Assembly (NCBI GenBank): GCA_016432525.1
Contig: CP066693.1
Coordinates: 416,815 to 480,814, forward strand
DNA from: Candidatus Woesebacteria bacterium
GTDB lineage: Bacteria > Patescibacteriota > Microgenomatia > UBA8517
Reading direction: 5' to 3'
DNA length: 64,000 bases
Both the position numbers and the translations under genes were made by a program. Below the pieces are notes generated by a model, which worked only from the letters and a program-made list of their open reading frames with translations, was not told the DNA's origin and did no database searches. Shown here in pieces: positions 1 through 64,000 of the stretch. Each line of letters opens with the position of its first letter. The first letter of the stretch is position 1.

Positions 1-2
1 AA

Positions 3-545
3 ATAAACACCCAAAATTGGCACAATTCCCTCGCCATACTCTTTCAAGAATTTGAAAAATACCCATTTAGTGCAAAAGAAACAATCGGCTATGGAGATAT
101 CGAAAGAATACATACAGATGAAGATATAAAAGAAGCAGCCAAAAAAACAAACATAGATGAGTTTATTGAAGATCTTGAACTAAAATACAAGAATCCTCTA
201 GATCCACAGTTTGAAAAAGGTGTAAGCCCTTCAGTTGGTCAATGGCAAAGACTTGGAATATCAAGGATGCTTTTTAGAAAAAACGCAAGAATAATTATTA
301 TGGATGAACCAACAAGTAATGTAGATCCAGAAGCCGAAGAAAAAATATTTAAAGAATTAACAAAAAAGACTAAAGACAAAATTTTAATTTTTGTTACCCA
401 AAGGTTTTCAACAGTGCGCCTTGCAGATAGAATATTTGTAGTAGACAAGGGGAGAATAATCGAAAATGGAACACATTCTGATCTTATGAAAAAAGCCGGC
501 ACTTATGCAAAACTTTTCAACCTTCAAGCCAAAGGCTACAAATAA
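3..545 (+). CDS. ABC transporter ATP-binding domain, C-terminal part of an exporter (5' end outside window)
   Basis: Frame 3 is open from position 3. The translation carries an ABC signature-like GVSPSVGQWQRLGISR, a Walker B IIIMDEPTS, and a D-loop/H-loop region. The 267..545 ORF is the tail of this frame. Confidence 0.8.
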   Translation: MNTQNWHNSLAILFQEFEKYPFSAKETIGYGDIERIHTDEDIKEAAKKTNIDEFIEDLELKYKNPLDPQFEKGVSPSVGQWQRLGISRMLFRKNARIIIMDEPTSNVDPEAEEKIFKELTKKTKDKILIFVTQRFSTVRLADRIFVVDKGRIIENGTHSDLMKKAGTYAKLFNLQAKGYK

Positions 546-599
546 TCTGCAATTTAATTGATCCTATAATTTGAATTTAAACTCAAAATATGATATATT

Positions 600-866
600 A
601 TCCATATCGCTCGTTTGACATACGGAGAAACCGACATGCTATCCCCAGAATTCTGCGAGGAAGTGTTATCGGTTATTCGCGATTTTGCGAAACTAGGCTG
701 GATGATCACCATAAGTGAGGCGTGTGCATTGGTTTGCTCCAGGCACATAGTTCGGCTCCAGCCGATAACTCCGAAATAAAGCGAATTTAAAATAAATTTA
801 TCACTGCTACATGCGCCCTCTTTTTAAGGTACAATAACCTTACAAAGCCAGGGCGCGTTCAATTTC
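600..866. ncRNA. Candidate structured RNA or cis-regulatory leader (GC-rich, nested stems); identity unknown
   Basis: Local GC is far above the about 33% background. Nested complementary segments are visible: GTTATCGG 665-672 with CCGATAAC 762-769, GGCTGGA 696-702 with TCCAGCC 757-763, and TGTGC 723-727 with GCACA 743-747. There is no convincing ORF with an RBS. Confidence 0.25.
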
Positions 867-1514
867 ATGAGTAAACTTCTAAATTTTCTTACTGGAACTA
901 AAATTCTTGACGAAAAAACTTCTATTCACAATGGAAAACTAACAGTAGTAAAAGATTTTACTTTTGGTACCTATATAAAAGGTGGAGGATTAACTCAATC
1001 AGGGGGCGTTGCAAAAGATGTATGGAGTTCGTCTCTTAAAAAAGTTAAAAGTAAAAACATTAAGATCAAAAAAGCCTTAATCCTAGGTTTGGGTGGAGGC
1101 TCAATTGCTCAAATCATTAAAAGGCTTTGGCCCTCTGCAAAAATTACAGGAATCGATATCGACCCAATTATTGTTGAATTTGGTAAAAAATATATGGGTC
1201 TTGATAAATTAAATGTCGAAATTCATATACAAGACGCTCTTTCTTTTATCGAAACTAAGTCACTTCCTGAATACGATTTAATTTGCGTTGACACATATCA
1301 AGGCGATATTTTTCCTGAAAAGTTCGAAAATTTAGATTTCTTAAAAAATATCACAAAAATTCTCTCAAAAAATGGGGTTATTGTTTTTAATAGGCTTTAT
1401 TATGGAGAAAAAAGGCCTCAAGCCATGAAATTTTTGATTTCCCTTGAAAAAGTTTTCCCAAAAGTTGAAGTCGTCCATCCAGAAGCAAACATCATGTTCA
1501 TATGCAAAGTTTAA
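867..1514 (+). CDS. Spermidine synthase-like SAM-dependent methyltransferase-fold protein
   Basis: A Gly-rich SAM-binding motif (LILGLGGGSIAQ) followed by ITGIDIDP and DLICVDTY, typical of the PABS/class I methyltransferase fold. Confidence 0.55.
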   Translation: MSKLLNFLTGTKILDEKTSIHNGKLTVVKDFTFGTYIKGGGLTQSGGVAKDVWSSSLKKVKSKNIKIKKALILGLGGGSIAQIIKRLWPSAKITGIDIDPIIVEFGKKYMGLDKLNVEIHIQDALSFIETKSLPEYDLICVDTYQGDIFPEKFENLDFLKNITKILSKNGVIVFNRLYYGEKRPQAMKFLISLEKVFPKVEVVHPEANIMFICKV

Positions 1515-2309
1515 TTATCTATTTCTCTCATTGCTAACAAAAGCAATAGTTCCAATTGAAATAAAAAGCAAAAACATAGCTCCAATTACAACCAAATCAA
1601 TTAATGTACTGAATAAAACTGTTTTTGAATACTCGGCCATACCTGTATAAAAAACAGATCTTACAAGATCAACTGCATAAGTCATTGGCGCAATTCTTGA
1701 AAGAACTAAAAGTGCTGGAGGCAGATTTTTAACTGGTCCAAAAACTCCAGCCAAGAAAAATTGTGGAAAAATCACAAATGGGAATATTTGATTAGCAGCT
1801 CTTTGAGATTTTAAATTTGATAAAACAAATACACCAAAAGCGCCTCCCAGTGCACAAACAATTAATGCAAATGGAGCAAGGCGTAAAAACTCAAAAACAG
1901 TTAAATGCACTCCCATTACAAACCCAAAAAGAAAAACCCCAATCCCTTGGGTTAAAGCAACCAAAGATTCTCCTAAAATTTTCCCAACAATTATTGAGTA
2001 ACGTGATATTGGAGACACAAAAATCTCCTGAGAAAAATCATTTTCTCTATCTTCAATTAATGAAATCACACCTGATGCAGTTGACTGGAAAAGCGTTTGT
2101 CCTAAAACTCCTATAAAAATAAACGTCAAAAAATTATATCCAGCATTTGCTCCCAAATTTGATTGCAAGCTTGATCCCAATATTCCCACAAAAACAAAAG
2201 GAAATATAAAAGTTGCGATAATGCGCCCGCGATCCCTCAAAAACTTTGAAAAATCCCTATAAGCTATAGTTAGTATTGCGTTTACTTCATGCATGGTTAT
2301 TATTCTCAA
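1515..2309 (-). CDS. ABC-2 type transporter permease
   Basis: 264 aa with six predicted TM helices. It overlaps the upstream ATPase gene by 23 nt, consistent with translational coupling. Confidence 0.75.
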   Translation of the reverse strand: MRIITMHEVNAILTIAYRDFSKFLRDRGRIIATFIFPFVFVGILGSSLQSNLGANAGYNFLTFIFIGVLGQTLFQSTASGVISLIEDRENDFSQEIFVSPISRYSIIVGKILGESLVALTQGIGVFLFGFVMGVHLTVFEFLRLAPFALIVCALGGAFGVFVLSNLKSQRAANQIFPFVIFPQFFLAGVFGPVKNLPPALLVLSRIAPMTYAVDLVRSVFYTGMAEYSKTVLFSTLIDLVVIGAMFLLFISIGTIAFVSNERNR

Positions 2310-3228
2310 TTATTTCCAAATAAGCATCTTCAAGTGTAGGATTATGAATATCCAAATAATTTAAAGGTGTCTTTATAGAAGAAATTACTTTTTGAGGATT
2401 TTTGCCTCTAAGATTAATCATAATATTTTCCTTTTCTTCAAAATTAAGTTTTAATTTTTTAAGCTCAGAAATAAGTTTCCTCTTACTTTTTGAATCCACC
2501 AATAAATAATTTTTGATTAATTCCTTTTTAATTTTAGAAGGAGTTCCGGAAGAAACAATTTTTCCTTTGTTAATTATAAACACATGATCAGCTCCTTCAG
2601 CCTCCTCCAAATAATGAGTTGTTAAAAAAATTGTAGTTTTTTCACTCTTTCGAACTTCATTTAAATATTGCCATAAATTTTTTCTTGAAAGTGGATCAAG
2701 CCCACTTGTTGGTTCATCTAAAAATAAAATTTTTGGTTTATGGATTAAACTCCTCATAATTTCAAGTTTTCTCTTCATTCCACCTGAAAAAGTTTTTATA
2801 GGTTTAAAAATATCTTTCTGGATTCCCAAAATCTCAGAAAGTTCATATACTTTCTTCTGATAAGCCTTACTCATAAATCCAAAAGTTGGTGCAAAAGGAT
2901 AAATTCCATACAAAATTGCATGAAATCTGACATTCTCCTCAGCTGTTAAATTCTGGTCTAAGCTTGGATTCTGAAAAATTATTCCAATCGATTTTCTAAC
3001 TTCCTTTTGATTCTTATCTAAATCATATCCAGCCAAGCTCACTTTTCCAGAAGTTTTAGACAGTGTTGTTGTAAGAATTGAAATAGTAGTTGTTTTCCCA
3101 GCTCCATTAGGACCCAAAAAAGAAAAAAACTCTCCCTCTGAAACATCAAATGTGATATCATCTACTGCATTTGTATTTGCTTTGTTGTATTTCTTAACTA
3201 ATCGAGAGACATCAATTATTTTGCCCAT
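2287..3228 (-). CDS. ABC transporter ATP-binding protein
   Basis: Walker A GPNGAGKTT, signature SGGMKRKLEIMRS, Walker B LFLDEPTSGLD, H-loop TTHYLEEA. Confidence 0.9.
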   Translation of the reverse strand: MGKIIDVSRLVKKYNKANTNAVDDITFDVSEGEFFSFLGPNGAGKTTTISILTTTLSKTSGKVSLAGYDLDKNQKEVRKSIGIIFQNPSLDQNLTAEENVRFHAILYGIYPFAPTFGFMSKAYQKKVYELSEILGIQKDIFKPIKTFSGGMKRKLEIMRSLIHKPKILFLDEPTSGLDPLSRKNLWQYLNEVRKSEKTTIFLTTHYLEEAEGADHVFIINKGKIVSSGTPSKIKKELIKNYLLVDSKSKRKLISELKKLKLNFEEKENIMINLRGKNPQKVISSIKTPLNYLDIHNPTLEDAYLEIIENNNHA

Positions 3229-3241
3229 ACAAGTATTTTAC

Positions 3242-3269
3242 ACTGGCACTAAGAAGATTCAATTGCTAA
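3242..3269. repeat. 28-bp direct repeat, copy 1 (ACTGGCACTAAGAAGATTCAATTGCTAA)
   Basis: Matches 5923-5950 with one mismatch. It sits between the HExxH gene stop and the ABC ATPase start. Confidence 0.6.
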
Positions 3270-4112
3270 TTATATAATAAAACCATTAAGAAGTTTGTCT
3301 GGCCATTCTTTTTTATATTTATCTACAATTATTCTTCCGAAAACTTTCGTAAAATTATGTGGATCGTCAACAATCACAGAGTCCTCTTTCTCAAGATTTT
3401 TATCTTTTTCTTTTTTTGCAAAAATACGAAGCGTGTTAATTTCTGAAACTTTTAAATCTTCCAAAAAATTAACCCAAAATATTTTTGATGCACTATATTC
3501 AACAGAGTATGCAAATAACTCTGACATAAATTGATGCAATTCTCCAAAATAAGGAAAACGAATTTGACCATTAAGAACACTGTCTTCGCCCATTAAATAA
3601 TTGATACTATTATTGATATATTTCAAATTTTCATCTTTATTTGCCAGAAACCATAATTTATGCCTGTTGTAATATATATGTGCATATTCATGAACAATTG
3701 TTGCTATATAACTTTCTTTTGATTTATAAGGAGATTCAACAATCTTTTCATGAATATTTTTAAAATCACTAAATAATGACCCAAACGGTGTTTCATCGTT
3801 TGGCAAAATTTTCTTAATAATCTCATTTATTTTATTTATATAAATTCCTGCGGACCATTTTTTGAAATCTCTAAAACCAAACTCAAAATTGTTTGATAAT
3901 TTATATACATTAATATCTTTTTTTGAAAAAATTTTATCTAATAATATTTTCCTTTCAGAAAAAATATATAAATTATTTTTATCAAAACTAATTGGAGAGA
4001 TGTTTTTTAGAAATTTCTTATCAAAAAAAATATAATCTAATTTAGGATCACGAACAACCAACATTCCTTCGATAATTGCTTCAAAATCAGAATCATTTGT
4101 CATAACTGTCAT
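3270..4112 (-). CDS. HExxH-motif protein, putative zinc metallopeptidase (candidate leader peptidase)
   Basis: 280 aa containing TIVHEYAHIYY (HExxH). It is divergent from the rSAM gene and shares a 74-nt AT-rich intergenic region with it. No signal peptide. Confidence 0.5.
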   Translation of the reverse strand: MTVMTNDSDFEAIIEGMLVVRDPKLDYIFFDKKFLKNISPISFDKNNLYIFSERKILLDKIFSKKDINVYKLSNNFEFGFRDFKKWSAGIYINKINEIIKKILPNDETPFGSLFSDFKNIHEKIVESPYKSKESYIATIVHEYAHIYYNRHKLWFLANKDENLKYINNSINYLMGEDSVLNGQIRFPYFGELHQFMSELFAYSVEYSASKIFWVNFLEDLKVSEINTLRIFAKKEKDKNLEKEDSVIVDDPHNFTKVFGRIIVDKYKKEWPDKLLNGFII

Positions 4113-4201
4113 TTTAGCTTAAATTTATATCAATATGATACAATATCGCTGGTAATAAAATACTATACTAGGTACCTTAACAAAGGTTGAAAGGTTGCAA
4201 A

Positions 4202-5581
4202 ATGAAGAGCTTTCGTCTGAAAGATGGTGTTTTTTTTGTAAAAGGAGCACTGAATGGTGCCCTTTTAGACACTACTACAGGTAATGTCTATTCAATAAAC
4301 CAAATTGCTGTTTCGATAATAACCAAGGAAAAAGAAAATCAAGAATATTGGGAAAAACTTATCCAAATGAAATTGGCTGAAGAATGCTCCGTCGCTAGTT
4401 CATTACCAGACATACCTCGAATGTCCTCAATAAGTTTAAAATTTGTCTGGTTTGAAATAATATCAAACGATTGCAACGAATCATGTATACACTGTTATGC
4501 AGAAAGTATGCCGCCGTCTCATAGAAAAGCACTTGGACTTGTTGATATCTCAGGAGAAAACAAAACAAAATTAAAGCTAACTTATGCGGATTGGGTAAAA
4601 TACATTCAAGAAGCATATGATCTGGGATGCCGAAGATGTCAATTTATCGGTGGCGAACCCTTTGTTTACAAAGAAGGAGACAAAACAGTTCTAGATCTAG
4701 CAAGTTTTGCTAAAGAAATTGGCTATGAGTTTGTTGAAATTTTCACCAATGCGACTTTGCTGACACATGAGAAAATCGACAGAATAAAAAGACTAAACCT
4801 AAACGTTGCAGTTTCATTATATTCTCATGATCCACAGATTCATGATTCAATTACACAAACACCAGGTAGTCATTCGAGGACGGTTCAAAATCTCAAGTCG
4901 TTAAAATTAGCAGGAGTTAAAACTCGTGTAGAAATTGTAATAATGAAACAAAACCAAAACACGATTGAAGAAACACAGATTCTAATTAAAGACATTGGTT
5001 TTAGTGGCAAACATCCTGATCCAATTCGACCAAAAGGAAGGGGAGATAATTTGAGCATTAGACCAGATCCTGAAAAAACAGTCGAATATGGTTACATGAC
5101 AAAGCCAAATTTTACAGCTAACAAAAACACAATTGCACACTATTCAAAAGGTCATAGTTGCTTGGCTGGAAAAATAACATTAACTGATTCTGGAGACATA
5201 CTACCATGCATATTCTCTCGTAATCACATAATCGGCAATGTATTAAAAGTGGCCTCATTGGAGTCGATATTGTTGAGCGAAGCTATGCAACAAGTATGGA
5301 ACACAACTAAAGACAGTGTCCTAGTTTGTCGCGACTGTGAATATCGCTACGTATGCTTTGATTGTAGGCCTCTTTCGGAAGCAGCAGCAAGCGGAAATTC
5401 TGATTATATGCATGCCCCATATCCACGTTGTACACATAATCCATATACAGGAGAATGGGCAAAGGGCACATGGAGAGTAAACGAAAAAGGAGAACCTTGG
5501 TATGATCGATCCATAGAACCCATTATAAATATGGTTATAGAAAAAAGAGGATTTAAATCAACTCAACCTTCTGGTCATTAA
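4202..5581 (+). CDS. Radical SAM/SPASM-domain peptide maturase with N-terminal PqqD-like RRE
   Basis: CNESCIHC (CX3CX2C) radical SAM cluster motif. C-terminal Cys cluster CRDCEYRYVCFDC...C typical of SPASM/twitch domains. The N-terminus GNVYSINQIAVSI resembles the PqqD-like RiPP recognition element. ATG at 4202 is preferred over TTG at 4187. Confidence 0.85.
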   Translation: MKSFRLKDGVFFVKGALNGALLDTTTGNVYSINQIAVSIITKEKENQEYWEKLIQMKLAEECSVASSLPDIPRMSSISLKFVWFEIISNDCNESCIHCYAESMPPSHRKALGLVDISGENKTKLKLTYADWVKYIQEAYDLGCRRCQFIGGEPFVYKEGDKTVLDLASFAKEIGYEFVEIFTNATLLTHEKIDRIKRLNLNVAVSLYSHDPQIHDSITQTPGSHSRTVQNLKSLKLAGVKTRVEIVIMKQNQNTIEETQILIKDIGFSGKHPDPIRPKGRGDNLSIRPDPEKTVEYGYMTKPNFTANKNTIAHYSKGHSCLAGKITLTDSGDILPCIFSRNHIIGNVLKVASLESILLSEAMQQVWNTTKDSVLVCRDCEYRYVCFDCRPLSEAAASGNSDYMHAPYPRCTHNPYTGEWAKGTWRVNEKGEPWYDRSIEPIINMVIEKRGFKSTQPSGH

Positions 5582-5605
5582 CCAACAACATATAAAGGAG
5601 AAAAA

Positions 5606-5866
5606 ATGTCAATAAAAATAATCGAAGAACCAACAATCATTCTAGTTTCACCTCGAATTGTAAACTACTGCGCGCCTGAACAAGGAGATTGTGGTCCAGA
5701 TCACACCTGTTCACCTGATCAAAATTGTTCACCAGATCAAGAAGAATATTACTGCGGACCAGAAACAACAACTTGTGGCCCAGATTTACGAACTCCAGAG
5801 CCTGAGTATACTTGTGGTCCTGAACAAGGAGATTGTGGTCCAGATCACACCTGTTCACCTGATTAG
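5606..5866 (+). CDS. Cys-rich repeat peptide, putative RiPP precursor (9 x C-[AGS]-P-[DE])
   Basis: Strong RBS AAAGGAG 7 nt upstream. An about 20-aa leader-like N-terminus is followed by a core with nine Cys, each followed by x-Pro-Asp/Glu. It lies immediately downstream of the rSAM/SPASM gene. A 42-bp internal DNA duplication occurs at 5683-5724 and 5822-5863. Confidence 0.7.
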   Translation: MSIKIIEEPTIILVSPRIVNYCAPEQGDCGPDHTCSPDQNCSPDQEEYYCGPETTTCGPDLRTPEPEYTCGPEQGDCGPDHTCSPD

Positions 5867-5881
5867 TCATGGACGCATAAC

Positions 5882-5918
5882 CGGTTAGATAATCAAAATC
5901 TAGCCGGTTTTTTATTTA
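5882..5918 (+). terminator. Rho-independent terminator after precursor gene
   Basis: Stem CCGGTTAGAT / ATCTAGCCGG followed by TTTTTTATTTATT. Confidence 0.6.
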
Positions 5919-5922
5919 TTGT

Positions 5923-5950
5923 ACTGGCACTAAGAAGATTCAACTGCTAA
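5923..5950. repeat. 28-bp direct repeat, copy 2 (ACTGGCACTAAGAAGATTCAACTGCTAA)
   Basis: 27/28 identity with 3242-3269. Located just after the precursor-gene terminator. Confidence 0.6.
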
Positions 5951-6020
5951 AATAAAGCTGTCTATTGCTATATTTAAATGATTTTAGGATAATATCATGC
6001 CTCTGCTAAAATAACTGTAT

Positions 6021-8729
6021 ATGATTAAAAACTTTTTAAAAGGAATAATAGATATTAACCAAAAAGAAGTTGCGCACCTTCAAAAGGTTGTGGATAAAGT
6101 TAATCTCCATGAAGCAAAATACAAAAAATTCAAATTAACTGACTTCCCAAAAGAAACTAAAAAATTCCAAAAAAGGATTGAAGAAGGGGAAATTCTGGAA
6201 AGTATCCTTCCTGAAGCCTTTGCACTCGTCAGAGAGGCATCAGATAGAGCCATAGGTCTAAGGCATTATGATGTCCAGCTGATGGCAGCTGTAGCACTTT
6301 TTGAAGGCAAAGTTGCTGAGCAAAAAACAGGGGAAGGAAAGACCTTATCAGCCGTCCCAGCTTTATATCTTCGTGCTATAACAGGTAAAGGAGTTCATCT
6401 TGTTACTGTCAATGATTATCTTGCTCGCCGTGATGCTGGTTGGAATGCTCCAATTTTTCATCTTTTGGGATTAACTGTTGGCTCAATTATTCAAGAAAAC
6501 AAATCTTTTGTCTACGATCCTAATTTTACCGACAATAGCCATGGCGACGAGCGTCTTTCCCATTTAAAGCCAACTGAAAGAAAAAAGGCTTATGAGGCAG
6601 ACATTACTTATGGAACTAATAATGAATTTGGTTTTGATTATTTAAGAGATAATATGGTTGGATCTCTCACAGAAATGGCTCAGCGTGGTCATTATTTTGC
6701 AATTGTTGACGAGGTCGATTCAGTGCTTATTGATGAGGCCCGTACTCCTCTTATTATCTCAGCTCCAGATATGGAGCCCACTGATAAATATTATAAATTC
6801 GCATCAATTATAGATAAATTAGTTCCAGATACTGATTATGAAATAGACGAAAAGATGAAAAGTGCAACTCTCACTGAAGACGGAATCGCAAAAATAGAAA
6901 AAATCCTAAAAGTTGATAATTTATACGAAAAAGATTTTGATGCAATTCACCACATTGAAAACGCTCTTCGAGCAAGATCACTGTATCTTCTTGATCGAGA
7001 TTATGTAGTAAAAGATGGCCAGGTAATAATAGTTGATGAATTTACAGGCCGTCTTATGTTTGGACGTCGTTGGAGCGATGGTCTTCACCAGGCAGTTGAA
7101 GCAAAAGAAGGAGTAACTATTCAACAGGAAAGTAAAACCTTAGCAACCATCTCTTTCCAGAATTACTTCAGAATGTATGAAGTTTTATCAGGAATGACAG
7201 GAACAGCTCTAACTGAGGCTGATGAGTTCAAAAAAATCTATGAAATAGAAGTTGTTGCAATTCCAACCAATATGCCAATGGTAAGAAAAGATAAATCAGA
7301 TGCAATTTATAAAACCATCAAGGCCAAATACGAAGCAGTTGCCAATCGAATTGCCGATCTTCACAAAAAAGGACAGCCTGTTCTTGTAGGTACTACATCA
7401 ATTGAGAAAAATGAAATCATTTCAGAATTTCTTAAAAGCAAAAAAATTCCCCACAACGTCTTAAACGCCAAAAACCACGAAAAAGAAGCTATGATTTTAG
7501 CCGAAGCAGGAAAGCCAGGAGGCGTGACTGTTGCAACCAATATGGCAGGCCGTGGAGTTGATATTATATTAGGAGGCGCCTCTCCAAGTAAAAAATCAAA
7601 GCAATATAAAACCTGGGAAAAAAATCATGAAAAAGTAGTAAAAGCAGGAGGGCTTTTTGTTTTGGGAACAGAGCGTCATGAGTCTCGCCGTATCGATAAC
7701 CAGCTTCGAGGTCGTTCTGGTCGTCAAGGCGATCCAGGCACTACTCAATTCTTTCTTTCCTTGGAAGATGATCTAATGAGAGTTTTTGGAGGAACCCAAA
7801 TTGCAAGTATTATGGATAGACTCAGACTTCCAGATAATGAGCCAATTGAAAATAGATTGGTTTCAAGAGCAATTGAATCAGCCCAAATAAAAGTTGAAGG
7901 ATTCCACTTTGACGCCAGGAAAAGAGTTGTCGAATATGATGATGTAGCCAATCAGCAAAGAGATATTGTTTACAAATTAAGACGAAGAATTCTTGAGTCA
8001 AACAATGTCAAAGACGAAGTTTTAGAAAAGCTCGATAATCAAGTTGATCGAATCCTCTTAAAATATGCTCCCTTAGAAAATCAACGGAAAGGTTTCAAAA
8101 AAGAAGTTAAAGATCTCCAAATATCAAAAGAAAATGCAGAAACAATTGCAGTTTCTCTAGCTGATACGATTCCTTTTGACGATGCCTCAGTTAAGGCAAT
8201 TGCAAAACAACTCGAAAAATTCAAAAGCCATTCAAAACTTCAAGAATTTCTTAAGAAATTAATTCTAGATACACATCAAAGTCGCGAATCCCAACTAAAA
8301 CCAGAAGGCATGAGGCTTGTTGAAAAATATGCATATCTAAACTCAATTGACCATTTGTGGATTGACCATCTTGACCAAATAGATGACCTACGAGAAGGAA
8401 TTAACTTAAGAGCTTATGGCCAAAGAGATCCATTAGTTGAGTTTAAAAACGAAGCGTATGACCTCTTTGAAACTTTGATAGATAAAATTGATGAAGAGTT
8501 AGCCCATAGAATTTTTAGGATGAATATAATGCCAAACCCCCAAACCGAAATTCCGGTTAATCTAGCTCAAACAAATGAAGATTTATCGGACAATATCGGA
8601 TTAGCAGATTCCCCTCAAAGGAAAAAAATTATCAAACGAACTGGCTCCAAAATGGGTCGAAACGACCCCTGTTGGTGTGGAAGCGGTAAAAAATGGAAAA
8701 AATGCCACTACCCTCAATTACCTTCTTGA
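6021..8729 (+). CDS. secA: Preprotein translocase ATPase SecA
   Basis: 902 aa. DEAD-like motor motifs (AEQKTGEGKT, VDEVDSVLIDEA), preprotein cross-linking and wing/scaffold regions, C-terminal zinc finger CWCGSGKKWKKCH. Confidence 0.95.
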   Translation: MIKNFLKGIIDINQKEVAHLQKVVDKVNLHEAKYKKFKLTDFPKETKKFQKRIEEGEILESILPEAFALVREASDRAIGLRHYDVQLMAAVALFEGKVAEQKTGEGKTLSAVPALYLRAITGKGVHLVTVNDYLARRDAGWNAPIFHLLGLTVGSIIQENKSFVYDPNFTDNSHGDERLSHLKPTERKKAYEADITYGTNNEFGFDYLRDNMVGSLTEMAQRGHYFAIVDEVDSVLIDEARTPLIISAPDMEPTDKYYKFASIIDKLVPDTDYEIDEKMKSATLTEDGIAKIEKILKVDNLYEKDFDAIHHIENALRARSLYLLDRDYVVKDGQVIIVDEFTGRLMFGRRWSDGLHQAVEAKEGVTIQQESKTLATISFQNYFRMYEVLSGMTGTALTEADEFKKIYEIEVVAIPTNMPMVRKDKSDAIYKTIKAKYEAVANRIADLHKKGQPVLVGTTSIEKNEIISEFLKSKKIPHNVLNAKNHEKEAMILAEAGKPGGVTVATNMAGRGVDIILGGASPSKKSKQYKTWEKNHEKVVKAGGLFVLGTERHESRRIDNQLRGRSGRQGDPGTTQFFLSLEDDLMRVFGGTQIASIMDRLRLPDNEPIENRLVSRAIESAQIKVEGFHFDARKRVVEYDDVANQQRDIVYKLRRRILESNNVKDEVLEKLDNQVDRILLKYAPLENQRKGFKKEVKDLQISKENAETIAVSLADTIPFDDASVKAIAKQLEKFKSHSKLQEFLKKLILDTHQSRESQLKPEGMRLVEKYAYLNSIDHLWIDHLDQIDDLREGINLRAYGQRDPLVEFKNEAYDLFETLIDKIDEELAHRIFRMNIMPNPQTEIPVNLAQTNEDLSDNIGLADSPQRKKIIKRTGSKMGRNDPCWCGSGKKWKKCHYPQLPS

Positions 8730-8809
8730 CAAATAATATCAGTAGGTTTTGCTTTTCAAACCGGGAAACATCGTTTCTTCTGCTAAACTCTTTATCACAA
8801 GCCCACAAA

Positions 8810-8850
8810 GGCACAAAGATTTCCAAAAGAAGTCAGTGTGCCTTTTTATT
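8810..8850. terminator. Bidirectional intrinsic terminator between convergent secA and the 8855..9973 gene
   Basis: Stem GGCACA / TGTGCC with T-run on + strand and A-run upstream, so U-run on - strand. Confidence 0.5.
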
Positions 8851-8854
8851 TTTC

Positions 8855-9973
8855 TTAAGCAGCGAGTCTATTTCTTAAATTAATAAGAAGCGGTTCAGGG
8901 TTAACAGTTGAAGTCTGATAACAATTCCAAATTTGACTTTCCCGTGTATTTGATCTTGTAAGTTTATCAACCACTTGATCTGTGTTGTAATCCAAATAAT
9001 CTATTCCAGCTCCACCAGTTCTACTACCGTATTGAGATATCCAGCCATTTTCTTTAGTTAACACATAACAAATTGCTGTTTGCTCAAATCTATCCTCATA
9101 TACTTGTTTTTCTTGATTAAAAACTTGCTTTTTTGGTTTTTCCAAAACCCAAACTTTCATAATTACTTCATCTGTTATCTTTTGGCCATTTTTGATAAAA
9201 GAATATTTTTCATTTTTTGTTTCTGTTCCATCTTTTCCTTGAATCTCAACTACAGCCCCATCCTTTGTGTATCCTCTAAATCTTTTGGCATACATTTTAT
9301 CTCGTGGATCCTCTCTTTTATTTGGATCAAAGTCAGCTCTGATTAATTTAAATTTCCCGGCCTCTCTAAACTCATCTTCTACATATCTAGTGTCATTCCA
9401 AGTTCTTGGTTTATATTCAGCTTTTTCACTTTCGCTTTTCTCGGTTGGTGTTTCTGTCTGTTTTTCCTCTTGTTTAGGAAGTTCTTCTTGCTTCGGTCCA
9501 CTCTTTCTAATTCTGTCAAAAACACCCTCTTTTACTGCTTTTTCATCTACTGATCTAATTGCTCCATCAGCTGTCCATAATTCCACACCATCTTCTGAAC
9601 TTTTATAACCTCGAAAACTCTGAAGATACCAATGTCCATCTCTATCCATCGTGTAGCACTGACTAGTTCCAGATCCTTTTCCATCTTTTTTGATAACCCA
9701 AAAATGAGCCGCGACCTCTCTTGTCTGACCATATATATCTACATGATCCTTTTCTATCGACCCCTTAGTACTTATTTGAATATGAAGTTCTGTTCCATCC
9801 TCTAAAGTCTTGACTCTACGATCATCGAACATTCTACTTGCTCTGTTTGTTGTATCTTGTTTTTTTTCAAATCCAGCCGATGTTGAACCCCAAGCTAAAT
9901 TTGCAATATATTTATCAGCCTTTATTTTTTCAGGTGCCAATTCCTGCATCTCTCTCACCAAATCTGACGCCAT
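8855..9973 (-). CDS. Hypothetical protein with internal duplication and acidic linker
   Basis: 372-aa ORF. Two related segments (YTMDRDGHWYLQSFRGY... and AKRFRGYTKDG...) are separated by a Lys/Glu-rich low-complexity stretch. No recognisable family. Confidence 0.45.
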   Translation of the reverse strand: MASDLVREMQELAPEKIKADKYIANLAWGSTSAGFEKKQDTTNRASRMFDDRRVKTLEDGTELHIQISTKGSIEKDHVDIYGQTREVAAHFWVIKKDGKGSGTSQCYTMDRDGHWYLQSFRGYKSSEDGVELWTADGAIRSVDEKAVKEGVFDRIRKSGPKQEELPKQEEKQTETPTEKSESEKAEYKPRTWNDTRYVEDEFREAGKFKLIRADFDPNKREDPRDKMYAKRFRGYTKDGAVVEIQGKDGTETKNEKYSFIKNGQKITDEVIMKVWVLEKPKKQVFNQEKQVYEDRFEQTAICYVLTKENGWISQYGSRTGGAGIDYLDYNTDQVVDKLTRSNTRESQIWNCYQTSTVNPEPLLINLRNRLAA

Positions 9974-9998
9974 AATTTAAATATACTATAATTTACAA

Positions 9999-10574
9999 AT
10001 GACAGGAAGAACCCATGACCTTATAGGTTTTGCATCCCTAATAACTGTTGCAGTTGCCACCCCATCATTGAGTTTAAATATTGAGACCTTGGTAGTCTCA
10101 ATAGTTGGAAATGTAGTAGGATCCCTAATTCCAGATATGGACCAAGGAACCAATAAACTTTGGGATCTTTTGCCAGCTGGGAATTTTGTTGCAAAATTCG
10201 GTCGAAAAATTTTTTATAAACACAGAACTATTACTCATTCAATTCTTGGAGGATATTTGCTTTTTATTTTTTTAAAATTTATTATTCCCAAAATTTTTAA
10301 TCCAAATTTTGTTGACCCTCAAATTGTAATTATAAGTATTATGATAGGTTTCGTTGCCCACTTAGTTGCCGATAGTCTAACTCGAGAGGGTTTACCTTTA
10401 TTTTTCCCATTCAAATTCAAAATCGGTTTTCCTCCAATTGAAACTTTAAGAATTCCAACAGGCGGAATAATCGAGCACTTTATAGTTCTACCAGGAACAG
10501 CCATTTACATAATTTGGCTTTTTATTAACAATAAAGACAAAATCCTCTCAATTGCCAAACTTCTGCACAAATGA
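9999..10574 (+). CDS. Membrane-bound metal-dependent hydrolase (DUF457/YdjM-like)
   Basis: 191 aa, polytopic. N-terminus MTGRTHDLIGF and His-rich TM pattern typical of the YdjM family. Confidence 0.5.
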   Translation: MTGRTHDLIGFASLITVAVATPSLSLNIETLVVSIVGNVVGSLIPDMDQGTNKLWDLLPAGNFVAKFGRKIFYKHRTITHSILGGYLLFIFLKFIIPKIFNPNFVDPQIVIISIMIGFVAHLVADSLTREGLPLFFPFKFKIGFPPIETLRIPTGGIIEHFIVLPGTAIYIIWLFINNKDKILSIAKLLHK

Positions 10575-11716
10575 AAAAATTTGGATTCAAAATAATCAAA
10601 AAAGATGAAAAAACAAAAGCTCGATCAGCTGTTATTCATACAGCCCATGGTGATATAAAAACTCCGGCTTTTTCTCCAGTTGCAACAAAAGCCTCAGTTA
10701 AATCTCTAGACCCAAATGATATAAAACTGACTAAATCTCAAGTTGTTTTGGGAAATACTTATCATTTGTATTTGCGTCCAGGCACAAAAATAATTGATGA
10801 TTTTGGTGGTTTTGCCCCATTTATGGGTTGGTCGGGTCCTACAATTACAGATAGTGGAGGATATCAGGTTTCTTTCTTAAGAGGAGTAAAGCCAAAAATA
10901 ACAGACAAAGGAGCCACTTTTAGATCTCACATCGATGGCTCAAAACACCTCATAACTCCAGAAAGCTCTATGGAAATTCAAAAATCTTTAAATGCAGATA
11001 TAATTATGGCATTTGATCAACCTCTTCCTTCAAATGCTCCAGAAAAAAAGAAAAAGGAAGCGTTTATAAGAACCTTAAAATGGGAAGAAAGATCTTTCCT
11101 CCATTGGAAAAAAATAAAATCAACCCAAGCGCTTTTCGGAATTGTTCAAGGTGATCTTGATAAAGATCTAAGGCGTGAGTCTCTTAAATTTATCCTAGAC
11201 TTTGACTTTCCCGGTATTGCGCTCGGCGGTGAATCAATAGGTGTTAGCCCCCAAATAACTTCCCAAACTCTTGATACAATTGTTGACCTTTTGCCCGACG
11301 ATAAACCAGTCCACGCATTGGGTCTTGGTGGGGGAGTTGAAGGAATTTTAGAAAGCATAGAAAGAGGAGTTGATATTTTTGACAATACTTCTGTTACTAG
11401 GATGGCCCGAACAGGACTACTTTTTATTTATCCTGAAGATGGTGGCACAAGGCAAAATAAATTTAGGTACGATTTAACAAAATCCAAATTTAAAGATAAC
11501 AAAAATCCAATCAGTAAAGTTTGTAATTGTTACACCTGTCAAAATTTTTCTTCAAGCTATATTCATCATTTGCTGGTTTCAAATGAAATATTGGGTGCTC
11601 GCCTCGCTACTATTCACAACATCACATTTATAAATAATCTTATGGATAAAATCAGAAATTCTATTGAAAATAGTGAGTTTCAAGTTTTAAAAAGCCATTG
11701 GTTAAATCGCTCTTGA
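10571..11716 (+). CDS. tgt: Queuine tRNA-ribosyltransferase (tRNA-guanine transglycosylase)
   Basis: LGNTYHLYLRPG, catalytic DSGGYQ, zinc site CNCYTCQNFSSSYIHHL. ATGA overlap with the upstream gene. Confidence 0.9.
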   Translation: MKKFGFKIIKKDEKTKARSAVIHTAHGDIKTPAFSPVATKASVKSLDPNDIKLTKSQVVLGNTYHLYLRPGTKIIDDFGGFAPFMGWSGPTITDSGGYQVSFLRGVKPKITDKGATFRSHIDGSKHLITPESSMEIQKSLNADIIMAFDQPLPSNAPEKKKKEAFIRTLKWEERSFLHWKKIKSTQALFGIVQGDLDKDLRRESLKFILDFDFPGIALGGESIGVSPQITSQTLDTIVDLLPDDKPVHALGLGGGVEGILESIERGVDIFDNTSVTRMARTGLLFIYPEDGGTRQNKFRYDLTKSKFKDNKNPISKVCNCYTCQNFSSSYIHHLLVSNEILGARLATIHNITFINNLMDKIRNSIENSEFQVLKSHWLNRS

Positions 11717-11743
11717 CTAGCTGACTATAATATAGTTATACTC

Positions 11744-12358
11744 GTGCGATATATGGAAACACAAAATCAAGCTCAATCCCAAGCTCCACAAGTTGGTTTT
11801 CCAACACCTCAACCAAGACAAAAAAAATCCATGAATCCAATTATAATTATAATTCCTGTTTTCCTGTTAATTTTAGGAGGACTTGCTTATTTCGTATTCA
11901 AAGGAAGCTCAACAGAAGAATCATCTAGCTCTCCAACTCCAGCATCTCGAGAATTATCAACAGTTGTAACTCCATCTCCTGTTCCATCTCCGTCGCCATC
12001 CACTTCACCAGCTGACAAGGGAAGTCTTTCCTTAAGAGTTCTTAATGGAACAGGAATTCCTGGTGAAGCAGGATATCTGCAAGGAATTTTAAAAAATCTT
12101 GGATATACCAAAATTGATACTGGAAATGCAGATACCTCTGACGCAACCTCAACTACAATCGTTTATCTATCTTCAGTTCCACAAAGTTTAATTGATGAGA
12201 TGGTTACAAAACTTAAAACAGTTTATAAATCCGTTAACAGTAGATTAGCTTCAGTAAAAGGAAGCTTTGATATAGAAATCACAACAGGACCAAGAACAGG
12301 TTCAGCTACTCAAACTTCTTCTCCAGCACCAACTTCAACCCCAACAGCAGGCCAATAA
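11744..12358 (+). CDS. Membrane-anchored LytR_C (cell-envelope related) domain protein with Pro/Ser/Thr-rich linker
   Basis: N-terminal TM, PS-rich linker, then LRVLNGTGIPGEAGYLQGILKNLGY typical of the LytR C-terminal domain. Confidence 0.5.
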   Translation: MRYMETQNQAQSQAPQVGFPTPQPRQKKSMNPIIIIIPVFLLILGGLAYFVFKGSSTEESSSSPTPASRELSTVVTPSPVPSPSPSTSPADKGSLSLRVLNGTGIPGEAGYLQGILKNLGYTKIDTGNADTSDATSTTIVYLSSVPQSLIDEMVTKLKTVYKSVNSRLASVKGSFDIEITTGPRTGSATQTSSPAPTSTPTAGQ

Positions 12359-12359
12359 A

Positions 12360-12791
12360 CTAAACTCTTAAAACAAAAGTTTTAACAATTCTTCTTCCGT
12401 CTTTCAGATTAATTGTTACAACAAGTCTCGCATTTGTAATTCCCGAGTCAAATCTACAAACTCCGTGCGAGCATGTTCCAAAAATTAAATCACGTTCAGT
12501 ATCAGTAGAAGTATCAAGGATCGTGCCATTTGCTCCTTGTGTTGTTCCTCGACTCACATAACTTAAAGCATAAGAGACAGAAGAAGCCTGCGAAAGATTC
12601 GAAAAGCTCATAATTATTCCAAGTCTGTCAGCTCTGAACCGTACTTTGGAAACAACACTACCGGTAGTAGAGGCTGTACTAGTACTGTTACTAGTTGATT
12701 TAAAATAAGGTAAAACTTTTTTAGCATAAGTTGGAGTTGTTGCCAAAACTAGGAATATAAAAATAAACAAAAATAAAATCTTAGTTTTCAT
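12360..12791 (-). CDS. Secreted hypothetical protein
   Basis: 143 aa with a signal peptide (MKTKILFLFIFIFLVLATTPTYA). Confidence 0.4.
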   Translation of the reverse strand: MKTKILFLFIFIFLVLATTPTYAKKVLPYFKSTSNSTSTASTTGSVVSKVRFRADRLGIIMSFSNLSQASSVSYALSYVSRGTTQGANGTILDTSTDTERDLIFGTCSHGVCRFDSGITNARLVVTINLKDGRRIVKTFVLRV

Positions 12792-12824
12792 AATTTAACA
12801 AATGATATACTTAAAATAAATGCC

Positions 12825-13412
12825 ATGTCAAAGATAAAACTCCTAAGTCTTGTCTTAGTTTTTTTAGCGATTTTAGCTCTTGTAACTGTTGTTGCTATTA
12901 ATTTCCTGAAAAATAAAAACCAAAATAATCCAGATAATTCAAGGCAGTCAAACTTGTCTGCTCCACAAGAGCCAACTAAGGCAGTAATTTCGACAGAAGT
13001 TTATCAAGATTCCTCCGGTTTTTCTTTTAAATATCCCAAAGAAGTTACAGTTTCCGATATAACCCCAAACGACAACACATATTATTCAAAACTTTCCCTC
13101 AAAAAAGATTCAAGTCAGTTAACATTCTCAGTATACGATTCGCAAGACAATCCTTATAAATCCGATACTTTAATTGGGGCAACAACTCTAGATACTATTG
13201 CTATAAACCAATATGAAATAAATGGTAAGTTAATTTCAGCTGGATTAGATAAACAAATTCTTTATGTCATCGAGGGTCCTAAGGATGGCGGATACTGGGA
13301 AGATATACAAAATAATTTAATTTCCTCATTCCAATTAGGCTTGTCAAGGCAACAACCACAAACGGCCGCTGATACAAATACAACTTACGAAACTGAAGAA
13401 GTAATTAACTAG
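12825..13412 (+). CDS. Membrane-anchored hypothetical protein
   Basis: 195 aa with an N-terminal TM. No known motifs. Confidence 0.4.
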   Translation: MSKIKLLSLVLVFLAILALVTVVAINFLKNKNQNNPDNSRQSNLSAPQEPTKAVISTEVYQDSSGFSFKYPKEVTVSDITPNDNTYYSKLSLKKDSSQLTFSVYDSQDNPYKSDTLIGATTLDTIAINQYEINGKLISAGLDKQILYVIEGPKDGGYWEDIQNNLISSFQLGLSRQQPQTAADTNTTYETEEVIN

Positions 13413-13448
13413 TTGACATCATAATCTTTATGTCTTTAAAATAATAAA

Positions 13449-14324
13449 ATGCAAACGCTAGCTGCCATTTTTGTATCAATTATTACTTTTGCAAATACTC
13501 TTGCTCCAACTGCAAACCTTCCAAAAGTTTTAGGAGTTCAAATTGCCGAAAAAGGTTCTGATAGCTCAGAGTCAACTTCAGGTTCATCAAATAGCGGCTC
13601 TACTAGTACAAATAACGACTCAAGAGGAGGCGATTCACATGAATCCAGCAACTCACAAGTAAACACACAACTTTTAAGAAAAGTTGAAGGTACAAAAGAA
13701 ATAAAAGATATAAGAGATGATTTTAAATCAAAAATGATGGAATTGGAACAAGAACATAAAGCTTCACAATCAGCATTTTTGGAAAAAAGAAAGGAAATCG
13801 AAACTGAATTTAAAAACAAACTTGAAACAATTAAAGACGAACACAAAAAAGAAGTAGTAACAACTATTGATCAAAACATTTCAAATCACAATCAAAACTG
13901 GGCTCAACATTGGGATGAAGTTCTTACAAGGCTTACAAATATCTTAGACAAAATAAAATCTCGCCGAGATAAAGCACAAGCAGCAGGAAATGATGTTACT
14001 TCTGTAAACGCAGCCATAGTAAATGCAGAATCAGCTATCGCAGCAGCTCAAGCATCTATTAATAATCAGTCAACCAAAACCTATTCGATAAACATAACAA
14101 CAGATGACAAATTAGGTCCAGCAGTAAGCTCGACTGTTCAAAGTTTTAAAACAGATGTAAAGTCAGTTATTGACGCAATAAATGCAGCCAGACGCGCAAT
14201 TCAGGACGCTATAAAAGCCCTCCAAACAATAAAGAGAGTAGATGAAGATGAGGGAGTTCCTACGCCATCAGCAATACCAACAACAAGTCCATCATCAAGC
14301 CCGTCAGCGTCGCCAGCTGTTTAA
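13449..14324 (+). CDS. Secreted coiled-coil hypothetical protein with Ser/Pro-rich tail
   Basis: 291 aa with a signal peptide, Ser-rich region, heptad-like charged segments, and C-terminal PSAIPTTSPSSSPSASP. Confidence 0.4.
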   Translation: MQTLAAIFVSIITFANTLAPTANLPKVLGVQIAEKGSDSSESTSGSSNSGSTSTNNDSRGGDSHESSNSQVNTQLLRKVEGTKEIKDIRDDFKSKMMELEQEHKASQSAFLEKRKEIETEFKNKLETIKDEHKKEVVTTIDQNISNHNQNWAQHWDEVLTRLTNILDKIKSRRDKAQAAGNDVTSVNAAIVNAESAIAAAQASINNQSTKTYSINITTDDKLGPAVSSTVQSFKTDVKSVIDAINAARRAIQDAIKALQTIKRVDEDEGVPTPSAIPTTSPSSSPSASPAV

Positions 14325-14330
14325 TAAATT

Positions 14331-14624
14331 ATGAAACAAAATAAAAACAACGAAGGAATAACCCATATAATAATTATGCTCTTACTGGGAGCAGTAGCAC
14401 TTATTATAGTTGCCTCAGCAGGGGCTTATTACTTCTTGAAATTGAGAGGTCAACAATACATTCCCACGCAACCAGTTCAAACTTATAATTACGCATCCCC
14501 AACTCCAGTTCCTATTTCAAAATCTGACATAACCACAGACATTCAAAAAGATCTAAACACAACAACAGTAAATCCAGTAGATAGTAGTCTAAATCAACTA
14601 GATGCCGCTTCAAAGTCTTTATGA
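14331..14624 (+). CDS. Small membrane protein
   Basis: 97 aa with a single TM. Confidence 0.35.
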   Translation: MKQNKNNEGITHIIIMLLLGAVALIIVASAGAYYFLKLRGQQYIPTQPVQTYNYASPTPVPISKSDITTDIQKDLNTTTVNPVDSSLNQLDAASKSL

Positions 14625-14636
14625 TAGGATAAAAGT

Positions 14637-15086
14637 GTGAATCCTGTCGATCTAATTACCAAGACTTTTCAGTTTAAAATTGGAAACACAACTTTTCAGC
14701 CCGCCTACTGGCACGCTATTTCAATCGTTTTTCTGCTTTTTCTTTTGATAATTACCATGGCACAAGTCAGGCGCCATTTTATGGACTACTCACTGCGTGG
14801 TGGAGTTGTCGGAGTACTTTTGGGTTTTGCACTAGCATTGGTAATCGAAGGGTTTATGATTCTTGGAGGTCACACAATTCTCACCAATGTTTTAGGTTGG
14901 AAAAACGCTCCAAAGCCTATTTCAAATGCCTTAGATGCAGGAAAATCAAAATTGGTAGATGTATTAGGTACACAAACATCACCTCAACCAAAAGAAAAAT
15001 TATCCCAGGATCAAATTATTGAAAGCTATCAATCTTTAAATCCAGATATTCAAAGAACCATCCGCTCAACCATCTGTTCCCCATAA
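14637..15086 (+). CDS. Membrane hypothetical protein
   Basis: 149 aa with two TM helices. Confidence 0.4.
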   Translation: MNPVDLITKTFQFKIGNTTFQPAYWHAISIVFLLFLLIITMAQVRRHFMDYSLRGGVVGVLLGFALALVIEGFMILGGHTILTNVLGWKNAPKPISNALDAGKSKLVDVLGTQTSPQPKEKLSQDQIIESYQSLNPDIQRTIRSTICSP

Positions 15087-15133
15087 AAAAAGCGCCAACT
15101 TTTTATTTGTTAGCGCTTCAGCCAGATCAATTT

Positions 15134-15706
15134 CTACATAGTCAAGGGTACTATTCCATATTTTCCTAGAATTTGATCTATATCTAAAAGAACCGATTCA
15201 ACACTCCCTTTGTTTTTAATCCGAAATTCAGATGCCTCAATGATGGTTTGCAAGCCAATCTCACTCAAGAATTTGTCTCGAAATGTTAGTTCTACTTCAG
15301 CTTCTTCAAGTGATGCTCCCATACGTCCCATCATTCGTTTAACTCTCTCCTCACTCTCTGCCGATATAGCAATGGTTATTATCCGAGCATTAGGAAGAGA
15401 TGAGTTGAGTATTGCGTGCATTCGTGGCCCGTAGCTGACATCAATGATTACTCCTTTGCTATTGGTTAATGCTTGTATCCGCCGAACTGTCTCAACTGTT
15501 GTTTCACTAACAAAAACTTCATTGCCAACATCCGCAAGCCAATAACGAGTACGTTTAAAACCTTTTGTCATAGCAATCTCACGATAAATCACATACTGTT
15601 CCATAAGATCAAATCCGTAACGATCAATCAACCTTTTAGAAACAGTTGATTTGCCTGAACAACTGTACCCAGCAAAAATTATTAATGGCAACATTTGAGC
15701 GACCAT
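15134..15706 (-). CDS. P-loop NTPase / nucleotide kinase-like protein
   Basis: Walker A GYSCSGKST near the N-terminus. 190 aa. GC visibly higher than surrounding genes. Confidence 0.5.
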   Translation of the reverse strand: MVAQMLPLIIFAGYSCSGKSTVSKRLIDRYGFDLMEQYVIYREIAMTKGFKRTRYWLADVGNEVFVSETTVETVRRIQALTNSKGVIIDVSYGPRMHAILNSSLPNARIITIAISAESEERVKRMMGRMGASLEEAEVELTFRDKFLSEIGLQTIIEASEFRIKNKGSVESVLLDIDQILGKYGIVPLTM

Positions 15707-15709
15707 TGA

Positions 15710-16654
15710 TTATCTATCCTTTCTGATTCGTACGTACTCAGTTATTCCTGGTAGTGTATGCAAAAATCCATCGTAGTATTTCGCGATTGCAGCCCAGCGC
15801 AAATAAGTTGCCCCGAAATTGTCATGCTTCTCATTCACCCTTGAACGCATCAGATTTGCTCTCAAGATTCTCACAGACAAACGAGTTTTGTCAGGGAACA
15901 AAACCATAGGATATCCTTCATAGGTTTCAGGCATATCCATACGGGATAAAGTCTCCACATAAGAAGCATTTCCGTATTTAACAAAACCTTCAACTCTTGA
16001 AGGAGAAACCTTGGCAAAACGTTGTATCTGAGAACCGTATTGCGTGTTTATTACAAAGTATATGATCGTTTCTTCCTTGTTACCAAAACTGCCCCATATC
16101 CAATCAGATACAAAATCTTGGATCGGAATATTTCCCCATTGATGATCATGATATACGCTCCCTTTGAGTATATGTTTTATGCCATTAGCTTCAAACAAAG
16201 CTTTAAACTTACCAAAAGGCACATCTACCACCCAAAGACTTTGTCTCTGAGTTAGGCTATCTTCATAGAGAATTCCATCGTTCAGTATTAAAGGCTGAGA
16301 CAACTTCTCAATTTCAACTTTAAAGATCTCTCCTGATGTGAAATTTAAGGAGATCGTTATTCCTTTCTCTGTTTCAAAAAATGATCGATCTGAGACCTTT
16401 AGATAATAAAAATTTCTACCTATAACAACCTGGTCCATATCCTTTCTGTAGTATTTAGGTTGACTATCAAGAAATTGAACTGCCATAGATACATAAGGAA
16501 TTTTCCTCAAACCAAAGATGTCTGTCTCATGCAAAATCAGGTTTGCAGCAAATCCATTATCAGCAACAAAATGGAAATACCACCACTCAAAATATCCAGA
16601 AATATCCGACCGATGTGAACCATTCACAAACGTACTCATGGAGTATCCTTTCAA
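15710..16654 (-). CDS. CrtC/AttH-like lipocalin-fold hydrolase/hydratase family protein (tentative)
   Basis: EWWYFHF motif near the N-terminus, reminiscent of the hydroxyneurosporene synthase/AttH family. Higher GC, like its neighbour. Confidence 0.35.
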   Translation of the reverse strand: MKGYSMSTFVNGSHRSDISGYFEWWYFHFVADNGFAANLILHETDIFGLRKIPYVSMAVQFLDSQPKYYRKDMDQVVIGRNFYYLKVSDRSFFETEKGITISLNFTSGEIFKVEIEKLSQPLILNDGILYEDSLTQRQSLWVVDVPFGKFKALFEANGIKHILKGSVYHDHQWGNIPIQDFVSDWIWGSFGNKEETIIYFVINTQYGSQIQRFAKVSPSRVEGFVKYGNASYVETLSRMDMPETYEGYPMVLFPDKTRLSVRILRANLMRSRVNEKHDNFGATYLRWAAIAKYYDGFLHTLPGITEYVRIRKDR

Positions 16655-16704
16655 AGAGCTATATGTTATACTTAATCAAACTATAAGCCATTATAACAAA
16701 GAAT

Positions 16705-17109
16705 ATGACTATTGACAAAATATTATTAATCGCAACATCAGTTATCCAAAACGATAAGAAGGCACTTTTACTTCAAAGAGGAGAAGAAAGCTCATATTCT
16801 AACCATTGGCAACTTCCTGAAGGAAAACTTGAAGAAGGAGAAACTCCAAACAAAGCTCTAAAAAGAGAGATCAAAGAAGAAATTGGAGGCGAAATAAGTA
16901 GTCTAAAATTTCAAACAGTATTTTATAATGATCTTGAAGCAAAAGGGCTCCAATATTTAGCAATAAGAGCAGTCTTCAAAGCAAAACTTAAATCAAACAA
17001 GATTATATTAAGTAAAGAACATAAAAATTATGGTTGGTATTCCAAAAAAGAAGCTCTAAATCTTCCTTTACTTCCTGGAACAAAAGAAATCTTGGTTAAA
17101 TTACTTTAA
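16705..17109 (+). CDS. NUDIX hydrolase
   Basis: Nudix box GKLEEGETPNKALKREIKEEIGGE. Confidence 0.8.
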   Translation: MTIDKILLIATSVIQNDKKALLLQRGEESSYSNHWQLPEGKLEEGETPNKALKREIKEEIGGEISSLKFQTVFYNDLEAKGLQYLAIRAVFKAKLKSNKIILSKEHKNYGWYSKKEALNLPLLPGTKEILVKLL

Positions 17110-17147
17110 AATTTCTTCTTTTAAATCCTTTCAGTTAAAATACCTAT

Positions 17148-18200
17148 ATGTACGAAACAAAAAAAAGAATTCAAGATTTACGACAAAAATTTGAATCTTT
17201 CAAAAAAACTATTGATTTAGAAGCAAAACAAACTGAGTTTAACTCTCTTCAGGCAAAGTCAGCTGATTCTGATCTTTGGGCCAATCCCGATAACGCCAAA
17301 AAATTAATGCAAAACTTATCTGATGTCAAAAACGAACTTGAAGAAATAAAATCTCTTAATGAAGACATTTCAATTCTTGAAGAGTTACCCCTAGATGAAA
17401 AGGAAATCAAAAAGCTCGAAGAAAGGCTCGAAAAACTAACTTTAAAAACTTATTTGAATTCTCCCTATGATAAAAAAAATGCAATTTTATCAGTTCACGC
17501 AGGCCAGGGTGGAACAGAGGCGATGGATTGGACCAGTATGCTTTTTAGGATGTATGTGAGATATTGTGAAAAAGTTGGCTACAAAACTGAAATCTTAGAT
17601 GAAACAAGAGGCGAAGAGGCAGGATTCAAAAGTATAACCATAAAAGTAGAGGATTCATATGCATATGGTTACTTAAAAGGCGAATCAGGAACACACAGGC
17701 TTGTTCGTCAATCTCCATTCAATGCTGATAATTTAAGACAAACCTCTTTTGCTTCCGTCGAAGTTCTCCCAGAGTTTGAAGAAGTTGATCTTCCTGATAT
17801 TCAAATAAAAGATGAAGATTTGGATTGGCAGTTTTTCAGAGCCGGCTCTCAAGGAGGCCAAAATGTCAATAAAGTTTCAACAGCAGTCAGGCTCACTCAT
17901 AAACCAACTGGAATAGTTGTAACGGCCCAAACCGAAAGATTTCAGGAGCAAAATAGAAAAATTGCCTTAAATTTACTTCGTTCAAAGCTTTGGTTGCGTT
18001 CGCAAGAATTGCAAAAACAAGAAAAGAAAAACATAAAAGGCGAATACAAACCGGCTTCATGGGGAACCCAAATCCGCTCATATGTCTTACATCCTTACAA
18101 AATGGTCAAAGATTTAAGAACTCAAGTTGAAACTTCAGATACAACTAAAGTCTTAGATGGCGATTTAACTGAATTTATAGAAGCCGAACTCAAAATCTGA
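17148..18200 (+). CDS. prfB: Peptide chain release factor 2
   Basis: SPF tripeptide (RQSPFNA) and GGQ motif (SQGGQNVNKVSTAVRLTH). Single uninterrupted ORF with no frameshift site. Confidence 0.85.
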   Translation: MYETKKRIQDLRQKFESFKKTIDLEAKQTEFNSLQAKSADSDLWANPDNAKKLMQNLSDVKNELEEIKSLNEDISILEELPLDEKEIKKLEERLEKLTLKTYLNSPYDKKNAILSVHAGQGGTEAMDWTSMLFRMYVRYCEKVGYKTEILDETRGEEAGFKSITIKVEDSYAYGYLKGESGTHRLVRQSPFNADNLRQTSFASVEVLPEFEEVDLPDIQIKDEDLDWQFFRAGSQGGQNVNKVSTAVRLTHKPTGIVVTAQTERFQEQNRKIALNLLRSKLWLRSQELQKQEKKNIKGEYKPASWGTQIRSYVLHPYKMVKDLRTQVETSDTTKVLDGDLTEFIEAELKI

Positions 18201-18891
18201 ATGAACTTGCCAGTTTTTCCCACTGTTTTGCTCTAATCTTCAAATCAGGGTTACTATCAATTATTTCTTTTGCTTTCTCTAAATGTTCTTTAGCCTTCTC
18301 AGGGTCATCAGTTTTTAAAATCTCAGCCAAACTCATGTGAGCACCAGATATCCAAACATCTTTGTTGTATTTTGGCTCATCTGATTGCTCCAAATCATTT
18401 AAAGCGGTTAAAATTCTCTCTAAAGCTGTTTTATCGCCATTTTTATAGCTACATACTTCCATATGAATTTTCATATCAGCCAAAACACCAGGCCTATTAT
18501 GAAGCTTTGGAGGATTTGAAATCATATTTTCAACTGTCTCTTTATAAAAAGATAAAGCCTCTGGCAACTCTCCCAAATCATCATAAACCTTAGAAAGATT
18601 ATATGTAGGCAGAGCAATCGCAGTTTTGTCTCCGCTTTGTTTGGCTATTTGAACTGCAGAAGTCGCAAAAGATTTTCCAAAGACTAACCAATTCCTATCT
18701 TCAGTTTCCTGCCAAAGATGTCTACAAGAAAGTGTTGCCGATCCCAGTGCCTCAGAAGCACCAAGTAAATCTTTATCTTCAAGATATATTTTAAATGCAT
18801 CAACGCAAAGCTTTATCGCACCAATTGGATCTCCATCTTCTCTTGCGTGCTCAGCCTTTCCGTGAACATCACGTCCCCCCTCACTTTGCAT
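18190..18891 (-). CDS. TPR-like helical repeat protein
   Basis: 233 aa with helical repeats bearing TPR-like A/Y/L positions. Confidence 0.4.
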   Translation of the reverse strand: MQSEGGRDVHGKAEHAREDGDPIGAIKLCVDAFKIYLEDKDLLGASEALGSATLSCRHLWQETEDRNWLVFGKSFATSAVQIAKQSGDKTAIALPTYNLSKVYDDLGELPEALSFYKETVENMISNPPKLHNRPGVLADMKIHMEVCSYKNGDKTALERILTALNDLEQSDEPKYNKDVWISGAHMSLAEILKTDDPEKAKEHLEKAKEIIDSNPDLKIRAKQWEKLASSFRF

Positions 18892-18934
18892 AAGCTATTT
18901 TACCACACCTTGCTTTTTATGTTATATTGTATTT

Positions 18935-19396
18935 ATGCAAAATCCAGTTCCAGCATCAGTTCCACAATCAATTCAAAATTCCCCGATTGTTCAAAAATTC
19001 TCTGATTCAAATAAAAAAAACCTTTATATTACAGTTTTTGCAATTCTTATAATTTTGGCCGGCATAGCCTCAGGATTTTTCCTTTCAAATCTCAAAAAAA
19101 GGCCATCATCAAAGCTAGCCGCTCCATCAGCTATTCAAACCAAAAACGAGGTTGGTATAACTGATGAGAAAACTTTTAAAGATTCAGCAGAAGGTGTCTT
19201 AAAAGAAGGTGGAATAGAAGGTGAAGGGATGTTTCACTTAGAGCGTCCAGGAGGAGATTCCCAAAATGTATATCTAACTTCAACTGCCGTAGATTTGGGA
19301 AGTTTTATTGACAAAAAAGTCCAAGTCTGGGGTCAAACAATTGCCGCACGTAAGGCCGGGTGGTTAATGGACGTAGGCAAAATAAAAATGCTTTAA
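18935..19396 (+). CDS. Membrane-anchored hypothetical protein
   Basis: 153 aa with an N-terminal TM. Its stop overlaps the ftsE start. Confidence 0.4.
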   Translation: MQNPVPASVPQSIQNSPIVQKFSDSNKKNLYITVFAILIILAGIASGFFLSNLKKRPSSKLAAPSAIQTKNEVGITDEKTFKDSAEGVLKEGGIEGEGMFHLERPGGDSQNVYLTSTAVDLGSFIDKKVQVWGQTIAARKAGWLMDVGKIKML

Positions 19397-20061
19397 TGAT
19401 TGAGTTTAAGGGCTTAACCAAAACTTTTGGCAAGATAGTAGCTCTCCAAGATGTAACATTTAAAGTTGACGATGGAGAGTTTATTTTCATTGTCGGTCCC
19501 TCAGGAGCCGGGAAAACAACTCTTTTGAAACTTCTTACAAGAGAATATAAGCCAACCCGAGGCGAAATTCTTATGGATGATGTTGACATAGTTAAATTAA
19601 AAAAGAAAGATATCCCTCTTTTAAGACAAAAAATAGGTGTAGTCTTTCAGGATTTTAAACTTCTTCCCGAAAGAACTTTAAGAGAAAATATAGAGATTGC
19701 TCTAGCGATCAAGGGAGTGGACAAAGGGCAGTGGATAGCTCGTGTTGACCAGGTTTTAAAGCTTGTCGGACTTTCTGATAGATCAGATCTTTTTCCAGCT
19801 CAACTATCAGGCGGAGAAATTCAAAAAGCTTCAATTGCCAGAGCACTAGTTATTAATCCTGTCTGTATTTTTGCAGATGAACCAACAGGTAATCTTGATT
19901 GGGGAACGGCAGATTTGATCATGGATTTACTTACAAAAATCAATAAAGAAGGAAAAACTATAATTGTCACCTCACACAATAAAGAATTAGTTGAAAAATT
20001 TGGCAAAAGAGTAATAGAAATGAAAAATGGTAAAGTTATAAAGGACAGAAATACAAAATGA
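19396..20061 (+). CDS. ftsE: Cell division ATP-binding protein FtsE
   Basis: Walker A GPSGAGKTT, signature LSGGEIQKASIARAL, Walker B IFADEPTGNLD. Followed by ftsX. Start set at MIEFKGL (ATG overlapping the upstream stop). Confidence 0.9.
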   Translation: MIEFKGLTKTFGKIVALQDVTFKVDDGEFIFIVGPSGAGKTTLLKLLTREYKPTRGEILMDDVDIVKLKKKDIPLLRQKIGVVFQDFKLLPERTLRENIEIALAIKGVDKGQWIARVDQVLKLVGLSDRSDLFPAQLSGGEIQKASIARALVINPVCIFADEPTGNLDWGTADLIMDLLTKINKEGKTIIVTSHNKELVEKFGKRVIEMKNGKVIKDRNTK

Positions 20062-20975
20062 AAAGAGATCTAAAAACCAGTTTTTCATCAATTAGAAGAG
20101 CACCTTTCCAAGCTTTGGGTGCGATTTTATCTTTAGCTCTTACTTTTTTTGTTACAACCTTTGTCTGTATCCTGGTTTACAGTAGTTCCAAAGCTTTAGA
20201 ATTTTTTGAAACCCGCCCTCAAATAATTGTGTTTTTAAAGCCAGATGCCAAGTCGGACGCAATCGCCACTCTTCAACAAAAATTAAAACAAGATTCAAGA
20301 ATAAAAGATTTAAATTTTATCTCCAAAGAAAAAGCACTCGAAATCTATAAAGGCTCAACAAAGGACAATCCTCTTTTAGGTGAACTTGTTTCTCCTCAAA
20401 CTCTTCCTTCAAGTTTAGAATTTTCAGTCAAAAGTCTTGATGATGCAACAAATGTAATAGATTCAATTAAAAATGAAGATATTGTAGATAGTATTGGCTT
20501 CACAGGAAGCCTTGGTGGTCAGTCAACTCTTTCAGATGTTATAAATCGGCTAAGGAGAATAGGTTTTTATATAAGAGTAGGCGGAATCATCTTTGTCTCA
20601 GTTCTTTTAATGACATCTCTTATGGTTTTAATGGTTGTCATTGGAATGAGAATTACAACCAAAAGAAATGAAATCGAAACGCTTGCTCTTCTCGGCGCAA
20701 AACCAGGCTTTATCCGAAGCCCGCTAATGTTTGAAGCAATAAATTATGGAATTTTCGGAAGTATCTTAGGCTGGCTTTTATCAGTTCTTATTATTCTTTA
20801 TTTAACTCCTACTCTTATTAATTTTTTTGGAAATATCCCCATTCTTCCTCAAAAATCCATTGAATTTTTTGAACTTTTAGCTCTTATTCTTTTAGGTGAA
20901 ATTTCGGTAGGAGTAATTATTGCAATGTTTGCAAGTTCGATTGCAATCTCCCGTGCTCTCTCAGTTAAAAAATAA
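20058..20975 (+). CDS. ftsX: Cell division permease FtsX
   Basis: N-terminal TM, large periplasmic loop, three C-terminal TMs. ATGA overlap with ftsE. Confidence 0.85.
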   Translation: MKRDLKTSFSSIRRAPFQALGAILSLALTFFVTTFVCILVYSSSKALEFFETRPQIIVFLKPDAKSDAIATLQQKLKQDSRIKDLNFISKEKALEIYKGSTKDNPLLGELVSPQTLPSSLEFSVKSLDDATNVIDSIKNEDIVDSIGFTGSLGGQSTLSDVINRLRRIGFYIRVGGIIFVSVLLMTSLMVLMVVIGMRITTKRNEIETLALLGAKPGFIRSPLMFEAINYGIFGSILGWLLSVLIILYLTPTLINFFGNIPILPQKSIEFFELLALILLGEISVGVIIAMFASSIAISRALSVKK

Positions 20976-22141
20976 TGAAATCGGGAAAACCATTTATCTT
21001 AATTGTTGTCGCTTTTTTATGTTTCTTCTTAGTCACTTTTAAAATTAAAGCCCAAAATTGTGATGCAAATTGCCAACTTCAGCAAATTCAGTCACAAATA
21101 AGTGAATACCAAAATAAACTAAATTCATTAAAAGCTCAATCAAATACTCTCTCAAATCAAATTGCCCAATTCGATGCTCAAATAAAATTGGCTGAGCTAA
21201 AAATTCAGGAAACCGAAAACCAAATCACGCTTTTAGCAAGTAGGATAGATCAGCTTCAAGGCTCGCTTGATTCACTTTCCAAAGCGTATGATGCCAGAGT
21301 TGTTGAAAGCTACAAAATGGATAGAGTAGGTGAGCCCTTACTTATTTTAGTAACAGCAAATAATTTAAGAGAGGGAGTTTCTCGATTCTTCTATCTTCAA
21401 AAAATACAACAAGCTGACCATAATCTTTTAGTCAAACTTTCAAATGCCCAAAATAATTACAAAAAAGATAAGGTAGACATGGAAGATTTAAAGAAAAATT
21501 TACAAGATCAAGAAGATAAACTTTCTTCGCAAAAGTCAGCAAAATCAAATCTCTTAGCAGTCACAAAAAACGATGAAGTAAGATATCAGCAACTTCTTGC
21601 ATCAGCCCAGGCTGAACTTGAAGCAATCCAGGCAATTATTGCAGGAAAGGGAACTGAGCAGGATGTTGGTCATGTCGGTGAAGGATCAAAAATTGCATCA
21701 GTTATTGATGGCCCATCTTGTAATTCCGGAGGAACCCATACACATTTCATCGTAAGCCAAAATGGGTCAACTCAAAATCCCTTCAATTATTTAAGAGGAG
21801 GAGTTGATTATGAAAACTGCTCAGGATCATCTTGTGGTTCATCAGATGGTGACCCATTCAATCCTTCAGGTTCTTGGAATTGGCCAGTTGATTCCAAAAT
21901 CAAATTCGCTCAAGGTTATGGATCAACTTGGGCTGTAAAAAACACATGGGTAGGACAAATCTATAATTTCCATAATGGAATTGATATTCAATCTGAATCA
22001 AATTCAGAGGTTCACGCAGTTAAAAGTGGGGAGTTGTACAGAGGAAGTTATTCAGGTCAAAATGGCTGCGCGTTGCGTTATGTTCGTGTTCACCATGATG
22101 AAGCTGGCCTCGACACCTTCTATCTTCATGTAAATTATTAA
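20975..22141 (+). CDS. Coiled-coil M23 peptidase domain protein (EnvC/PcsB-like, FtsEX partner)
   Basis: Long coiled coil followed by M23 motifs HTHFIV and FHNGIDI. Immediately downstream of ftsEX. Confidence 0.8.
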   Translation: MKSGKPFILIVVAFLCFFLVTFKIKAQNCDANCQLQQIQSQISEYQNKLNSLKAQSNTLSNQIAQFDAQIKLAELKIQETENQITLLASRIDQLQGSLDSLSKAYDARVVESYKMDRVGEPLLILVTANNLREGVSRFFYLQKIQQADHNLLVKLSNAQNNYKKDKVDMEDLKKNLQDQEDKLSSQKSAKSNLLAVTKNDEVRYQQLLASAQAELEAIQAIIAGKGTEQDVGHVGEGSKIASVIDGPSCNSGGTHTHFIVSQNGSTQNPFNYLRGGVDYENCSGSSCGSSDGDPFNPSGSWNWPVDSKIKFAQGYGSTWAVKNTWVGQIYNFHNGIDIQSESNSEVHAVKSGELYRGSYSGQNGCALRYVRVHHDEAGLDTFYLHVNY

Positions 22142-22192
22142 AGCACCGAATTTCATTGAAGTATCAATGGTTGACCATTCGGTGCTTTATCT
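22142..22192. terminator. Hairpin terminator between convergent genes
   Basis: 10-bp stem AGCACCGAAT / ATTCGGTGCT followed by TTTATCTTTC. Confidence 0.45.
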
Positions 22193-22193
22193 T

Positions 22194-22436
22194 TCATGCA
22201 GCTTTTATTCCCGAGCATCTATCACGATAATCAGCAAATGCACACATTACCTGATCAGATGCATTCATCGATAGAACTAGGTAAACGTTGGCCTTTACCG
22301 TAAAAAGCTTCGCCATTTCTTTCAATCCAGCGTCCAAGGCCCCTTCATAGGTTCGGACTAGTTTGATAAAATTCTCCAAATCCTCAGAATCCATCTTGTG
22401 ATCAGATATCACTTCAAAAAAAATCTTATTAGGCAT
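22194..22436 (-). CDS. Small hypothetical protein
   Basis: 80 aa. Higher GC than its neighbours. No motif recognised. Confidence 0.3.
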   Translation of the reverse strand: MPNKIFFEVISDHKMDSEDLENFIKLVRTYEGALDAGLKEMAKLFTVKANVYLVLSMNASDQVMCAFADYRDRCSGIKAA

Positions 22437-22498
22437 TTTACCCTCCCAAAGAGCTCAGTCTTTCGATCCGCAATAATTATATACTGATATACTTATAG

Positions 22499-23251
22499 AT
22501 GAAACTATTTTTTATTCTTCTTGTATTTTCTTTAATTTTCCCGAAGAAAATTTTTGCTGTTACCCTTACAATTTCAGATGCACCTTCCCAAATTTCAAAC
22601 GACCCATTTGAATTTAATGTTTTGATTGAAGGCGCTAGACCTGCTACAAATTACCTTGAAATTGCAATTTTCAAAGAGGGAACAACAGACTATTTTGGAC
22701 AAACTTGGAATGGCTCAGGTTGGTATTCTGGATCTGATGCTAAAAGCTATTTTCCAATTACAATTGCCTCTTCAGCCTCAACCTCGGCACGCCTGAAGGG
22801 TAGAGTAGAGGACGCAATATCAGGTAATTACAGATTAAAAGTTAGGCGTTACACACAATCTGGGAATCTTGCGTCAAACGATAAAATAACCCTAGTTGAC
22901 TTGATAATAAATATTAAAACTCCACCTCCTTCAGAATCTCCCACTCCCCTTGCAACTTCATTTGAAACCCCTCCCCAATCTCCAATTATCGAAACAGATC
23001 GTCAGACACCGATCCCAGAAGTTTTGTCAGAATTAGAAACACCACCGGCGGAAAATATTTTGGCTGTATCGTCACGATCGCAAAAACCAGAAGAAATGCA
23101 AGTTCAAGAAGAAAATAAAAATAATCAAATTGGAATAATATCGCTTCTAGGAGGTATAATTTTGATTGTTTCAGGAGGCACTTATGCTTTATTCATCAAA
23201 AAACGAACAGGAAACTCAACAGATAGCCAAAAATCTGAGCTCGAATCTTAA
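22499..23251 (+). CDS. Secreted, C-terminally membrane-anchored hypothetical protein
   Basis: Signal peptide, Pro-rich linker, C-terminal TM (IGIISLLGGIILIVSGGTYALFI). Confidence 0.45.
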   Translation: MKLFFILLVFSLIFPKKIFAVTLTISDAPSQISNDPFEFNVLIEGARPATNYLEIAIFKEGTTDYFGQTWNGSGWYSGSDAKSYFPITIASSASTSARLKGRVEDAISGNYRLKVRRYTQSGNLASNDKITLVDLIINIKTPPPSESPTPLATSFETPPQSPIIETDRQTPIPEVLSELETPPAENILAVSSRSQKPEEMQVQEENKNNQIGIISLLGGIILIVSGGTYALFIKKRTGNSTDSQKSELES

Positions 23252-23600
23252 AGGTGGAGAAATTCTTGCACTTGTAGGCAATTTGGGTGCAGGTAAAACC
23301 ACTTTTATTCAAGGCTTGGGCTTATCTCTGGGGATTGATAGAGTGATCTCCCCAACCTTTATATTAATGAGGAAATACAAAACTAAAAGATTTTCCTTCT
23401 ATCATATAGATTTGTATAGACTTGAGGTTAATTTAAAAGAAGAAATCAAAAATCTCGGAATTACCGATATCTGGGGAAAAAAAGAAAATGTCGTCGCAAT
23501 TGAGTGGGCAGATAAAATAAAAGATCTTTTGCCCAAAAATACAATTTGGATAAATTTCAAAAACATCAAAAACCAGGAAAGGCAAATTGAAATAATATGA
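23184..23600 (+). CDS. tsaE: tRNA t6A37 biosynthesis ATPase TsaE
   Basis: LVGNLGAGKTTFIQGL P-loop and ISPTF motif. The start is uncertain (23166 or 23184) and overlaps the upstream gene. Confidence 0.7.
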   Translation: MLYSSKNEQETQQIAKNLSSNLKGGEILALVGNLGAGKTTFIQGLGLSLGIDRVISPTFILMRKYKTKRFSFYHIDLYRLEVNLKEEIKNLGITDIWGKKENVVAIEWADKIKDLLPKNTIWINFKNIKNQERQIEII

Positions 23601-23902
23601 AATTATATATAGATACTTCTAATTCACAGAATATAAAAATAATACTTGACGAAGAAGTTTTTGAAACCCAATCCCACAAAAATTCATCCCAGTTTCTCCT
23701 TTCCTTTATCGATGAAAGTCTCAAAAAAAAGAAAAAGAAAATTCGAGACATAAAAAGCATAGAAGTCAATGTCGGCCCAGGATCATTTACCGGTCTAAGA
23801 GTTGGAGTATCAGTTGCCAATATCTTAGGTTACGAGTTAAATATCCCAGTCAATGGAGTTGACATAAAGACAAAAAAGTATCTTAATATAAAATACGAAT
23901 GA
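23597..23902 (+). CDS. tsaB: Short TsaB-like protein (N-terminal domain only)
   Basis: GPGSFTGLRVGVSVANILG matches the TsaB/YeaZ motif. Only 101 aa. Confidence 0.55.
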   Translation: MKLYIDTSNSQNIKIILDEEVFETQSHKNSSQFLLSFIDESLKKKKKKIRDIKSIEVNVGPGSFTGLRVGVSVANILGYELNIPVNGVDIKTKKYLNIKYE

Positions 23903-24396
23903 ATATAGTTTTGATTATAGCAACAATTATAATAATTGCGCTTGGTGTAATTCATAATCCAAGAACTTCTAAAGTCCTTTCAGAACAAACAAAACAGCCA
24001 GAGATAACAAAGACCCCAGCTCCAACAGCCAGCACAACACCAACTCCGTCGCCTATTTCGACTCTAGAGCCACAATCTCCTACTTTATCTCCCCAACCAA
24101 CCATTTATCTCGAATCAAATGATTTTCTAAAATCATTTATTTACCCGAATGGTCAAATTAACTCACAATCACAAAATTCCATATCCCAAGAAACAGATGA
24201 CCAACCAGGTACAGTTCAAAAATGGTACGAAGATAGAGTTAACGGAAAAGGATTTAGCAAAGTTTCATGGAACATCAAAAATCACAACTCCGATAGTGAT
24301 TACACTCTTGAATGTGTTCAAAATGGAAAATCAGCACATGTAAATATTAAAAGAAGTTCATCCAACTCCAAAACTTCTATATCTATAGGTTATTGA
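23899..24396 (+). CDS. Membrane-anchored hypothetical protein
   Basis: 165 aa with an N-terminal TM and a Thr/Pro-rich linker. Confidence 0.4.
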   Translation: MNIVLIIATIIIIALGVIHNPRTSKVLSEQTKQPEITKTPAPTASTTPTPSPISTLEPQSPTLSPQPTIYLESNDFLKSFIYPNGQINSQSQNSISQETDDQPGTVQKWYEDRVNGKGFSKVSWNIKNHNSDSDYTLECVQNGKSAHVNIKRSSSNSKTSISIGY

Positions 24397-24451
24397 CAAT
24401 ACTTGCTTGCTTTTGTAACATGCAAGGAATCTTAAGCCTAGCCCTTTTTAA

Positions 24452-24988
24452 ATGCCTAAAAAACTAATATTAATAATAATCATAATAGTAATAATTATCG
24501 GAGGTGTTTTTTTGGGATTAAAAGCTCTCAAAGCGAAACTTATTAAAACCTCTACTCAAACATTAGGGGTTAGTGTAAAGTCAACAGATGTCAACAAAGA
24601 GTTTGAATTTCCTGTAAAAGACTCAGAAAGCGACACCATAAAAATAAAATATATTATAGAAAAAGCAGAAATATCGCCCGAAATTGTAGTAAAAGGCCAA
24701 AAAGCAACAGCAGTTAATGGTAGAACATTCTTGATAGTAGATTTAAAAATTACAAACAACTTCGATAAGGCAATATCAATAAACACAAAAGATTATATAC
24801 GTCTTCAAGTTGACGGTAACGATAAAGAACTTTTAGCTCCTGATATTCACAACGACCCAGTTGAAGTTCAAGCAATCTCAACAAAATATACAAGAGTAGG
24901 TTTTCCTATAAATACTTCAGATCATGACTTTATTCTTCACATAGGAGAAATTCAAGGCGATAAAAAAAAGATCAATCTAAATCTTTGA
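24452..24988 (+). CDS. Membrane-anchored hypothetical protein
   Basis: 178 aa with an N-terminal TM. Confidence 0.4.
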   Translation: MPKKLILIIIIIVIIIGGVFLGLKALKAKLIKTSTQTLGVSVKSTDVNKEFEFPVKDSESDTIKIKYIIEKAEISPEIVVKGQKATAVNGRTFLIVDLKITNNFDKAISINTKDYIRLQVDGNDKELLAPDIHNDPVEVQAISTKYTRVGFPINTSDHDFILHIGEIQGDKKKINLNL

Positions 24989-24989
24989 T

Positions 24990-25181
24990 ATGCCTAATTT
25001 ATTAACAGAATATTCAACCAAGAAAATCTCAGAAACATTAGTTTTCGAAATCAAAAAAGCCCTTAAATCCGTCAAAAACTATGGTAGTGTAGAAATATAT
25101 ATCCAAGACGGTAACGTTACTCAAATTACAGTCAGAAATATCAAAAAAACCGGTAAAAAAAACAACTCTATTAAAAATTAA
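24990..25181 (+). CDS. YezD-like small protein (DUF2292-like)
   Basis: 63 aa. GSVEIYIQDGNVTQITVRNIKKTG resembles the YezD family core. Confidence 0.45.
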   Translation: MPNLLTEYSTKKISETLVFEIKKALKSVKNYGSVEIYIQDGNVTQITVRNIKKTGKKNNSIKN

Positions 25182-25226
25182 AAAAAGGATATTCTTCTTT
25201 TGCATGAAAACACTTATTTATGGGTA

Positions 25227-25257
25227 TTGACAACCATAAAATAAGTTGTGTATAAAT
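25227..25257 (+). promoter_or_regulatory. Sigma70-like promoter (TTGACA-18-TATAAAT)
   Basis: Consensus -35 and -10 hexamers with 18-nt spacing. Confidence 0.4.
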
Positions 25258-25269
25258 ATTTTGTAATTA

Positions 25270-25381
25270 ACCTATAAGCAAAGCATAGGGGCTAACCGCC
25301 AACGGAGGCTCTTCAATTTGACCAAAGCTTAGTTTTTAAACTAAGCCTGGGATATCGAATTGAAGCGCCTCCGTTTTTTTT
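25270..25381 (+). ncRNA. Candidate small RNA or leader/attenuator ending in an intrinsic terminator
   Basis: Hairpin CCTAT/ATAGG at 25271-25289. A 16-bp outer stem CGGAGGCTCTTCAATT / AATTGAAGCGCCTCCG (25303-25373) encloses hairpin GCTTAGTT/AACTAAGC, followed by T8. Confidence 0.35.
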
Positions 25382-25461
25382 ATTTTGCCTTAAGGCTAAA
25401 AAAAACGGAAAATCGAGAATGAAGTGTTCCGATTTAATCGGAATTCTCAATTAGAAAGGGG

Positions 25462-26763
25462 GTGAAAAGAACTAAAAAATATATGAACAAAAAATTGTTA
25501 AGTATAATGTCAGCATTTGTTCTTTTAGGTTCATCACTCACTCCAGCTTTTGCAGGAACTACAACTCTTGAAATAACAGGAAATGGTGCTGATACCCAAA
25601 ATAATACAAATGTAACTTCAACTTCTAATACAGTTGTCTCCCAGACCAATGATGCGAATATAAACAATAGTGTTGTATCCAATTCAAGTTCAGGTGGAAA
25701 TACTGCAGATAAAAACACAGGAGGATCAGTCTCTGTTGATACTGGTGATTCCAAAACTGTAGTAAACGTTCAAAACACAGCCAACAGCAATGTTGCTGAT
25801 GTTAAAAACTGCAACTGTAATTCAGATGTTAAAGTCTTAGAAAGCGGCAATGGAGCTGATTCAAAGAACAATGCAAAACTTAATTTGACCGACTCAACAG
25901 TTGTTGCTCAAACCAACAGCTCTGACGTCACAAATAAAGTTAATGCAAGTTCTGATACTGGCTCAAATCAGGCTAGCAAAAATACTGGTGGAGATGTAAA
26001 AGTCCAAACTGGTAGTGCAGTTACAGCCGTTGATCTTAAAACCGATGCTAACTCTAATTGGGCAAAAGTAGGAGGCTCTGATCCATTCGCAACCTCAGGT
26101 AGTGTTGACTTGAGAATTGTTGGAAATGGTGCAGATACCCACAACAAGATTGATCTTGCGCTCGATAGAGATATTCTTTTACAACAGCACAACAACGCAG
26201 ATGTTAATAACTGGGTAGATGCTAAAGCAAATACTGGTTATAACAAGGCCGATAAAAACACTGGTGGATCAGTTTCTGTAGACACTGGTAATGCTACATC
26301 TTTAGTTGCAGCAGATAATGCTGTTAACTTCAATTGGGCAAATATCGACTGTGATTGTTTAACTGATGTATTAGCTAAAGTAGCAGGAAATGGAGATCAA
26401 GCAAAAAGCGACATCAAGGCTAAATTGGTAGATGATAAAAACGTCTTCCAAAATAACTCTTGTGACTCGTTTGGTTATGGCTTCTTCTGGGATTGGAATA
26501 AAGGTGGTTGTGTAAACAACAATCTCAAATCCGATGCCGATACAGGCAATAACAAGGATAAATCAAACACAGGAAATCCTGGTGTTGATCCATCCATTTC
26601 AACCGGAGATGCATGGAGCCAAACCGATATTAAAAATAGCGGAAACTCCAATATCTTTGGTAAATCTGACACAACCGATTCAAATCCTTTTGAAGTAGGT
26701 GGCGTCAATATTAACATTTCCTTTAGTTTGCAGGATTTGTTAAACGCATTACACATAAGTTAA
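25462..26763 (+). CDS. Repetitive Asn/Thr/Gly-rich secreted surface protein
   Basis: Signal peptide. Tandem modules of the type ITGNGADTQNN...NTGGSVSVDTGD.... Confidence 0.6.
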   Translation: MKRTKKYMNKKLLSIMSAFVLLGSSLTPAFAGTTTLEITGNGADTQNNTNVTSTSNTVVSQTNDANINNSVVSNSSSGGNTADKNTGGSVSVDTGDSKTVVNVQNTANSNVADVKNCNCNSDVKVLESGNGADSKNNAKLNLTDSTVVAQTNSSDVTNKVNASSDTGSNQASKNTGGDVKVQTGSAVTAVDLKTDANSNWAKVGGSDPFATSGSVDLRIVGNGADTHNKIDLALDRDILLQQHNNADVNNWVDAKANTGYNKADKNTGGSVSVDTGNATSLVAADNAVNFNWANIDCDCLTDVLAKVAGNGDQAKSDIKAKLVDDKNVFQNNSCDSFGYGFFWDWNKGGCVNNNLKSDADTGNNKDKSNTGNPGVDPSISTGDAWSQTDIKNSGNSNIFGKSDTTDSNPFEVGGVNINISFSLQDLLNALHIS

Positions 26764-26851
26764 TGCGTAAGGGTTAAAAGTTGGTGAGATTCACTTTACA
26801 CTTCGGTGAATCCCCAACAAAAAGCCCGAATTATTTAGAAAGAATTAAAAA

Positions 26852-29068
26852 ATGAATAAAATAAGAAAATTTATAACAGCGTTATCTATAGTTTTAGTTC
26901 TATTTTTCCAAAGTTCAAATATTCTATTTGCTGAAGATTTAAATATTCCAACCCCCCCTCCTGTTCCAACAGCTCCACCAGCTCCTGTTAATAATACAGT
27001 AGTTCCAACTCCTCCCCCAACACCTACTACGCCACCGTTACCTTCATCTCCTACACCCATTCCAACGCCATCTCCTACTCCTTCTGCATCGCCAAATGCA
27101 TCTCCAGTTCCCTCCCAGTCTCCTTTAAATAGCCCAGATCCTACTGCTTCCCCTGTGCCTCTGGTAATCGGAAATACAGGCAATCAAACAGGTAACCAAA
27201 GCTCAAATGGAGAATCAGGCGCAATCATAAAAACAGGCGATGCAACAAACTCAGTAGGAATTGTCTCGAATGCTAATAGTAATTTAGCAAGTTCTCCAAG
27301 TGGGTCAGCAAGTGTAATCGATCCAATAAACACTGGCAATGGAGCATCCACTCAAAATAACAGTTCCGCCTCGATAGTTGATACTAACAACACAAACCAA
27401 CAAAACTCAGCAACAGTCGTTAATAATCTAACTCAAGGTACAGTTACAGGCATTAACACTGCCTCAAAAAATACAGGTGGGGACTCAACCATAAAAACAG
27501 GCGATGCCAACACATCGGGAAGTGTAATTACAGCAGTTAATACCAATGTCGATGGAGTTGCAGTTCACGAGTTTAATATAGCAGATGACCATATAGGCAA
27601 TATTGTAATAAATCCTACTAACGCGAATTGCACAGCAGGCTGCACTGGCAACCCGGGTACTGTTGCAAATACAGGCAACGGAGCAAATTCTCAAAACACA
27701 GCAAATCAAACAAACATAACTAATAACAATACTTTCCAAAAGAATGATGCAACCGTTGAAAATAACTTAACTCTTGCATCTGATTCAGGCCACAATCAAG
27801 CTAACAAAAACACAGACGGTAACTCAAGTATTACAACTGGAAATGCAAATACTGATGCCAATGTTTTAACTTTCGCAAACAATAATATAAGCGGCAACGT
27901 TGTCTACAATGTCGTAAATATCTTCGGAAAATTAACAGGTGATATTGTTCTTCCATCAGAAGCTTTTACTCAGGTGGCGTCAAATTCTTCAACTCCCTCC
28001 AATTCAGGTAATGGTGCAGGTTCACAAAATACAGTCAATCAAACAAACACTAATAACAATAATATTGCTCAAGTCAACAATGCAAATATAGATAACAATT
28101 TAATTTTTGATGCAACAACAGGCAGTAACGAATCAAGCAAAAACACTAATGGGGATTCCAATATTCAAACTGGAAATTCCTCAGTGACAGCTCAAGTGTT
28201 GAATGTTGCAAATTCAAATCTTTCAGGTGGTAATTGGTGGCTCGTAATAGTCAATGAAGCTGGTCATTGGGTTGGAAAAATTCTAGGCTCGCCTGACGGG
28301 GCAACATTTGCAGGATCTCAGGGAACGGAATTCACAGTTGGACCAAATGGAGAAGTAACCGCCACAAATTCAGGCAATGGTGCAGGTTCACAAAATACAG
28401 CTAATGTAACCAATACAACAAACAATAATACAACTCAAACAAATACAGCAAATGTTGTTAATAATATAAACTTGTCTGCTAATACAGGTAAAAATGAAGC
28501 AATCAAAAATACAGGTGGGGACTCAACCATAAAAACAGGCGATGCCAATATAATTGCCAACTTAGTTAATTTTGTAAATAATAATATTGTAGGCACTGGC
28601 AAACTTTTTGTAACAGTCGTAAATGTTTTTGGCTCCTGGATTGGAAACTTTGTAAGTCCAGATGCAGTTGCCAACGCAAACTCAACAAGCACTCAAACAA
28701 CAAATTCCACCAATACGAATAATGATTCTCGTCCAATCGGTGGTGCATCTAGTCAGTCTTCAAATTCAGATCCAAGTTCTTCAAATCCCATAAACAATAC
28801 GAACACGACAACACCAACAACAGCTTCAAATCCTCGAAACATTCAAAACTATATAGCCAGTATTAAAAACGATGCATCAAAAGTTAAACCAGAAGTTCCC
28901 CAGACGCCAACACAAGTTCTTGCCATGACCACAGAAAATCTAAATAATACTTTAATAAACGGTAAAAAATCCTTAAAAATTAATCTTGCCTGGCTCCTAT
29001 TACTAGCCCCAATTTTGTCATTAATTTTTATAGTCCTGCCAAAAATTAGAGGCAGATATGAGAAATAA
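26852..29068 (+). CDS. Large repetitive surface protein with Pro-rich N-terminal region and C-terminal TM anchor
   Basis: Signal peptide, PT-rich segment, many NTGNGA.../NTGGDSTIKTGDAN modules. Exact 42-bp DNA repeats at about 27470 and 28510. C-terminal hydrophobic helix plus KIRGRYEK. Confidence 0.6.
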   Translation: MNKIRKFITALSIVLVLFFQSSNILFAEDLNIPTPPPVPTAPPAPVNNTVVPTPPPTPTTPPLPSSPTPIPTPSPTPSASPNASPVPSQSPLNSPDPTASPVPLVIGNTGNQTGNQSSNGESGAIIKTGDATNSVGIVSNANSNLASSPSGSASVIDPINTGNGASTQNNSSASIVDTNNTNQQNSATVVNNLTQGTVTGINTASKNTGGDSTIKTGDANTSGSVITAVNTNVDGVAVHEFNIADDHIGNIVINPTNANCTAGCTGNPGTVANTGNGANSQNTANQTNITNNNTFQKNDATVENNLTLASDSGHNQANKNTDGNSSITTGNANTDANVLTFANNNISGNVVYNVVNIFGKLTGDIVLPSEAFTQVASNSSTPSNSGNGAGSQNTVNQTNTNNNNIAQVNNANIDNNLIFDATTGSNESSKNTNGDSNIQTGNSSVTAQVLNVANSNLSGGNWWLVIVNEAGHWVGKILGSPDGATFAGSQGTEFTVGPNGEVTATNSGNGAGSQNTANVTNTTNNNTTQTNTANVVNNINLSANTGKNEAIKNTGGDSTIKTGDANIIANLVNFVNNNIVGTGKLFVTVVNVFGSWIGNFVSPDAVANANSTSTQTTNSTNTNNDSRPIGGASSQSSNSDPSSSNPINNTNTTTPTTASNPRNIQNYIASIKNDASKVKPEVPQTPTQVLAMTTENLNNTLINGKKSLKINLAWLLLLAPILSLIFIVLPKIRGRYEK

Positions 29069-30140
29069 AATAACTATCTTCATTCTTCTGTTTTCTTTAG
29101 TTTTCCCGCTAAATTCAGTTAAAGCTGATGAAATAGTAATTACTGCAAATGGCGATTCCTCGAATAACCAAATAACAGTTAACTCAACTAGTGAGACGAA
29201 TGTTACTCAAACAAATGCAAATACAAGTGTTTCAAATAACGTAAATACTCAGGCAAATACTGGCTCAAATTCAGCAAGTCAGAACCAAGGAAATACTCAA
29301 ATCTCAACAGGAGATATTGTAAGTAAAACAGATGTTCAAAATAGCCTAAATACATCAGAAATAAAACCAACTGATTGTTGCAAAACTGGAGAAACAAAAG
29401 TAGAAATTACAAATAATAGCGCCAATTCTCAAAATACTGTGGATCAAAAAACAATAAACACAACAACTGTTTCAGTAACACAATCTGTAAACATTACAAC
29501 TAATATAACAGGAATTGCCAATACGGGTAATAATGTTTCAAATCAAAACGAGGGTAGTGTAAAAATAACAACAGGGGACATTAAAGTTAGCGAAAATCTC
29601 CAAAATGGCCCTGTTGCTTCCACCCAAATAAGTCTCTCTTCAAATCAAACAAAAACTGAAATAAAAATAGCCTCAAATAGCAACAATTCTCAAAATAAAA
29701 TTATAAATTCTAATACAAATAATACAAAAATTATTGATACCAAAAACGCAAATATCTTAAACAATTCAATCTGGATTCTAAATACTGGAGGGAATACGGG
29801 AAACAAAAATAATGGTGATGTAAAAATCACAACAGGCGATATAGATGCGCTTTTTAATATCAAAAATTATCAAATCAATTCCTCTGCGGTTAAAGAGGGC
29901 TGTTTGTGTAGTCAATCATACCCACCACCTGTAGATCCAGGAACCGGAGGAGTGTCTGATCCTTCAGATCCAGGATCAACTGCTAATAGTAGCTCACAAA
30001 ATTCAAGCTCAAACTCGAGCTCTGCTTCAAGCTCATCAGGCTCAGGTCCACAAATTTTGGGTTTAGCGTATACAAATGATATAATTCCCTCTCAAGTTGT
30101 ATGCGACGAGCCAAAATCCTATTACCAGCGTTTTTCTTGA
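29058..30140 (+). CDS. Repetitive surface protein (paralog of the two upstream)
   Basis: Signal peptide. ITANGDSSNNQ / NTGSNSASQNQGNTQISTGD modules. Ser-rich tail. Confidence 0.55.
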   Translation: MRNKITIFILLFSLVFPLNSVKADEIVITANGDSSNNQITVNSTSETNVTQTNANTSVSNNVNTQANTGSNSASQNQGNTQISTGDIVSKTDVQNSLNTSEIKPTDCCKTGETKVEITNNSANSQNTVDQKTINTTTVSVTQSVNITTNITGIANTGNNVSNQNEGSVKITTGDIKVSENLQNGPVASTQISLSSNQTKTEIKIASNSNNSQNKIINSNTNNTKIIDTKNANILNNSIWILNTGGNTGNKNNGDVKITTGDIDALFNIKNYQINSSAVKEGCLCSQSYPPPVDPGTGGVSDPSDPGSTANSSSQNSSSNSSSASSSSGSGPQILGLAYTNDIIPSQVVCDEPKSYYQRFS

Positions 30141-30622
30141 TTTTAGCCGCAACTCTCCTTTGCATAAAATTCAAAACTGAAAAAATTGAGGCAGCTCCAT
30201 CGGTTAGCGATCAAGTTATTGTCTCAAACGAAAAATATGAACCCGACCATATACGAATAAAAGATTTAAATATAAACATTGCAGTTCAGAAAGCCAAAAT
30301 TATAAGAGGTTATTGGGAAGTTTTTGACGACCGTGCAGGTTGGGGAGAAGGCTCATCTCTTCCAGGAAGCATAGGAAATGCAGTCATTTTTGCACATAAA
30401 AGAGCAGGCCTTTTTATAAATCTTGGTGAACTCTCTCCAGATATGCTTATCGAAATCCATTCAGGTCCAAATATTTACAGTTACAAAATGGTTAAAAAAT
30501 ATGAAGTTTCACCATCTGACACAAGTGTCGTCAAACCCACTCAAGATGAAACTCTCACACTCTTCACCTGCGCAGGCCCATTCGATACAAAACGCTTAGT
30601 TGTAGTCGCAAAAAGAGTTTAA
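30101..30622 (+). CDS. Sortase family transpeptidase
   Basis: N-terminal signal anchor, His in AVIFAHK, and catalytic TLFTC (TLxTC) motif. Confidence 0.75.
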   Translation: MRRAKILLPAFFLILAATLLCIKFKTEKIEAAPSVSDQVIVSNEKYEPDHIRIKDLNINIAVQKAKIIRGYWEVFDDRAGWGEGSSLPGSIGNAVIFAHKRAGLFINLGELSPDMLIEIHSGPNIYSYKMVKKYEVSPSDTSVVKPTQDETLTLFTCAGPFDTKRLVVVAKRV

Positions 30623-30655
30623 ACCTCATATAATAATATAAGGATCAATCTGCCC

Positions 30656-32335
30656 ATGAAGATAGCACCCGACCTTCTTAAAAAAATATTAGTTAGCTCT
30701 CACTATGTATCTGAAAAAGATTTTGACGATGCCTATGCCTCAGCTCAAGATTTAGGCCGCGACATAGACGATGTTCTAATTTTTAGAAATATCATTACAG
30801 AAGAAGCTCTCGGAAAGCTTATTGCAGATCATTTAAAAGTTCCCTATGTTCCAATTAGCCACGAAGTTATAAAAGATGAAATCTTAACTCTTGTCCCCGA
30901 AAAAATTGCCCGTTCTTATCGTATTGTTCCATTTGGACGCGAAGGAAACAAGCTGAAACTTGCGATGGAGGATCCAACCAATTTTGAAGCTTTAGAGTTT
31001 ACTCGTCGTCATACAAACTTAGAAGTTGAGCCTTACTATGCAACCCCAGATGAAATAAGAAAAGCTCTCGGTCAATACAAGAAAAATATTAAAGAAGAGT
31101 TCACAAAAGTAATCGAAGAAAGTATCAAAAAAGTTCCAACTCTCACTGATGATTTATCAAAAGCAGCCGAAAATTTACCAATCATAAAAATTCTAGATAC
31201 AGTTTTAGAATTTGCAGTTGCCGAACGTGCATCGGACGTCCATATAGAAAGCCAACTCGATTCAGTCATTATCCGTTATAGAATTGATGGAGTTTTAAGA
31301 GATATTATAAAACTTCCAAGAGGAATTGAAGCTGGCCTAGTTGCCCGTATAAAAATTCTTTCAAACTTAAAAATTGATGAACACAGAATCCCTCAGGATG
31401 GAAGATACAAGTTTGATATAGACGAAGACGTCATAGCCTTAAGAATTTCAATTATTCCGGGCTTTTATGGAGAAAATGTGGTCATGCGTCTACTTCCTGA
31501 GTCAGCCCGTCCTCTCTCTCTTAATGAATTAGGTCTAACTGGAATTAATCTTGATGTTGTTAAAGCAAATATGTATAGGCCCCACGGAATGTTACTTGTA
31601 ACAGGTCCAACAGGCTCTGGAAAAACTTCAACTCTTTATTCAATTTTAAATATTTTAAATACAGTAAAAGTCAAAATTTGCACAATTGAGGATCCAATTG
31701 AATATGGTATTCCGCGCGTTAATCAAATTCAAGTTAATCCAAAAGCAGGAATGGAATTTGCAACAGGCCTTAGAGCCCTGCTTCGTCACGATCCTAACAT
31801 AATAATGGTAGGAGAAATTAGAGACAAAGAAACAGCACAGATTGCAGTCAATGCAGCACTCACTGGGCACTTAGTTCTTTCAACTCTCCACACTAACGAT
31901 GCAGCCGGTGCAATACCAAGACTTTTAGATATGGGAGTCGAAGGATATCTTGTTGCCTCTACAACAAATGCCATAATTGCCCAAAGATTGGTTCGAAAAA
32001 TTTGTTCCGCCTGCATTACTGAGTATAGTCCGCCAATTGCAATTTGGGAAAAACTCGCAGCTGATGGTATCAAGCTAACCAATCAAAAATTTTTCAAAGG
32101 TAAAGGTTGTGCTGAGTGTAATTTTACAGGTTTTATGGGTCGCATTGGAATTTTCGAAGTCTTAAGTGTAAGTGAGACAATCCAAAAGCTTCTAACCCAA
32201 AAAATTGTAAGCGATCAAATTAGAGATGTAGCAGTAAAAGAAGGTATGGTTACAATAATGCAAGATGGTCTTGATAAAGTAGCATCAGGGCTGACAACCA
32301 TTGAAGAAGTTCTAAAAGCAGTTACAGAAAACTAA
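30656..32335 (+). CDS. pilB: Type IV pilus assembly ATPase PilB/GspE family
   Basis: Walker A GPTGSGKTST, Asp box, Walker B IIMVGEIRD, His box, tetracysteine CSAC...CAEC. Confidence 0.9.
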   Translation: MKIAPDLLKKILVSSHYVSEKDFDDAYASAQDLGRDIDDVLIFRNIITEEALGKLIADHLKVPYVPISHEVIKDEILTLVPEKIARSYRIVPFGREGNKLKLAMEDPTNFEALEFTRRHTNLEVEPYYATPDEIRKALGQYKKNIKEEFTKVIEESIKKVPTLTDDLSKAAENLPIIKILDTVLEFAVAERASDVHIESQLDSVIIRYRIDGVLRDIIKLPRGIEAGLVARIKILSNLKIDEHRIPQDGRYKFDIDEDVIALRISIIPGFYGENVVMRLLPESARPLSLNELGLTGINLDVVKANMYRPHGMLLVTGPTGSGKTSTLYSILNILNTVKVKICTIEDPIEYGIPRVNQIQVNPKAGMEFATGLRALLRHDPNIIMVGEIRDKETAQIAVNAALTGHLVLSTLHTNDAAGAIPRLLDMGVEGYLVASTTNAIIAQRLVRKICSACITEYSPPIAIWEKLAADGIKLTNQKFFKGKGCAECNFTGFMGRIGIFEVLSVSETIQKLLTQKIVSDQIRDVAVKEGMVTIMQDGLDKVASGLTTIEEVLKAVTEN

Positions 32336-32336
32336 A

Positions 32337-33566
32337 ATGCCGATTTTTTCGTACAAAGCCCAAGATCAAAAAGGAAAAATTGTTGAAGATACGATACAAG
32401 CTTCAGGAAGAGATGATGCCCTATCAGCACTCAAAGGAGCTCATCTTCAAGTTCTAACTCTAAAAGGCATAGATACAGGGGGAATTGTCATTGGAGGGAG
32501 AGGTTCGGTTTCAGTAGAAGAAAAAGCTGTTTTTTGTAGGTTTATGGCTACAATGCTTAGAGCTGGACTTTCAATTCCGGAGGCGATTGAAATATTACGC
32601 GCAGAAACAAAAAAACCCAAAATGAAAAAGATTCTTTCAGATCTCTCTTTTCAAACTCAAAAAGGAAAAAACTTGACATCGGTTCTTTCCGAATACAAAG
32701 AAGATTTTGATCCAGTTTTTCTTACAATGGTTCGTGTTGGAGAAGAATCAGGAACTCTAGAAAAATCATTTGAATATCTGGCAAAACAGTTAGCTGCCTC
32801 TCATGATTTAAACCAAAAAATAAAAGGGTCTTTAATGTATCCCGCAATAATAGTAGTAGCGATGATTGGAAATGGTGTTGTTATGACTTTTTTTGTTCTT
32901 CCAAAAATCGCAACAGCATTTTTAAAATTAGACGTTTCCCTGCCTCTTCCAACAAAAATAGTCCTTAATTTTGGTGCTTTTGTTGGGAGCCACATTCTTA
33001 TGTCAGCTATCGCAATGCTTGTTGCCTCAGCTCTCACTTTCCTTTTTTTCTATTTAAAACCAACCAGAAATTTAGTATTTAAAGTTATCAAAAGATTTCC
33101 AGTGCTTAAAAAAATCATCAATCAAATCGATATTGCCCGCTTTGCACGAACTCTTTCAACTCTACTTAAAAGTGGAGTTTTGATAACTGACGCCCTAGAT
33201 GTTACAGCTGATGCTTTAACCAACCCAGATTTCAAAAGAGAAGTAAAAGGTTTTAGTCTTGGAATTGAAAAAGGCGAAAGTCTTTCAAAAGTCCTCTCAA
33301 AAGTGGGTGATCTTTTTCCTCCAGTCATGCTTCAAACAATAAGAGCTGGGGAAAAGACAGGTACTTTGGATCAGACTTTAGATGAAATGGCAGTTTTTTA
33401 TGAAAGCGAAGTTGATTACGCTCTTAAAAGAGCAACCTCGCTTCTAGAGCCACTTTTGATGCTTTTTATAGGAATAGTAGTAGGAGTCATGGTTATCATT
33501 ATGATTGCACCAATTTACGGAGTTATCGGAAGTTTACAACAACAGGTAGGTAACCAAGGAAGATAA
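32337..33566 (+). CDS. pilC: Type IV pilus platform protein PilC/GspF family
   Basis: Two GspF repeats (LSIPEAIEIL.. / ..ITDALDV..) and three TM segments. Confidence 0.85.
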   Translation: MPIFSYKAQDQKGKIVEDTIQASGRDDALSALKGAHLQVLTLKGIDTGGIVIGGRGSVSVEEKAVFCRFMATMLRAGLSIPEAIEILRAETKKPKMKKILSDLSFQTQKGKNLTSVLSEYKEDFDPVFLTMVRVGEESGTLEKSFEYLAKQLAASHDLNQKIKGSLMYPAIIVVAMIGNGVVMTFFVLPKIATAFLKLDVSLPLPTKIVLNFGAFVGSHILMSAIAMLVASALTFLFFYLKPTRNLVFKVIKRFPVLKKIINQIDIARFARTLSTLLKSGVLITDALDVTADALTNPDFKREVKGFSLGIEKGESLSKVLSKVGDLFPPVMLQTIRAGEKTGTLDQTLDEMAVFYESEVDYALKRATSLLEPLLMLFIGIVVGVMVIIMIAPIYGVIGSLQQQVGNQGR

Positions 33567-33568
33567 AT

Positions 33569-34249
33569 ATGAAAAAATTTCTACCTTTATTAGTTCCAGT
33601 TTTGGCAGTTTTAAGTTTAATTCTTGTTCTTTTAGTTTTACCCAAAAACGAAACCTCTAAAAATCAAACCCAAGTTGATTCAATACAAATAACCGACCAA
33701 AAAACTGGTACAAAAATGACTTTCACAAGAGACGGCTTTGTCGAGTATCAAAATGGAAGTATCACAAAAACTCAGATTTGGGATCCAGCAAAAATTGCAA
33801 GTTTTTTTGAATATATTCAGAAAAACTTAAATAGCGCCACAGGGGAAAATGTTTTATTAACCATAAATGGCCAAACTTCATCTGGGAGTTTGGGCTCAAA
33901 TGATGAACTAATAAATACAGTTATAAACCAAATTTCAGGAGGAGGAGGCAATGGAGGGGGAAACCAGTCTTTCTTTTCAACCTCAACTCCAGTTCCCGCG
34001 GGATCGGGAAGTGGATCATCTAATCAAACCCCATCTCCAGGAGCTCCATCGTGGTGTATTCATTGGAGACTAAGTTATTGTGCGGACCAAATGGCTCCTC
34101 CTCCAACCTCAACTCCAGTTCCCGGTGGTGCAATTAACGCTACAGATTGTAGCCAGTGGAATAGCCAAAGCTCCTCTCAAACAACCTTAAGCGACTCAAA
34201 TTGCAATAAAACTACCCCAACACCTAACTCTAATCCTTATGGGTACTAG
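33569..34249 (+). CDS. Secreted hypothetical protein with Gly/Ser/Pro-rich regions
   Basis: N-terminal TM/signal. No prepilin motif. Confidence 0.4.
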   Translation: MKKFLPLLVPVLAVLSLILVLLVLPKNETSKNQTQVDSIQITDQKTGTKMTFTRDGFVEYQNGSITKTQIWDPAKIASFFEYIQKNLNSATGENVLLTINGQTSSGSLGSNDELINTVINQISGGGGNGGGNQSFFSTSTPVPAGSGSGSSNQTPSPGAPSWCIHWRLSYCADQMAPPPTSTPVPGGAINATDCSQWNSQSSSQTTLSDSNCNKTTPTPNSNPYGY

Positions 34250-34251
34250 TT

Positions 34252-35646
34252 TTACTGTTCACTCCAGCTAATAAATTGATAACTTGATGAAGTAGGAAAG
34301 TATGGGGGAGGAGCATACAAAATATTTGGATCATAATTTATAGTTCGTGTAGTGAATCCAGATTCGGGTGGACTATTAAAATTCCAATAAGATTTATTGT
34401 AAGAAATCAAAGCCCCGTTTATAGTCAAAGAATTCTTAACTGCCCCGGTACTAGTTCCCTGGCACCATGCTGCATAATCTCCTCTTATTACTTGTCCTCC
34501 TTGAGCCATCAAAACAGCATCAATTATAAAATTAGTGGGGATATTTCTCGTATATATAATATCGTTTTGTGCTATAAGTCCCAAAACACTAGTTCCATCC
34601 AGTGCTGGATATGTAATGTTATTAGGAATCCAAATATCAATATGGCTAGTCTGAACTGGAAATCCAGCTGCAACCACCTCAGTTCTTCCATTTACAACCC
34701 CTTCAACCCACAAATAGTCTTCAGAAAAAATAATTGGTTTATCAGATACATTATAAGTTCCAATTGTCTGCTCAGTAGAAATTGTTTCATTTCTTCTTCT
34801 ACATCCTCCTAAGTCATTTGCTCCCACGCCTCCATTTGGTAAATAACTATAAATAGAGCTCGTTGCAGTTACTTTTTTTACAGTGAAAGTTCCATTCGCA
34901 GCAAAAATTAAATGATAACCCAAGGCTCCCGATGGCCCTAAATAAAGACCTGATGATTGGGCAGCTGTCTTCATGTTCGCAAAATCAACAGAAACAGAAT
35001 TAAAATCTACCGAAGTTACCGGAAATTGCCACAAATTTGAATTTGGCCCTGATCCCCAAACTCCTGGCATTGTTTTCGAAGGCGAGCACCCAGTTTCAGT
35101 TCCACATGTATAAGTGGCAACAGCACTTTCAACAATACTATTATTCACTCCATCCATTCTTATTCCGTTATTCGAGTGCACTGCCCCATTGACTGTAATC
35201 CCGGATCCATACCAACTTGATGCATTCGATAAAAATAAATACTTTGCAAACGAAGGTTTTCCATATTGTGCGACAATAGTTCGCTTTATTGTAGGGTATC
35301 GATCGCTCCAACCTGTAGATTTTATTTTTACAATCGAAGAACCATTAACAGGAGCAGTTATATCAAGACTATATTTTCCAATTTCAGCTCCCTCAGGGTC
35401 TTTATAGGAATGAACATATGGGCCAGGATTGCCTGTTCCATCTTTAAAATCCGCTGGAGCATGTGCTAAATGCCATCTGTAATAATTTGCCCCAGCCTCA
35501 GCTATATCTATTGCCATTTCAGATCCAACTTGCCTATGAGAAAAATCAAGCTGGGTTGTCAACACATAAATAAGTCCATAAATGACTACGATAAAAGCTC
35601 CAGTTACAATCAACAATGCTGGTGTTATTGTTCCTTTATTTTTCAT
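34252..35646 (-). CDS. Pilus-associated large protein (possible minor pilin/adhesin), N-terminal TM
   Basis: 464 aa with an N-terminal hydrophobic helix. In an operon with pilin-like genes on the minus strand. Confidence 0.35.
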   Translation of the reverse strand: MKNKGTITPALLIVTGAFIVVIYGLIYVLTTQLDFSHRQVGSEMAIDIAEAGANYYRWHLAHAPADFKDGTGNPGPYVHSYKDPEGAEIGKYSLDITAPVNGSSIVKIKSTGWSDRYPTIKRTIVAQYGKPSFAKYLFLSNASSWYGSGITVNGAVHSNNGIRMDGVNNSIVESAVATYTCGTETGCSPSKTMPGVWGSGPNSNLWQFPVTSVDFNSVSVDFANMKTAAQSSGLYLGPSGALGYHLIFAANGTFTVKKVTATSSIYSYLPNGGVGANDLGGCRRRNETISTEQTIGTYNVSDKPIIFSEDYLWVEGVVNGRTEVVAAGFPVQTSHIDIWIPNNITYPALDGTSVLGLIAQNDIIYTRNIPTNFIIDAVLMAQGGQVIRGDYAAWCQGTSTGAVKNSLTINGALISYNKSYWNFNSPPESGFTTRTINYDPNILYAPPPYFPTSSSYQFISWSEQ

Positions 35647-36260
35647 AAATTATCTTTAAGGGTTCGAATCATTGCAGCAGAGTCCATTACATAATCATGA
35701 ATCGAATCGTTTGTAATTGTATTCACTCTTAAATATATTTTAACCATACGAATTGCAGATAAGTTAACAGGTGAACTCATTGGGTTATTAATAGCATCAG
35801 TTGGCCAATTTTTATTGTAATAAGAAAAAACAGGCGTTGCTCCATTTTGTATAGAATCAGCAACAGATCTTAACTGTTCATTAGCAGGTGGGTAAGTTAT
35901 CGGGTTACCTGATGGCTTTATTACTCCTTTCATTAAACTTGTTCCATTCATAAAATATCTAACTCTTTCGGTTTTCCCATCAGCATCAATGTCCGAATAA
36001 AAAGTAAGCGATGTATTGGTTGCAGATTCAATAACATAAGCTCCATTATCCCCATTTCTAGAAGTTCTAATTTCGCGAACCAGAGCGCTCACGTTACTAT
36101 TTGCATATTCGACTTTCAAAGACCCGTTATAAACTGCCACCTGGCTTTTACTTATAATATATTGAAGCCCAGCAATAGCTACCCCGATAACCACCATAAC
36201 AGTTAACCCAATAGAGAGCTCAATTAATGTAAATCCAGAATTTTTGTATTTCTTTTTCAT
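35643..36260 (-). CDS. Type IV pilin-like protein (prepilin N-terminal cleavage/methylation domain)
   Basis: KNSG|FTLIELSIGLTVMVVIGV class III signal. Confidence 0.7.
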   Translation of the reverse strand: MKKKYKNSGFTLIELSIGLTVMVVIGVAIAGLQYIISKSQVAVYNGSLKVEYANSNVSALVREIRTSRNGDNGAYVIESATNTSLTFYSDIDADGKTERVRYFMNGTSLMKGVIKPSGNPITYPPANEQLRSVADSIQNGATPVFSYYNKNWPTDAINNPMSSPVNLSAIRMVKIYLRVNTITNDSIHDYVMDSAAMIRTLKDNL

Positions 36261-37585
36261 TGTGGTGTCATTATTACTTTTTCAACACTGGATCCTATTA
36301 CATTTACGGTTCCTGAATAGTTTAAATATCCAGAAACAGTTGCTAAAAGCTGGTAAGTTACATTTTGCAAAGATGAGAAAAACGCTTGTCCAAAGTCAGG
36401 ATTCGTAGAAAGGCCAGATGAAGCAGTTGCTGTTAAAGCTCCAGTCGATATACTCGCAGAAACTGAAGAAATTGGGTTATTAGCTGGATCGGTAAATATC
36501 GTAAGTAAACTGTTTGAAGAGCTAGAAGTCAAAGAGAAAGAAAAAGGCAAAGTTGTATTTGCATTCAAAACTACTGGCAAAAGAGGATATGAACCTGAAA
36601 GATTATAAGAAGAATTAAGCGATGTAAATTGATAAGTATCCCACTCCATATTATTAAGTGTAAGGTTTCCGGATCCATCGGTCGTAAGTGTTTGATCATA
36701 TTTATAAACAGGTAACCCTTGAGAGTCAGTTCCAATTGTTTTACTTCCGCGAAGTCTGAATTGCTGTGAAGCTAAAGGAGAAAAACCACTTGCCCGGTCA
36801 TTTGTTGATTTCATCTGAAGAGTTGAAACACTATCAATTGCAAAACTTACTTGTGTAAGCTGAGATTGTAAAACACTTTGCCATGGTTTCGCAGGATTTA
36901 TTACTTCGGCAGTTGAGTATGTTCGATCAGTACTATAATTAGTTTTAGTAACAGTAATCTGATAACACGAATTGCAAGGCAGAGCACCAGGTAAAATCAC
37001 AAGACCGTTAATGTCAGTTGTAATAGTTAAATTAACCGGCGGATTAACAGAAGTTGCCACAATATTTACATTTGCCTGAGGCACAGCTTTCCCAGAAGAA
37101 TCAAACACAAGTATCATCAAAGTTCCCCCTCCATTTGTAGTTTCGACTCCATTTGGCGCAACATCAGTAATCAAGGTTATGGTATCTCCCCTTGATGCCC
37201 CGATTCCTCCCCAGCTCACATCAACTCTCACCCTTTTATAGTCAGTTGGTAATAAATCGTTAGGAGCAGTCCCATCAAAAGGATCATCAATATAAATAAT
37301 CGTAATTTTAACAGTGTAATTTAATCCATTTCTTGAAACAGTTAGGTTTTGAGGAAGAGTTCCACTTGGAATTCCACCCACAGTCCCAACACTGTTATAA
37401 GGAAGGTTTCGAATAGTTTCCATCTGCTCAGTTGCTATTTGTTTAGCGTTGGCCCGCGCATCAGTATAGGTAAGAGTTTCATACGAAGTAAGAACTAAAG
37501 ATATTATAGTCTGGGAAAGTATAGTCAAAAGTCCCATCGAAATAATAAGTCCAATATAAACCTGTCCCCTCAAGACTCTAGGCAT
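36257..37585 (-). CDS. Minor pilin-like protein (PilV-like N-terminus, degenerate)
   Basis: N-terminal hydrophobic helix similar to pilin N-termini but lacking the canonical G-F. Operonic with pilins. Confidence 0.35.
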   Translation of the reverse strand: MPRVLRGQVYIGLIISMGLLTILSQTIISLVLTSYETLTYTDARANAKQIATEQMETIRNLPYNSVGTVGGIPSGTLPQNLTVSRNGLNYTVKITIIYIDDPFDGTAPNDLLPTDYKRVRVDVSWGGIGASRGDTITLITDVAPNGVETTNGGGTLMILVFDSSGKAVPQANVNIVATSVNPPVNLTITTDINGLVILPGALPCNSCYQITVTKTNYSTDRTYSTAEVINPAKPWQSVLQSQLTQVSFAIDSVSTLQMKSTNDRASGFSPLASQQFRLRGSKTIGTDSQGLPVYKYDQTLTTDGSGNLTLNNMEWDTYQFTSLNSSYNLSGSYPLLPVVLNANTTLPFSFSLTSSSSNSLLTIFTDPANNPISSVSASISTGALTATASSGLSTNPDFGQAFFSSLQNVTYQLLATVSGYLNYSGTVNVIGSSVEKVIMTPQ

Positions 37586-37621
37586 TAATTAAGTATACTG
37601 TATAATGTAATTATCTGCCCT

Positions 37622-39046
37622 ATGTACAAAAAAAATTTTGTCTCAATTTCATTTTTCGATAAAGATATTCAAGTAGCAGAACTTGATTCAAGCAAGAAAA
37701 AAGTTTTAAAAGAAGGCTCGATCTTGCTTCCCGAGGGAATAATTCAGAACTCAAAAATTATAAATGAAGAATCCCTTGCCAAAGTTGTCTCACTAGGGCT
37801 TAAAAAACTAGACATTAAAGAAAAATCGGTTGGTATTGTTATTCACGAACTTACAACTTTCAATAAACTTCTCAAAATTCCAAAACTCTCAGATAAAGAA
37901 CTCGACGAAGCAGTCAGGTTTCGTTTTCAGGAATTTTATCCAGACACAAACCAAGAAATGGTTCTTGATTGGAAAATAGTGGGGGATTTAGGTTCACAAT
38001 ATGAAATTCTTGCACTTGCAGTTCCTTTAGACATACTAAAAAGCTTTATTGATCCACTAGAAAGTATTGGTCTTTTACCATTGGTAGTTGAAACTCCTTC
38101 AGTCTCAGTTTTAAGACTTTGCGATAAACAGACTGTGAAATTAATAATTTACAAAGGTTCTGAAAAAACTTTGCTTACATTTGCAGAAGGTCCAAAAATA
38201 GTTGCAACTTCAGTTGTGTCTTCTGATTCTCCCGATGGCTTTATAGTAAATACTTGTGATCAAATAATTAAACACTACTCAAATCTTTCTCTAGAAAAAA
38301 TCTATATTGCAGGAGTTGGTATCACTCAAAATTTTATAAGCCTGCTCTCAGAAACCTTCAAAAAACCAATCGAGGCTATAAAAATTCACGATATTAAAAA
38401 CAAATCAGAATCTGATTTACAAAAATATATGATTCCTTTCTCTTTGGCTCTTCATGATCCAACTGAGCCAAAAGATGAGTTCTCTATTAATCTTCTTCCT
38501 CCAAATTGGGTCAAAAAATATGAGGATATTCGATCATCGAATGAAATTTGGACTTTAACTCTTATTTCATCGGTCGTAATTTGGGCATGTTTTTTTGCAA
38601 GCGTAATTGCATTTGCTCTTCTCGCTTCAGAACAAGTAAATCTCCAAAAAGAAAAAGAGAAAACAGTTTCAAGCCTTCTGCCTCAAGACATAGTAGCTCA
38701 AATTCAGGAAATAAATTTTCTCTCAGAAAAAGTTATAAAAATTAAATCGGCAAGCGACGATCCAAACTCAGTAGTCAATAAAATTAATAAATTAAAACCC
38801 GACGACGTTCAAATTTCAGGCTATCATATAGACTTTGATGAAGCAAAAATTAATCTCACTGGAAAATCAACTAACTTAGCTTCCCTTATCAAATTTAAAC
38901 ACGATCTGGAATCAGACCCAGATTTTTCAGGAGTCGATGTTCCACTTTCAAGTTTAGGTTCTCAAACAAATCTCAATTTCAATATGAGTTTTAAATACAA
39001 AACAGGCGCTCAGATTCAAACACCAGGTAAAATAAATATACAATGA
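37622..39046 (+). CDS. pilM: PilM-like actin-fold protein fused to a PilN-like TM/periplasmic domain
   Basis: N-terminal PilM-like segment, internal TM (WTLTLISSVVIWACFFASVIAFALL), coiled coil after it. Confidence 0.55.
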   Translation: MYKKNFVSISFFDKDIQVAELDSSKKKVLKEGSILLPEGIIQNSKIINEESLAKVVSLGLKKLDIKEKSVGIVIHELTTFNKLLKIPKLSDKELDEAVRFRFQEFYPDTNQEMVLDWKIVGDLGSQYEILALAVPLDILKSFIDPLESIGLLPLVVETPSVSVLRLCDKQTVKLIIYKGSEKTLLTFAEGPKIVATSVVSSDSPDGFIVNTCDQIIKHYSNLSLEKIYIAGVGITQNFISLLSETFKKPIEAIKIHDIKNKSESDLQKYMIPFSLALHDPTEPKDEFSINLLPPNWVKKYEDIRSSNEIWTLTLISSVVIWACFFASVIAFALLASEQVNLQKEKEKTVSSLLPQDIVAQIQEINFLSEKVIKIKSASDDPNSVVNKINKLKPDDVQISGYHIDFDEAKINLTGKSTNLASLIKFKHDLESDPDFSGVDVPLSSLGSQTNLNFNMSFKYKTGAQIQTPGKINIQ

Positions 39047-39567
39047 AAATAAATTTCTTGAAAAAAACACCTCTTCTTTTGATAGGCGACATTTTGGCAA
39101 TCATAGCTTTAATAGTAATTTTTGTTAAGTTAGAGGGTATTGCTAATCAAATTCAAAAAACGAGAACAGAGCTTTTAAGATATACTCCTGTAAATACAGA
39201 AGCAGTCAAAACTGAACTTGAAAAAATCAAAGACCAAGAAAACATTTTAAAATCAACTTTTCCCAAAGAAATAGCTCTCGCTGATTTTATAAATAATGTC
39301 TCAAACCTTAAAAGTGATAATATTCTTAAAAATTTCTCTTTCCCTTCAGATGATGTAGTCAAAGACAAAACCGGTTTTTCAATCCTTCCAGTTATTTTCA
39401 ATTTTCAAGGAAGCATGGCTGATATTAATGCATCCCTCAAAAAATTAAACGGTTTGCCGTATTTAATAAGATCAGTTGATTACAAATTAACAATAAATGA
39501 AGCCTCAAATTCAGCCACTCTTGATTATGGAGGTTTCCTATACGCAGATGAAAACTTTAAAAATTGA
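39043..39567 (+). CDS. PilO-like pilus assembly protein
   Basis: 174 aa with an N-terminal TM then coiled coil. Position after pilM-N. Confidence 0.4.
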   Translation: MKINFLKKTPLLLIGDILAIIALIVIFVKLEGIANQIQKTRTELLRYTPVNTEAVKTELEKIKDQENILKSTFPKEIALADFINNVSNLKSDNILKNFSFPSDDVVKDKTGFSILPVIFNFQGSMADINASLKKLNGLPYLIRSVDYKLTINEASNSATLDYGGFLYADENFKN

Positions 39568-39778
39568 CCGATTTTATATTGTGTTAGTTTCGATGCTAGT
39601 TGTTCTGGCAGTTATTACTTTCTTTACTTTAAGAACAGTCTTTGGATCAATTAATAAATCCCACGAAGTCGATACAACAATTCCCCAAGATAACAACTTA
39701 AGCATAAATGCAAATTCGTTAAACGAAGCCTTAAAATACGTTTCTCAAAAGAATTTCACTCCACTTGACTTAAAGTAA
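39548..39778 (+). CDS. Small membrane protein
   Basis: Start MKTLKIDRF at 39548 overlaps the upstream stop. Single TM. Confidence 0.3.
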   Translation: MKTLKIDRFYIVLVSMLVVLAVITFFTLRTVFGSINKSHEVDTTIPQDNNLSINANSLNEALKYVSQKNFTPLDLK

Positions 39779-39823
39779 GCAAAGTGTGTAACCTTAAATA
39801 ATAAGAAAAGGGGGTGAGTAAAC

Positions 39824-40303
39824 TTGAACACGAAAACAAATAAGGGTTTTACATTAATTGAGTTGTTGGTAGTTATCGGTATTATTGGAATCTTAACCGC
39901 AATCGTTTTGATTGCCGTGAATCCTGGTCGTCAGTTTGCTCAAGCCCGAGATGCTCAAAGAAGAACAGATCTTTTGGCTATAACAAATGCTGTATATCAA
40001 TTTGCAGCAGAGCATAATGGCAATTTGCCAGACACCAATGCTGATCCAAATATAAATAGCTTTCCTAGCACTGCAACATGTATTGGTTCAGGACCAACAT
40101 GTTTTAATTTAGGTGCAGCAGGAGTTGCAGAATCAACACCAGTTGGCACACCGATTGTTCCAACCTATATTGCTGGAATGCCGAAGGATCCATCAACTGG
40201 TTCTGATGCAAACACTATGTATACGATCTATAGAGATGCAAATGGTAGATTGCAAGCATCAGCAAGCGGAGAATTAACTCCATCAATTAGTGTAGTTAGG
40301 TAA
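39824..40303 (+). CDS. pilA: Type IV major pilin (PilA-like), TTG start
   Basis: RBS AAAGGGGGTGAG. NTKTNKG|FTLIELLVVIGIIGILTAIV prepilin signal. Confidence 0.75.
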   Translation: MNTKTNKGFTLIELLVVIGIIGILTAIVLIAVNPGRQFAQARDAQRRTDLLAITNAVYQFAAEHNGNLPDTNADPNINSFPSTATCIGSGPTCFNLGAAGVAESTPVGTPIVPTYIAGMPKDPSTGSDANTMYTIYRDANGRLQASASGELTPSISVVR

Positions 40304-40365
40304 AGAAAAAGAGAGAAGTAAAGCTTTAGTGCCCTTCTCTCTTTTTTGTGAAAAAAGCAGTTTTT

Positions 40366-40983
40366 CTACCTTTTACTTTTCCTATCCTTTTTTCCATCTT
40401 CTAGCATTTGCTGCACTTTTTTGGGCAAATTTCTGATTACTTGATCCAAGAATTTCATCTCAAAGGCTTGCTGGGCTGTAAAAGATCGTTCGTATAAAGC
40501 AAACTCCTTAAGCTTTTCGACCGAAAGACCAGTCCGTCTTGAAACTTGTTCAGCAGTCATCAGCTCTATAGCTAACGCATGTTCAACAGGCCAAGTTTCA
40601 CCTGCAATTAATGCCGCAAGTTCTTGATTGCCAAGTCTTGAGTTTCCCCAATGAAACATCAAACTTGCATCTTCAACAGCTGATCTAGTATCACATTGCT
40701 GTAATAGGTTAAAAGCGTTTGAGAATGCCCTCCCCATCACAAGACCATTAAACTCCAATCCTGATTCGATCATTGCAGCCTTTATTGCTGCATAAGTCAA
40801 ATTCCATCCTCCTGTGCTGTTTATTAACAAAGTCATAGATTTCTTCCCCGTGTTTTTCGAAACAAAAATGCATTCAATCACCACCTCTTCAAGCTGTTCG
40901 TTCATCTCTCCAAAAATTGGAATGTACCCGCCATCAATGAGTTTTAATGCCATCTTACGAAATTCAGGCCACTCGATAATCAT
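40366..40983 (-). CDS. ClpP-family (S14) serine peptidase-like protein, divergent
   Basis: INSTGG (compare INSPGG), GRAFSNAF (GxAxS catalytic Ser context), MFHWG (His), ClpP-like C-terminus. GC higher than the flanks. Confidence 0.55.
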   Translation of the reverse strand: MIIEWPEFRKMALKLIDGGYIPIFGEMNEQLEEVVIECIFVSKNTGKKSMTLLINSTGGWNLTYAAIKAAMIESGLEFNGLVMGRAFSNAFNLLQQCDTRSAVEDASLMFHWGNSRLGNQELAALIAGETWPVEHALAIELMTAEQVSRRTGLSVEKLKEFALYERSFTAQQAFEMKFLDQVIRNLPKKVQQMLEDGKKDRKSKR

Positions 40984-41059
40984 GATCTGTCTCCTTAAAT
41001 GTGCAATACTGAATTTAAAGAAGTATATTCCACTATAGGAATTTTCTCAACTTTAAAAG

Positions 41060-41485
41060 TTATTTTGGAGTAATTTTATTCCTCATCATTTCTTCAATTT
41101 CTTTTTTGAATTTAATCAAATATCGTCTTAAAATTGGAGTTAGTTTTAGTTTTAACGTTTCATCCATTGAGAAAAAACCAATTTCTTGCCCCTCACCTGG
41201 TCCATGTTTAAAAAATTTTGCCTCACCATCTTCTACAAAAGATAAATAAACATACGAAGAATTATGAGCCTTATTTTTAATCTCTATCAAAAATTTTATA
41301 TTCTTAGGACAATAAGAAACTTCTTCCATCAGCTCTCGCTTAACAGCTTGAAGGGGAGTCTCATCTTTTTCTATTCCTCCTCCAGGAAGTGACCAACAAT
41401 CTGGATTTGGAATTAAAGGGGTATCATCTCGATGAAATAGAAGAATTTTCTCTCCCCAAATAATTAGTGTACTACTTCCACTCAT
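41060..41485 (-). CDS. NUDIX hydrolase
   Basis: Nudix box GGGIEKDETPLQAVKRELMEEV. Confidence 0.75.
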   Translation of the reverse strand: MSGSSTLIIWGEKILLFHRDDTPLIPNPDCWSLPGGGIEKDETPLQAVKRELMEEVSYCPKNIKFLIEIKNKAHNSSYVYLSFVEDGEAKFFKHGPGEGQEIGFFSMDETLKLKLTPILRRYLIKFKKEIEEMMRNKITPK

Positions 41486-41658
41486 GTTAATTCTTTATGC
41501 TATAAGATTATACTACAAATTCATTTAAGCCCATAGCACTCCATTAAATTTTCCTTTATAATATATTCTCAAGGAAAGAAATATATGAGTTTAATATGCT
41601 AAACTCGAACACATTGTTTACGCAAATAAGGGTTTTTGAATAAAGCCCCAAAAATTTG

Positions 41659-41681
41659 CCCCGCAAAAGCGGGGTTTTTTC
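41659..41681 (+). terminator. Intrinsic terminator hairpin immediately upstream of polyprenyl synthase start
   Basis: CCCCGCAAAAGCGGGG followed by TTTTTT. No + strand CDS upstream, which suggests the end of a small RNA or an attenuator. Confidence 0.45.
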
Positions 41682-41691
41682 TTGACCAAAA

Positions 41692-42762
41692 ATGCCAGAT
41701 ACACACGAACTATTAATAAACATAGATCTAACAATAGAAAAATTTTTTCCAAAAAAATGGAAAGAGAAAAATTTTTCTTTTTTCATTGGAGAACCAAAGT
41801 TCGAAATTGATTCAAAAACATTAAACAAAAATCTAAACGATCCAATTAGAGATTTCGTACTTCGCGGAGGTAAAAGAATTAGACCTCTTATCTTTTTAAC
41901 TTGCATTGATTTTTTTGGTTTAAATTACAAAAATTATTTAGATTTTGCAGCAATTATTGAACTTTTGCATAATGGCACATTAGTTTTAGATGATATCGAG
42001 GACAACGCAGCTTTAAGGCGTGGAAAACCAACTTGTCATAAAAAATTTGGACTTGATACAGCCACAAATACTGGCGTAAGCCTTCACTTGCTCCCCCTAA
42101 AAATTTTACTTTCAAAAAGAAAAACTCTTCCTCCGGCAAAAGAGCTTGCAATTTGGCAAATAATAATGGAAGAATTAATAAATGTCAGTTTCGGCCAAGC
42201 CTTAGATATTTATTGGCACAAAAATAAATCAGCCGACGAAGTAAATCTCAAAAGATATCTAGAAATGGTAAGGCTTAAAACCGGCTCCTTGATGAGAATG
42301 AGCACGCGCTTAGCTTGTGTTATCGCAGGAGAAGGCGAGAAAATCCAGAAAATTTTTAAAGATTTTGGAGAGTCTATTGGAGTTGCTTTTCAAATCATTG
42401 ACGATTGTTTAGATCTAGCCCCACCTGATGAAAAATTTGGAAAGAGCGTTGGAAATGACATCACAGAAGGAAAGTTAAGCCTTCCAGTAATTTATGCTTT
42501 AAGAATTTTAAAAAATCAAAATGAATTTAAAAAAAGAGAGAGACTAATTCAAATTCTTTCAAAACACACAAGAGATAGAAAATTAATTCACGAAGCAATA
42601 GATTTAATTAAAGGAAGTGGAGCAATTAGAAAATCAGTGAAATTTGCAAATAAGCTAATCGATAAAACATGGCTAAAATTAGAGGAAAAATTAGATCGTA
42701 AAAATGGAAAATTAGATAGCTTGCAAGAACTTTCTTATTTTTTAGTCAAAAGAAATTTTTAA
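41692..42762 (+). CDS. Polyprenyl diphosphate synthase (trans-isoprenyl diphosphate synthase family)
   Basis: First Asp-rich motif LVLDDIEDNAALRRGKP and second motif FQIIDDCLD. Confidence 0.85.
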   Translation: MPDTHELLINIDLTIEKFFPKKWKEKNFSFFIGEPKFEIDSKTLNKNLNDPIRDFVLRGGKRIRPLIFLTCIDFFGLNYKNYLDFAAIIELLHNGTLVLDDIEDNAALRRGKPTCHKKFGLDTATNTGVSLHLLPLKILLSKRKTLPPAKELAIWQIIMEELINVSFGQALDIYWHKNKSADEVNLKRYLEMVRLKTGSLMRMSTRLACVIAGEGEKIQKIFKDFGESIGVAFQIIDDCLDLAPPDEKFGKSVGNDITEGKLSLPVIYALRILKNQNEFKKRERLIQILSKHTRDRKLIHEAIDLIKGSGAIRKSVKFANKLIDKTWLKLEEKLDRKNGKLDSLQELSYFLVKRNF

Positions 42763-42763
42763 A

Positions 42764-43618
42764 ATGCTCAAAAAAATAACTAACTTTTTACTTACTGAAA
42801 TAATCTACAACGGACACCTCCAAGCTCTTGGTGCAGTTGGAATCGTTTATGTATCAACTGTCATAGCTTTTGGAAAAAATCCAAGTTTTATTTCTCTTTT
42901 TATTATCTATCTAGTTTTCCAATTTATTTACTTTTTCGATCGATTTAGAGATATAAGAAAAGACAAACTAACCAATAAAGAAAGATCGGCACACATTGAA
43001 AAATATCTCAAGAAAATCCCCTTCATAATGGGAATTATTTTATTTTTAGTGATTACATTAACTCTTTCAGTTTCAAATGTTTATTCTCTAGTAAGCGAGA
43101 TAACAGTAATGTTTCTAGGAGCAATGTATCCAATTTACTTTAAAGGTTTAACCAAAAAAATTCCCATGTTCAAAAATTTTTATGTGGGATCAGTTCACGC
43201 ACTTTTAGTATTTTTCCCTATTGTTTTCTATAACATAACTCCAATAAAAACTTTATTTTTATTTATTTTATTTTTATATGTCCTTTCTGAGGCAATAATT
43301 TTTCAAATTGCCCTAGATATGAAAGACATTGAAGGTGATAAAAAAGACAAACTTTTAACTCTTCCAGTCTTAATAGGTTTTAAATCCTCTTTAAATACAA
43401 TAAACATATTAAATATAGCCTCTTTCATAATGTTTTTAGCTGTTCAATTCATTTTTAAACTAAATCCAATCCTATATCTTCTAATTTTTTCAAATTTAGT
43501 AATTAATTTCCAAATCTCAAATTTAATCAGAAACAAGAAAAAATCAGGCTATATTTTAAGTGCTTCCAAATTTTTCCTCTGGCTTTGTCTGAGTGTAGTA
43601 GCTAACATTATTGTATGA
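42764..43618 (+). CDS. UbiA-family prenyltransferase
   Basis: Polytopic membrane protein with DxxxDxxxD-like FDRFRDIRKD and second Asp-rich motif DMKDIEGD. Confidence 0.65.
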   Translation: MLKKITNFLLTEIIYNGHLQALGAVGIVYVSTVIAFGKNPSFISLFIIYLVFQFIYFFDRFRDIRKDKLTNKERSAHIEKYLKKIPFIMGIILFLVITLTLSVSNVYSLVSEITVMFLGAMYPIYFKGLTKKIPMFKNFYVGSVHALLVFFPIVFYNITPIKTLFLFILFLYVLSEAIIFQIALDMKDIEGDKKDKLLTLPVLIGFKSSLNTINILNIASFIMFLAVQFIFKLNPILYLLIFSNLVINFQISNLIRNKKKSGYILSASKFFLWLCLSVVANIIV

Positions 43619-45225
43619 ATGTCATACTTCAAAGCCTGGGCAATTTAAGAGATCTTCCAATGCCCACATTCAATAAAATAGCTATCATAGTTATAAATTT
43701 TGTGGCTGTTTCTTTGGTTTTAACAGTTTTAAACCACAACAAACTCAAAGACAGAAAAAGTCAAATATTCGTTCTTATGGGTATTTCCATGCTTGGCTGG
43801 GTAGATTTTGCCTATCTTGCTCGAATCTTTGGAAGGATGCCTGAAATATCCATCATTTTCCTGAAAATTGCTTGGTTATCAACCCCGTTTGTTTTTTTCT
43901 TCACTTACATGACATCAACTCTTCTTGCAAGAGAAGGAAAGCAAAACAAAATTATAACTATTTCTCTTTTAGTCGTAGCAATTATCTTAGGCATAGCAAC
44001 AGCCTTCACCAATTTAACAATTGCTGGAATAAAGTATACAAATGGAATTCTAGATATTGTTTACGGGAACGGTTTTTTCCCTTATTTGGGAGGAGTTTTT
44101 ATTATGATGTTTTTTACCCTTGCTCCTCTTGTTAGAACAAAAATTCAATCAAAATCTAAATTCTTTTTAATTGGAGTAATTATTTTTTATATCATGAATT
44201 TGGCCTTTAACATCACACTTCCAGTTTTTTTTCATATAACAAATCTCTATTTTCTAGGTGATTATTCAACAATTTTCCTACTTGGTTTTACAATGTATGC
44301 AATCCTAAGACATGAACTTTTTGAGATAAAAGTTTTCGCAACAGAAGCGTTAACTCTTATTCTCTGGTCAATTCTTTTTATAAAAATATTTTTCTCTCAA
44401 AATTTAACACAAATAAGTATTGATTCTTTTGTCTTTGCTCTAACAATTGTATTTGGAATTCTCTTAATAAGAAGTGTTAGAAACGAAATTAAACAGAGAG
44501 AAAAATTAGAGGAACTTAACAAAAAAATCGAAGAATTAGACAAACGAAAAGATGAGTTTCTTAATGTTGCAGCTCATGAACTTCGTGCTCCAATGACAGC
44601 AATAAAAGGCTATCTTTCCATGCTTTCAGAAGGGGATGCTGGAAAACTGACTCCAACTCAAACAGATTTTTTAAACGAAGCAACCAATGGAAACGATCGT
44701 CTTATTCGTTTGGTTAATAACATGCTTAATATCTCTCGAATTGAGGAAGGCCGTATGACCTACGAAATGGGGGATATAAATTTAAGTGAAATTGTCAAAA
44801 TCGTCCACGATGACTACCTTCATGAAGCTAAAGAGAAAAATCTTGTGCTTAATCTTGAAGTGCCCCGCGACGTAAAAGATAAAGTCTATGTTGATAAAGA
44901 TAGAATTTTTGAAGTGGTCTCAAATCTCTTAAGTAACGCTATTAAATATACAGATAAAGGAAGTATAAACATAAAACTCAGAAATCAGGATCAAAAAATT
45001 ATTGTTGAAGTAGAAGACACAGGTCCAGGCATAAGTGAAAGTGACCAACAAAAACTTTTCCAGAAATTCTACAGAACAGAGTCCGCTGTAGGGAAAGCAA
45101 AAGGGACAGGCTTAGGTCTTTATGTAAGCCGACTTTTAGTTGAAAAATTTAGAGGCGAAATAGGAGTTAAATCACAAACAGGGCAGGGGAGTACTTTCTG
45201 GTTTAAGCTTCCGCTCAAAAGCTAA
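43615..45225 (+). CDS. Sensor histidine kinase with polytopic membrane sensor domain
   Basis: At least 7 TM N-terminal region, coiled-coil linker, HisKA AAHELRAPMT, HATPase N/G boxes (LLSNAIKYT, GTGLGL). Confidence 0.85.
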   Translation: MNVILQSLGNLRDLPMPTFNKIAIIVINFVAVSLVLTVLNHNKLKDRKSQIFVLMGISMLGWVDFAYLARIFGRMPEISIIFLKIAWLSTPFVFFFTYMTSTLLAREGKQNKIITISLLVVAIILGIATAFTNLTIAGIKYTNGILDIVYGNGFFPYLGGVFIMMFFTLAPLVRTKIQSKSKFFLIGVIIFYIMNLAFNITLPVFFHITNLYFLGDYSTIFLLGFTMYAILRHELFEIKVFATEALTLILWSILFIKIFFSQNLTQISIDSFVFALTIVFGILLIRSVRNEIKQREKLEELNKKIEELDKRKDEFLNVAAHELRAPMTAIKGYLSMLSEGDAGKLTPTQTDFLNEATNGNDRLIRLVNNMLNISRIEEGRMTYEMGDINLSEIVKIVHDDYLHEAKEKNLVLNLEVPRDVKDKVYVDKDRIFEVVSNLLSNAIKYTDKGSINIKLRNQDQKIIVEVEDTGPGISESDQQKLFQKFYRTESAVGKAKGTGLGLYVSRLLVEKFRGEIGVKSQTGQGSTFWFKLPLKS

Positions 45226-45228
45226 AAC

Positions 45229-45795
45229 TTAGTTATCGCAATCTTCTTTATCCCAATTCCACCCGCATCCATGTGGAGGTTTTTGTGGGATAGATATTGC
45301 CGAAAAGCTAAGATCAAATTTTGTTTTTCTTTTCTGGTATAAATTTCCCGCATTTTTATCAAAGCATATTTTAAATAAATAATTTGTTGACTTCCCTGCT
45401 TTCACAATAGATAGGGGAGTGGCCACAAAATGGCTTTTATTAAAAAAGATATTAAGGTGTGTTGGCCCATATAAATTACTTGATCCTTCAGAAATCATTA
45501 GTTTAAGTTTTAGAGGAAAAATAAAATCTCCACCTTCATGTTCTGATTTAACCCCAATAAATTGGCTATTTTTGCTTCCATTTTCTACATTTATAGTTCT
45601 TGTTTCACAATCCCCTGGCATCATATTTTTAACTTCAAATATTGGCCCAGATAAGGGAACACCCAAATAGGTAATAGTAAGTTTTCCAGCAGCTTCCACT
45701 CGCCTGCCGAGGGTTAAATCGCTTCTTACATATTTTGCCCACAAAAATACACAGACAATCAGTAAACTAAAAATAATAATTATTTTCTTTTTCAT
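45229..45795 (-). CDS. Secreted small protein, possibly TasA/camelysin-related
   Basis: Signal peptide. EVKNMMPGDCETRTINVEN resembles the NLSDIKPGDEGENTISF segment of the upstream TasA-like gene. Confidence 0.35.
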   Translation of the reverse strand: MKKKIIIIFSLLIVCVFLWAKYVRSDLTLGRRVEAAGKLTITYLGVPLSGPIFEVKNMMPGDCETRTINVENGSKNSQFIGVKSEHEGGDFIFPLKLKLMISEGSSNLYGPTHLNIFFNKSHFVATPLSIVKAGKSTNYLFKICFDKNAGNLYQKRKTKFDLSFSAISIPQKPPHGCGWNWDKEDCDN

Positions 45796-46919
45796 ATTGA
45801 TCCTACCATTGTCGGCATAACAAAATTAACAATTGCCTTTGACGAAATAAACGGAACGACTTGAGTATTTAAATCAACTATCTGCACTCCACTATCAATA
45901 ATAATAATGTCAGTTGGCGCCCCTCCATTAATTTCTGTTATATCAAAATTGGCAATCTCAAAATTATTTGCTGAAGCATTTGCCACATCCTCTGGTTTAA
46001 TTCCCAAAATAATAATTATCCTTCCTGAATTATTTGCGTCATTCATGCTAGTTTTAAGAATAACATTTCCCAAAAAATTCGTGGTATTTACCTCTGTTGC
46101 CAAATTGACCTTAGTCTTATCAAAATTAATTTCAACTCTTACAAATCCAATTTTATATCCTTTTGGATCGAGCATGAGCTTAAGATTAACATTTGGAGGG
46201 AGGCTGGAAGATGAAGGGTCAAAGTATAAAGAGGCAGGATTTTCAGATCCCGCTTCTTTAGTTATCCAAGATGTTGCTGCTCCAAGCACATTTCCAAGAC
46301 TATTGACCTTGTCCATAAAATATGAATTAGTTGTTGCAATAATTATCAAAAGTGTACCAGTCAGGGGAATGATAATACTGAGTTTGGGAATAGGTGACGA
46401 AAATTTTACCCTAGCTAAAATCTCTCTTTTAATAACTTTCAACTCTTCATAAACAATTATTGTTGCAGGAATTACTACTAAAATAAGAAATCCCTTTGGC
46501 TCCTTTGAAAAATTAGCAGCATAACCTGCGTAGGGAAGACTAAAAATAACTTTCCCAATGATATTATTTTGTGTTATATCAGCGGGATCGTTTGTTTTAT
46601 TGGCATCCCCTTTAACAGTGAAATGTGGGTCATTCAGATGCCCAGTAGGGTAGGAAAAGGAGACTATTCTGTGAGTAACAGGGTTTTTAAAGTCCCCGTT
46701 TTGAGCATAAGAAACAACATCTCCAACTTTGTAATATTTTTGGCTTGCAACAAGAGAAATACTTCCAGTTTTTATTTCAGGTTCCATTGAACCAGAAAGA
46801 ACAATATAAGCAGAATATCTGTGATTAAAAAGTCCTAAATTTAAGGCAATTAAAAATATCAGAAGCCCCAATAAAGCCCCAATAATATAAGCTATGGTTT
46901 TGTGTTTATTACCCTTCAA
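45792..46919 (-). CDS. Signal peptidase I, SipW/archaeal-type, with large C-terminal extension
   Basis: N-terminal TM followed by VLSGSMEP catalytic Ser box. 375 aa. ATGA overlap with the downstream gene. Confidence 0.65.
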   Translation of the reverse strand: MKGNKHKTIAYIIGALLGLLIFLIALNLGLFNHRYSAYIVLSGSMEPEIKTGSISLVASQKYYKVGDVVSYAQNGDFKNPVTHRIVSFSYPTGHLNDPHFTVKGDANKTNDPADITQNNIIGKVIFSLPYAGYAANFSKEPKGFLILVVIPATIIVYEELKVIKREILARVKFSSPIPKLSIIIPLTGTLLIIIATTNSYFMDKVNSLGNVLGAATSWITKEAGSENPASLYFDPSSSSLPPNVNLKLMLDPKGYKIGFVRVEINFDKTKVNLATEVNTTNFLGNVILKTSMNDANNSGRIIIILGIKPEDVANASANNFEIANFDITEINGGAPTDIIIIDSGVQIVDLNTQVVPFISSKAIVNFVMPTMVGSI

Positions 46920-47006
46920 AGCCCGGAATCAACTAACTTTAAATTAATTAACTCCAGGCTTTCCCTGTCCTACTAAGCGGGACAGGGAAAAAGCACTAAA
47001 CTATCA

Positions 47007-48284
47007 TCACTCCAATTTGGCATTTGAAAATGCCACCTGTCCCCAATCTGCACACCAACCTGCTACAGGCTGAGTTGCAAGTAATTCAACATGCACAGTT
47101 CCTGTTTTACCTGGAAATGTGAATGTAGTTGTTTTCCATACTTCAGCACCACCTGTGGAAGTTGCAATATATGAACCGATTTTCGTACCTTCAACATATA
47201 CATCAAAACTATCATTGACTGCTCCGTCAAGATGTTCCAAAGTTAATTTTGTTGCGGTACCAACTCCTGCATTCATAGTAAAAAATGCCGGTCTAGCTGC
47301 CGGATCAGCACACCCGTTGATATCACCCTTTCCCATTAAAAGCCTGAGTGTGCTATCACTGCTTCCTCCTCCGTAATTACCACCCCATCCCGGTTTAACC
47401 CAAGGGTTGCTCCATTCGGTAAGATTATGTCCTACTTCGCTTGCCACATCTCCTATATTCAAATAGTCAGAAACAGGTACAACACAACGGAAATTGGGAT
47501 TATTTCTGGATTGAACTACGTCAAAAGTGATATCTGCTTGTACTGAATCACCTTGAGCTTCATTACCTAAAGTTGATCCATCACAGATAATAGTGTGATC
47601 TGTTTCATTAACAGTCATAGTACCAGCACACCATCTTAAACCAATACAAGTTTTTTGATTTAGATCAGGATTACCTTTCAGTGGACCAAGTCCTGTGGTT
47701 GAATCAGCGAGTGCATAAGTCTTTCCATTCAAAACATCGCTTGCTGGTCCCACTTTGTTTGAAAACAAAAGCGTTTCTTTGTCATCAAACTTATTATTAC
47801 AGTCAGGATCGCTCCATGCTGTAAAATACAAACCCTTTGCAAGATCTTGAGTTTGGTGACCTGTGGTCATATTATTAATTTTTGCACAAGCCCATGCATC
47901 GTTAGTAACATGAAAGCTAATGGTATTTTCTCCTTCATCGCCTGGTTTAATATCTGAAAGATTGAAAAATCTCTCATTTACTAAACTTTTCAGCGGCCAT
48001 GTTCCATCACAAGGTTTGCCTATCAAATCCTCGCGTTGAGAAGGAATTTCAGAATTTTCTCTTTGCCACACAGAAGGCCCTCCTGTAAGCGGAATAGTAC
48101 ATACTAAACCATCATAATGGGCTTCACTGTCAATTGTTAAATCAAGTGTTCCAGCTTGTATGATATTTCCCTTTGATACTTCCTTATCACTAAAGAAAGC
48201 TCTAGAGGCACCAACTCCGGCAACCCCAACTACTCCAATTGTTAACAAACTTAAAAATATTCTTTTCAATTTTCTCACCCCCAA
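47007..48284 (-). CDS. TasA/camelysin (SipW-cognate) family secreted protein with C-terminal extra domain
   Basis: Signal peptide ending in SRAFFSDKE, plus AGTLDL and NLSDIKPGD family motifs. GC clearly higher than background. Confidence 0.7.
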   Translation of the reverse strand: MGVRKLKRIFLSLLTIGVVGVAGVGASRAFFSDKEVSKGNIIQAGTLDLTIDSEAHYDGLVCTIPLTGGPSVWQRENSEIPSQREDLIGKPCDGTWPLKSLVNERFFNLSDIKPGDEGENTISFHVTNDAWACAKINNMTTGHQTQDLAKGLYFTAWSDPDCNNKFDDKETLLFSNKVGPASDVLNGKTYALADSTTGLGPLKGNPDLNQKTCIGLRWCAGTMTVNETDHTIICDGSTLGNEAQGDSVQADITFDVVQSRNNPNFRCVVPVSDYLNIGDVASEVGHNLTEWSNPWVKPGWGGNYGGGSSDSTLRLLMGKGDINGCADPAARPAFFTMNAGVGTATKLTLEHLDGAVNDSFDVYVEGTKIGSYIATSTGGAEVWKTTTFTFPGKTGTVHVELLATQPVAGWCADWGQVAFSNAKLE

Positions 48285-48456
48285 TCTATTTTTATTCTCG
48301 AAGTATTAAAATTTAATGATAGGATTCTATTCAACTTAGCCCAACTTATCACACACTATCTACTACCTGTCAACTATATCTTAGTATATAGTTTTATATT
48401 ATATTCTGAAAAATCAAGCTGGATTAGACAATTATCTAAATGTTATTATTTAAGTC

Positions 48457-49350
48457 ATGGAACTTGCAGCCACTCTTTCTCATTTTTTTATTCCAAGAGA
48501 ATCAAATAATCAAAAAGCTCGTCTTCTTCATCCAAGTTTTCTGACAGTCTTTTTAATAGGAATAATTATTTATCAATATGCAATTAATCTTATCTCTTTT
48601 CCTCCGTTAAGAATTTTAGGATATGCCTCAAATATTTCGACTCAAGAAGTAATTAAGCTTACAAACGTAAAAAGAGAAGAAGCAGGACTTTCAGATGTTT
48701 CAGAAAACCCGTTGCTTGATCAGGCAGCTCAGGAAAAAGCCAAAGATATGGTCACAAAAGGATATTGGGCACATGTTGCTCCAGATGGCACACAGCCTTG
48801 GAAATTTTTTGCTGATGTTGATTATAAATACAGATATGCAGGCGAAAATCTGGCTCGAGATTTTAAAGACCCAGCCTCGGCTGTTGATGCTTGGATGGCC
48901 TCTCCATCCCATAGAGATAACATGCTTTCAGGCCATTACAAAGATATTGGTGTTGCTGTAATTGACGGCCAAATTGACGGAAGAGATACAACTATAATAG
49001 TTCAACTTTTTGGAACTACGCTCTCAGAATATGCACAGGCAACGCCAGTTAAAGCAGCAGAAACCAAAAAACCAGAAGTTGCAACGGCTCCAACACCAAC
49101 CTTACCCCCTCTTCCACAAATTGCAAATACCAAAGCGATTACCCAGAGCTATCAAATCTCCCCATTTGATGCAACGCGAGCTGCAGCAATTGGGTTATCA
49201 GCTCTATTTATAACACTTTTTATTCTAGATCTTATAATTGTGAAAAGAAGAAATATAGTTCGTCTGTCAGGCCGCACTTTTGCTCATTTAAGCTTTTTTG
49301 GAATGATAATAGCAATCCTATTAGTTGCAAAAGCTGGAAACATTCTATAA
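48457..49350 (+). CDS. CAP (SCP/PR-1-like) domain protein, membrane anchored at both ends
   Basis: KGYWAHV, GENLAR, MASPSHRDNMLSGHYKDIGVAV CAP motifs. N-terminal and C-terminal TM segments. Confidence 0.75.
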   Translation: MELAATLSHFFIPRESNNQKARLLHPSFLTVFLIGIIIYQYAINLISFPPLRILGYASNISTQEVIKLTNVKREEAGLSDVSENPLLDQAAQEKAKDMVTKGYWAHVAPDGTQPWKFFADVDYKYRYAGENLARDFKDPASAVDAWMASPSHRDNMLSGHYKDIGVAVIDGQIDGRDTTIIVQLFGTTLSEYAQATPVKAAETKKPEVATAPTPTLPPLPQIANTKAITQSYQISPFDATRAAAIGLSALFITLFILDLIIVKRRNIVRLSGRTFAHLSFFGMIIAILLVAKAGNIL

Positions 49351-49356
49351 TTTATT

Positions 49357-49617
49357 ATGCAAAAAATAACCAAACATCTTCAACATTATTCACCTTTAAT
49401 AGGAATATTTATTGTCGGAATCGTAGGCTTTTGGGTTTTTTCCTACAGCAAAAATTTTCAGATAGCCCTAAGTCTATCAATGTGTGTAGGTTATATCTCT
49501 TGGGGAATAGTTCATCACGCTCTACACAAAAATTTAAGCATAGAAGTAGTAGTCGAGTACATTTTTTTTGCAACTCTCGGATTTCTTTTGATGTACTCCA
49601 TAATTTCTAGATCTTAA
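49357..49617 (+). CDS. Small membrane protein
   Basis: 86 aa with two TM helices. Confidence 0.35.
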   Translation: MQKITKHLQHYSPLIGIFIVGIVGFWVFSYSKNFQIALSLSMCVGYISWGIVHHALHKNLSIEVVVEYIFFATLGFLLMYSIISRS

Positions 49618-49625
49618 GATCTTCA

Positions 49626-50147
49626 GTGTATAATACTAAGCATATGTCTAAAAATCACAAAAACGGATATTACAACCAAAGAATTGGGGCCATGACTGTT
49701 GATATGGTTCTTTCAGAAATCGGCAAATTTGTACATGAAGATTCAAATAGTTTCTACAGGCTCGTTATAGGATCAGATTCGCAAATCAAGTTTTCAAATG
49801 GTCTAAGAGAAACTGATTTTGTAACAGCTATAGTAATCCACAGAGTAGGTTTTGGGGCTCGTTACTTCTGGAGTAAAGAAAAAATAAAAAGAGCACCATC
49901 TCTAAAAGAAAAAATCTACACAGAAACAACAAGATCCTTAAATGCAGCTCAAGAACTTTTCCCAAAGCTAGAAAGACTCTTAGCAAAAAATAAATACGAT
50001 TTAGAAATTCATATTGATGTAGGTCAGAATGGACCAACCAGAGATATGATAAAAGAAGTAGTTGGAATGGTTTCGGGTAATGGATTCAAAGCTAAAACCA
50101 AACCAGAAAGTTGGGCTGCCTCGTCTGTTGCTGATAAACACACTTAA
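49626..50147 (+). CDS. DUF458-like (YkuK RNase H-like fold) protein
   Basis: 173 aa. The LVIGSDSQ and AIVIHRVGFGARYF segments resemble the YkuK family. Confidence 0.45.
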   Translation: MYNTKHMSKNHKNGYYNQRIGAMTVDMVLSEIGKFVHEDSNSFYRLVIGSDSQIKFSNGLRETDFVTAIVIHRVGFGARYFWSKEKIKRAPSLKEKIYTETTRSLNAAQELFPKLERLLAKNKYDLEIHIDVGQNGPTRDMIKEVVGMVSGNGFKAKTKPESWAASSVADKHT

Positions 50148-50169
50148 AGTGATAAACACACCTGAAGAT

Positions 50170-50535
50170 TTATTTTCCTCCGCCAAACAATCTACCAATT
50201 AAAGGTAAACTAGCCAATCCGCTTGATTTTTGTTGTTCTGTAGATGCCGGTGCCTGTTCAGGGGTTACTACAGAATCTGCTGTTGGAGTAGGACTATCAA
50301 TTGTTGATGAAAGAATTGGCTCAACTGGCTTAGTATCCTCTTCTCCTGTAAGCGGCTCTTTCATAAGTGGTGGAGTTGGCTTCGTGTCTTCTTCTCCTCT
50401 AGCCGGCTCACTAATAACTGGAGTTACTGTTTGCTCACCTTTTGTTTCCACATCTGTCATAAGATTAACAATAATAAAAATTACTATGTATGTCAATAAT
50501 AGAAAAATTTGCACATTCTGGTATAATGGCTCCAC
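50170..50535 (-). CDS. Secreted Pro/Thr/Glu-rich repeat protein
   Basis: N-terminal TM, then repeats GEEDTKPTPP / GEEDTKPVEP. Confidence 0.4.
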   Translation of the reverse strand: MEPLYQNVQIFLLLTYIVIFIIVNLMTDVETKGEQTVTPVISEPARGEEDTKPTPPLMKEPLTGEEDTKPVEPILSSTIDSPTPTADSVVTPEQAPASTEQQKSSGLASLPLIGRLFGGGK

Positions 50536-50538
50536 TGA

Positions 50539-50781
50539 ATGGAAAGAGTAGAAATTAAAGTAAATCCAGGTGAACTAGCAAAATTTTTAAGCAGTAAAAC
50601 ATGCACACCAACTGAAGAATGTAATGGCCAAAAAGGAACTTATCAAGTTCTGACTGATTACAGAGGTAGGGTTACTAAATTAACTTGCACTGGTTGCTCA
50701 AGAGCAATTAAACCTGAAAATTTAAAATTTTTTGAAGTAATGGAAATAGAAGAAGTAAAAGATGATCGAAAAAGTAAGTGA
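50539..50781 (+). CDS. Small Cys4 zinc-ribbon-like protein
   Basis: 80 aa with Cys pairs CTPTEEC and CTGC. Confidence 0.35.
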   Translation: MERVEIKVNPGELAKFLSSKTCTPTEECNGQKGTYQVLTDYRGRVTKLTCTGCSRAIKPENLKFFEVMEIEEVKDDRKSK

Positions 50782-51766
50782 ATTTACTCCACCCAAAGAA
50801 TGGCTTCCCACCCGAGCTTCTTATCTAATCATCGGCTCAACTGGTCTTATTGGAAGCTCTATAGCTGGATCAATCTCAGGAAAGGACGAAGCTTACGGTC
50901 TTTCAAGAGGAAATCTTGATCACAAAAATGAGCCTATTCCAAGCTTTAGAGCTGACGCGGGAGACAAAGATGCTCTCAAAGAAATTCTTTCGAAAGTTCA
51001 CCCAAACATAATTATAGATTTGGCAGGCAACACAAATCTTGAAGAGTGCCAAGGTAATCCTCAAAAAGCTTATGATCAAAATGTAGGTAGAGTAATTTCT
51101 CTTGTAAGCACAGTATTTCAATTAGACTATAATCCAAAACCAGTAATCCTTTTAGGTTCAACAGATTATGTTTATGGAAGCTGGGGACCTTTTACAGAAG
51201 AAAGTCCAAGAAAAAAAATCCAAAATATACATGACAAAGTCTGTGACTATGCTCAAACAAAGGCAATGGCTGAAAGAGAACTTGTGACGCTTGCAACAAG
51301 ACACAAAATTCCATATGTAATTTTAAGATTTGCCTTTCCCTATAATCAAAAATACAGACAAAAGCCAGGTACTCCAATTTTTATGTTTGAAGCTCTCTCG
51401 CAAGGTAAAAAAATAACAGCTCTGACAGATCTTAAAATGACCATCACTCCAACTCAATACATTCCACCAGCAATTAATACTTTGGTAAGAAGAAGAGCAT
51501 GGGAAGATCCATATCCTATCTTTAATATTGCAGGACCTTCAATTTATAACGGTTTTCAAATCGCTCAAATCTGTAAAGCTGAATTAGAACGTAGAGGTGT
51601 GAGTGTTAAAGATGACCAAACAAGAGCAGATTTAGTAGATCATTTTTTTGAAGGCAAGGCTCCTCGTCCCATAAATGGTGGAGTGCTTACCTCTAAAATT
51701 CAAAAACTGGGAATAGTAATACCTGATTTAAAAGATGATATCAAAACTTTTACTCTACCTTCTTAA
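50762..51766 (+). CDS. NAD-dependent epimerase/dehydratase family protein
   Basis: Rossmann IIGSTGLIGSSI near the N-terminus. 334 aa. Confidence 0.65.
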   Translation: MIEKVSEFTPPKEWLPTRASYLIIGSTGLIGSSIAGSISGKDEAYGLSRGNLDHKNEPIPSFRADAGDKDALKEILSKVHPNIIIDLAGNTNLEECQGNPQKAYDQNVGRVISLVSTVFQLDYNPKPVILLGSTDYVYGSWGPFTEESPRKKIQNIHDKVCDYAQTKAMAERELVTLATRHKIPYVILRFAFPYNQKYRQKPGTPIFMFEALSQGKKITALTDLKMTITPTQYIPPAINTLVRRRAWEDPYPIFNIAGPSIYNGFQIAQICKAELERRGVSVKDDQTRADLVDHFFEGKAPRPINGGVLTSKIQKLGIVIPDLKDDIKTFTLPS

Positions 51767-52427
51767 TTAAATCAGGTCTGTTCTTTTTGGTTTTGACAAT
51801 TGCCTTAATCTCTTTCCACTTTTCAATTTCACTATGATTTCCAGAAAGTAAAACCCCAGGAACCTTTAACCCTTCAAATTCTTCAGGACGCGTATATTGA
51901 GGATACTCAACCAAATCTCTTTTAGTAAAAGACTCAAATTTGGTTGCATCTTCTTTTGGAATAGCACCTGGAATTAATCTAACAACCGCATCAGTTATAA
52001 CCATGGAAGGAATCTCTCCGCCAGTTAAAACATAATCTCCAACTGTAATTTCTTCGTCAACATATTCTAAAATCCTCTCATCAAAACCTTCATAATGCCC
52101 ACAAATTAAAATTAAATTTTCAAGTTTTGAATATTCACTTGCCTTTTGCTGAGTAAACTTTTTTCCACCCGCGGAAAGCAAAATTACTTTTGAATTTTTA
52201 CTTTTAATCTCATTTATTGCTTTGACAACCACATCCACCCTTAATATCATCCCAACTCCTCCGCTATAAGGCCTATCGTCAACTGTCCGACGCTCTCCAA
52301 TTCCATATTTTCTCAAATCATGAATTTCAATCTTTGCTAAATTATTTTTAATTGCCCGATCCATTATGGAGTAATCAAAAGGCCCCTTAAACATTTCCGG
52401 GAAAAGTGTCACTATGTCAATTTTCAT
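51750..52427 (-). CDS. trmD: tRNA (guanine37-N1)-methyltransferase TrmD
   Basis: MKIDIVTLFPEMF N-terminus, SPOUT knot region. Convergent 17-nt overlap with the upstream gene. Confidence 0.9.
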   Translation of the reverse strand: MKIDIVTLFPEMFKGPFDYSIMDRAIKNNLAKIEIHDLRKYGIGERRTVDDRPYSGGVGMILRVDVVVKAINEIKSKNSKVILLSAGGKKFTQQKASEYSKLENLILICGHYEGFDERILEYVDEEITVGDYVLTGGEIPSMVITDAVVRLIPGAIPKEDATKFESFTKRDLVEYPQYTRPEEFEGLKVPGVLLSGNHSEIEKWKEIKAIVKTKKNRPDLIKKVE

Positions 52428-52449
52428 AAGTGTATTATATAATTAAAAT

Positions 52450-53010
52450 ATGCTTAAAGATATAATTGCCAAAGCAAAGAAAATTATTCTCACTCCTAAA
52501 GAGTTTTTCCAAAGTGCCAAAAAAGAAACAGGAATAAAGACAGCTCTCTCATTTTTTGCCATACTTTCACTTTTTAACGCAATTCTCTCAGTAGTAATTT
52601 TTTTTATAACAAATTCAAGCAGTCTTTCAAAAACTTCCATGTCCTCCTCCTTTTTTGGCCCGTCACTCGTAATCGGATACCTTATAAATTTAGGTATAAG
52701 TTTTGTTTATGCAGGGCTCCTTCACCTCTGGATCAAATTATTTAAAGGATCGGGAAAGTTTGAAAAAACATATCAACTTTATGTTTACTCTCAAACTCTA
52801 AAACTTTTAATTGGCTGGATTCCAGTTGCAAGTATCTTGGGTTGGTTTTATAGTTTTTATCTTTTAATTATTGGAACTCAAGAGTTTCACAAAATTTCAA
52901 AGAAAAAGACAATTATCATGTATATAATTCCAGCTGTTTTACTAACTATTTTAGGATTTGTAGTAGCTTTCCTGGTATCTCAGTATTTAGTCACCAACCC
53001 TAAACTTTAA
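52450..53010 (+). CDS. Yip1-domain membrane protein
   Basis: 186 aa with five TM segments in a Yip1-like arrangement. Confidence 0.45.
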   Translation: MLKDIIAKAKKIILTPKEFFQSAKKETGIKTALSFFAILSLFNAILSVVIFFITNSSSLSKTSMSSSFFGPSLVIGYLINLGISFVYAGLLHLWIKLFKGSGKFEKTYQLYVYSQTLKLLIGWIPVASILGWFYSFYLLIIGTQEFHKISKKKTIIMYIIPAVLLTILGFVVAFLVSQYLVTNPKL

Positions 53011-54170
53011 TGAAAAAAAGAGTAGTTATTATCATTCCCACTTATAACGAAAAAGAAAACATAAAAAAGATGATTGATGAACTTGTCGGTCACGAGTTTC
53101 CTAAAATTGATGCAGACATGCAGCTTCTTGTAGTTGATGATTATTCTCCTGACGGAACAGGTGATATCGTTAAAGATGCTATGAAAAAGCACAAAAATAT
53201 TCATCTCTTACAAAAACAAAAGGAAGGACTAGGGGCAGCTTATATTGCTGGAATGAAATATGCCCAAAAGGATCTTAAAGCCGATGCAGTCATGGAAATG
53301 GATGCTGATTTTCAACACCCTCCACGTTTTGTAAAGCCAATGGTTGAAGCCTTTCTAAATGGAGCAGATTACGCAATTGGTTCCCGCTATATTAAAGGCG
53401 GCTCGGTACCCAAAGAGTGGGCATTGAGTCGAAAGGCAGTAAGTTTTTTTGGAAATTTATTTATCCGCATTGTTCTTCTAAAGCCAAAACTTCACGACCT
53501 AACAACTGGCTTTAGGCTCACAAGAGTAAAAGGAGTGCTTGATAAAATCGATTTAGATAATTTGATGGAAAAAAAGCGTTTTGCTTACAAAGTTGATCTT
53601 TTATACCAAAGCGTCAAAAATTCCCAAAAAGTAGTTGAAGTCCCTCTTGAATTTGCAGCCCGCACAAAAGAAAAATCAAAATTCAACTCAAAAGAAATGA
53701 TTTCAACTTTTAAAGTAGCCATAATATTGGGGATAAAAGATAAAATCCACTTCATAAAATTTGCGATAGTCGGCTTTACTGGTTTTGTTATTAACTTCGT
53801 TTCTCTTAGAATTTTTAGAGACCTGGGTTTTGCTGAAGTTTTATCTTGGCTTTTTTCAACAGAACTCGCAATTATTTCAAATTTCACTTTCAATAACATT
53901 TGGACATTTAAAGAATCTAAAATTTCAGGAATTTCTAAAACTATCTCTAAATTTATTCAGTTTAATTTAACTTCAACAGGGGCTTTAATAATTCAATCAA
54001 TTGCAGGCCCAATTGGAGTAGGAATAGTAGGAGCGAAATATGATTTCATAGTCCTATTTTTTGTAGTTGCTTTCTTAGTTCTTCCTTATAACTATGCAAT
54101 GTACAATATAGTAATCTGGAAACGTTGGAAAATCCCCGGCCTTTCTAAACTTCAGAAGATGGTTGGATAA
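53010..54170 (+). CDS. GT2 glycosyltransferase (dolichyl/polyprenyl-phosphate sugar synthase-like) fused to GtrA-like membrane domain
   Basis: IIIPTYNEKENI, VVDDYSPDGT and DADFQHPP motifs, then a 4-TM C-terminal domain. Confidence 0.8.
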   Translation: MKKRVVIIIPTYNEKENIKKMIDELVGHEFPKIDADMQLLVVDDYSPDGTGDIVKDAMKKHKNIHLLQKQKEGLGAAYIAGMKYAQKDLKADAVMEMDADFQHPPRFVKPMVEAFLNGADYAIGSRYIKGGSVPKEWALSRKAVSFFGNLFIRIVLLKPKLHDLTTGFRLTRVKGVLDKIDLDNLMEKKRFAYKVDLLYQSVKNSQKVVEVPLEFAARTKEKSKFNSKEMISTFKVAIILGIKDKIHFIKFAIVGFTGFVINFVSLRIFRDLGFAEVLSWLFSTELAIISNFTFNNIWTFKESKISGISKTISKFIQFNLTSTGALIIQSIAGPIGVGIVGAKYDFIVLFFVVAFLVLPYNYAMYNIVIWKRWKIPGLSKLQKMVG

Positions 54171-54227
54171 GTGTTATAATTCAGACGTACTTTACCAATT
54201 AATGATACTTCAGGGGAGATCTGGAAA

Positions 54228-54998
54228 ATGAAAAACACGATAGTAATTGAAACTAGTTCCTATCCGGCAAGCAGAACATACAGCCCAACAATTAAGGGAC
54301 AACTTTCAAAAGGAGGCGGGTTGTTCGGCAATGAAACGTACATTCACAAACCTTTTCCTCCAACCGATAAAGACGGCAAAGCTAACATAAAATCACTCAC
54401 ACCTATCGGAATTAAAGTGGCCAAAAATCTTCTGGCAATTGAAGGAGTTGATTATTTAAAAATAAAAATCTATGAATTTGAAGTCAATATCCGCAAAGGG
54501 TTTAAATGGGAAGAGGTTCATCCACTAATTCTAGAAGGCCTAACTTTAGCATTGGAGTGGACAGAATACGAACTAGTTGATAGCAGTAAATGGTTAAAGG
54601 AAAGAGACGAAGAAAGTGCCAAATTTTCAAAACAACTAAGAAACGAACCTGATCCTATTCCTGAGGAAGAAAAAAGCTATGTGTCTCCAGAAAATATCAC
54701 TGTTAAGATAGAACAAAGAGAATCAGGAGTAATCTCTTTAACATTTATGCCTCCAAAAGCAATCTCTGAAGAAGATTTGTCTTTTTCACACCCTCTTTCT
54801 GCAAGAGAAAAAAGAAAAATCCAGAAACTGGATACTCAAAGGAAAACTCTTGTAGAGAGGATACTTTCAATCGAAGGAGTAATTAGTTTAAGTTTTTGGG
54901 GAGTTTATCTGATCAATATAGCATCAAGTCCTGCGTTTGATAAGATTCATATAAGAGATGAAGTGGTAAAGATCATCAAAGAGGTGTATCTGTCATAA
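54228..54998 (+). CDS. Hypothetical protein
   Basis: 256-aa soluble ORF with no recognised motif. Confidence 0.4.
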   Translation: MKNTIVIETSSYPASRTYSPTIKGQLSKGGGLFGNETYIHKPFPPTDKDGKANIKSLTPIGIKVAKNLLAIEGVDYLKIKIYEFEVNIRKGFKWEEVHPLILEGLTLALEWTEYELVDSSKWLKERDEESAKFSKQLRNEPDPIPEEEKSYVSPENITVKIEQRESGVISLTFMPPKAISEEDLSFSHPLSAREKRKIQKLDTQRKTLVERILSIEGVISLSFWGVYLINIASSPAFDKIHIRDEVVKIIKEVYLS

Positions 54999-55037
54999 AA
55001 ATTAGCCTGATTAGTACAAAAAATAGTACTGGTCAGG

Positions 55038-55493
55038 CTACTTTACTTCAGAAGATGCTGAAGTAGTAGAAGTTATAAGGTATTCAGGCTTAAAATCATT
55101 CACATTTGGTCTTTTTGCAAACACATTTACCTTCATCCCAACCGTAAAATTATTTTCGACCCCATGATAGTTTATATCCACTTTCAATCCTTCTGAAAAT
55201 TTAACTCCAATTTCAATTTTTCTTCCACCTCCATTTTTAGAAAAATTATGATCAGCCGAAATTGAACAAATCTCTCCAATTCCTATAAAAACTTTCCCCA
55301 AATCTTGGTGACAGTTAGGACAGGCTCCTTTTTCTCCAAAAATTTTTGTATCACAGCAAGGACAAGCCTGCCCCTCAAATCTCAAAAACTTATCTTTTAA
55401 TCTCCAAAATATTGGATTATTCTCTACTGACATAACTACTTTATTATATACCCCTTCGGCTAATTTTCCTGAAAATTTCTTTTTTGAAACCAA
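55038..55493 (-). CDS. Zinc-ribbon/OB-fold protein (DUF35-like, tentative)
   Basis: CPCC...CPNC zinc ribbon followed by a beta-rich C-terminal domain. Confidence 0.35.
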   Translation of the reverse strand: MVSKKKFSGKLAEGVYNKVVMSVENNPIFWRLKDKFLRFEGQACPCCDTKIFGEKGACPNCHQDLGKVFIGIGEICSISADHNFSKNGGGRKIEIGVKFSEGLKVDINYHGVENNFTVGMKVNVFAKRPNVNDFKPEYLITSTTSASSEVK

Positions 55494-55578
55494 CTATACC
55501 GGAATATATTAAATTATATAATGTAATAAATTGGGAATTGCGATTTATAATCCAAGGTAATATATTTGTATCTAAGAA

Positions 55579-56112
55579 ATGAGAGAGTTAATTTTTGCAA
55601 CTACAAACGAAGGAAAGCTAAGAGAAGCAAGAGATATATTAGGTATTGAAATAAAATCACTTGATTTAAAAGTTGGAGAAATTCAAACTCTTGATCCCAT
55701 CGAATGTGTAGAAAAAAAAGCAGAAGCAGCTTACGCTATCGCAAGAACTCCAATATTAGTTGAAGATACTTCTTTGTCTTTTGAGGCTTGGAATGGACTA
55801 CCAGGTGTTTTTATAGATTATTTTATGAAGACACTTGATAACAGTGGTTTGACCAAACTTCTAAAAGGAAAAGACAGAAGAGCGAAAGCTCAAACTAGCC
55901 TATGTTTCTATGATGGCAAAGAAAAAATAACTGTTTTTGGTGCTATTAACGGTAAAATAGCTATTAAACCAAGAGGAGGCAATGGCTTTGGCTGGGACTC
56001 TATCTTCATTCCAAAAGGATACAACCAAACCTTTGCAGAACTTTCAAATGAATCAAAAAACAAAATTTCCATGCGTAAAATTGCTTTGGGAAAGTTGAAG
56101 TCTAAGATCTAA
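55579..56112 (+). CDS. rdgB: Non-canonical purine NTP pyrophosphatase (RdgB/HAM1 family)
   Basis: FATTNEGKLRE N-terminus. GFGWDSIF motif. Confidence 0.8.
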   Translation: MRELIFATTNEGKLREARDILGIEIKSLDLKVGEIQTLDPIECVEKKAEAAYAIARTPILVEDTSLSFEAWNGLPGVFIDYFMKTLDNSGLTKLLKGKDRRAKAQTSLCFYDGKEKITVFGAINGKIAIKPRGGNGFGWDSIFIPKGYNQTFAELSNESKNKISMRKIALGKLKSKI

Positions 56113-56260
56113 TCTCCAAATCCTTTACTTTTTTCCAATTTGTATTATAATTTATTTTTATAGGATATAGCATAAATAAATGGAGTATTCTATGAATCAA
56201 TAGCTCTTTCAAATTACTAAAGTAAGAATCGAAAAACAAAGTTTCCCTAAAGGAGGAGAC

Positions 56261-56551
56261 ATGTCTGAAATTCAACAAACATTACGCGGTTTCGTGTCGT
56301 TGGAAGGGATTGATTTCACTTGGAAAACCCCTTTCTCTCAATGGTTACGTCGCGATCTTACTGCACAAGGCAATAGAGTGGTAATCACTCGTGATCCACC
56401 ATATTACATTTCACCTTGGACTGAGTTTCATGAATCTTTTGAAAGAGGAGAGAATCTTGCCAAGATATCAGAGGCATTTCTTCTCCTAACGCCAATCTTC
56501 TCTACAAAAATGGAGCCCAATCTGATATCGGCATTACATTATTTGAGATAA
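56261..56551 (+). CDS. Small hypothetical protein
   Basis: Strong RBS AAAGGAGGAGAC before the ATG. Its 3' end overlaps the convergent membrane protein gene by 50 nt. Confidence 0.35.
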   Translation: MSEIQQTLRGFVSLEGIDFTWKTPFSQWLRRDLTAQGNRVVITRDPPYYISPWTEFHESFERGENLAKISEAFLLLTPIFSTKMEPNLISALHYLR

Positions 56552-57653
56552 AAGCAAGCGAAAACAAATATATTGGAACTAATAAAAACAAAATCGCGAG
56601 CTTAAATTCACGTTTAACTAGATATTTTGAAAATGCTGCATATAAAAAAGGGACTATCGGTAGGCTGTATCTAATTAAATCTCTATGGGAAACAAAAATC
56701 GTCGAGAAGAAAAATACCGCAACAAACCAAAATAACGTTTTATCTTTCTCTTTCCAGAGAGTAGCTATTCCCAAAAATCCCAACAAATAAACAAAAATAA
56801 TTTCCTCAAGCCAATGGGTGTTAACCCAAGGTTGAGCGTAGTTAAATATTTCAAAAGGAGGGAAAAATAAATGAATATTATCACCTGAGTGAAAATAAGA
56901 AAAGAAGTCTCCAAGGCTGAATTTATAAAGAAAAAATACTCCGACTAAAGAAAGAGGTATTAAGAGAACTAAAATAAATAAAAAGTTAAGTCTGCTAACA
57001 GTTTTGCCAAAATTAGAAATTATTAATCTTTTTCCAGCCGGAAGTCCAATTGCTAAAAGGTAAGAAACAAACAATAAAATAGCAGGAGATTTGGTAATTT
57101 GTGCAACAACTCCCCAAATAGAGGCAAGTAAATAATTTTTTCTCTTAAAGTAATAAATAGATGCAATTATAGCCCCAACAAAAAGTGGCTCAGGTGAACC
57201 TACTGATCGAACAATCAAAAATCTTGCAGGAAAGACACTAAAAGCAAAAGTTAAAAAAAGAGCATCTTGGTTCGATACATAATCTCGAATAAATTTATAA
57301 AAGAAAAATAAGCAAATAAAAGAAGAGAGAAGGCTTACAACAAGCATTGCATAAGGCATAACTAATATAAGAGAAAAAATCCTTATCAAAAAGGGGAAAA
57401 AAGGAAAATGTGCAGCGTAATATATTACAGGTAAATTAAAAGAAAACGAATGTTCTATTTGTGACGCATTATAAAAAGTTTTCGCAACCACCATATAAAG
57501 AGGCCCATCATAATTTGCAACAATAGTAGCCATCCCATTTTGAGGAAGAGGTATTCCCCAAATGCTTTGAGCCCTTACGATAAAAGGAAACCAGATTAAT
57601 AGCGTCGGAATAAAAGTTATTGCAAAAATCGCCAAGACCGTTCTTAATTTCAT
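56502..57653 (-). CDS. Polytopic membrane protein, likely glycosylation-related
   Basis: 383 aa with at least 10 TM helices. It lies inside the glycosyltransferase island. Confidence 0.45.
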   Translation of the reverse strand: MKLRTVLAIFAITFIPTLLIWFPFIVRAQSIWGIPLPQNGMATIVANYDGPLYMVVAKTFYNASQIEHSFSFNLPVIYYAAHFPFFPFLIRIFSLILVMPYAMLVVSLLSSFICLFFFYKFIRDYVSNQDALFLTFAFSVFPARFLIVRSVGSPEPLFVGAIIASIYYFKRKNYLLASIWGVVAQITKSPAILLFVSYLLAIGLPAGKRLIISNFGKTVSRLNFLFILVLLIPLSLVGVFFLYKFSLGDFFSYFHSGDNIHLFFPPFEIFNYAQPWVNTHWLEEIIFVYLLGFLGIATLWKEKDKTLFWFVAVFFFSTIFVSHRDLIRYSLPIVPFLYAAFSKYLVKREFKLAILFLLVPIYLFSLAFISNNVMPISDWAPFL

Positions 57654-57702
57654 CTAGTTAAAATTATACACTTAAGTACGTTTCTGATAAACTAAATCTA
57701 CA

Positions 57703-58410
57703 ATGAAAATGATCTCAAATCTTTCTGTCTTCTTTCCAGCCTATAATGAAGAAGAAAACATAAAAAATACTGTAGAAAAAGCAAAGAAACTTCTTCAAAA
57801 AATATCAGATAACTGGGAAATAATCATTATAAATGATGGATCATCTGATAAAACCGAAAAGATCTCCAAAAAATTAGTAAACGAAGATAAAAAAATAAAA
57901 TTAATCACTCACAGCCCAAATCGAGGATATGGTGCAGCCGTAAAATCAGGTTTATATAATTCCAAATATGATTGGATTGCTTTTACTGATTCAGATGGCC
58001 AATTTGATTTTTCAGAAATTACAAATTTTATTGAAAAACAGCGTGAATCTAACGCCGATCTGGTAGTAGGCTACTACAAAAAAAGACAGGTCTCAAAATT
58101 TAAAATCATAACCAGCAAGATGTGGGAACTGGCAGTATTTCTTCTATTCGGATTAAAAGTCCATGATATCGATTGTGGTTTTAAATTAATTTCTAAAAAT
58201 GTCATTGATAAAATCCCAAAACTTGAAAGCGAGCGAGGTGCTTTTATCTCAAGTGAATTTTTAATTAAAGCAAAAAAATCAGGTTTTAAAATTGTTGAAA
58301 TTCCAGTGACCCACTTCCCTCGAACAAAAGGGACTGGTACTGGTAGAAATATTGATGTAATCATAAAAAGTTTTCTAGATCTTTTTCACCTATGGCAAAA
58401 ACTTCACTAA
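57703..58410 (+). CDS. GT2 glycosyltransferase (polyprenyl-phosphate sugar transferase-like)
   Basis: FFPAYNEEENI, IIINDGSSDKT and DSDGQ motifs. Confidence 0.8.
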   Translation: MKMISNLSVFFPAYNEEENIKNTVEKAKKLLQKISDNWEIIIINDGSSDKTEKISKKLVNEDKKIKLITHSPNRGYGAAVKSGLYNSKYDWIAFTDSDGQFDFSEITNFIEKQRESNADLVVGYYKKRQVSKFKIITSKMWELAVFLLFGLKVHDIDCGFKLISKNVIDKIPKLESERGAFISSEFLIKAKKSGFKIVEIPVTHFPRTKGTGTGRNIDVIIKSFLDLFHLWQKLH

Positions 58411-59945
58411 TAAACTGGATAAAAAACCACAAACTAGAATTTATTATCCTTTTTTTAATTCTCGCTGTAGCTAGTTTTCTTCGTCTTTATAAAATTTCAG
58501 GTTACATGACTTTTTTAGGGGATGAGGGAAGAGATGCAATAATTGTTAGACGGCTTTTAGTTGAACATCACCCACCTTTGATTGGCCCAGGTACTTCAAT
58601 TGGAAATATGTATTTAGGTCCTCTTTATTACTACATGATGGCTCCGGCTCTTTTGCTTGCTAATTTCAATCCAGTGGGTCCAGCTATTCAAATTGCCGTT
58701 TTAGGAGTCATAACGGTTTATTTTATTTATTATGTAGCGAGAAAATGGTTTGGGCCAAGGGGTGCTCTCGTTGCCTCGTTTCTTTATGCAATTTCTCCAG
58801 TAATTATTATTTACAGCAAATCTTCCTGGAATCCAAACATTATGCCTTTTTTCTCGTTACTTTGTATTTATAGCATCTGGCAAATTTGGCAAAACCATAA
58901 ATTTAAATGGCTGATTATTCTTGGTATCAGTTTTGCATCAGTCTTGCAATCTCATTATCTAGGCCTTCTGCTAGTTCCAACCCTCTTAATTTTTTGGTTT
59001 TTAACATTTCTAAAAGTCAGATTGACCAAAACAGAAACCAAACCATTCATCGTCTATTCACTGATTAGTCTCTTTTTATTTTTAGCTTTAATGTCTCCAC
59101 TTGTAATTTTTGACTCTCGCCATGGTTGGAGAAACTTCGAAGCATTGAAGCAATTCTTTACAAATCGCCAAGCAACAGTCTCAGTTAAACCATGGAGTAA
59201 TATTCCAAAAATCTTTCCTCAGTTCGAAAAAATCATAACCCGTTTAGTTTCGGCAACCGACTCAAAAGTGGGTCAGTGGGCATCTTTAATTCTCTTGATG
59301 AGTGTCGTCTGGGTAGCAGCTCGACTTAGAAATAACCTTGAAAAAAAAGAAAAACTTGCATACATTTTGCTAATCAGCTGGATCGGTTTTGGGCTAATTG
59401 GCCTCTCCTTGTATAAACAAGAAATTTACGATCATTACTACGGTTTTTTATTTTCCGCTCCTTTTCTTTTACTTGCCGGCATTTGTGAACATGTGATCCG
59501 TAAACACAAAATTAGAGGTACTTGGATTTGTTTAACAGGGGTAAGCATATTAGCTATTTTTAATTTCAACGCCTCCCCTCTCAAATATCCTCCAAATTAT
59601 CAATTAGATAGATCAATAAAAGTTGCAAAAATAATTCTTGACGAAGCAAAAGGACAACCTCTAAATTTTGCTGTTATTGCCGAAAGAAACTACGAGGGAG
59701 CATACAGATATTTTCTTGATGTAAGAGGAGGAAAAGTTGTAGATATTGACCCTCAAAATCCAAAAGGTAGCATAACAGAGCTTCTTTTTGTAGTTTGTGA
59801 AAAAGAAGAAAAAAAGTGTGACCCAACTCATGGTTTAAAGCCAGAAGTAGCCAATTTTGGTTGGACCAAGATCGATAAAGAGTGGCATGACTATGGTGTA
59901 ATAATCTACAAACTTGTCCACAGCCTACCGCCTCAAAAGAAATGA
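58392..59945 (+). CDS. GT-C fold membrane glycosyltransferase (ArnT/PMT-like), paralog 1
   Basis: About 12 TM in the N-terminal region with DE motif in the first loop (FLGDEGRDAIIV). Soluble C-terminal domain. Confidence 0.6.
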   Translation: MAKTSLINWIKNHKLEFIILFLILAVASFLRLYKISGYMTFLGDEGRDAIIVRRLLVEHHPPLIGPGTSIGNMYLGPLYYYMMAPALLLANFNPVGPAIQIAVLGVITVYFIYYVARKWFGPRGALVASFLYAISPVIIIYSKSSWNPNIMPFFSLLCIYSIWQIWQNHKFKWLIILGISFASVLQSHYLGLLLVPTLLIFWFLTFLKVRLTKTETKPFIVYSLISLFLFLALMSPLVIFDSRHGWRNFEALKQFFTNRQATVSVKPWSNIPKIFPQFEKIITRLVSATDSKVGQWASLILLMSVVWVAARLRNNLEKKEKLAYILLISWIGFGLIGLSLYKQEIYDHYYGFLFSAPFLLLAGICEHVIRKHKIRGTWICLTGVSILAIFNFNASPLKYPPNYQLDRSIKVAKIILDEAKGQPLNFAVIAERNYEGAYRYFLDVRGGKVVDIDPQNPKGSITELLFVVCEKEEKKCDPTHGLKPEVANFGWTKIDKEWHDYGVIIYKLVHSLPPQKK

Positions 59946-61444
59946 AAAAAATAAAGAAGGAAATTAAATCTCACAAATTAGTTTATATTCTTCTTTTTCT
60001 AACTTTGGCATTTGCCTTATTTTTAAGAGTTTGGAGAGTTGATAAAGTTCTGGGTTTTTATTTTGATCAAGGGAGGGATGCCCTTGTTGTCTGGGATTTT
60101 TGGCATCAAGGCAAATTATTTTTAATTGGCCCAACAACAGGAATTGCAGGAATTTTTAGAGGTCCTTATTACTACTATTTAATTGCTCCATTTTATCTAA
60201 TCGGCAATGGAAATCCTGTTTTTCCCTCCGTCTTTTTGGCAATAACAACAGTTTTATCTATCTACATTCTTTATGTTTTAGGTAAACTTGCCGGAAGTAG
60301 AGCATCTGGCCTAATTGCAGCAATTTTAGCAGCCTGCTCTTTCTATATAGTATTAGCTGGCCGCTGGCTTTCAAATCCCACTCCAATGCTTTTTTTGAGT
60401 ATGGCTCTCGTTTTCGCTCTTTTTAAAATCTTGGATGGTAAAAAAAATTACTGGATGGTTGTTTCTTTAGTTTCAGGTCTTTCCCTTTCTTCTTTTGGTT
60501 CAGCTGGTGAAGTATTTTATTTTCCGGCAATTTTAATTTTCGCAATTTGGCAGCGTAAAAATCTACCCACTAAAAAAATATTTTTAATATCAAGTTTTCT
60601 TTTCTTTTTAACTGTCGCCCCACAACTTCTTTTTGATTTAAAACATCACGGGATTCTGTCAGAAAATGTCAAAAAATTTTTAGTTGACGACAAAAGTTTT
60701 AAAGTTAACTTTTGGGATGTAGCAAATCAAAGACTAAATTTTTATTACGATGTGTTTACAAGTAAGATTTTTCATTGGAGAAGAGTAAGAGAAATTACTC
60801 TTTTAAGAATTGTTGGGCTAGCTTTTCTAATCTTTTTGCCGCAATTCTTAAAAAATAAAAAAATTAAAACTCTTCTTATTTTGCTAATTACCCCAATGGT
60901 AGGTCTCCTTTTTTTTCAAGGAAACTTTGGAAATATTTATGATTATTATTTAACAGGTTATTACCAAATTTTCATCCTACTTTTTGCAATCATTTTAGGT
61001 CGTGTCTGGCAATATAAAATTGGAAAAATATTTATAATTTATTTTTTCTATGTTTTTCTAACAGTCAGCCTTGATGTTTTAAGGTATAAATTATCAGACA
61101 ATTTAGATGGTCCAGAAACAATTGAGTTTGGAAACGAACGTGAGGCAGTTGATTGGGTTTATAAAGATGCAAAAGGAATTCCTTTCAGCACAGATGTATA
61201 TGTTCCTCCGGTAATTCCTTATGCCTACACCTATTTGTTTGCCTGGATGGGAAATTCAGTCTATGGATATGTTCCTTCCAATGATCAAATCGATCCTTTA
61301 TATACCATTTACGAAGTCGATCCACCAAGCCCCGACAGATTAGAAGCTTGGCTCAAGAGACAAAAAGGCATAGGAAAAGTCGAAAAAGAAGTTCACTTTG
61401 GTGGCATCACAGTCCAAAAAAGAACTCGCATTCAAGCCAAATGA
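59942..61444 (+). CDS. GT-C fold membrane glycosyltransferase, paralog 2
   Basis: Same architecture. First-loop motif YFDQGRDALVV. Confidence 0.6.
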   Translation: MKKIKKEIKSHKLVYILLFLTLAFALFLRVWRVDKVLGFYFDQGRDALVVWDFWHQGKLFLIGPTTGIAGIFRGPYYYYLIAPFYLIGNGNPVFPSVFLAITTVLSIYILYVLGKLAGSRASGLIAAILAACSFYIVLAGRWLSNPTPMLFLSMALVFALFKILDGKKNYWMVVSLVSGLSLSSFGSAGEVFYFPAILIFAIWQRKNLPTKKIFLISSFLFFLTVAPQLLFDLKHHGILSENVKKFLVDDKSFKVNFWDVANQRLNFYYDVFTSKIFHWRRVREITLLRIVGLAFLIFLPQFLKNKKIKTLLILLITPMVGLLFFQGNFGNIYDYYLTGYYQIFILLFAIILGRVWQYKIGKIFIIYFFYVFLTVSLDVLRYKLSDNLDGPETIEFGNEREAVDWVYKDAKGIPFSTDVYVPPVIPYAYTYLFAWMGNSVYGYVPSNDQIDPLYTIYEVDPPSPDRLEAWLKRQKGIGKVEKEVHFGGITVQKRTRIQAK

Positions 61445-62916
61445 AATATTTAAAAATAATCACTCCTATTACTTTCATTCTTCTAATCTCCTTTTTTTTT
61501 CGCCTTTACAAGGCTCCAACATTTTTTTTATACGGTCACGATCAGGATCTGATTGGGTGGTTTGTAAGAGATGTTTGGGCAAACCACCACATCCGCCTTA
61601 TTGGCCAGGAAACATCAACCCAAGGGATTTTTATAGGCCCCTATTTTTATTATTTTTTAATTCCTTTCTATCTTTTGACTAAACTTGACGTTGTTGGTGG
61701 GACTTTGGCAGTCGCAGTCATATCAGTATTTGAAACTGCAAGTTTGTACTATATTTTTTCAAAAATTTGGGGCAAGAACGCAGGTTTTCTGGCAGCTTTT
61801 TTCCATGCCACCAGCTTTTTTCTTATTCTCATAGAAAGAGAAGTCGTACCCACTCAACCCATAATGTTATGGACAGCTTGGTTTATATTTTTTCTATATC
61901 AAATCTTAAAAGGAAATCAAAAATATTTTTTACTAGGAGGATTACTTCTAAGCTTAATTTGGAATATAAACATGAGTCTAATTCTTCTAGCACCTTTAAT
62001 CTCTCTTGCTTTAATTCTGTCTAACAAAAAACTAAATATAAAATACACTTTTTTAGGACTAATTATTTTAATCACCTTATCTACTCCACTTATTTTTTTT
62101 GAAGTTCGTCATAATTTTTTGCAAACTAAATCATTTGTTCTATCTTTAACTACCAATCAAAAAGATGTAGTGAGTGGGGCGGATAAAGTTGCTCGCACCT
62201 TTCATTTAACTGCCAAAAATATCGCTAATCTTTTTACAGGAACTGATTTTCCAATTCGATTTTGGCATGTTGCACTTTTCATTGGAATTTCCTTTTTGTT
62301 CTTGGTTCTCAAAAAAGTAATAGATAAAAAATTAGCTATTATTTTAGTTTGTTGGTTTGCCTTGATTTTTGGTTTTTTTTCAGTTTATTCCAAAGTTCTT
62401 TCAGAATATTATTTAAATGGCTTAAATATAATCTTTTTTCTAATTTTTACCTTACTTACCGATTTCTTTCTTAAACAAAAAAACAAAGTTTATAAATTAT
62501 TTGGAATCTTTCTTGTAGGAATATTTTCTTTAATAAATATTTATAGATTTAGTGTTTTTCCCATTAATCAAAGCAGTTATATTCAAAAAAAACAATTAAT
62601 TGACGATATTAAAATCGATGCCGAAAAACATGGGTACAGCTGTATCTCGATTTCATATATTACCGATCCGGGGTATAATCTAGGATACAGATATTTTTTC
62701 TGGAGAGAGTCTATGCATGTTAATAATCCAATAAGCGCAAGCCCTGTCTATTCAATAGTTTTTCCGTTATCAAGAGTTGATCGCGTTGATAAATCTTTCG
62801 GAGCTCTTGGCCTTATTTTTCCCGATTATAAAAAATACACTAAAGAGGCAGTCAAGGAAAGTTGTAGTGGACTTAACAGTAACGATACAGATCCAATGTT
62901 TGGTTTCGCAAATTAA
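61441..62916 (+). CDS. GT-C fold membrane glycosyltransferase, paralog 3
   Basis: Start chosen at MKYLKII (61441) rather than the 61348 ORF start, which would overlap the upstream gene by about 100 nt. Motif YGHDQDLIGWFV. Confidence 0.55.
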   Translation: MKYLKIITPITFILLISFFFRLYKAPTFFLYGHDQDLIGWFVRDVWANHHIRLIGQETSTQGIFIGPYFYYFLIPFYLLTKLDVVGGTLAVAVISVFETASLYYIFSKIWGKNAGFLAAFFHATSFFLILIEREVVPTQPIMLWTAWFIFFLYQILKGNQKYFLLGGLLLSLIWNINMSLILLAPLISLALILSNKKLNIKYTFLGLIILITLSTPLIFFEVRHNFLQTKSFVLSLTTNQKDVVSGADKVARTFHLTAKNIANLFTGTDFPIRFWHVALFIGISFLFLVLKKVIDKKLAIILVCWFALIFGFFSVYSKVLSEYYLNGLNIIFFLIFTLLTDFFLKQKNKVYKLFGIFLVGIFSLINIYRFSVFPINQSSYIQKKQLIDDIKIDAEKHGYSCISISYITDPGYNLGYRYFFWRESMHVNNPISASPVYSIVFPLSRVDRVDKSFGALGLIFPDYKKYTKEAVKESCSGLNSNDTDPMFGFAN

Positions 62917-62919
62917 ATA

Positions 62920-63681
62920 ATGAAAAAAATATTTCTTTCAGTTGTGATTCCAGCATATAACGAGGTAAAAAATATTAATGCTGGGGTGCTCTTCCAAGTT
63001 TATGAATATCTCAAAAAACAAAAATATACCTGGGAAGTATTACTCGTAGATGATGGATCAACAGATAATACTGTAAATCTACTCACCAAGTTTCAAAAAA
63101 ACCGCAAGAATTTTAAAGTTTTAAAAGAACCTCACAGAGGAAAAGCAGGTACAGTGATTGCAGGCATGCTAAATACAAAAGGTGAAATAGTTTTGTTTAC
63201 AGATATGGACCAAGCCACACCTCTAAATCAGATTGAAAATTTTTTCCCAGAATTTGAAAAAGGAAAAGATTTAGTAATCGGTTCCAGGCTAGGGAGAGAA
63301 GGCTATTCGACAATTAGAAAAATCATGGCTTTGGGCTTTGTCAGTCTCAGAAAAATTATTTTAGGTTTACCTTTTAAAGATACACAATGTGGTTTTAAAG
63401 CTTTCAAAAATTCAAAAGCTCGGGAAATTTTCAAAAGGATGAAAGTTTTTAATGACAAGGCAAGATCAAAAGGCGCTGCAGTAACAGCTGGTTTTGATTT
63501 AGAAATCTTGTATATTGCACGAAAACTAAATCTCAAAGTCTCAGAAGTAACAGTAGATTGGCACGAAAAAGGCTTAAGAAAAGAAGTTAGTCCAATAAAA
63601 GACTCTTACGAAGGATTAAGAGATTTAATAAAGGTAAGGTTAAACGCTTTAACTGGCCAGTATAAAACTAGAAATATATGA
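62920..63681 (+). CDS. GT2 glycosyltransferase
   Basis: VVIPAYNEVKNI, LVDDGSTDNT and DMDQATP motifs. Confidence 0.8.
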   Translation: MKKIFLSVVIPAYNEVKNINAGVLFQVYEYLKKQKYTWEVLLVDDGSTDNTVNLLTKFQKNRKNFKVLKEPHRGKAGTVIAGMLNTKGEIVLFTDMDQATPLNQIENFFPEFEKGKDLVIGSRLGREGYSTIRKIMALGFVSLRKIILGLPFKDTQCGFKAFKNSKAREIFKRMKVFNDKARSKGAAVTAGFDLEILYIARKLNLKVSEVTVDWHEKGLRKEVSPIKDSYEGLRDLIKVRLNALTGQYKTRNI

Positions 63682-64000
63682 TTCAATTTCTTAAAAATAA
63701 TAAATTTGTATTAATTTTTTTACCTCTAATTTTGCTTTTGGCAATCTTTTTAAGAATTTATCACCTAAATTCTCTACCAGTTTTTGCAGACGAAGCAATT
63801 TATGTCCGTTGGTCTCAAATAATGTCTGTTGAACCAACTTTGAGATTTTTGCCTCTTTCTGACGGAAAACAGCCTCTTTATATGTGGATTTTGATGTTGT
63901 TCGTAAGAAAAATCTCAGATCCTTTAATTACTGGCCGTCTTCTTTCGATGCTTTCAGGGATTACTACTTTAGTTGGATTATTTTTCCTAACGCTCACGCT
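63678..64000 (+). CDS. GT-C fold membrane glycosyltransferase, paralog 4 (3' end outside window)
   Basis: ATGA overlap with the upstream GT2 gene. N-terminus MIQFLKNNKFVLIFLPLILLLAIFLRIYHL with the DE-type first loop FADEAIYVRW. Confidence 0.5.
   Translation, partial: MIQFLKNNKFVLIFLPLILLLAIFLRIYHLNSLPVFADEAIYVRWSQIMSVEPTLRFLPLSDGKQPLYMWILMLFVRKISDPLITGRLLSMLSGITTLVGLFFLTLT

Follow-up and report, generated by a model that had tools for sequence, protein, structure and literature searches.

A probable TasA-type fibre operon in Candidatus Woesebacteria with a signal peptidase carrying a candidate donor-strand module

[quoted passage not shown] We propose, with a probability of roughly 0.6, that this operon builds a TasA-superfamily surface fibre by donor-strand exchange, in which a module at the C-terminal end of the peptidase would act as a TapA-like primer or cap and the product of the third gene as the terminal acceptor. 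The three genes, referred to here as P1, P2 and P3, are located on the minus strand of a 64,000-nucleotide stretch of contig CP066693.1, which was analysed as a whole and is called the window below:

47007 to 48284, minus strand: P1, predicted TasA/CalY-type major fibre subunit, 425 aa from the first TTG
45792 to 46919, minus strand: P2, ER/archaeal-type signal peptidase I with a C-terminal extension, 375 aa
45229 to 45795, minus strand: P3, N-terminal membrane helix followed by a probable TasA-type core, 188 aa

The start of P3 and the stop of P2 overlap by 4 nt (ATGA). P1 has an alternative TTG at position 48269 with the ribosome-binding site GGGGGTGAG upstream, which yields a 420-aa protein matching the NCBI record and is likely the true start.

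P1, a distant TasA-like subunit

The following features can be assigned to P1:

48198 to 48269, minus strand: predicted signal peptide, residues 6-29 of the 425-aa ORF, ending in S27-R28-A29 with small residues at -3 and -1
48156 to 48197, minus strand: putative donor strand F30-Q43 (FFSDKEVSKGNIIQ), directly after the predicted cut
47415 to 48155, minus strand: predicted TasA-like beta-sandwich core with conserved cysteines, about residues 44-290, based on the AF2 model and Foldseek
47010 to 47297, minus strand: CBM6/35/36-like beta-sandwich, about residues 330-425, based on Foldseek and sub-threshold in Pfam

The signature AFFSDKE...AGTLDL...NLSDIKPGD, which an earlier note on this DNA had read as that of a SipW-cognate signal peptide, is present in the translated ORF. 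The membership in the TasA/camelysin family suggested on this basis was borne out by HMM searches, in which P1 reached the gathering score of PF12389 (Peptidase_M73; 22.7 bits, cutoff 22.5), with a match that spans only residues 18-54 (model positions 14-50) and hence the signal and strand region. The model for the SipW-dependent-type signal peptide, TIGR04088, gave 18.9 bits (cutoff 19), and the Bacillus TasA equivalog NF046066 gave 13 bits, which is below its threshold of 450. Judged by its sequence, P1 is a distant member of the TasA family and not a TasA orthologue. It belongs to a large CPR family of TasA/CalY (PF12389) proteins, and Patescibacteria are among the phyla found to possess PF12389 in an AnnoTree survey [PMC9245690]. 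The search returned 332 P1 homologues, many of which are named TasA, CalY or SipW-dependent in public records, and PF12389 was matched by 33 of the 35 that were aligned (best E 3.7e-9).

The predicted cleavage position in P1 was derived by alignment to the A27|A28 site of TasA; in B. subtilis, the TasA donor strand comprises residues 28-38 and lies immediately past the SipW cut [PMC9674648]. A position profile of 114 P1-family N-termini has T/S at -3 and A/S at -1, and the motif T/S-x-A|FFSDxExSxGN is nearly invariant among these relatives. The segment following the predicted cut, with the donor-strand consensus FFSDTETSTGNTFTAG, is the best-conserved stretch of the family (F, F, D, E, S and N in >95% of the 114 sequences). 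The AF2 model of P1 has a pLDDT of 77.6, with most of the core above 80, and Foldseek aligns the core with the TasA fibre structure 8aur_A over 187 columns (E 1.2e-4, probability 1.00, TM(target) 0.40, 14% identity), a modest likeness. Four cysteines of the core, C133, C219, C234 and C267, are conserved. The C-terminal domain scores 25 bits against Pfam CBM_6, below the gathering score of 28.9, and is matched by Foldseek to CBM35 (2vzp_B, TMt 0.54), CBM36 (1ux7_A, TMt 0.57), 7ehg_C (TMt 0.60) and CBM6E (8j3x, 20% identity, rmsd 3.7); in the predicted model it has the CBM6/35/36 beta-sandwich fold.

PF12389 is named after a metallopeptidase, and it could be argued that P1 is a secreted monomeric carbohydrate-binding or camelysin-like (peptidase M73) protein that forms no fibre, and that the additional parts of P2 and P3 are unrelated surface proteins sharing its export signal. 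The restriction of the Pfam match to the signal region and the modest structural resemblance to TasA would fit this explanation, as would the CBM-like domain, which is typical of secreted glycan-binding proteins. However, no HExxH motif was seen when the P1 sequence was read by eye, and the exceptional conservation of the post-cleavage segment fits a structural donor strand and not a discarded export tag. Moreover, the existence of P2 relatives ending in a strand alone and of a syntenic, acceptor-only P3 (see below) makes sense only for a polar polymer, and all characterised members of the TasA superfamily are donor-strand fibres [PMC9674648, PMC9245690, PMC12337348]. A fibre-free function therefore appears improbable.

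The signal peptidase P2 and its C-terminal module

P2 can be divided as follows:

46425 to 46919, minus strand: ER/archaeal (SipW/SEC11)-type signal peptidase I domain, with TM1, the catalytic domain (S44/H83/D105) and TM2
46323 to 46382, minus strand: third membrane helix L180-S199, internal and signal-peptide-like, ending in T197-N198-S199 with small residues at -3 and -1
46275 to 46322, minus strand: internal donor-strand-like motif Y200-A215 (YFMDKVNSLGNVLGAA), of the same motif class as the P1 N-terminus
45795 to 46274, minus strand: passenger domain, residues 216-375, beta-rich, AF2 pLDDT <50

The SGSMEP box that had been spotted in P2 is indeed present, together with the boxes THR and GDAN; in an alignment of 26 sequences, conservation is at least 90% for S44 and H83 and complete for D105. 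By analogy with SipW/SEC11, we take these three residues to be the catalytic ones. The assignment as a peptidase of this type was confirmed with TIGR02228, against which P2 scores 108.7 bits over residues 7-161, well above the cutoff of 51.85. The AF2 model of the domain has a pLDDT of about 90, and its best PDB matches in Foldseek are SEC11C (7p2q_A, E 4e-6, TMt 0.60) and SEC11A (7p2p_A, TMt 0.65); as modelled, the N-terminal half of P2 has a SEC11-like fold. With 89.6 bits, P2 stays below the threshold of 190 of the Bacillus SipW equivalog NF046067 and has three predicted helices versus two, and by this measure it is not a SipW orthologue at the equivalog level. Enzymes of the Bacillus SipW type are about 190 aa long and have two membrane helices, and P2, with 375 aa, has twice the usual length, as was correctly recognised from the ORF. 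Its length is doubled because an internal signal-like helix, a predicted cleavage site, a donor-strand motif and a passenger domain are fused to the enzyme.

The extra 210 residues thus consist of the third membrane helix, small residues at -3/-1, the donor-strand-like motif SYFMDKVNSLGNVLGA and the passenger domain, and the helix is preceded by the basic linker KREILARVK. Among 63 homologues, the internal site has S/T/A at -3 in 62 and S/A/G at -1 in all 63. An HMM of P1-family N-termini matches P2 at residues 191-214 (E 0.0034) and finds an internal match in 80/120 P2 homologues, with a best E of 3e-8 versus 0.27 for the reversed control. The P2 internal motif and the P1-family N-termini have in common small residues at -3/-1, aromatic residues at +1/+2, D at +4, S/T at +8 and N at +11. 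The motif of P2 itself is a weak copy (8.6 bits) with V at +6, a position occupied by E in 59/63 homologues. When P2 is aligned with 25 homologues, the order is peptidase, TM, basic linker, TM, SYFxDxExSxxNxLGAA, Pro/Thr linker and a variable domain, and the variable C-terminal domains among the homologues include LTD, dockerin and RTX. One homologue, P0139 (221 aa), stops 21 residues past the predicted cut and carries the strand alone.

The passenger domain of P2 resembles the N-terminal domains of two secreted proteins with dockerins, P0193 (45% identity) and P0217 (37% identity), and the C-terminal 204 residues of P2 have no Pfam or NCBIfam match at E values up to 10 and no PDB sequence match. 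Structure prediction, which had been recommended for the C-terminal extensions, revealed the CBM-like fold of P1 and gave a low-confidence model for the P2 passenger (pLDDT <50). The possibility that the C-terminal module is a member of the TapA/YqxM family was rejected, as no sequence similarity to TapA was detected; it may nevertheless work like TapA. We regard it as highly likely that the P2 extension is a fused cognate-substrate module, and we see an even chance that this module is cut off and serves, in the manner of TapA, as a primer or cap.

Fused and split peptidases in CPR genomes

A fused peptidase is present in 33 of the 78 genome loci; a TasA-like gene is found upstream in 28 of these 33 loci and a P3-like gene downstream in 24. 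The fused peptidases form a single clade of the Microgenomates type in a neighbour-joining (NJ) tree, and the three-gene order is common to Woese-, Chisholm-, Gottesman- and Amesbacteria. For 13 short, unfused peptidases, the abutting next gene begins with a signal and the cognate motif; in three examples (L057, L059 and L073), the downstream gene encodes the signal, the donor strand and then an LTD. The module is hence a separate gene abutting a short peptidase in other CPR lineages, and P2 is therefore a gene fusion. Two loci have independent fusions of the same peptidase with other partners, a P3-like acceptor in L068 and an entire TasA-like subunit in L053. Domain identities, motif conservation, the fusion/fission relation and synteny are all directly observed in these comparisons. 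In the literature searched, we found no description of a peptidase-substrate fusion, of such a split/fused pair or of a conserved P3-type gene, which is not proof of novelty.

P3, a probable TasA-type core behind a membrane helix

The third protein had been described as a small secreted protein that shares a motif with the first. The kinship is supported, as P3 contains the motif AGKLTI...NMMPGD and a probable TasA-type core; however, it does not look like an ordinary secreted protein, as it has a membrane helix and is without the cognate signal/donor motif. The compact core comprises residues 31-167 (45295-45705) and follows the N-terminal helix. A full HMMER search yielded 470 relatives. P3 itself has no Pfam match, but within its family PF12389 is matched by 9/36 members and C-terminal RTX repeats are found in 19/36; one member, P0285, reaches 22.6 bits against PF12389 over model positions 36-86. 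With an HMM of the P3 core, matches were obtained to the body regions of complete TasA-like proteins of small size (E 1e-6 to 1e-9) and, co-linearly, to P1 (E 0.0028), and hhalign aligns the P3 family with the P1 family over the last strand only (probability 67%). Using an HMM of TasA-like N-termini, no significant match to the cognate SipW signal/donor motif was obtained in 150 P3-family members (best E 0.055). On sequence grounds, P3 looks like a membrane-tethered, acceptor-only subunit. Its assignment as the membrane-anchored terminal acceptor is tentative, with odds slightly short of even.

Proposed assembly of the fibre

We hypothesize cleavage, strand exchange and fibre formation, and assign an end of the fibre to each minor component, as follows. 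The P2 peptidase would cut the P1 signal peptide at about SRA|FFSD, and the freed N-terminus would serve as donor strand and fill the groove of the next P1 subunit; the CBM6/35-like domains would then be arrayed along the fibre as modules that probably bind glycans. P2 itself appears to carry a pre-protein-like module, with a cognate signal, a cleavage site and a donor strand but without a TasA body, followed by the variable passenger. Most likely, P2 would process itself, in cis or in trans, at TNS|YFMD in the third helix. The passenger set free in this way would bring along a donor strand and, like TapA, serve as a primer or cap by occupying the groove left open in the first P1 subunit. Owing to the fusion, each enzyme would come with one copy of the primer, produced where processing occurs. 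P3, with a probable TasA-type body and groove and without a cognate cleavage or donor motif, would take the last free P1 strand and function both as terminal acceptor and as membrane anchor.

Alternatively, the internal site of P2 may stay uncut, in which case the third helix would keep the strand tethered to the peptidase; the fibre would then be nucleated and anchored in the membrane by the enzyme, with P3 as the distal cap. In the AF2 model the helix spans residues 180-204 and runs on through the motif, and three homologues (P0139; P0125, 235 aa; L008, 221 aa) stop about 20-35 residues past the motif, so that a cleaved product would be a small peptide; the homologues ending about 20 residues past the motif are no better explained by release of the strand than by a strand that remains uncleaved and tethered. 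The adhesin-like RTX or LTD C-terminal domains of P3 relatives would also suit a tip adhesin, and in B. subtilis, TapA is found at the membrane and thought to anchor fibres [PMC10151520]. However, the internal sites keep small residues at -3 and -1 just as genuine substrates do, other CPR lineages encode the module as a normal pre-protein that starts with a cognate signal, and in the P3 family the N-terminal membrane helix is retained but no cleavage motif is conserved. We therefore consider an uncut P2 unlikely, and the same holds for the idea that the signal peptidase is itself a structural part of the fibre that processes incoming subunits and holds the first one by strand complementation. 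If the strand were never cut, the enzyme would be both anchor and nucleation site, assembly would be mechanically coupled to signal-peptide cleavage, and the fusions in L068 and L053 would represent variants of a peptidase with a built-in fibre subunit.

Comparison with known systems

The parallel to the Bacillus tapA-sipW-tasA module drawn in the earlier note is valid for the TasA-type subunit encoded beside a SipW-like peptidase; the TapA-like element, however, would be the C-terminal half of P2 and not the third gene. Both systems have a dedicated ER/archaeal-type peptidase gene beside its substrates, a major subunit with an A/S|(A/F)F-x-D motif, which in TasA is the SipW cleavage context and the donor strand, and a minor component with a donor-strand-like N-terminus and without a TasA body (TapA; here the P2 C-terminal module). 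The N-terminus of TapA resembles the TasA donor strand and is thought to supply the first strand [PMC9674648]. Both TapA and SipW are scarce, and this, together with the coupling of their genes, hints that the two are physically associated [PMC10151520]. Primer and peptidase are linked in both organisms: the tapA stop overlaps the sipW start in B. subtilis, whereas the two are fused here. In contrast to B. subtilis, the gene order is subunit, peptidase-primer and acceptor, the putative primer is covalently joined to the peptidase as a C-terminal extension that follows an additional membrane helix, and the P2 passenger has no detectable similarity to TapA. P1 also has a larger, cysteine-rich core and a CBM-like domain, and P3, as an acceptor-only, membrane-tethered TasA-like protein, is without a Bacillus counterpart.

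The haloarchaeal Tafi (Tat-fimbriae) and the archaeal AbpA/AbpB bundling pili belong to the donor-strand fibres of the TasA superfamily, and a signal peptidase (TafD) is encoded at the locus. For AbpB, it has been proposed that it supplies the first complementing strand [PMC9245690]. Tafi loci encode a proposed tip protein and a proposed anchor, TafF, with one membrane helix and a jelly roll [PMC12337348], an organisation like that of P3 when the two are compared by architecture, not sequence. However, Tafi subunits use the Tat pathway, and the Tafi peptidase has a DUF5305 partner and no fused strand donor.

SipA (LepA) of Streptococcus pyogenes is a signal-peptidase homologue required for the polymerisation of sortase pili. 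It resembles P2 in being a signal-peptidase-fold protein dedicated to one pilus locus, and its structure (4n31) is among the Foldseek matches of P2. However, SipA is without catalytic residues and functions as a chaperone for covalent sortase pili, whereas P2, an enzyme of the ER/archaeal type, has retained Ser, His and Asp.

Composition and origin of the locus

The region had been described as noticeably GC-rich and, on this basis, as horizontally acquired, neither of which holds. Its GC content is 36.7% versus 34.9% for the window (z 0.86), a value reached or exceeded by 21% of equal-sized segments, and P2 (34.2%) and P3 (33.2%) are both under the window mean. The one gene of the three with an elevated value is P1 (40.1%, z 1.9), which ranks in the top 0.7% of segments of its length and could by itself suggest a recently acquired, GC-rich island; the local maximum lies in its C-terminal domain (43.6% over the last 155 codons). 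However, the third codon positions do not support a foreign origin, as the GC3 values of P1, P2 and P3 (0.242, 0.250 and 0.243) match the mean of the 63 ORFs of the window (0.244, sd 0.036). The GC of P1 is 0.498 and 0.462 at codon positions 1 and 2, and the excess at these positions therefore reflects amino-acid composition. The genes flanking the operon are housekeeping genes (histidine kinase, prenyltransferase, CAP-domain protein, RNase H-like protein), with no mobility genes among them. The conserved three-gene order in related CPR genomes and the single clade of the peptidases also argue against an island, and we regard recent acquisition as highly improbable. The operon is native to the Candidatus Woesebacteria genome, with no evidence for recent horizontal acquisition.

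The 87-nt spacer between P1 and P2 contains one further element:

46961 to 46989, minus strand: RNA stem-loop with a perfect 10-bp stem and a 9-nt loop

Its predicted dG is -24.7 kcal/mol (z -4.0), and none of 200 shuffled sequences was equally stable. The stem-loop may act as an attenuator or mRNA stabiliser, which would set P1 high relative to low levels of P2 and P3.

An operon with three fibre-related genes

The TasA/SipW-like fibre operon that an earlier sequence-based note had recognised is borne out by matches to PF12389 and TIGR02228, by fold matches to 8aur_A and SEC11 and by family context, and the motifs quoted in that note are all present. Three co-directional genes lie at the coordinates proposed there.

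Features of the operon (window coordinates)
47007-48284, minus strand: P1, TasA/CalY-type subunit gene, ORF of 425 aa
46961-46989, minus strand: RNA stem-loop in the P1-P2 spacer, directly 3' of P1, with a 10-bp perfect stem and a 9-nt loop
45792-46919, minus strand: P2, long SipW-like signal peptidase, ORF of 375 aa
45229-45795, minus strand: P3, small protein with a probable TasA-type core, ORF of 188 aa

The mechanical ORF start of P1, a TTG at 48284, probably lies 15 nt ahead of the true one: translation probably begins at the TTG at 48269, because this codon is preceded by the purine-rich RBS GGGGGTGAG and the public record, HYS03_01575 from a Candidatus Woesebacteria genome, is annotated with 420 aa. 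A spacer of 87 nt lies between P1 and P2, and the P2 stop and P3 start overlap by 4 nt (ATGA). The spacer stem-loop has a predicted dG of -24.7 kcal/mol (z -4.0; 0 of 200 shuffles equally stable) and no clean U-tract downstream, and may function as an attenuator or as an mRNA-stabilising element. A promoter scan was uninformative (20 matches versus 12.8 expected).

The operon is flanked by a convergent histidine kinase gene on one side and a divergent gene for a CAP/YkwD-domain membrane protein on the other, in wider surroundings of housekeeping genes (polyprenyl synthase, UbiA, an RNase H-like protein and TrmD). The CAP/YkwD-family protein (48457-49350, plus strand; PF00188, 62.8 bits) possesses a Pro/Thr-rich linker and C-terminal membrane helices, and its gene has a 172-nt upstream region in common with the operon. 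An ORF at 39824-40303 (plus strand) carries at its N-terminus the methylation motif of type IV pilins (PF07963, E 1.5e-8); the window thus also codes for part of the other known surface-filament system of candidate phyla radiation (CPR) bacteria.

P1 is a distant member of the TasA family

P1 scores 22.7 bits against PF12389 (camelysin/TasA; cutoff 22.5), with the match confined to the signal and strand region, and falls just short of TIGR04088 (18.9; cutoff 19). The PF12389 match recurs in 33 of 35 aligned family members. The 332 homologues of P1, which are mostly patescibacterial and some of which are named TasA family, CalY family or SipW-dependent signal peptide protein, have the N-terminal ~260 residues in common and vary in their C-terminal domains. 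A P1 family profile found no match among PDB sequences at E up to 10. The AF2 model (pLDDT 77.6) has two beta-rich domains, of which, according to Foldseek, the N-terminal one resembles the TasA fibre 8aur_A (E 1.2e-4, probability 1.00, 187 columns, TM 0.40) and the C-terminal one CBM35, CBM36 and CBM6 modules (TM 0.52-0.60); the likeness of the predicted fold to TasA is real but modest. The CPR P1-type core is larger than TasA and has four nearly invariant cysteines.

The best-conserved stretch of the family is T/S-x-A/S, directly followed after the cut by F-F-S-D-T-E-T-S-T-G-N-T-F-T-A-G. In Bacillus subtilis TasA, residues 28-38, directly after the SipW cut, form the fibre donor strand (PMC9674648). 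Cleavage of P1 is predicted between S27-R28-A29 and F30, since the D of FFSD is aligned with the D of AFND in TasA.

P2 combines a signal peptidase with an internal signal-like module

The N-terminal half of P2 matches TIGR02228 (ER/archaeal signal peptidase I; 108.7 bits, cutoff 51.85) and stays under the cutoff of the Bacillus SipW equivalog model (89.6; cutoff 190). Residues S44, H83 and D105 are conserved, and the AF2 model, confident over residues 1-200, finds its best PDB matches in human SEC11C and SEC11A. Hence, P2 is a SipW-type enzyme and not an orthologue of Bacillus SipW.

In an alignment of P2 with 25 homologues, the peptidase domain is followed by a membrane helix (GFILLVIIPATIIVYEELK), a basic linker, a second membrane helix, the motif S-Y-F-x-D-x-E-x-S-x-x-N-x-L-G-A-A, a Pro/Thr linker and a variable domain, which is a lamin-tail domain (LTD), a dockerin, an RTX domain or, as in P2, an uncharacterised domain. 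An HMM of the TasA-like N-terminus, built on the N-terminal 62 residues of P1-family proteins, matches 80 of 120 P2 homologues, always internally and downstream of the peptidase domain (best E 3e-8; 0.27 in the reversed-sequence control), and P2 itself over residues 191-214 (E 0.0034). At the internal sites, position -3 is S/T/A in 62/63 and position -1 is S/A/G in 63/63, followed by Y/F at +1, F at +2, D at +4, E at +6 (V in P2), S/T at +8, N at +11, hydrophobic residues at +12/+13 and A at +15. This profile runs parallel to that of the P1-family N-termini. The extra helix thus has the look of a signal peptide: its n-region is basic, an h-region comes next, and its c-region conforms to the -3/-1 rule. 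What follows is a donor-strand copy without the TasA body.

Residues 172-375 of P2 have no match in Pfam or NCBIfam, and a search of PDB sequences with a profile of three passenger-domain sequences (residues 227-375) gave chance matches only (E > 0.7). The one resemblance of the domain is to the N-terminal domains of a pair of secreted dockerin proteins; a cohesin-like identity was considered and dropped, as no test spoke in its favour. Structure prediction of the C-terminal extensions, suggested in the earlier note, was informative for P1, with its CBM-like end, but not for P2, where pLDDT is below 50 over residues 216-375 and a fold search is therefore not meaningful.

The fusion arose from sipW and the next gene

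A pattern scan of 185,579 species genomes yielded 430 relatives, from which 80 loci were kept and their ORFs annotated with four HMMs. Among the 78 loci with a SipW-like gene, the peptidase is fused to a C-terminal signal/donor-strand module in 33 and unfused in 45. The fused loci originate from Woese-, Chisholm-, Gottesman- and Amesbacteria and other Microgenomates; directly upstream, 28/33 have between one and three TasA-like genes, and directly downstream, 24/33 have a P3-like gene, several of the others being cut by contig ends. The unfused peptidases are short (177-233 aa) and are found in Paceibacterota, Moran- and Saccharibacteria, Levyibacteriota, archaea and Bacillota. At 13 of these 45 loci, the peptidase gene is followed immediately, or with overlap at its stop, by a separate gene that opens with a signal peptide and the cognate motif (SipW-type cleavage context plus donor strand), and in three (L057, L059 and L073) this gene consists of exactly signal, donor strand and LTD. 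This shows P2 to be a fusion of sipW with the next gene.

The phylogeny of the SipW-like gene, also suggested earlier, places the fused forms in one clade (neighbour-joining tree of the peptidase domain); in the four seeming exceptions within this clade, the motif copies are divergent or degenerate and had escaped the regular expression. P2 as an assembly or frameshift artefact was rejected, since the continuous fused ORF occurs in at least 33 independent genomes within one clade. Two independent fusions lie outside it:

L068, 5908-7350: SipW-like peptidase with a membrane helix and a P3-like core, 480 aa
L053, 1920-5438: SipW-like peptidase with a whole TasA-like subunit, 1172 aa

On related Microgenomates contigs (L001, 3598-7206; L002, 8164-12235; L003, 6470-8276), a sortase gene is located downstream of the fibre module, near genes for a Pro/Ala-rich protein of ~750 aa and for small secreted proteins in which the motif DLEISGNG is repeated; no sortase adjoins the operon in the window. 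Many loci in TPA_asm records (L008, L009, L014, L015, L018, L021 and others) are titled uncultured Gammaproteobacteria, Bdellovibrionales or Pseudomonadales and contain the typical CPR gene module with high similarity to Woesebacteria; these labels are probably wrong.

P3 probably has a TasA-type body, without a recognisable donor strand

P3 has no direct family match, and a word-indexed search returned only P3 itself and one 87% homologue. Exhaustive HMMER searching found 470 relatives, most of 200-440 aa, matching over the first ~170 residues. Among 36 family members, 19 have C-terminal RTX repeats, three an LTD and nine a PF12389 match; in one family member, a PF12389 match of 22.6 bits covers model positions 36-86 (the AGxLxI...PGD region). 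The P3-core HMM recognises the bodies of complete but small (~185 aa) TasA-like proteins with a cognate signal (E 1e-6 to 1e-9) and, co-linearly in two places, P1 (E 0.0028); hhalign of the two families aligned the last strand alone. The TasA-like N-terminus HMM found nothing in 150 P3-family members (best E 0.055), and the stretch from the helix to the first core strand is not conserved. Together, this indicates that P3 is probably a TasA-type body behind a non-cognate membrane helix, with a predicted groove and no recognisable donor strand. The earlier note had assigned the role of TapA to this third gene; the assignment was rejected, as the P3 family lacks the donor motif, and the TapA-like logic is to be sought in the C-terminal module of P2. 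Any likeness of the module to TapA would lie in its logic alone, as its sequence showed no homology to TapA.

The P3 family alignment contains a conserved internal L-x-x-F-F-x-D-S-x-x-x-x-G-x-x-L-S with a nearly invariant F117 (FFNKS in the window, residues ~114-130, coordinates ~45406-45456). Its resemblance to the FFSD donor-strand motif could be due to a built-in self-complementing strand or to coincidence.

A model for fibre start and anchoring

The start and the anchoring of TasA-type fibres are still a matter of debate. In a donor-strand fibre, the open-groove end can be capped by a protein that has a strand alone, and the free-strand end by one that has a groove alone. Hence, we infer that P1 would be the repeating subunit, that the P2 module would be cut between T-N-S and Y-F-M-D to give the first strand, as is thought for TapA (PMC9674648, PMC10151520), and that P3, held in the membrane by its helix, would accept the last strand and anchor the fibre. 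The stable hairpin after P1 and the translational coupling of P2 and P3 would fit a high ratio of major to minor components. As the main rival, the P2 strand might stay unreleased, so that the enzyme itself anchors the fibre: some P2 homologues end only 21-35 residues past the predicted cut (e.g. P0139, 221 aa), which favours a tethered strand, whereas the conserved -3/-1 residues and the free-standing pre-protein versions of the module favour cleavage.

The proposed system would work like tapA-sipW-tasA and like archaeal TasA-superfamily loci with tip and anchor proteins, P3 resembling, in its membrane helix and proposed anchor role, TafF, the anchor proposed for Tafi (PMC12337348). Even within Bacillus, TapA shows little conservation, and its association with SipW has so far been hinted at only by gene overlap and matching low abundance (PMC10151520). 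Fusion in one CPR clade and an adjacent gene in sister lineages provide independent "Rosetta-stone" evidence, in which fusion in one lineage implies partnership in others, that peptidase and primer work together. PF12389 proteins in Patescibacteria have been noted earlier (PMC9245690), and a recent preprint lists TasA-type loci whose peptidases are unusual in having ten helices or a DUF5305 fusion (10.64898/2026.01.04.697558); our literature search found no description of a peptidase fused to its cognate signal and donor-strand module. Long genes of this kind that are labelled signal peptidase I should be annotated as coding for two-part proteins.

The current view is that CPR bacteria live attached to host cells and, to our knowledge, type IV pili are the only CPR pili studied so far. 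The locus points to a second, widespread CPR fibre system with exchangeable binding domains (CBM-like, LTD, dockerin and RTX). A conserved, acceptor-only P3 predicts a polar fibre with defined ends, and with the fusion it turns the question of priming and anchoring into concrete testable predictions.

Base composition of the operon

The region had been described as GC-rich and, on that ground, as possibly acquired horizontally. The former holds for P1 only (40.1%, z 1.9): P2 (34.2%) and P3 (33.2%) are under the window mean, and the whole region (36.7% versus 34.9%) has a z of 0.86, with 21% of equal-sized windows reaching at least that value. GC3 of P1, P2 and P3 (0.242, 0.250 and 0.243) is close to the mean of 63 window ORFs (0.244, sd 0.036). 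Horizontal acquisition of the operon has no support and was rejected on GC3 and conserved synteny. The surplus in P1 lies at codon positions 1 and 2 (0.498 and 0.462) and stems from the protein, in which Gly, Ala and Thr are abundant. The GC maximum of the window (0.416, 27-28 kb bin) is covered by an ORF at 26852-29068 (plus strand; 738 aa, no Pfam match), in which high GC2 (0.479) and average GC3 (0.246) indicate another composition effect driven by the protein.
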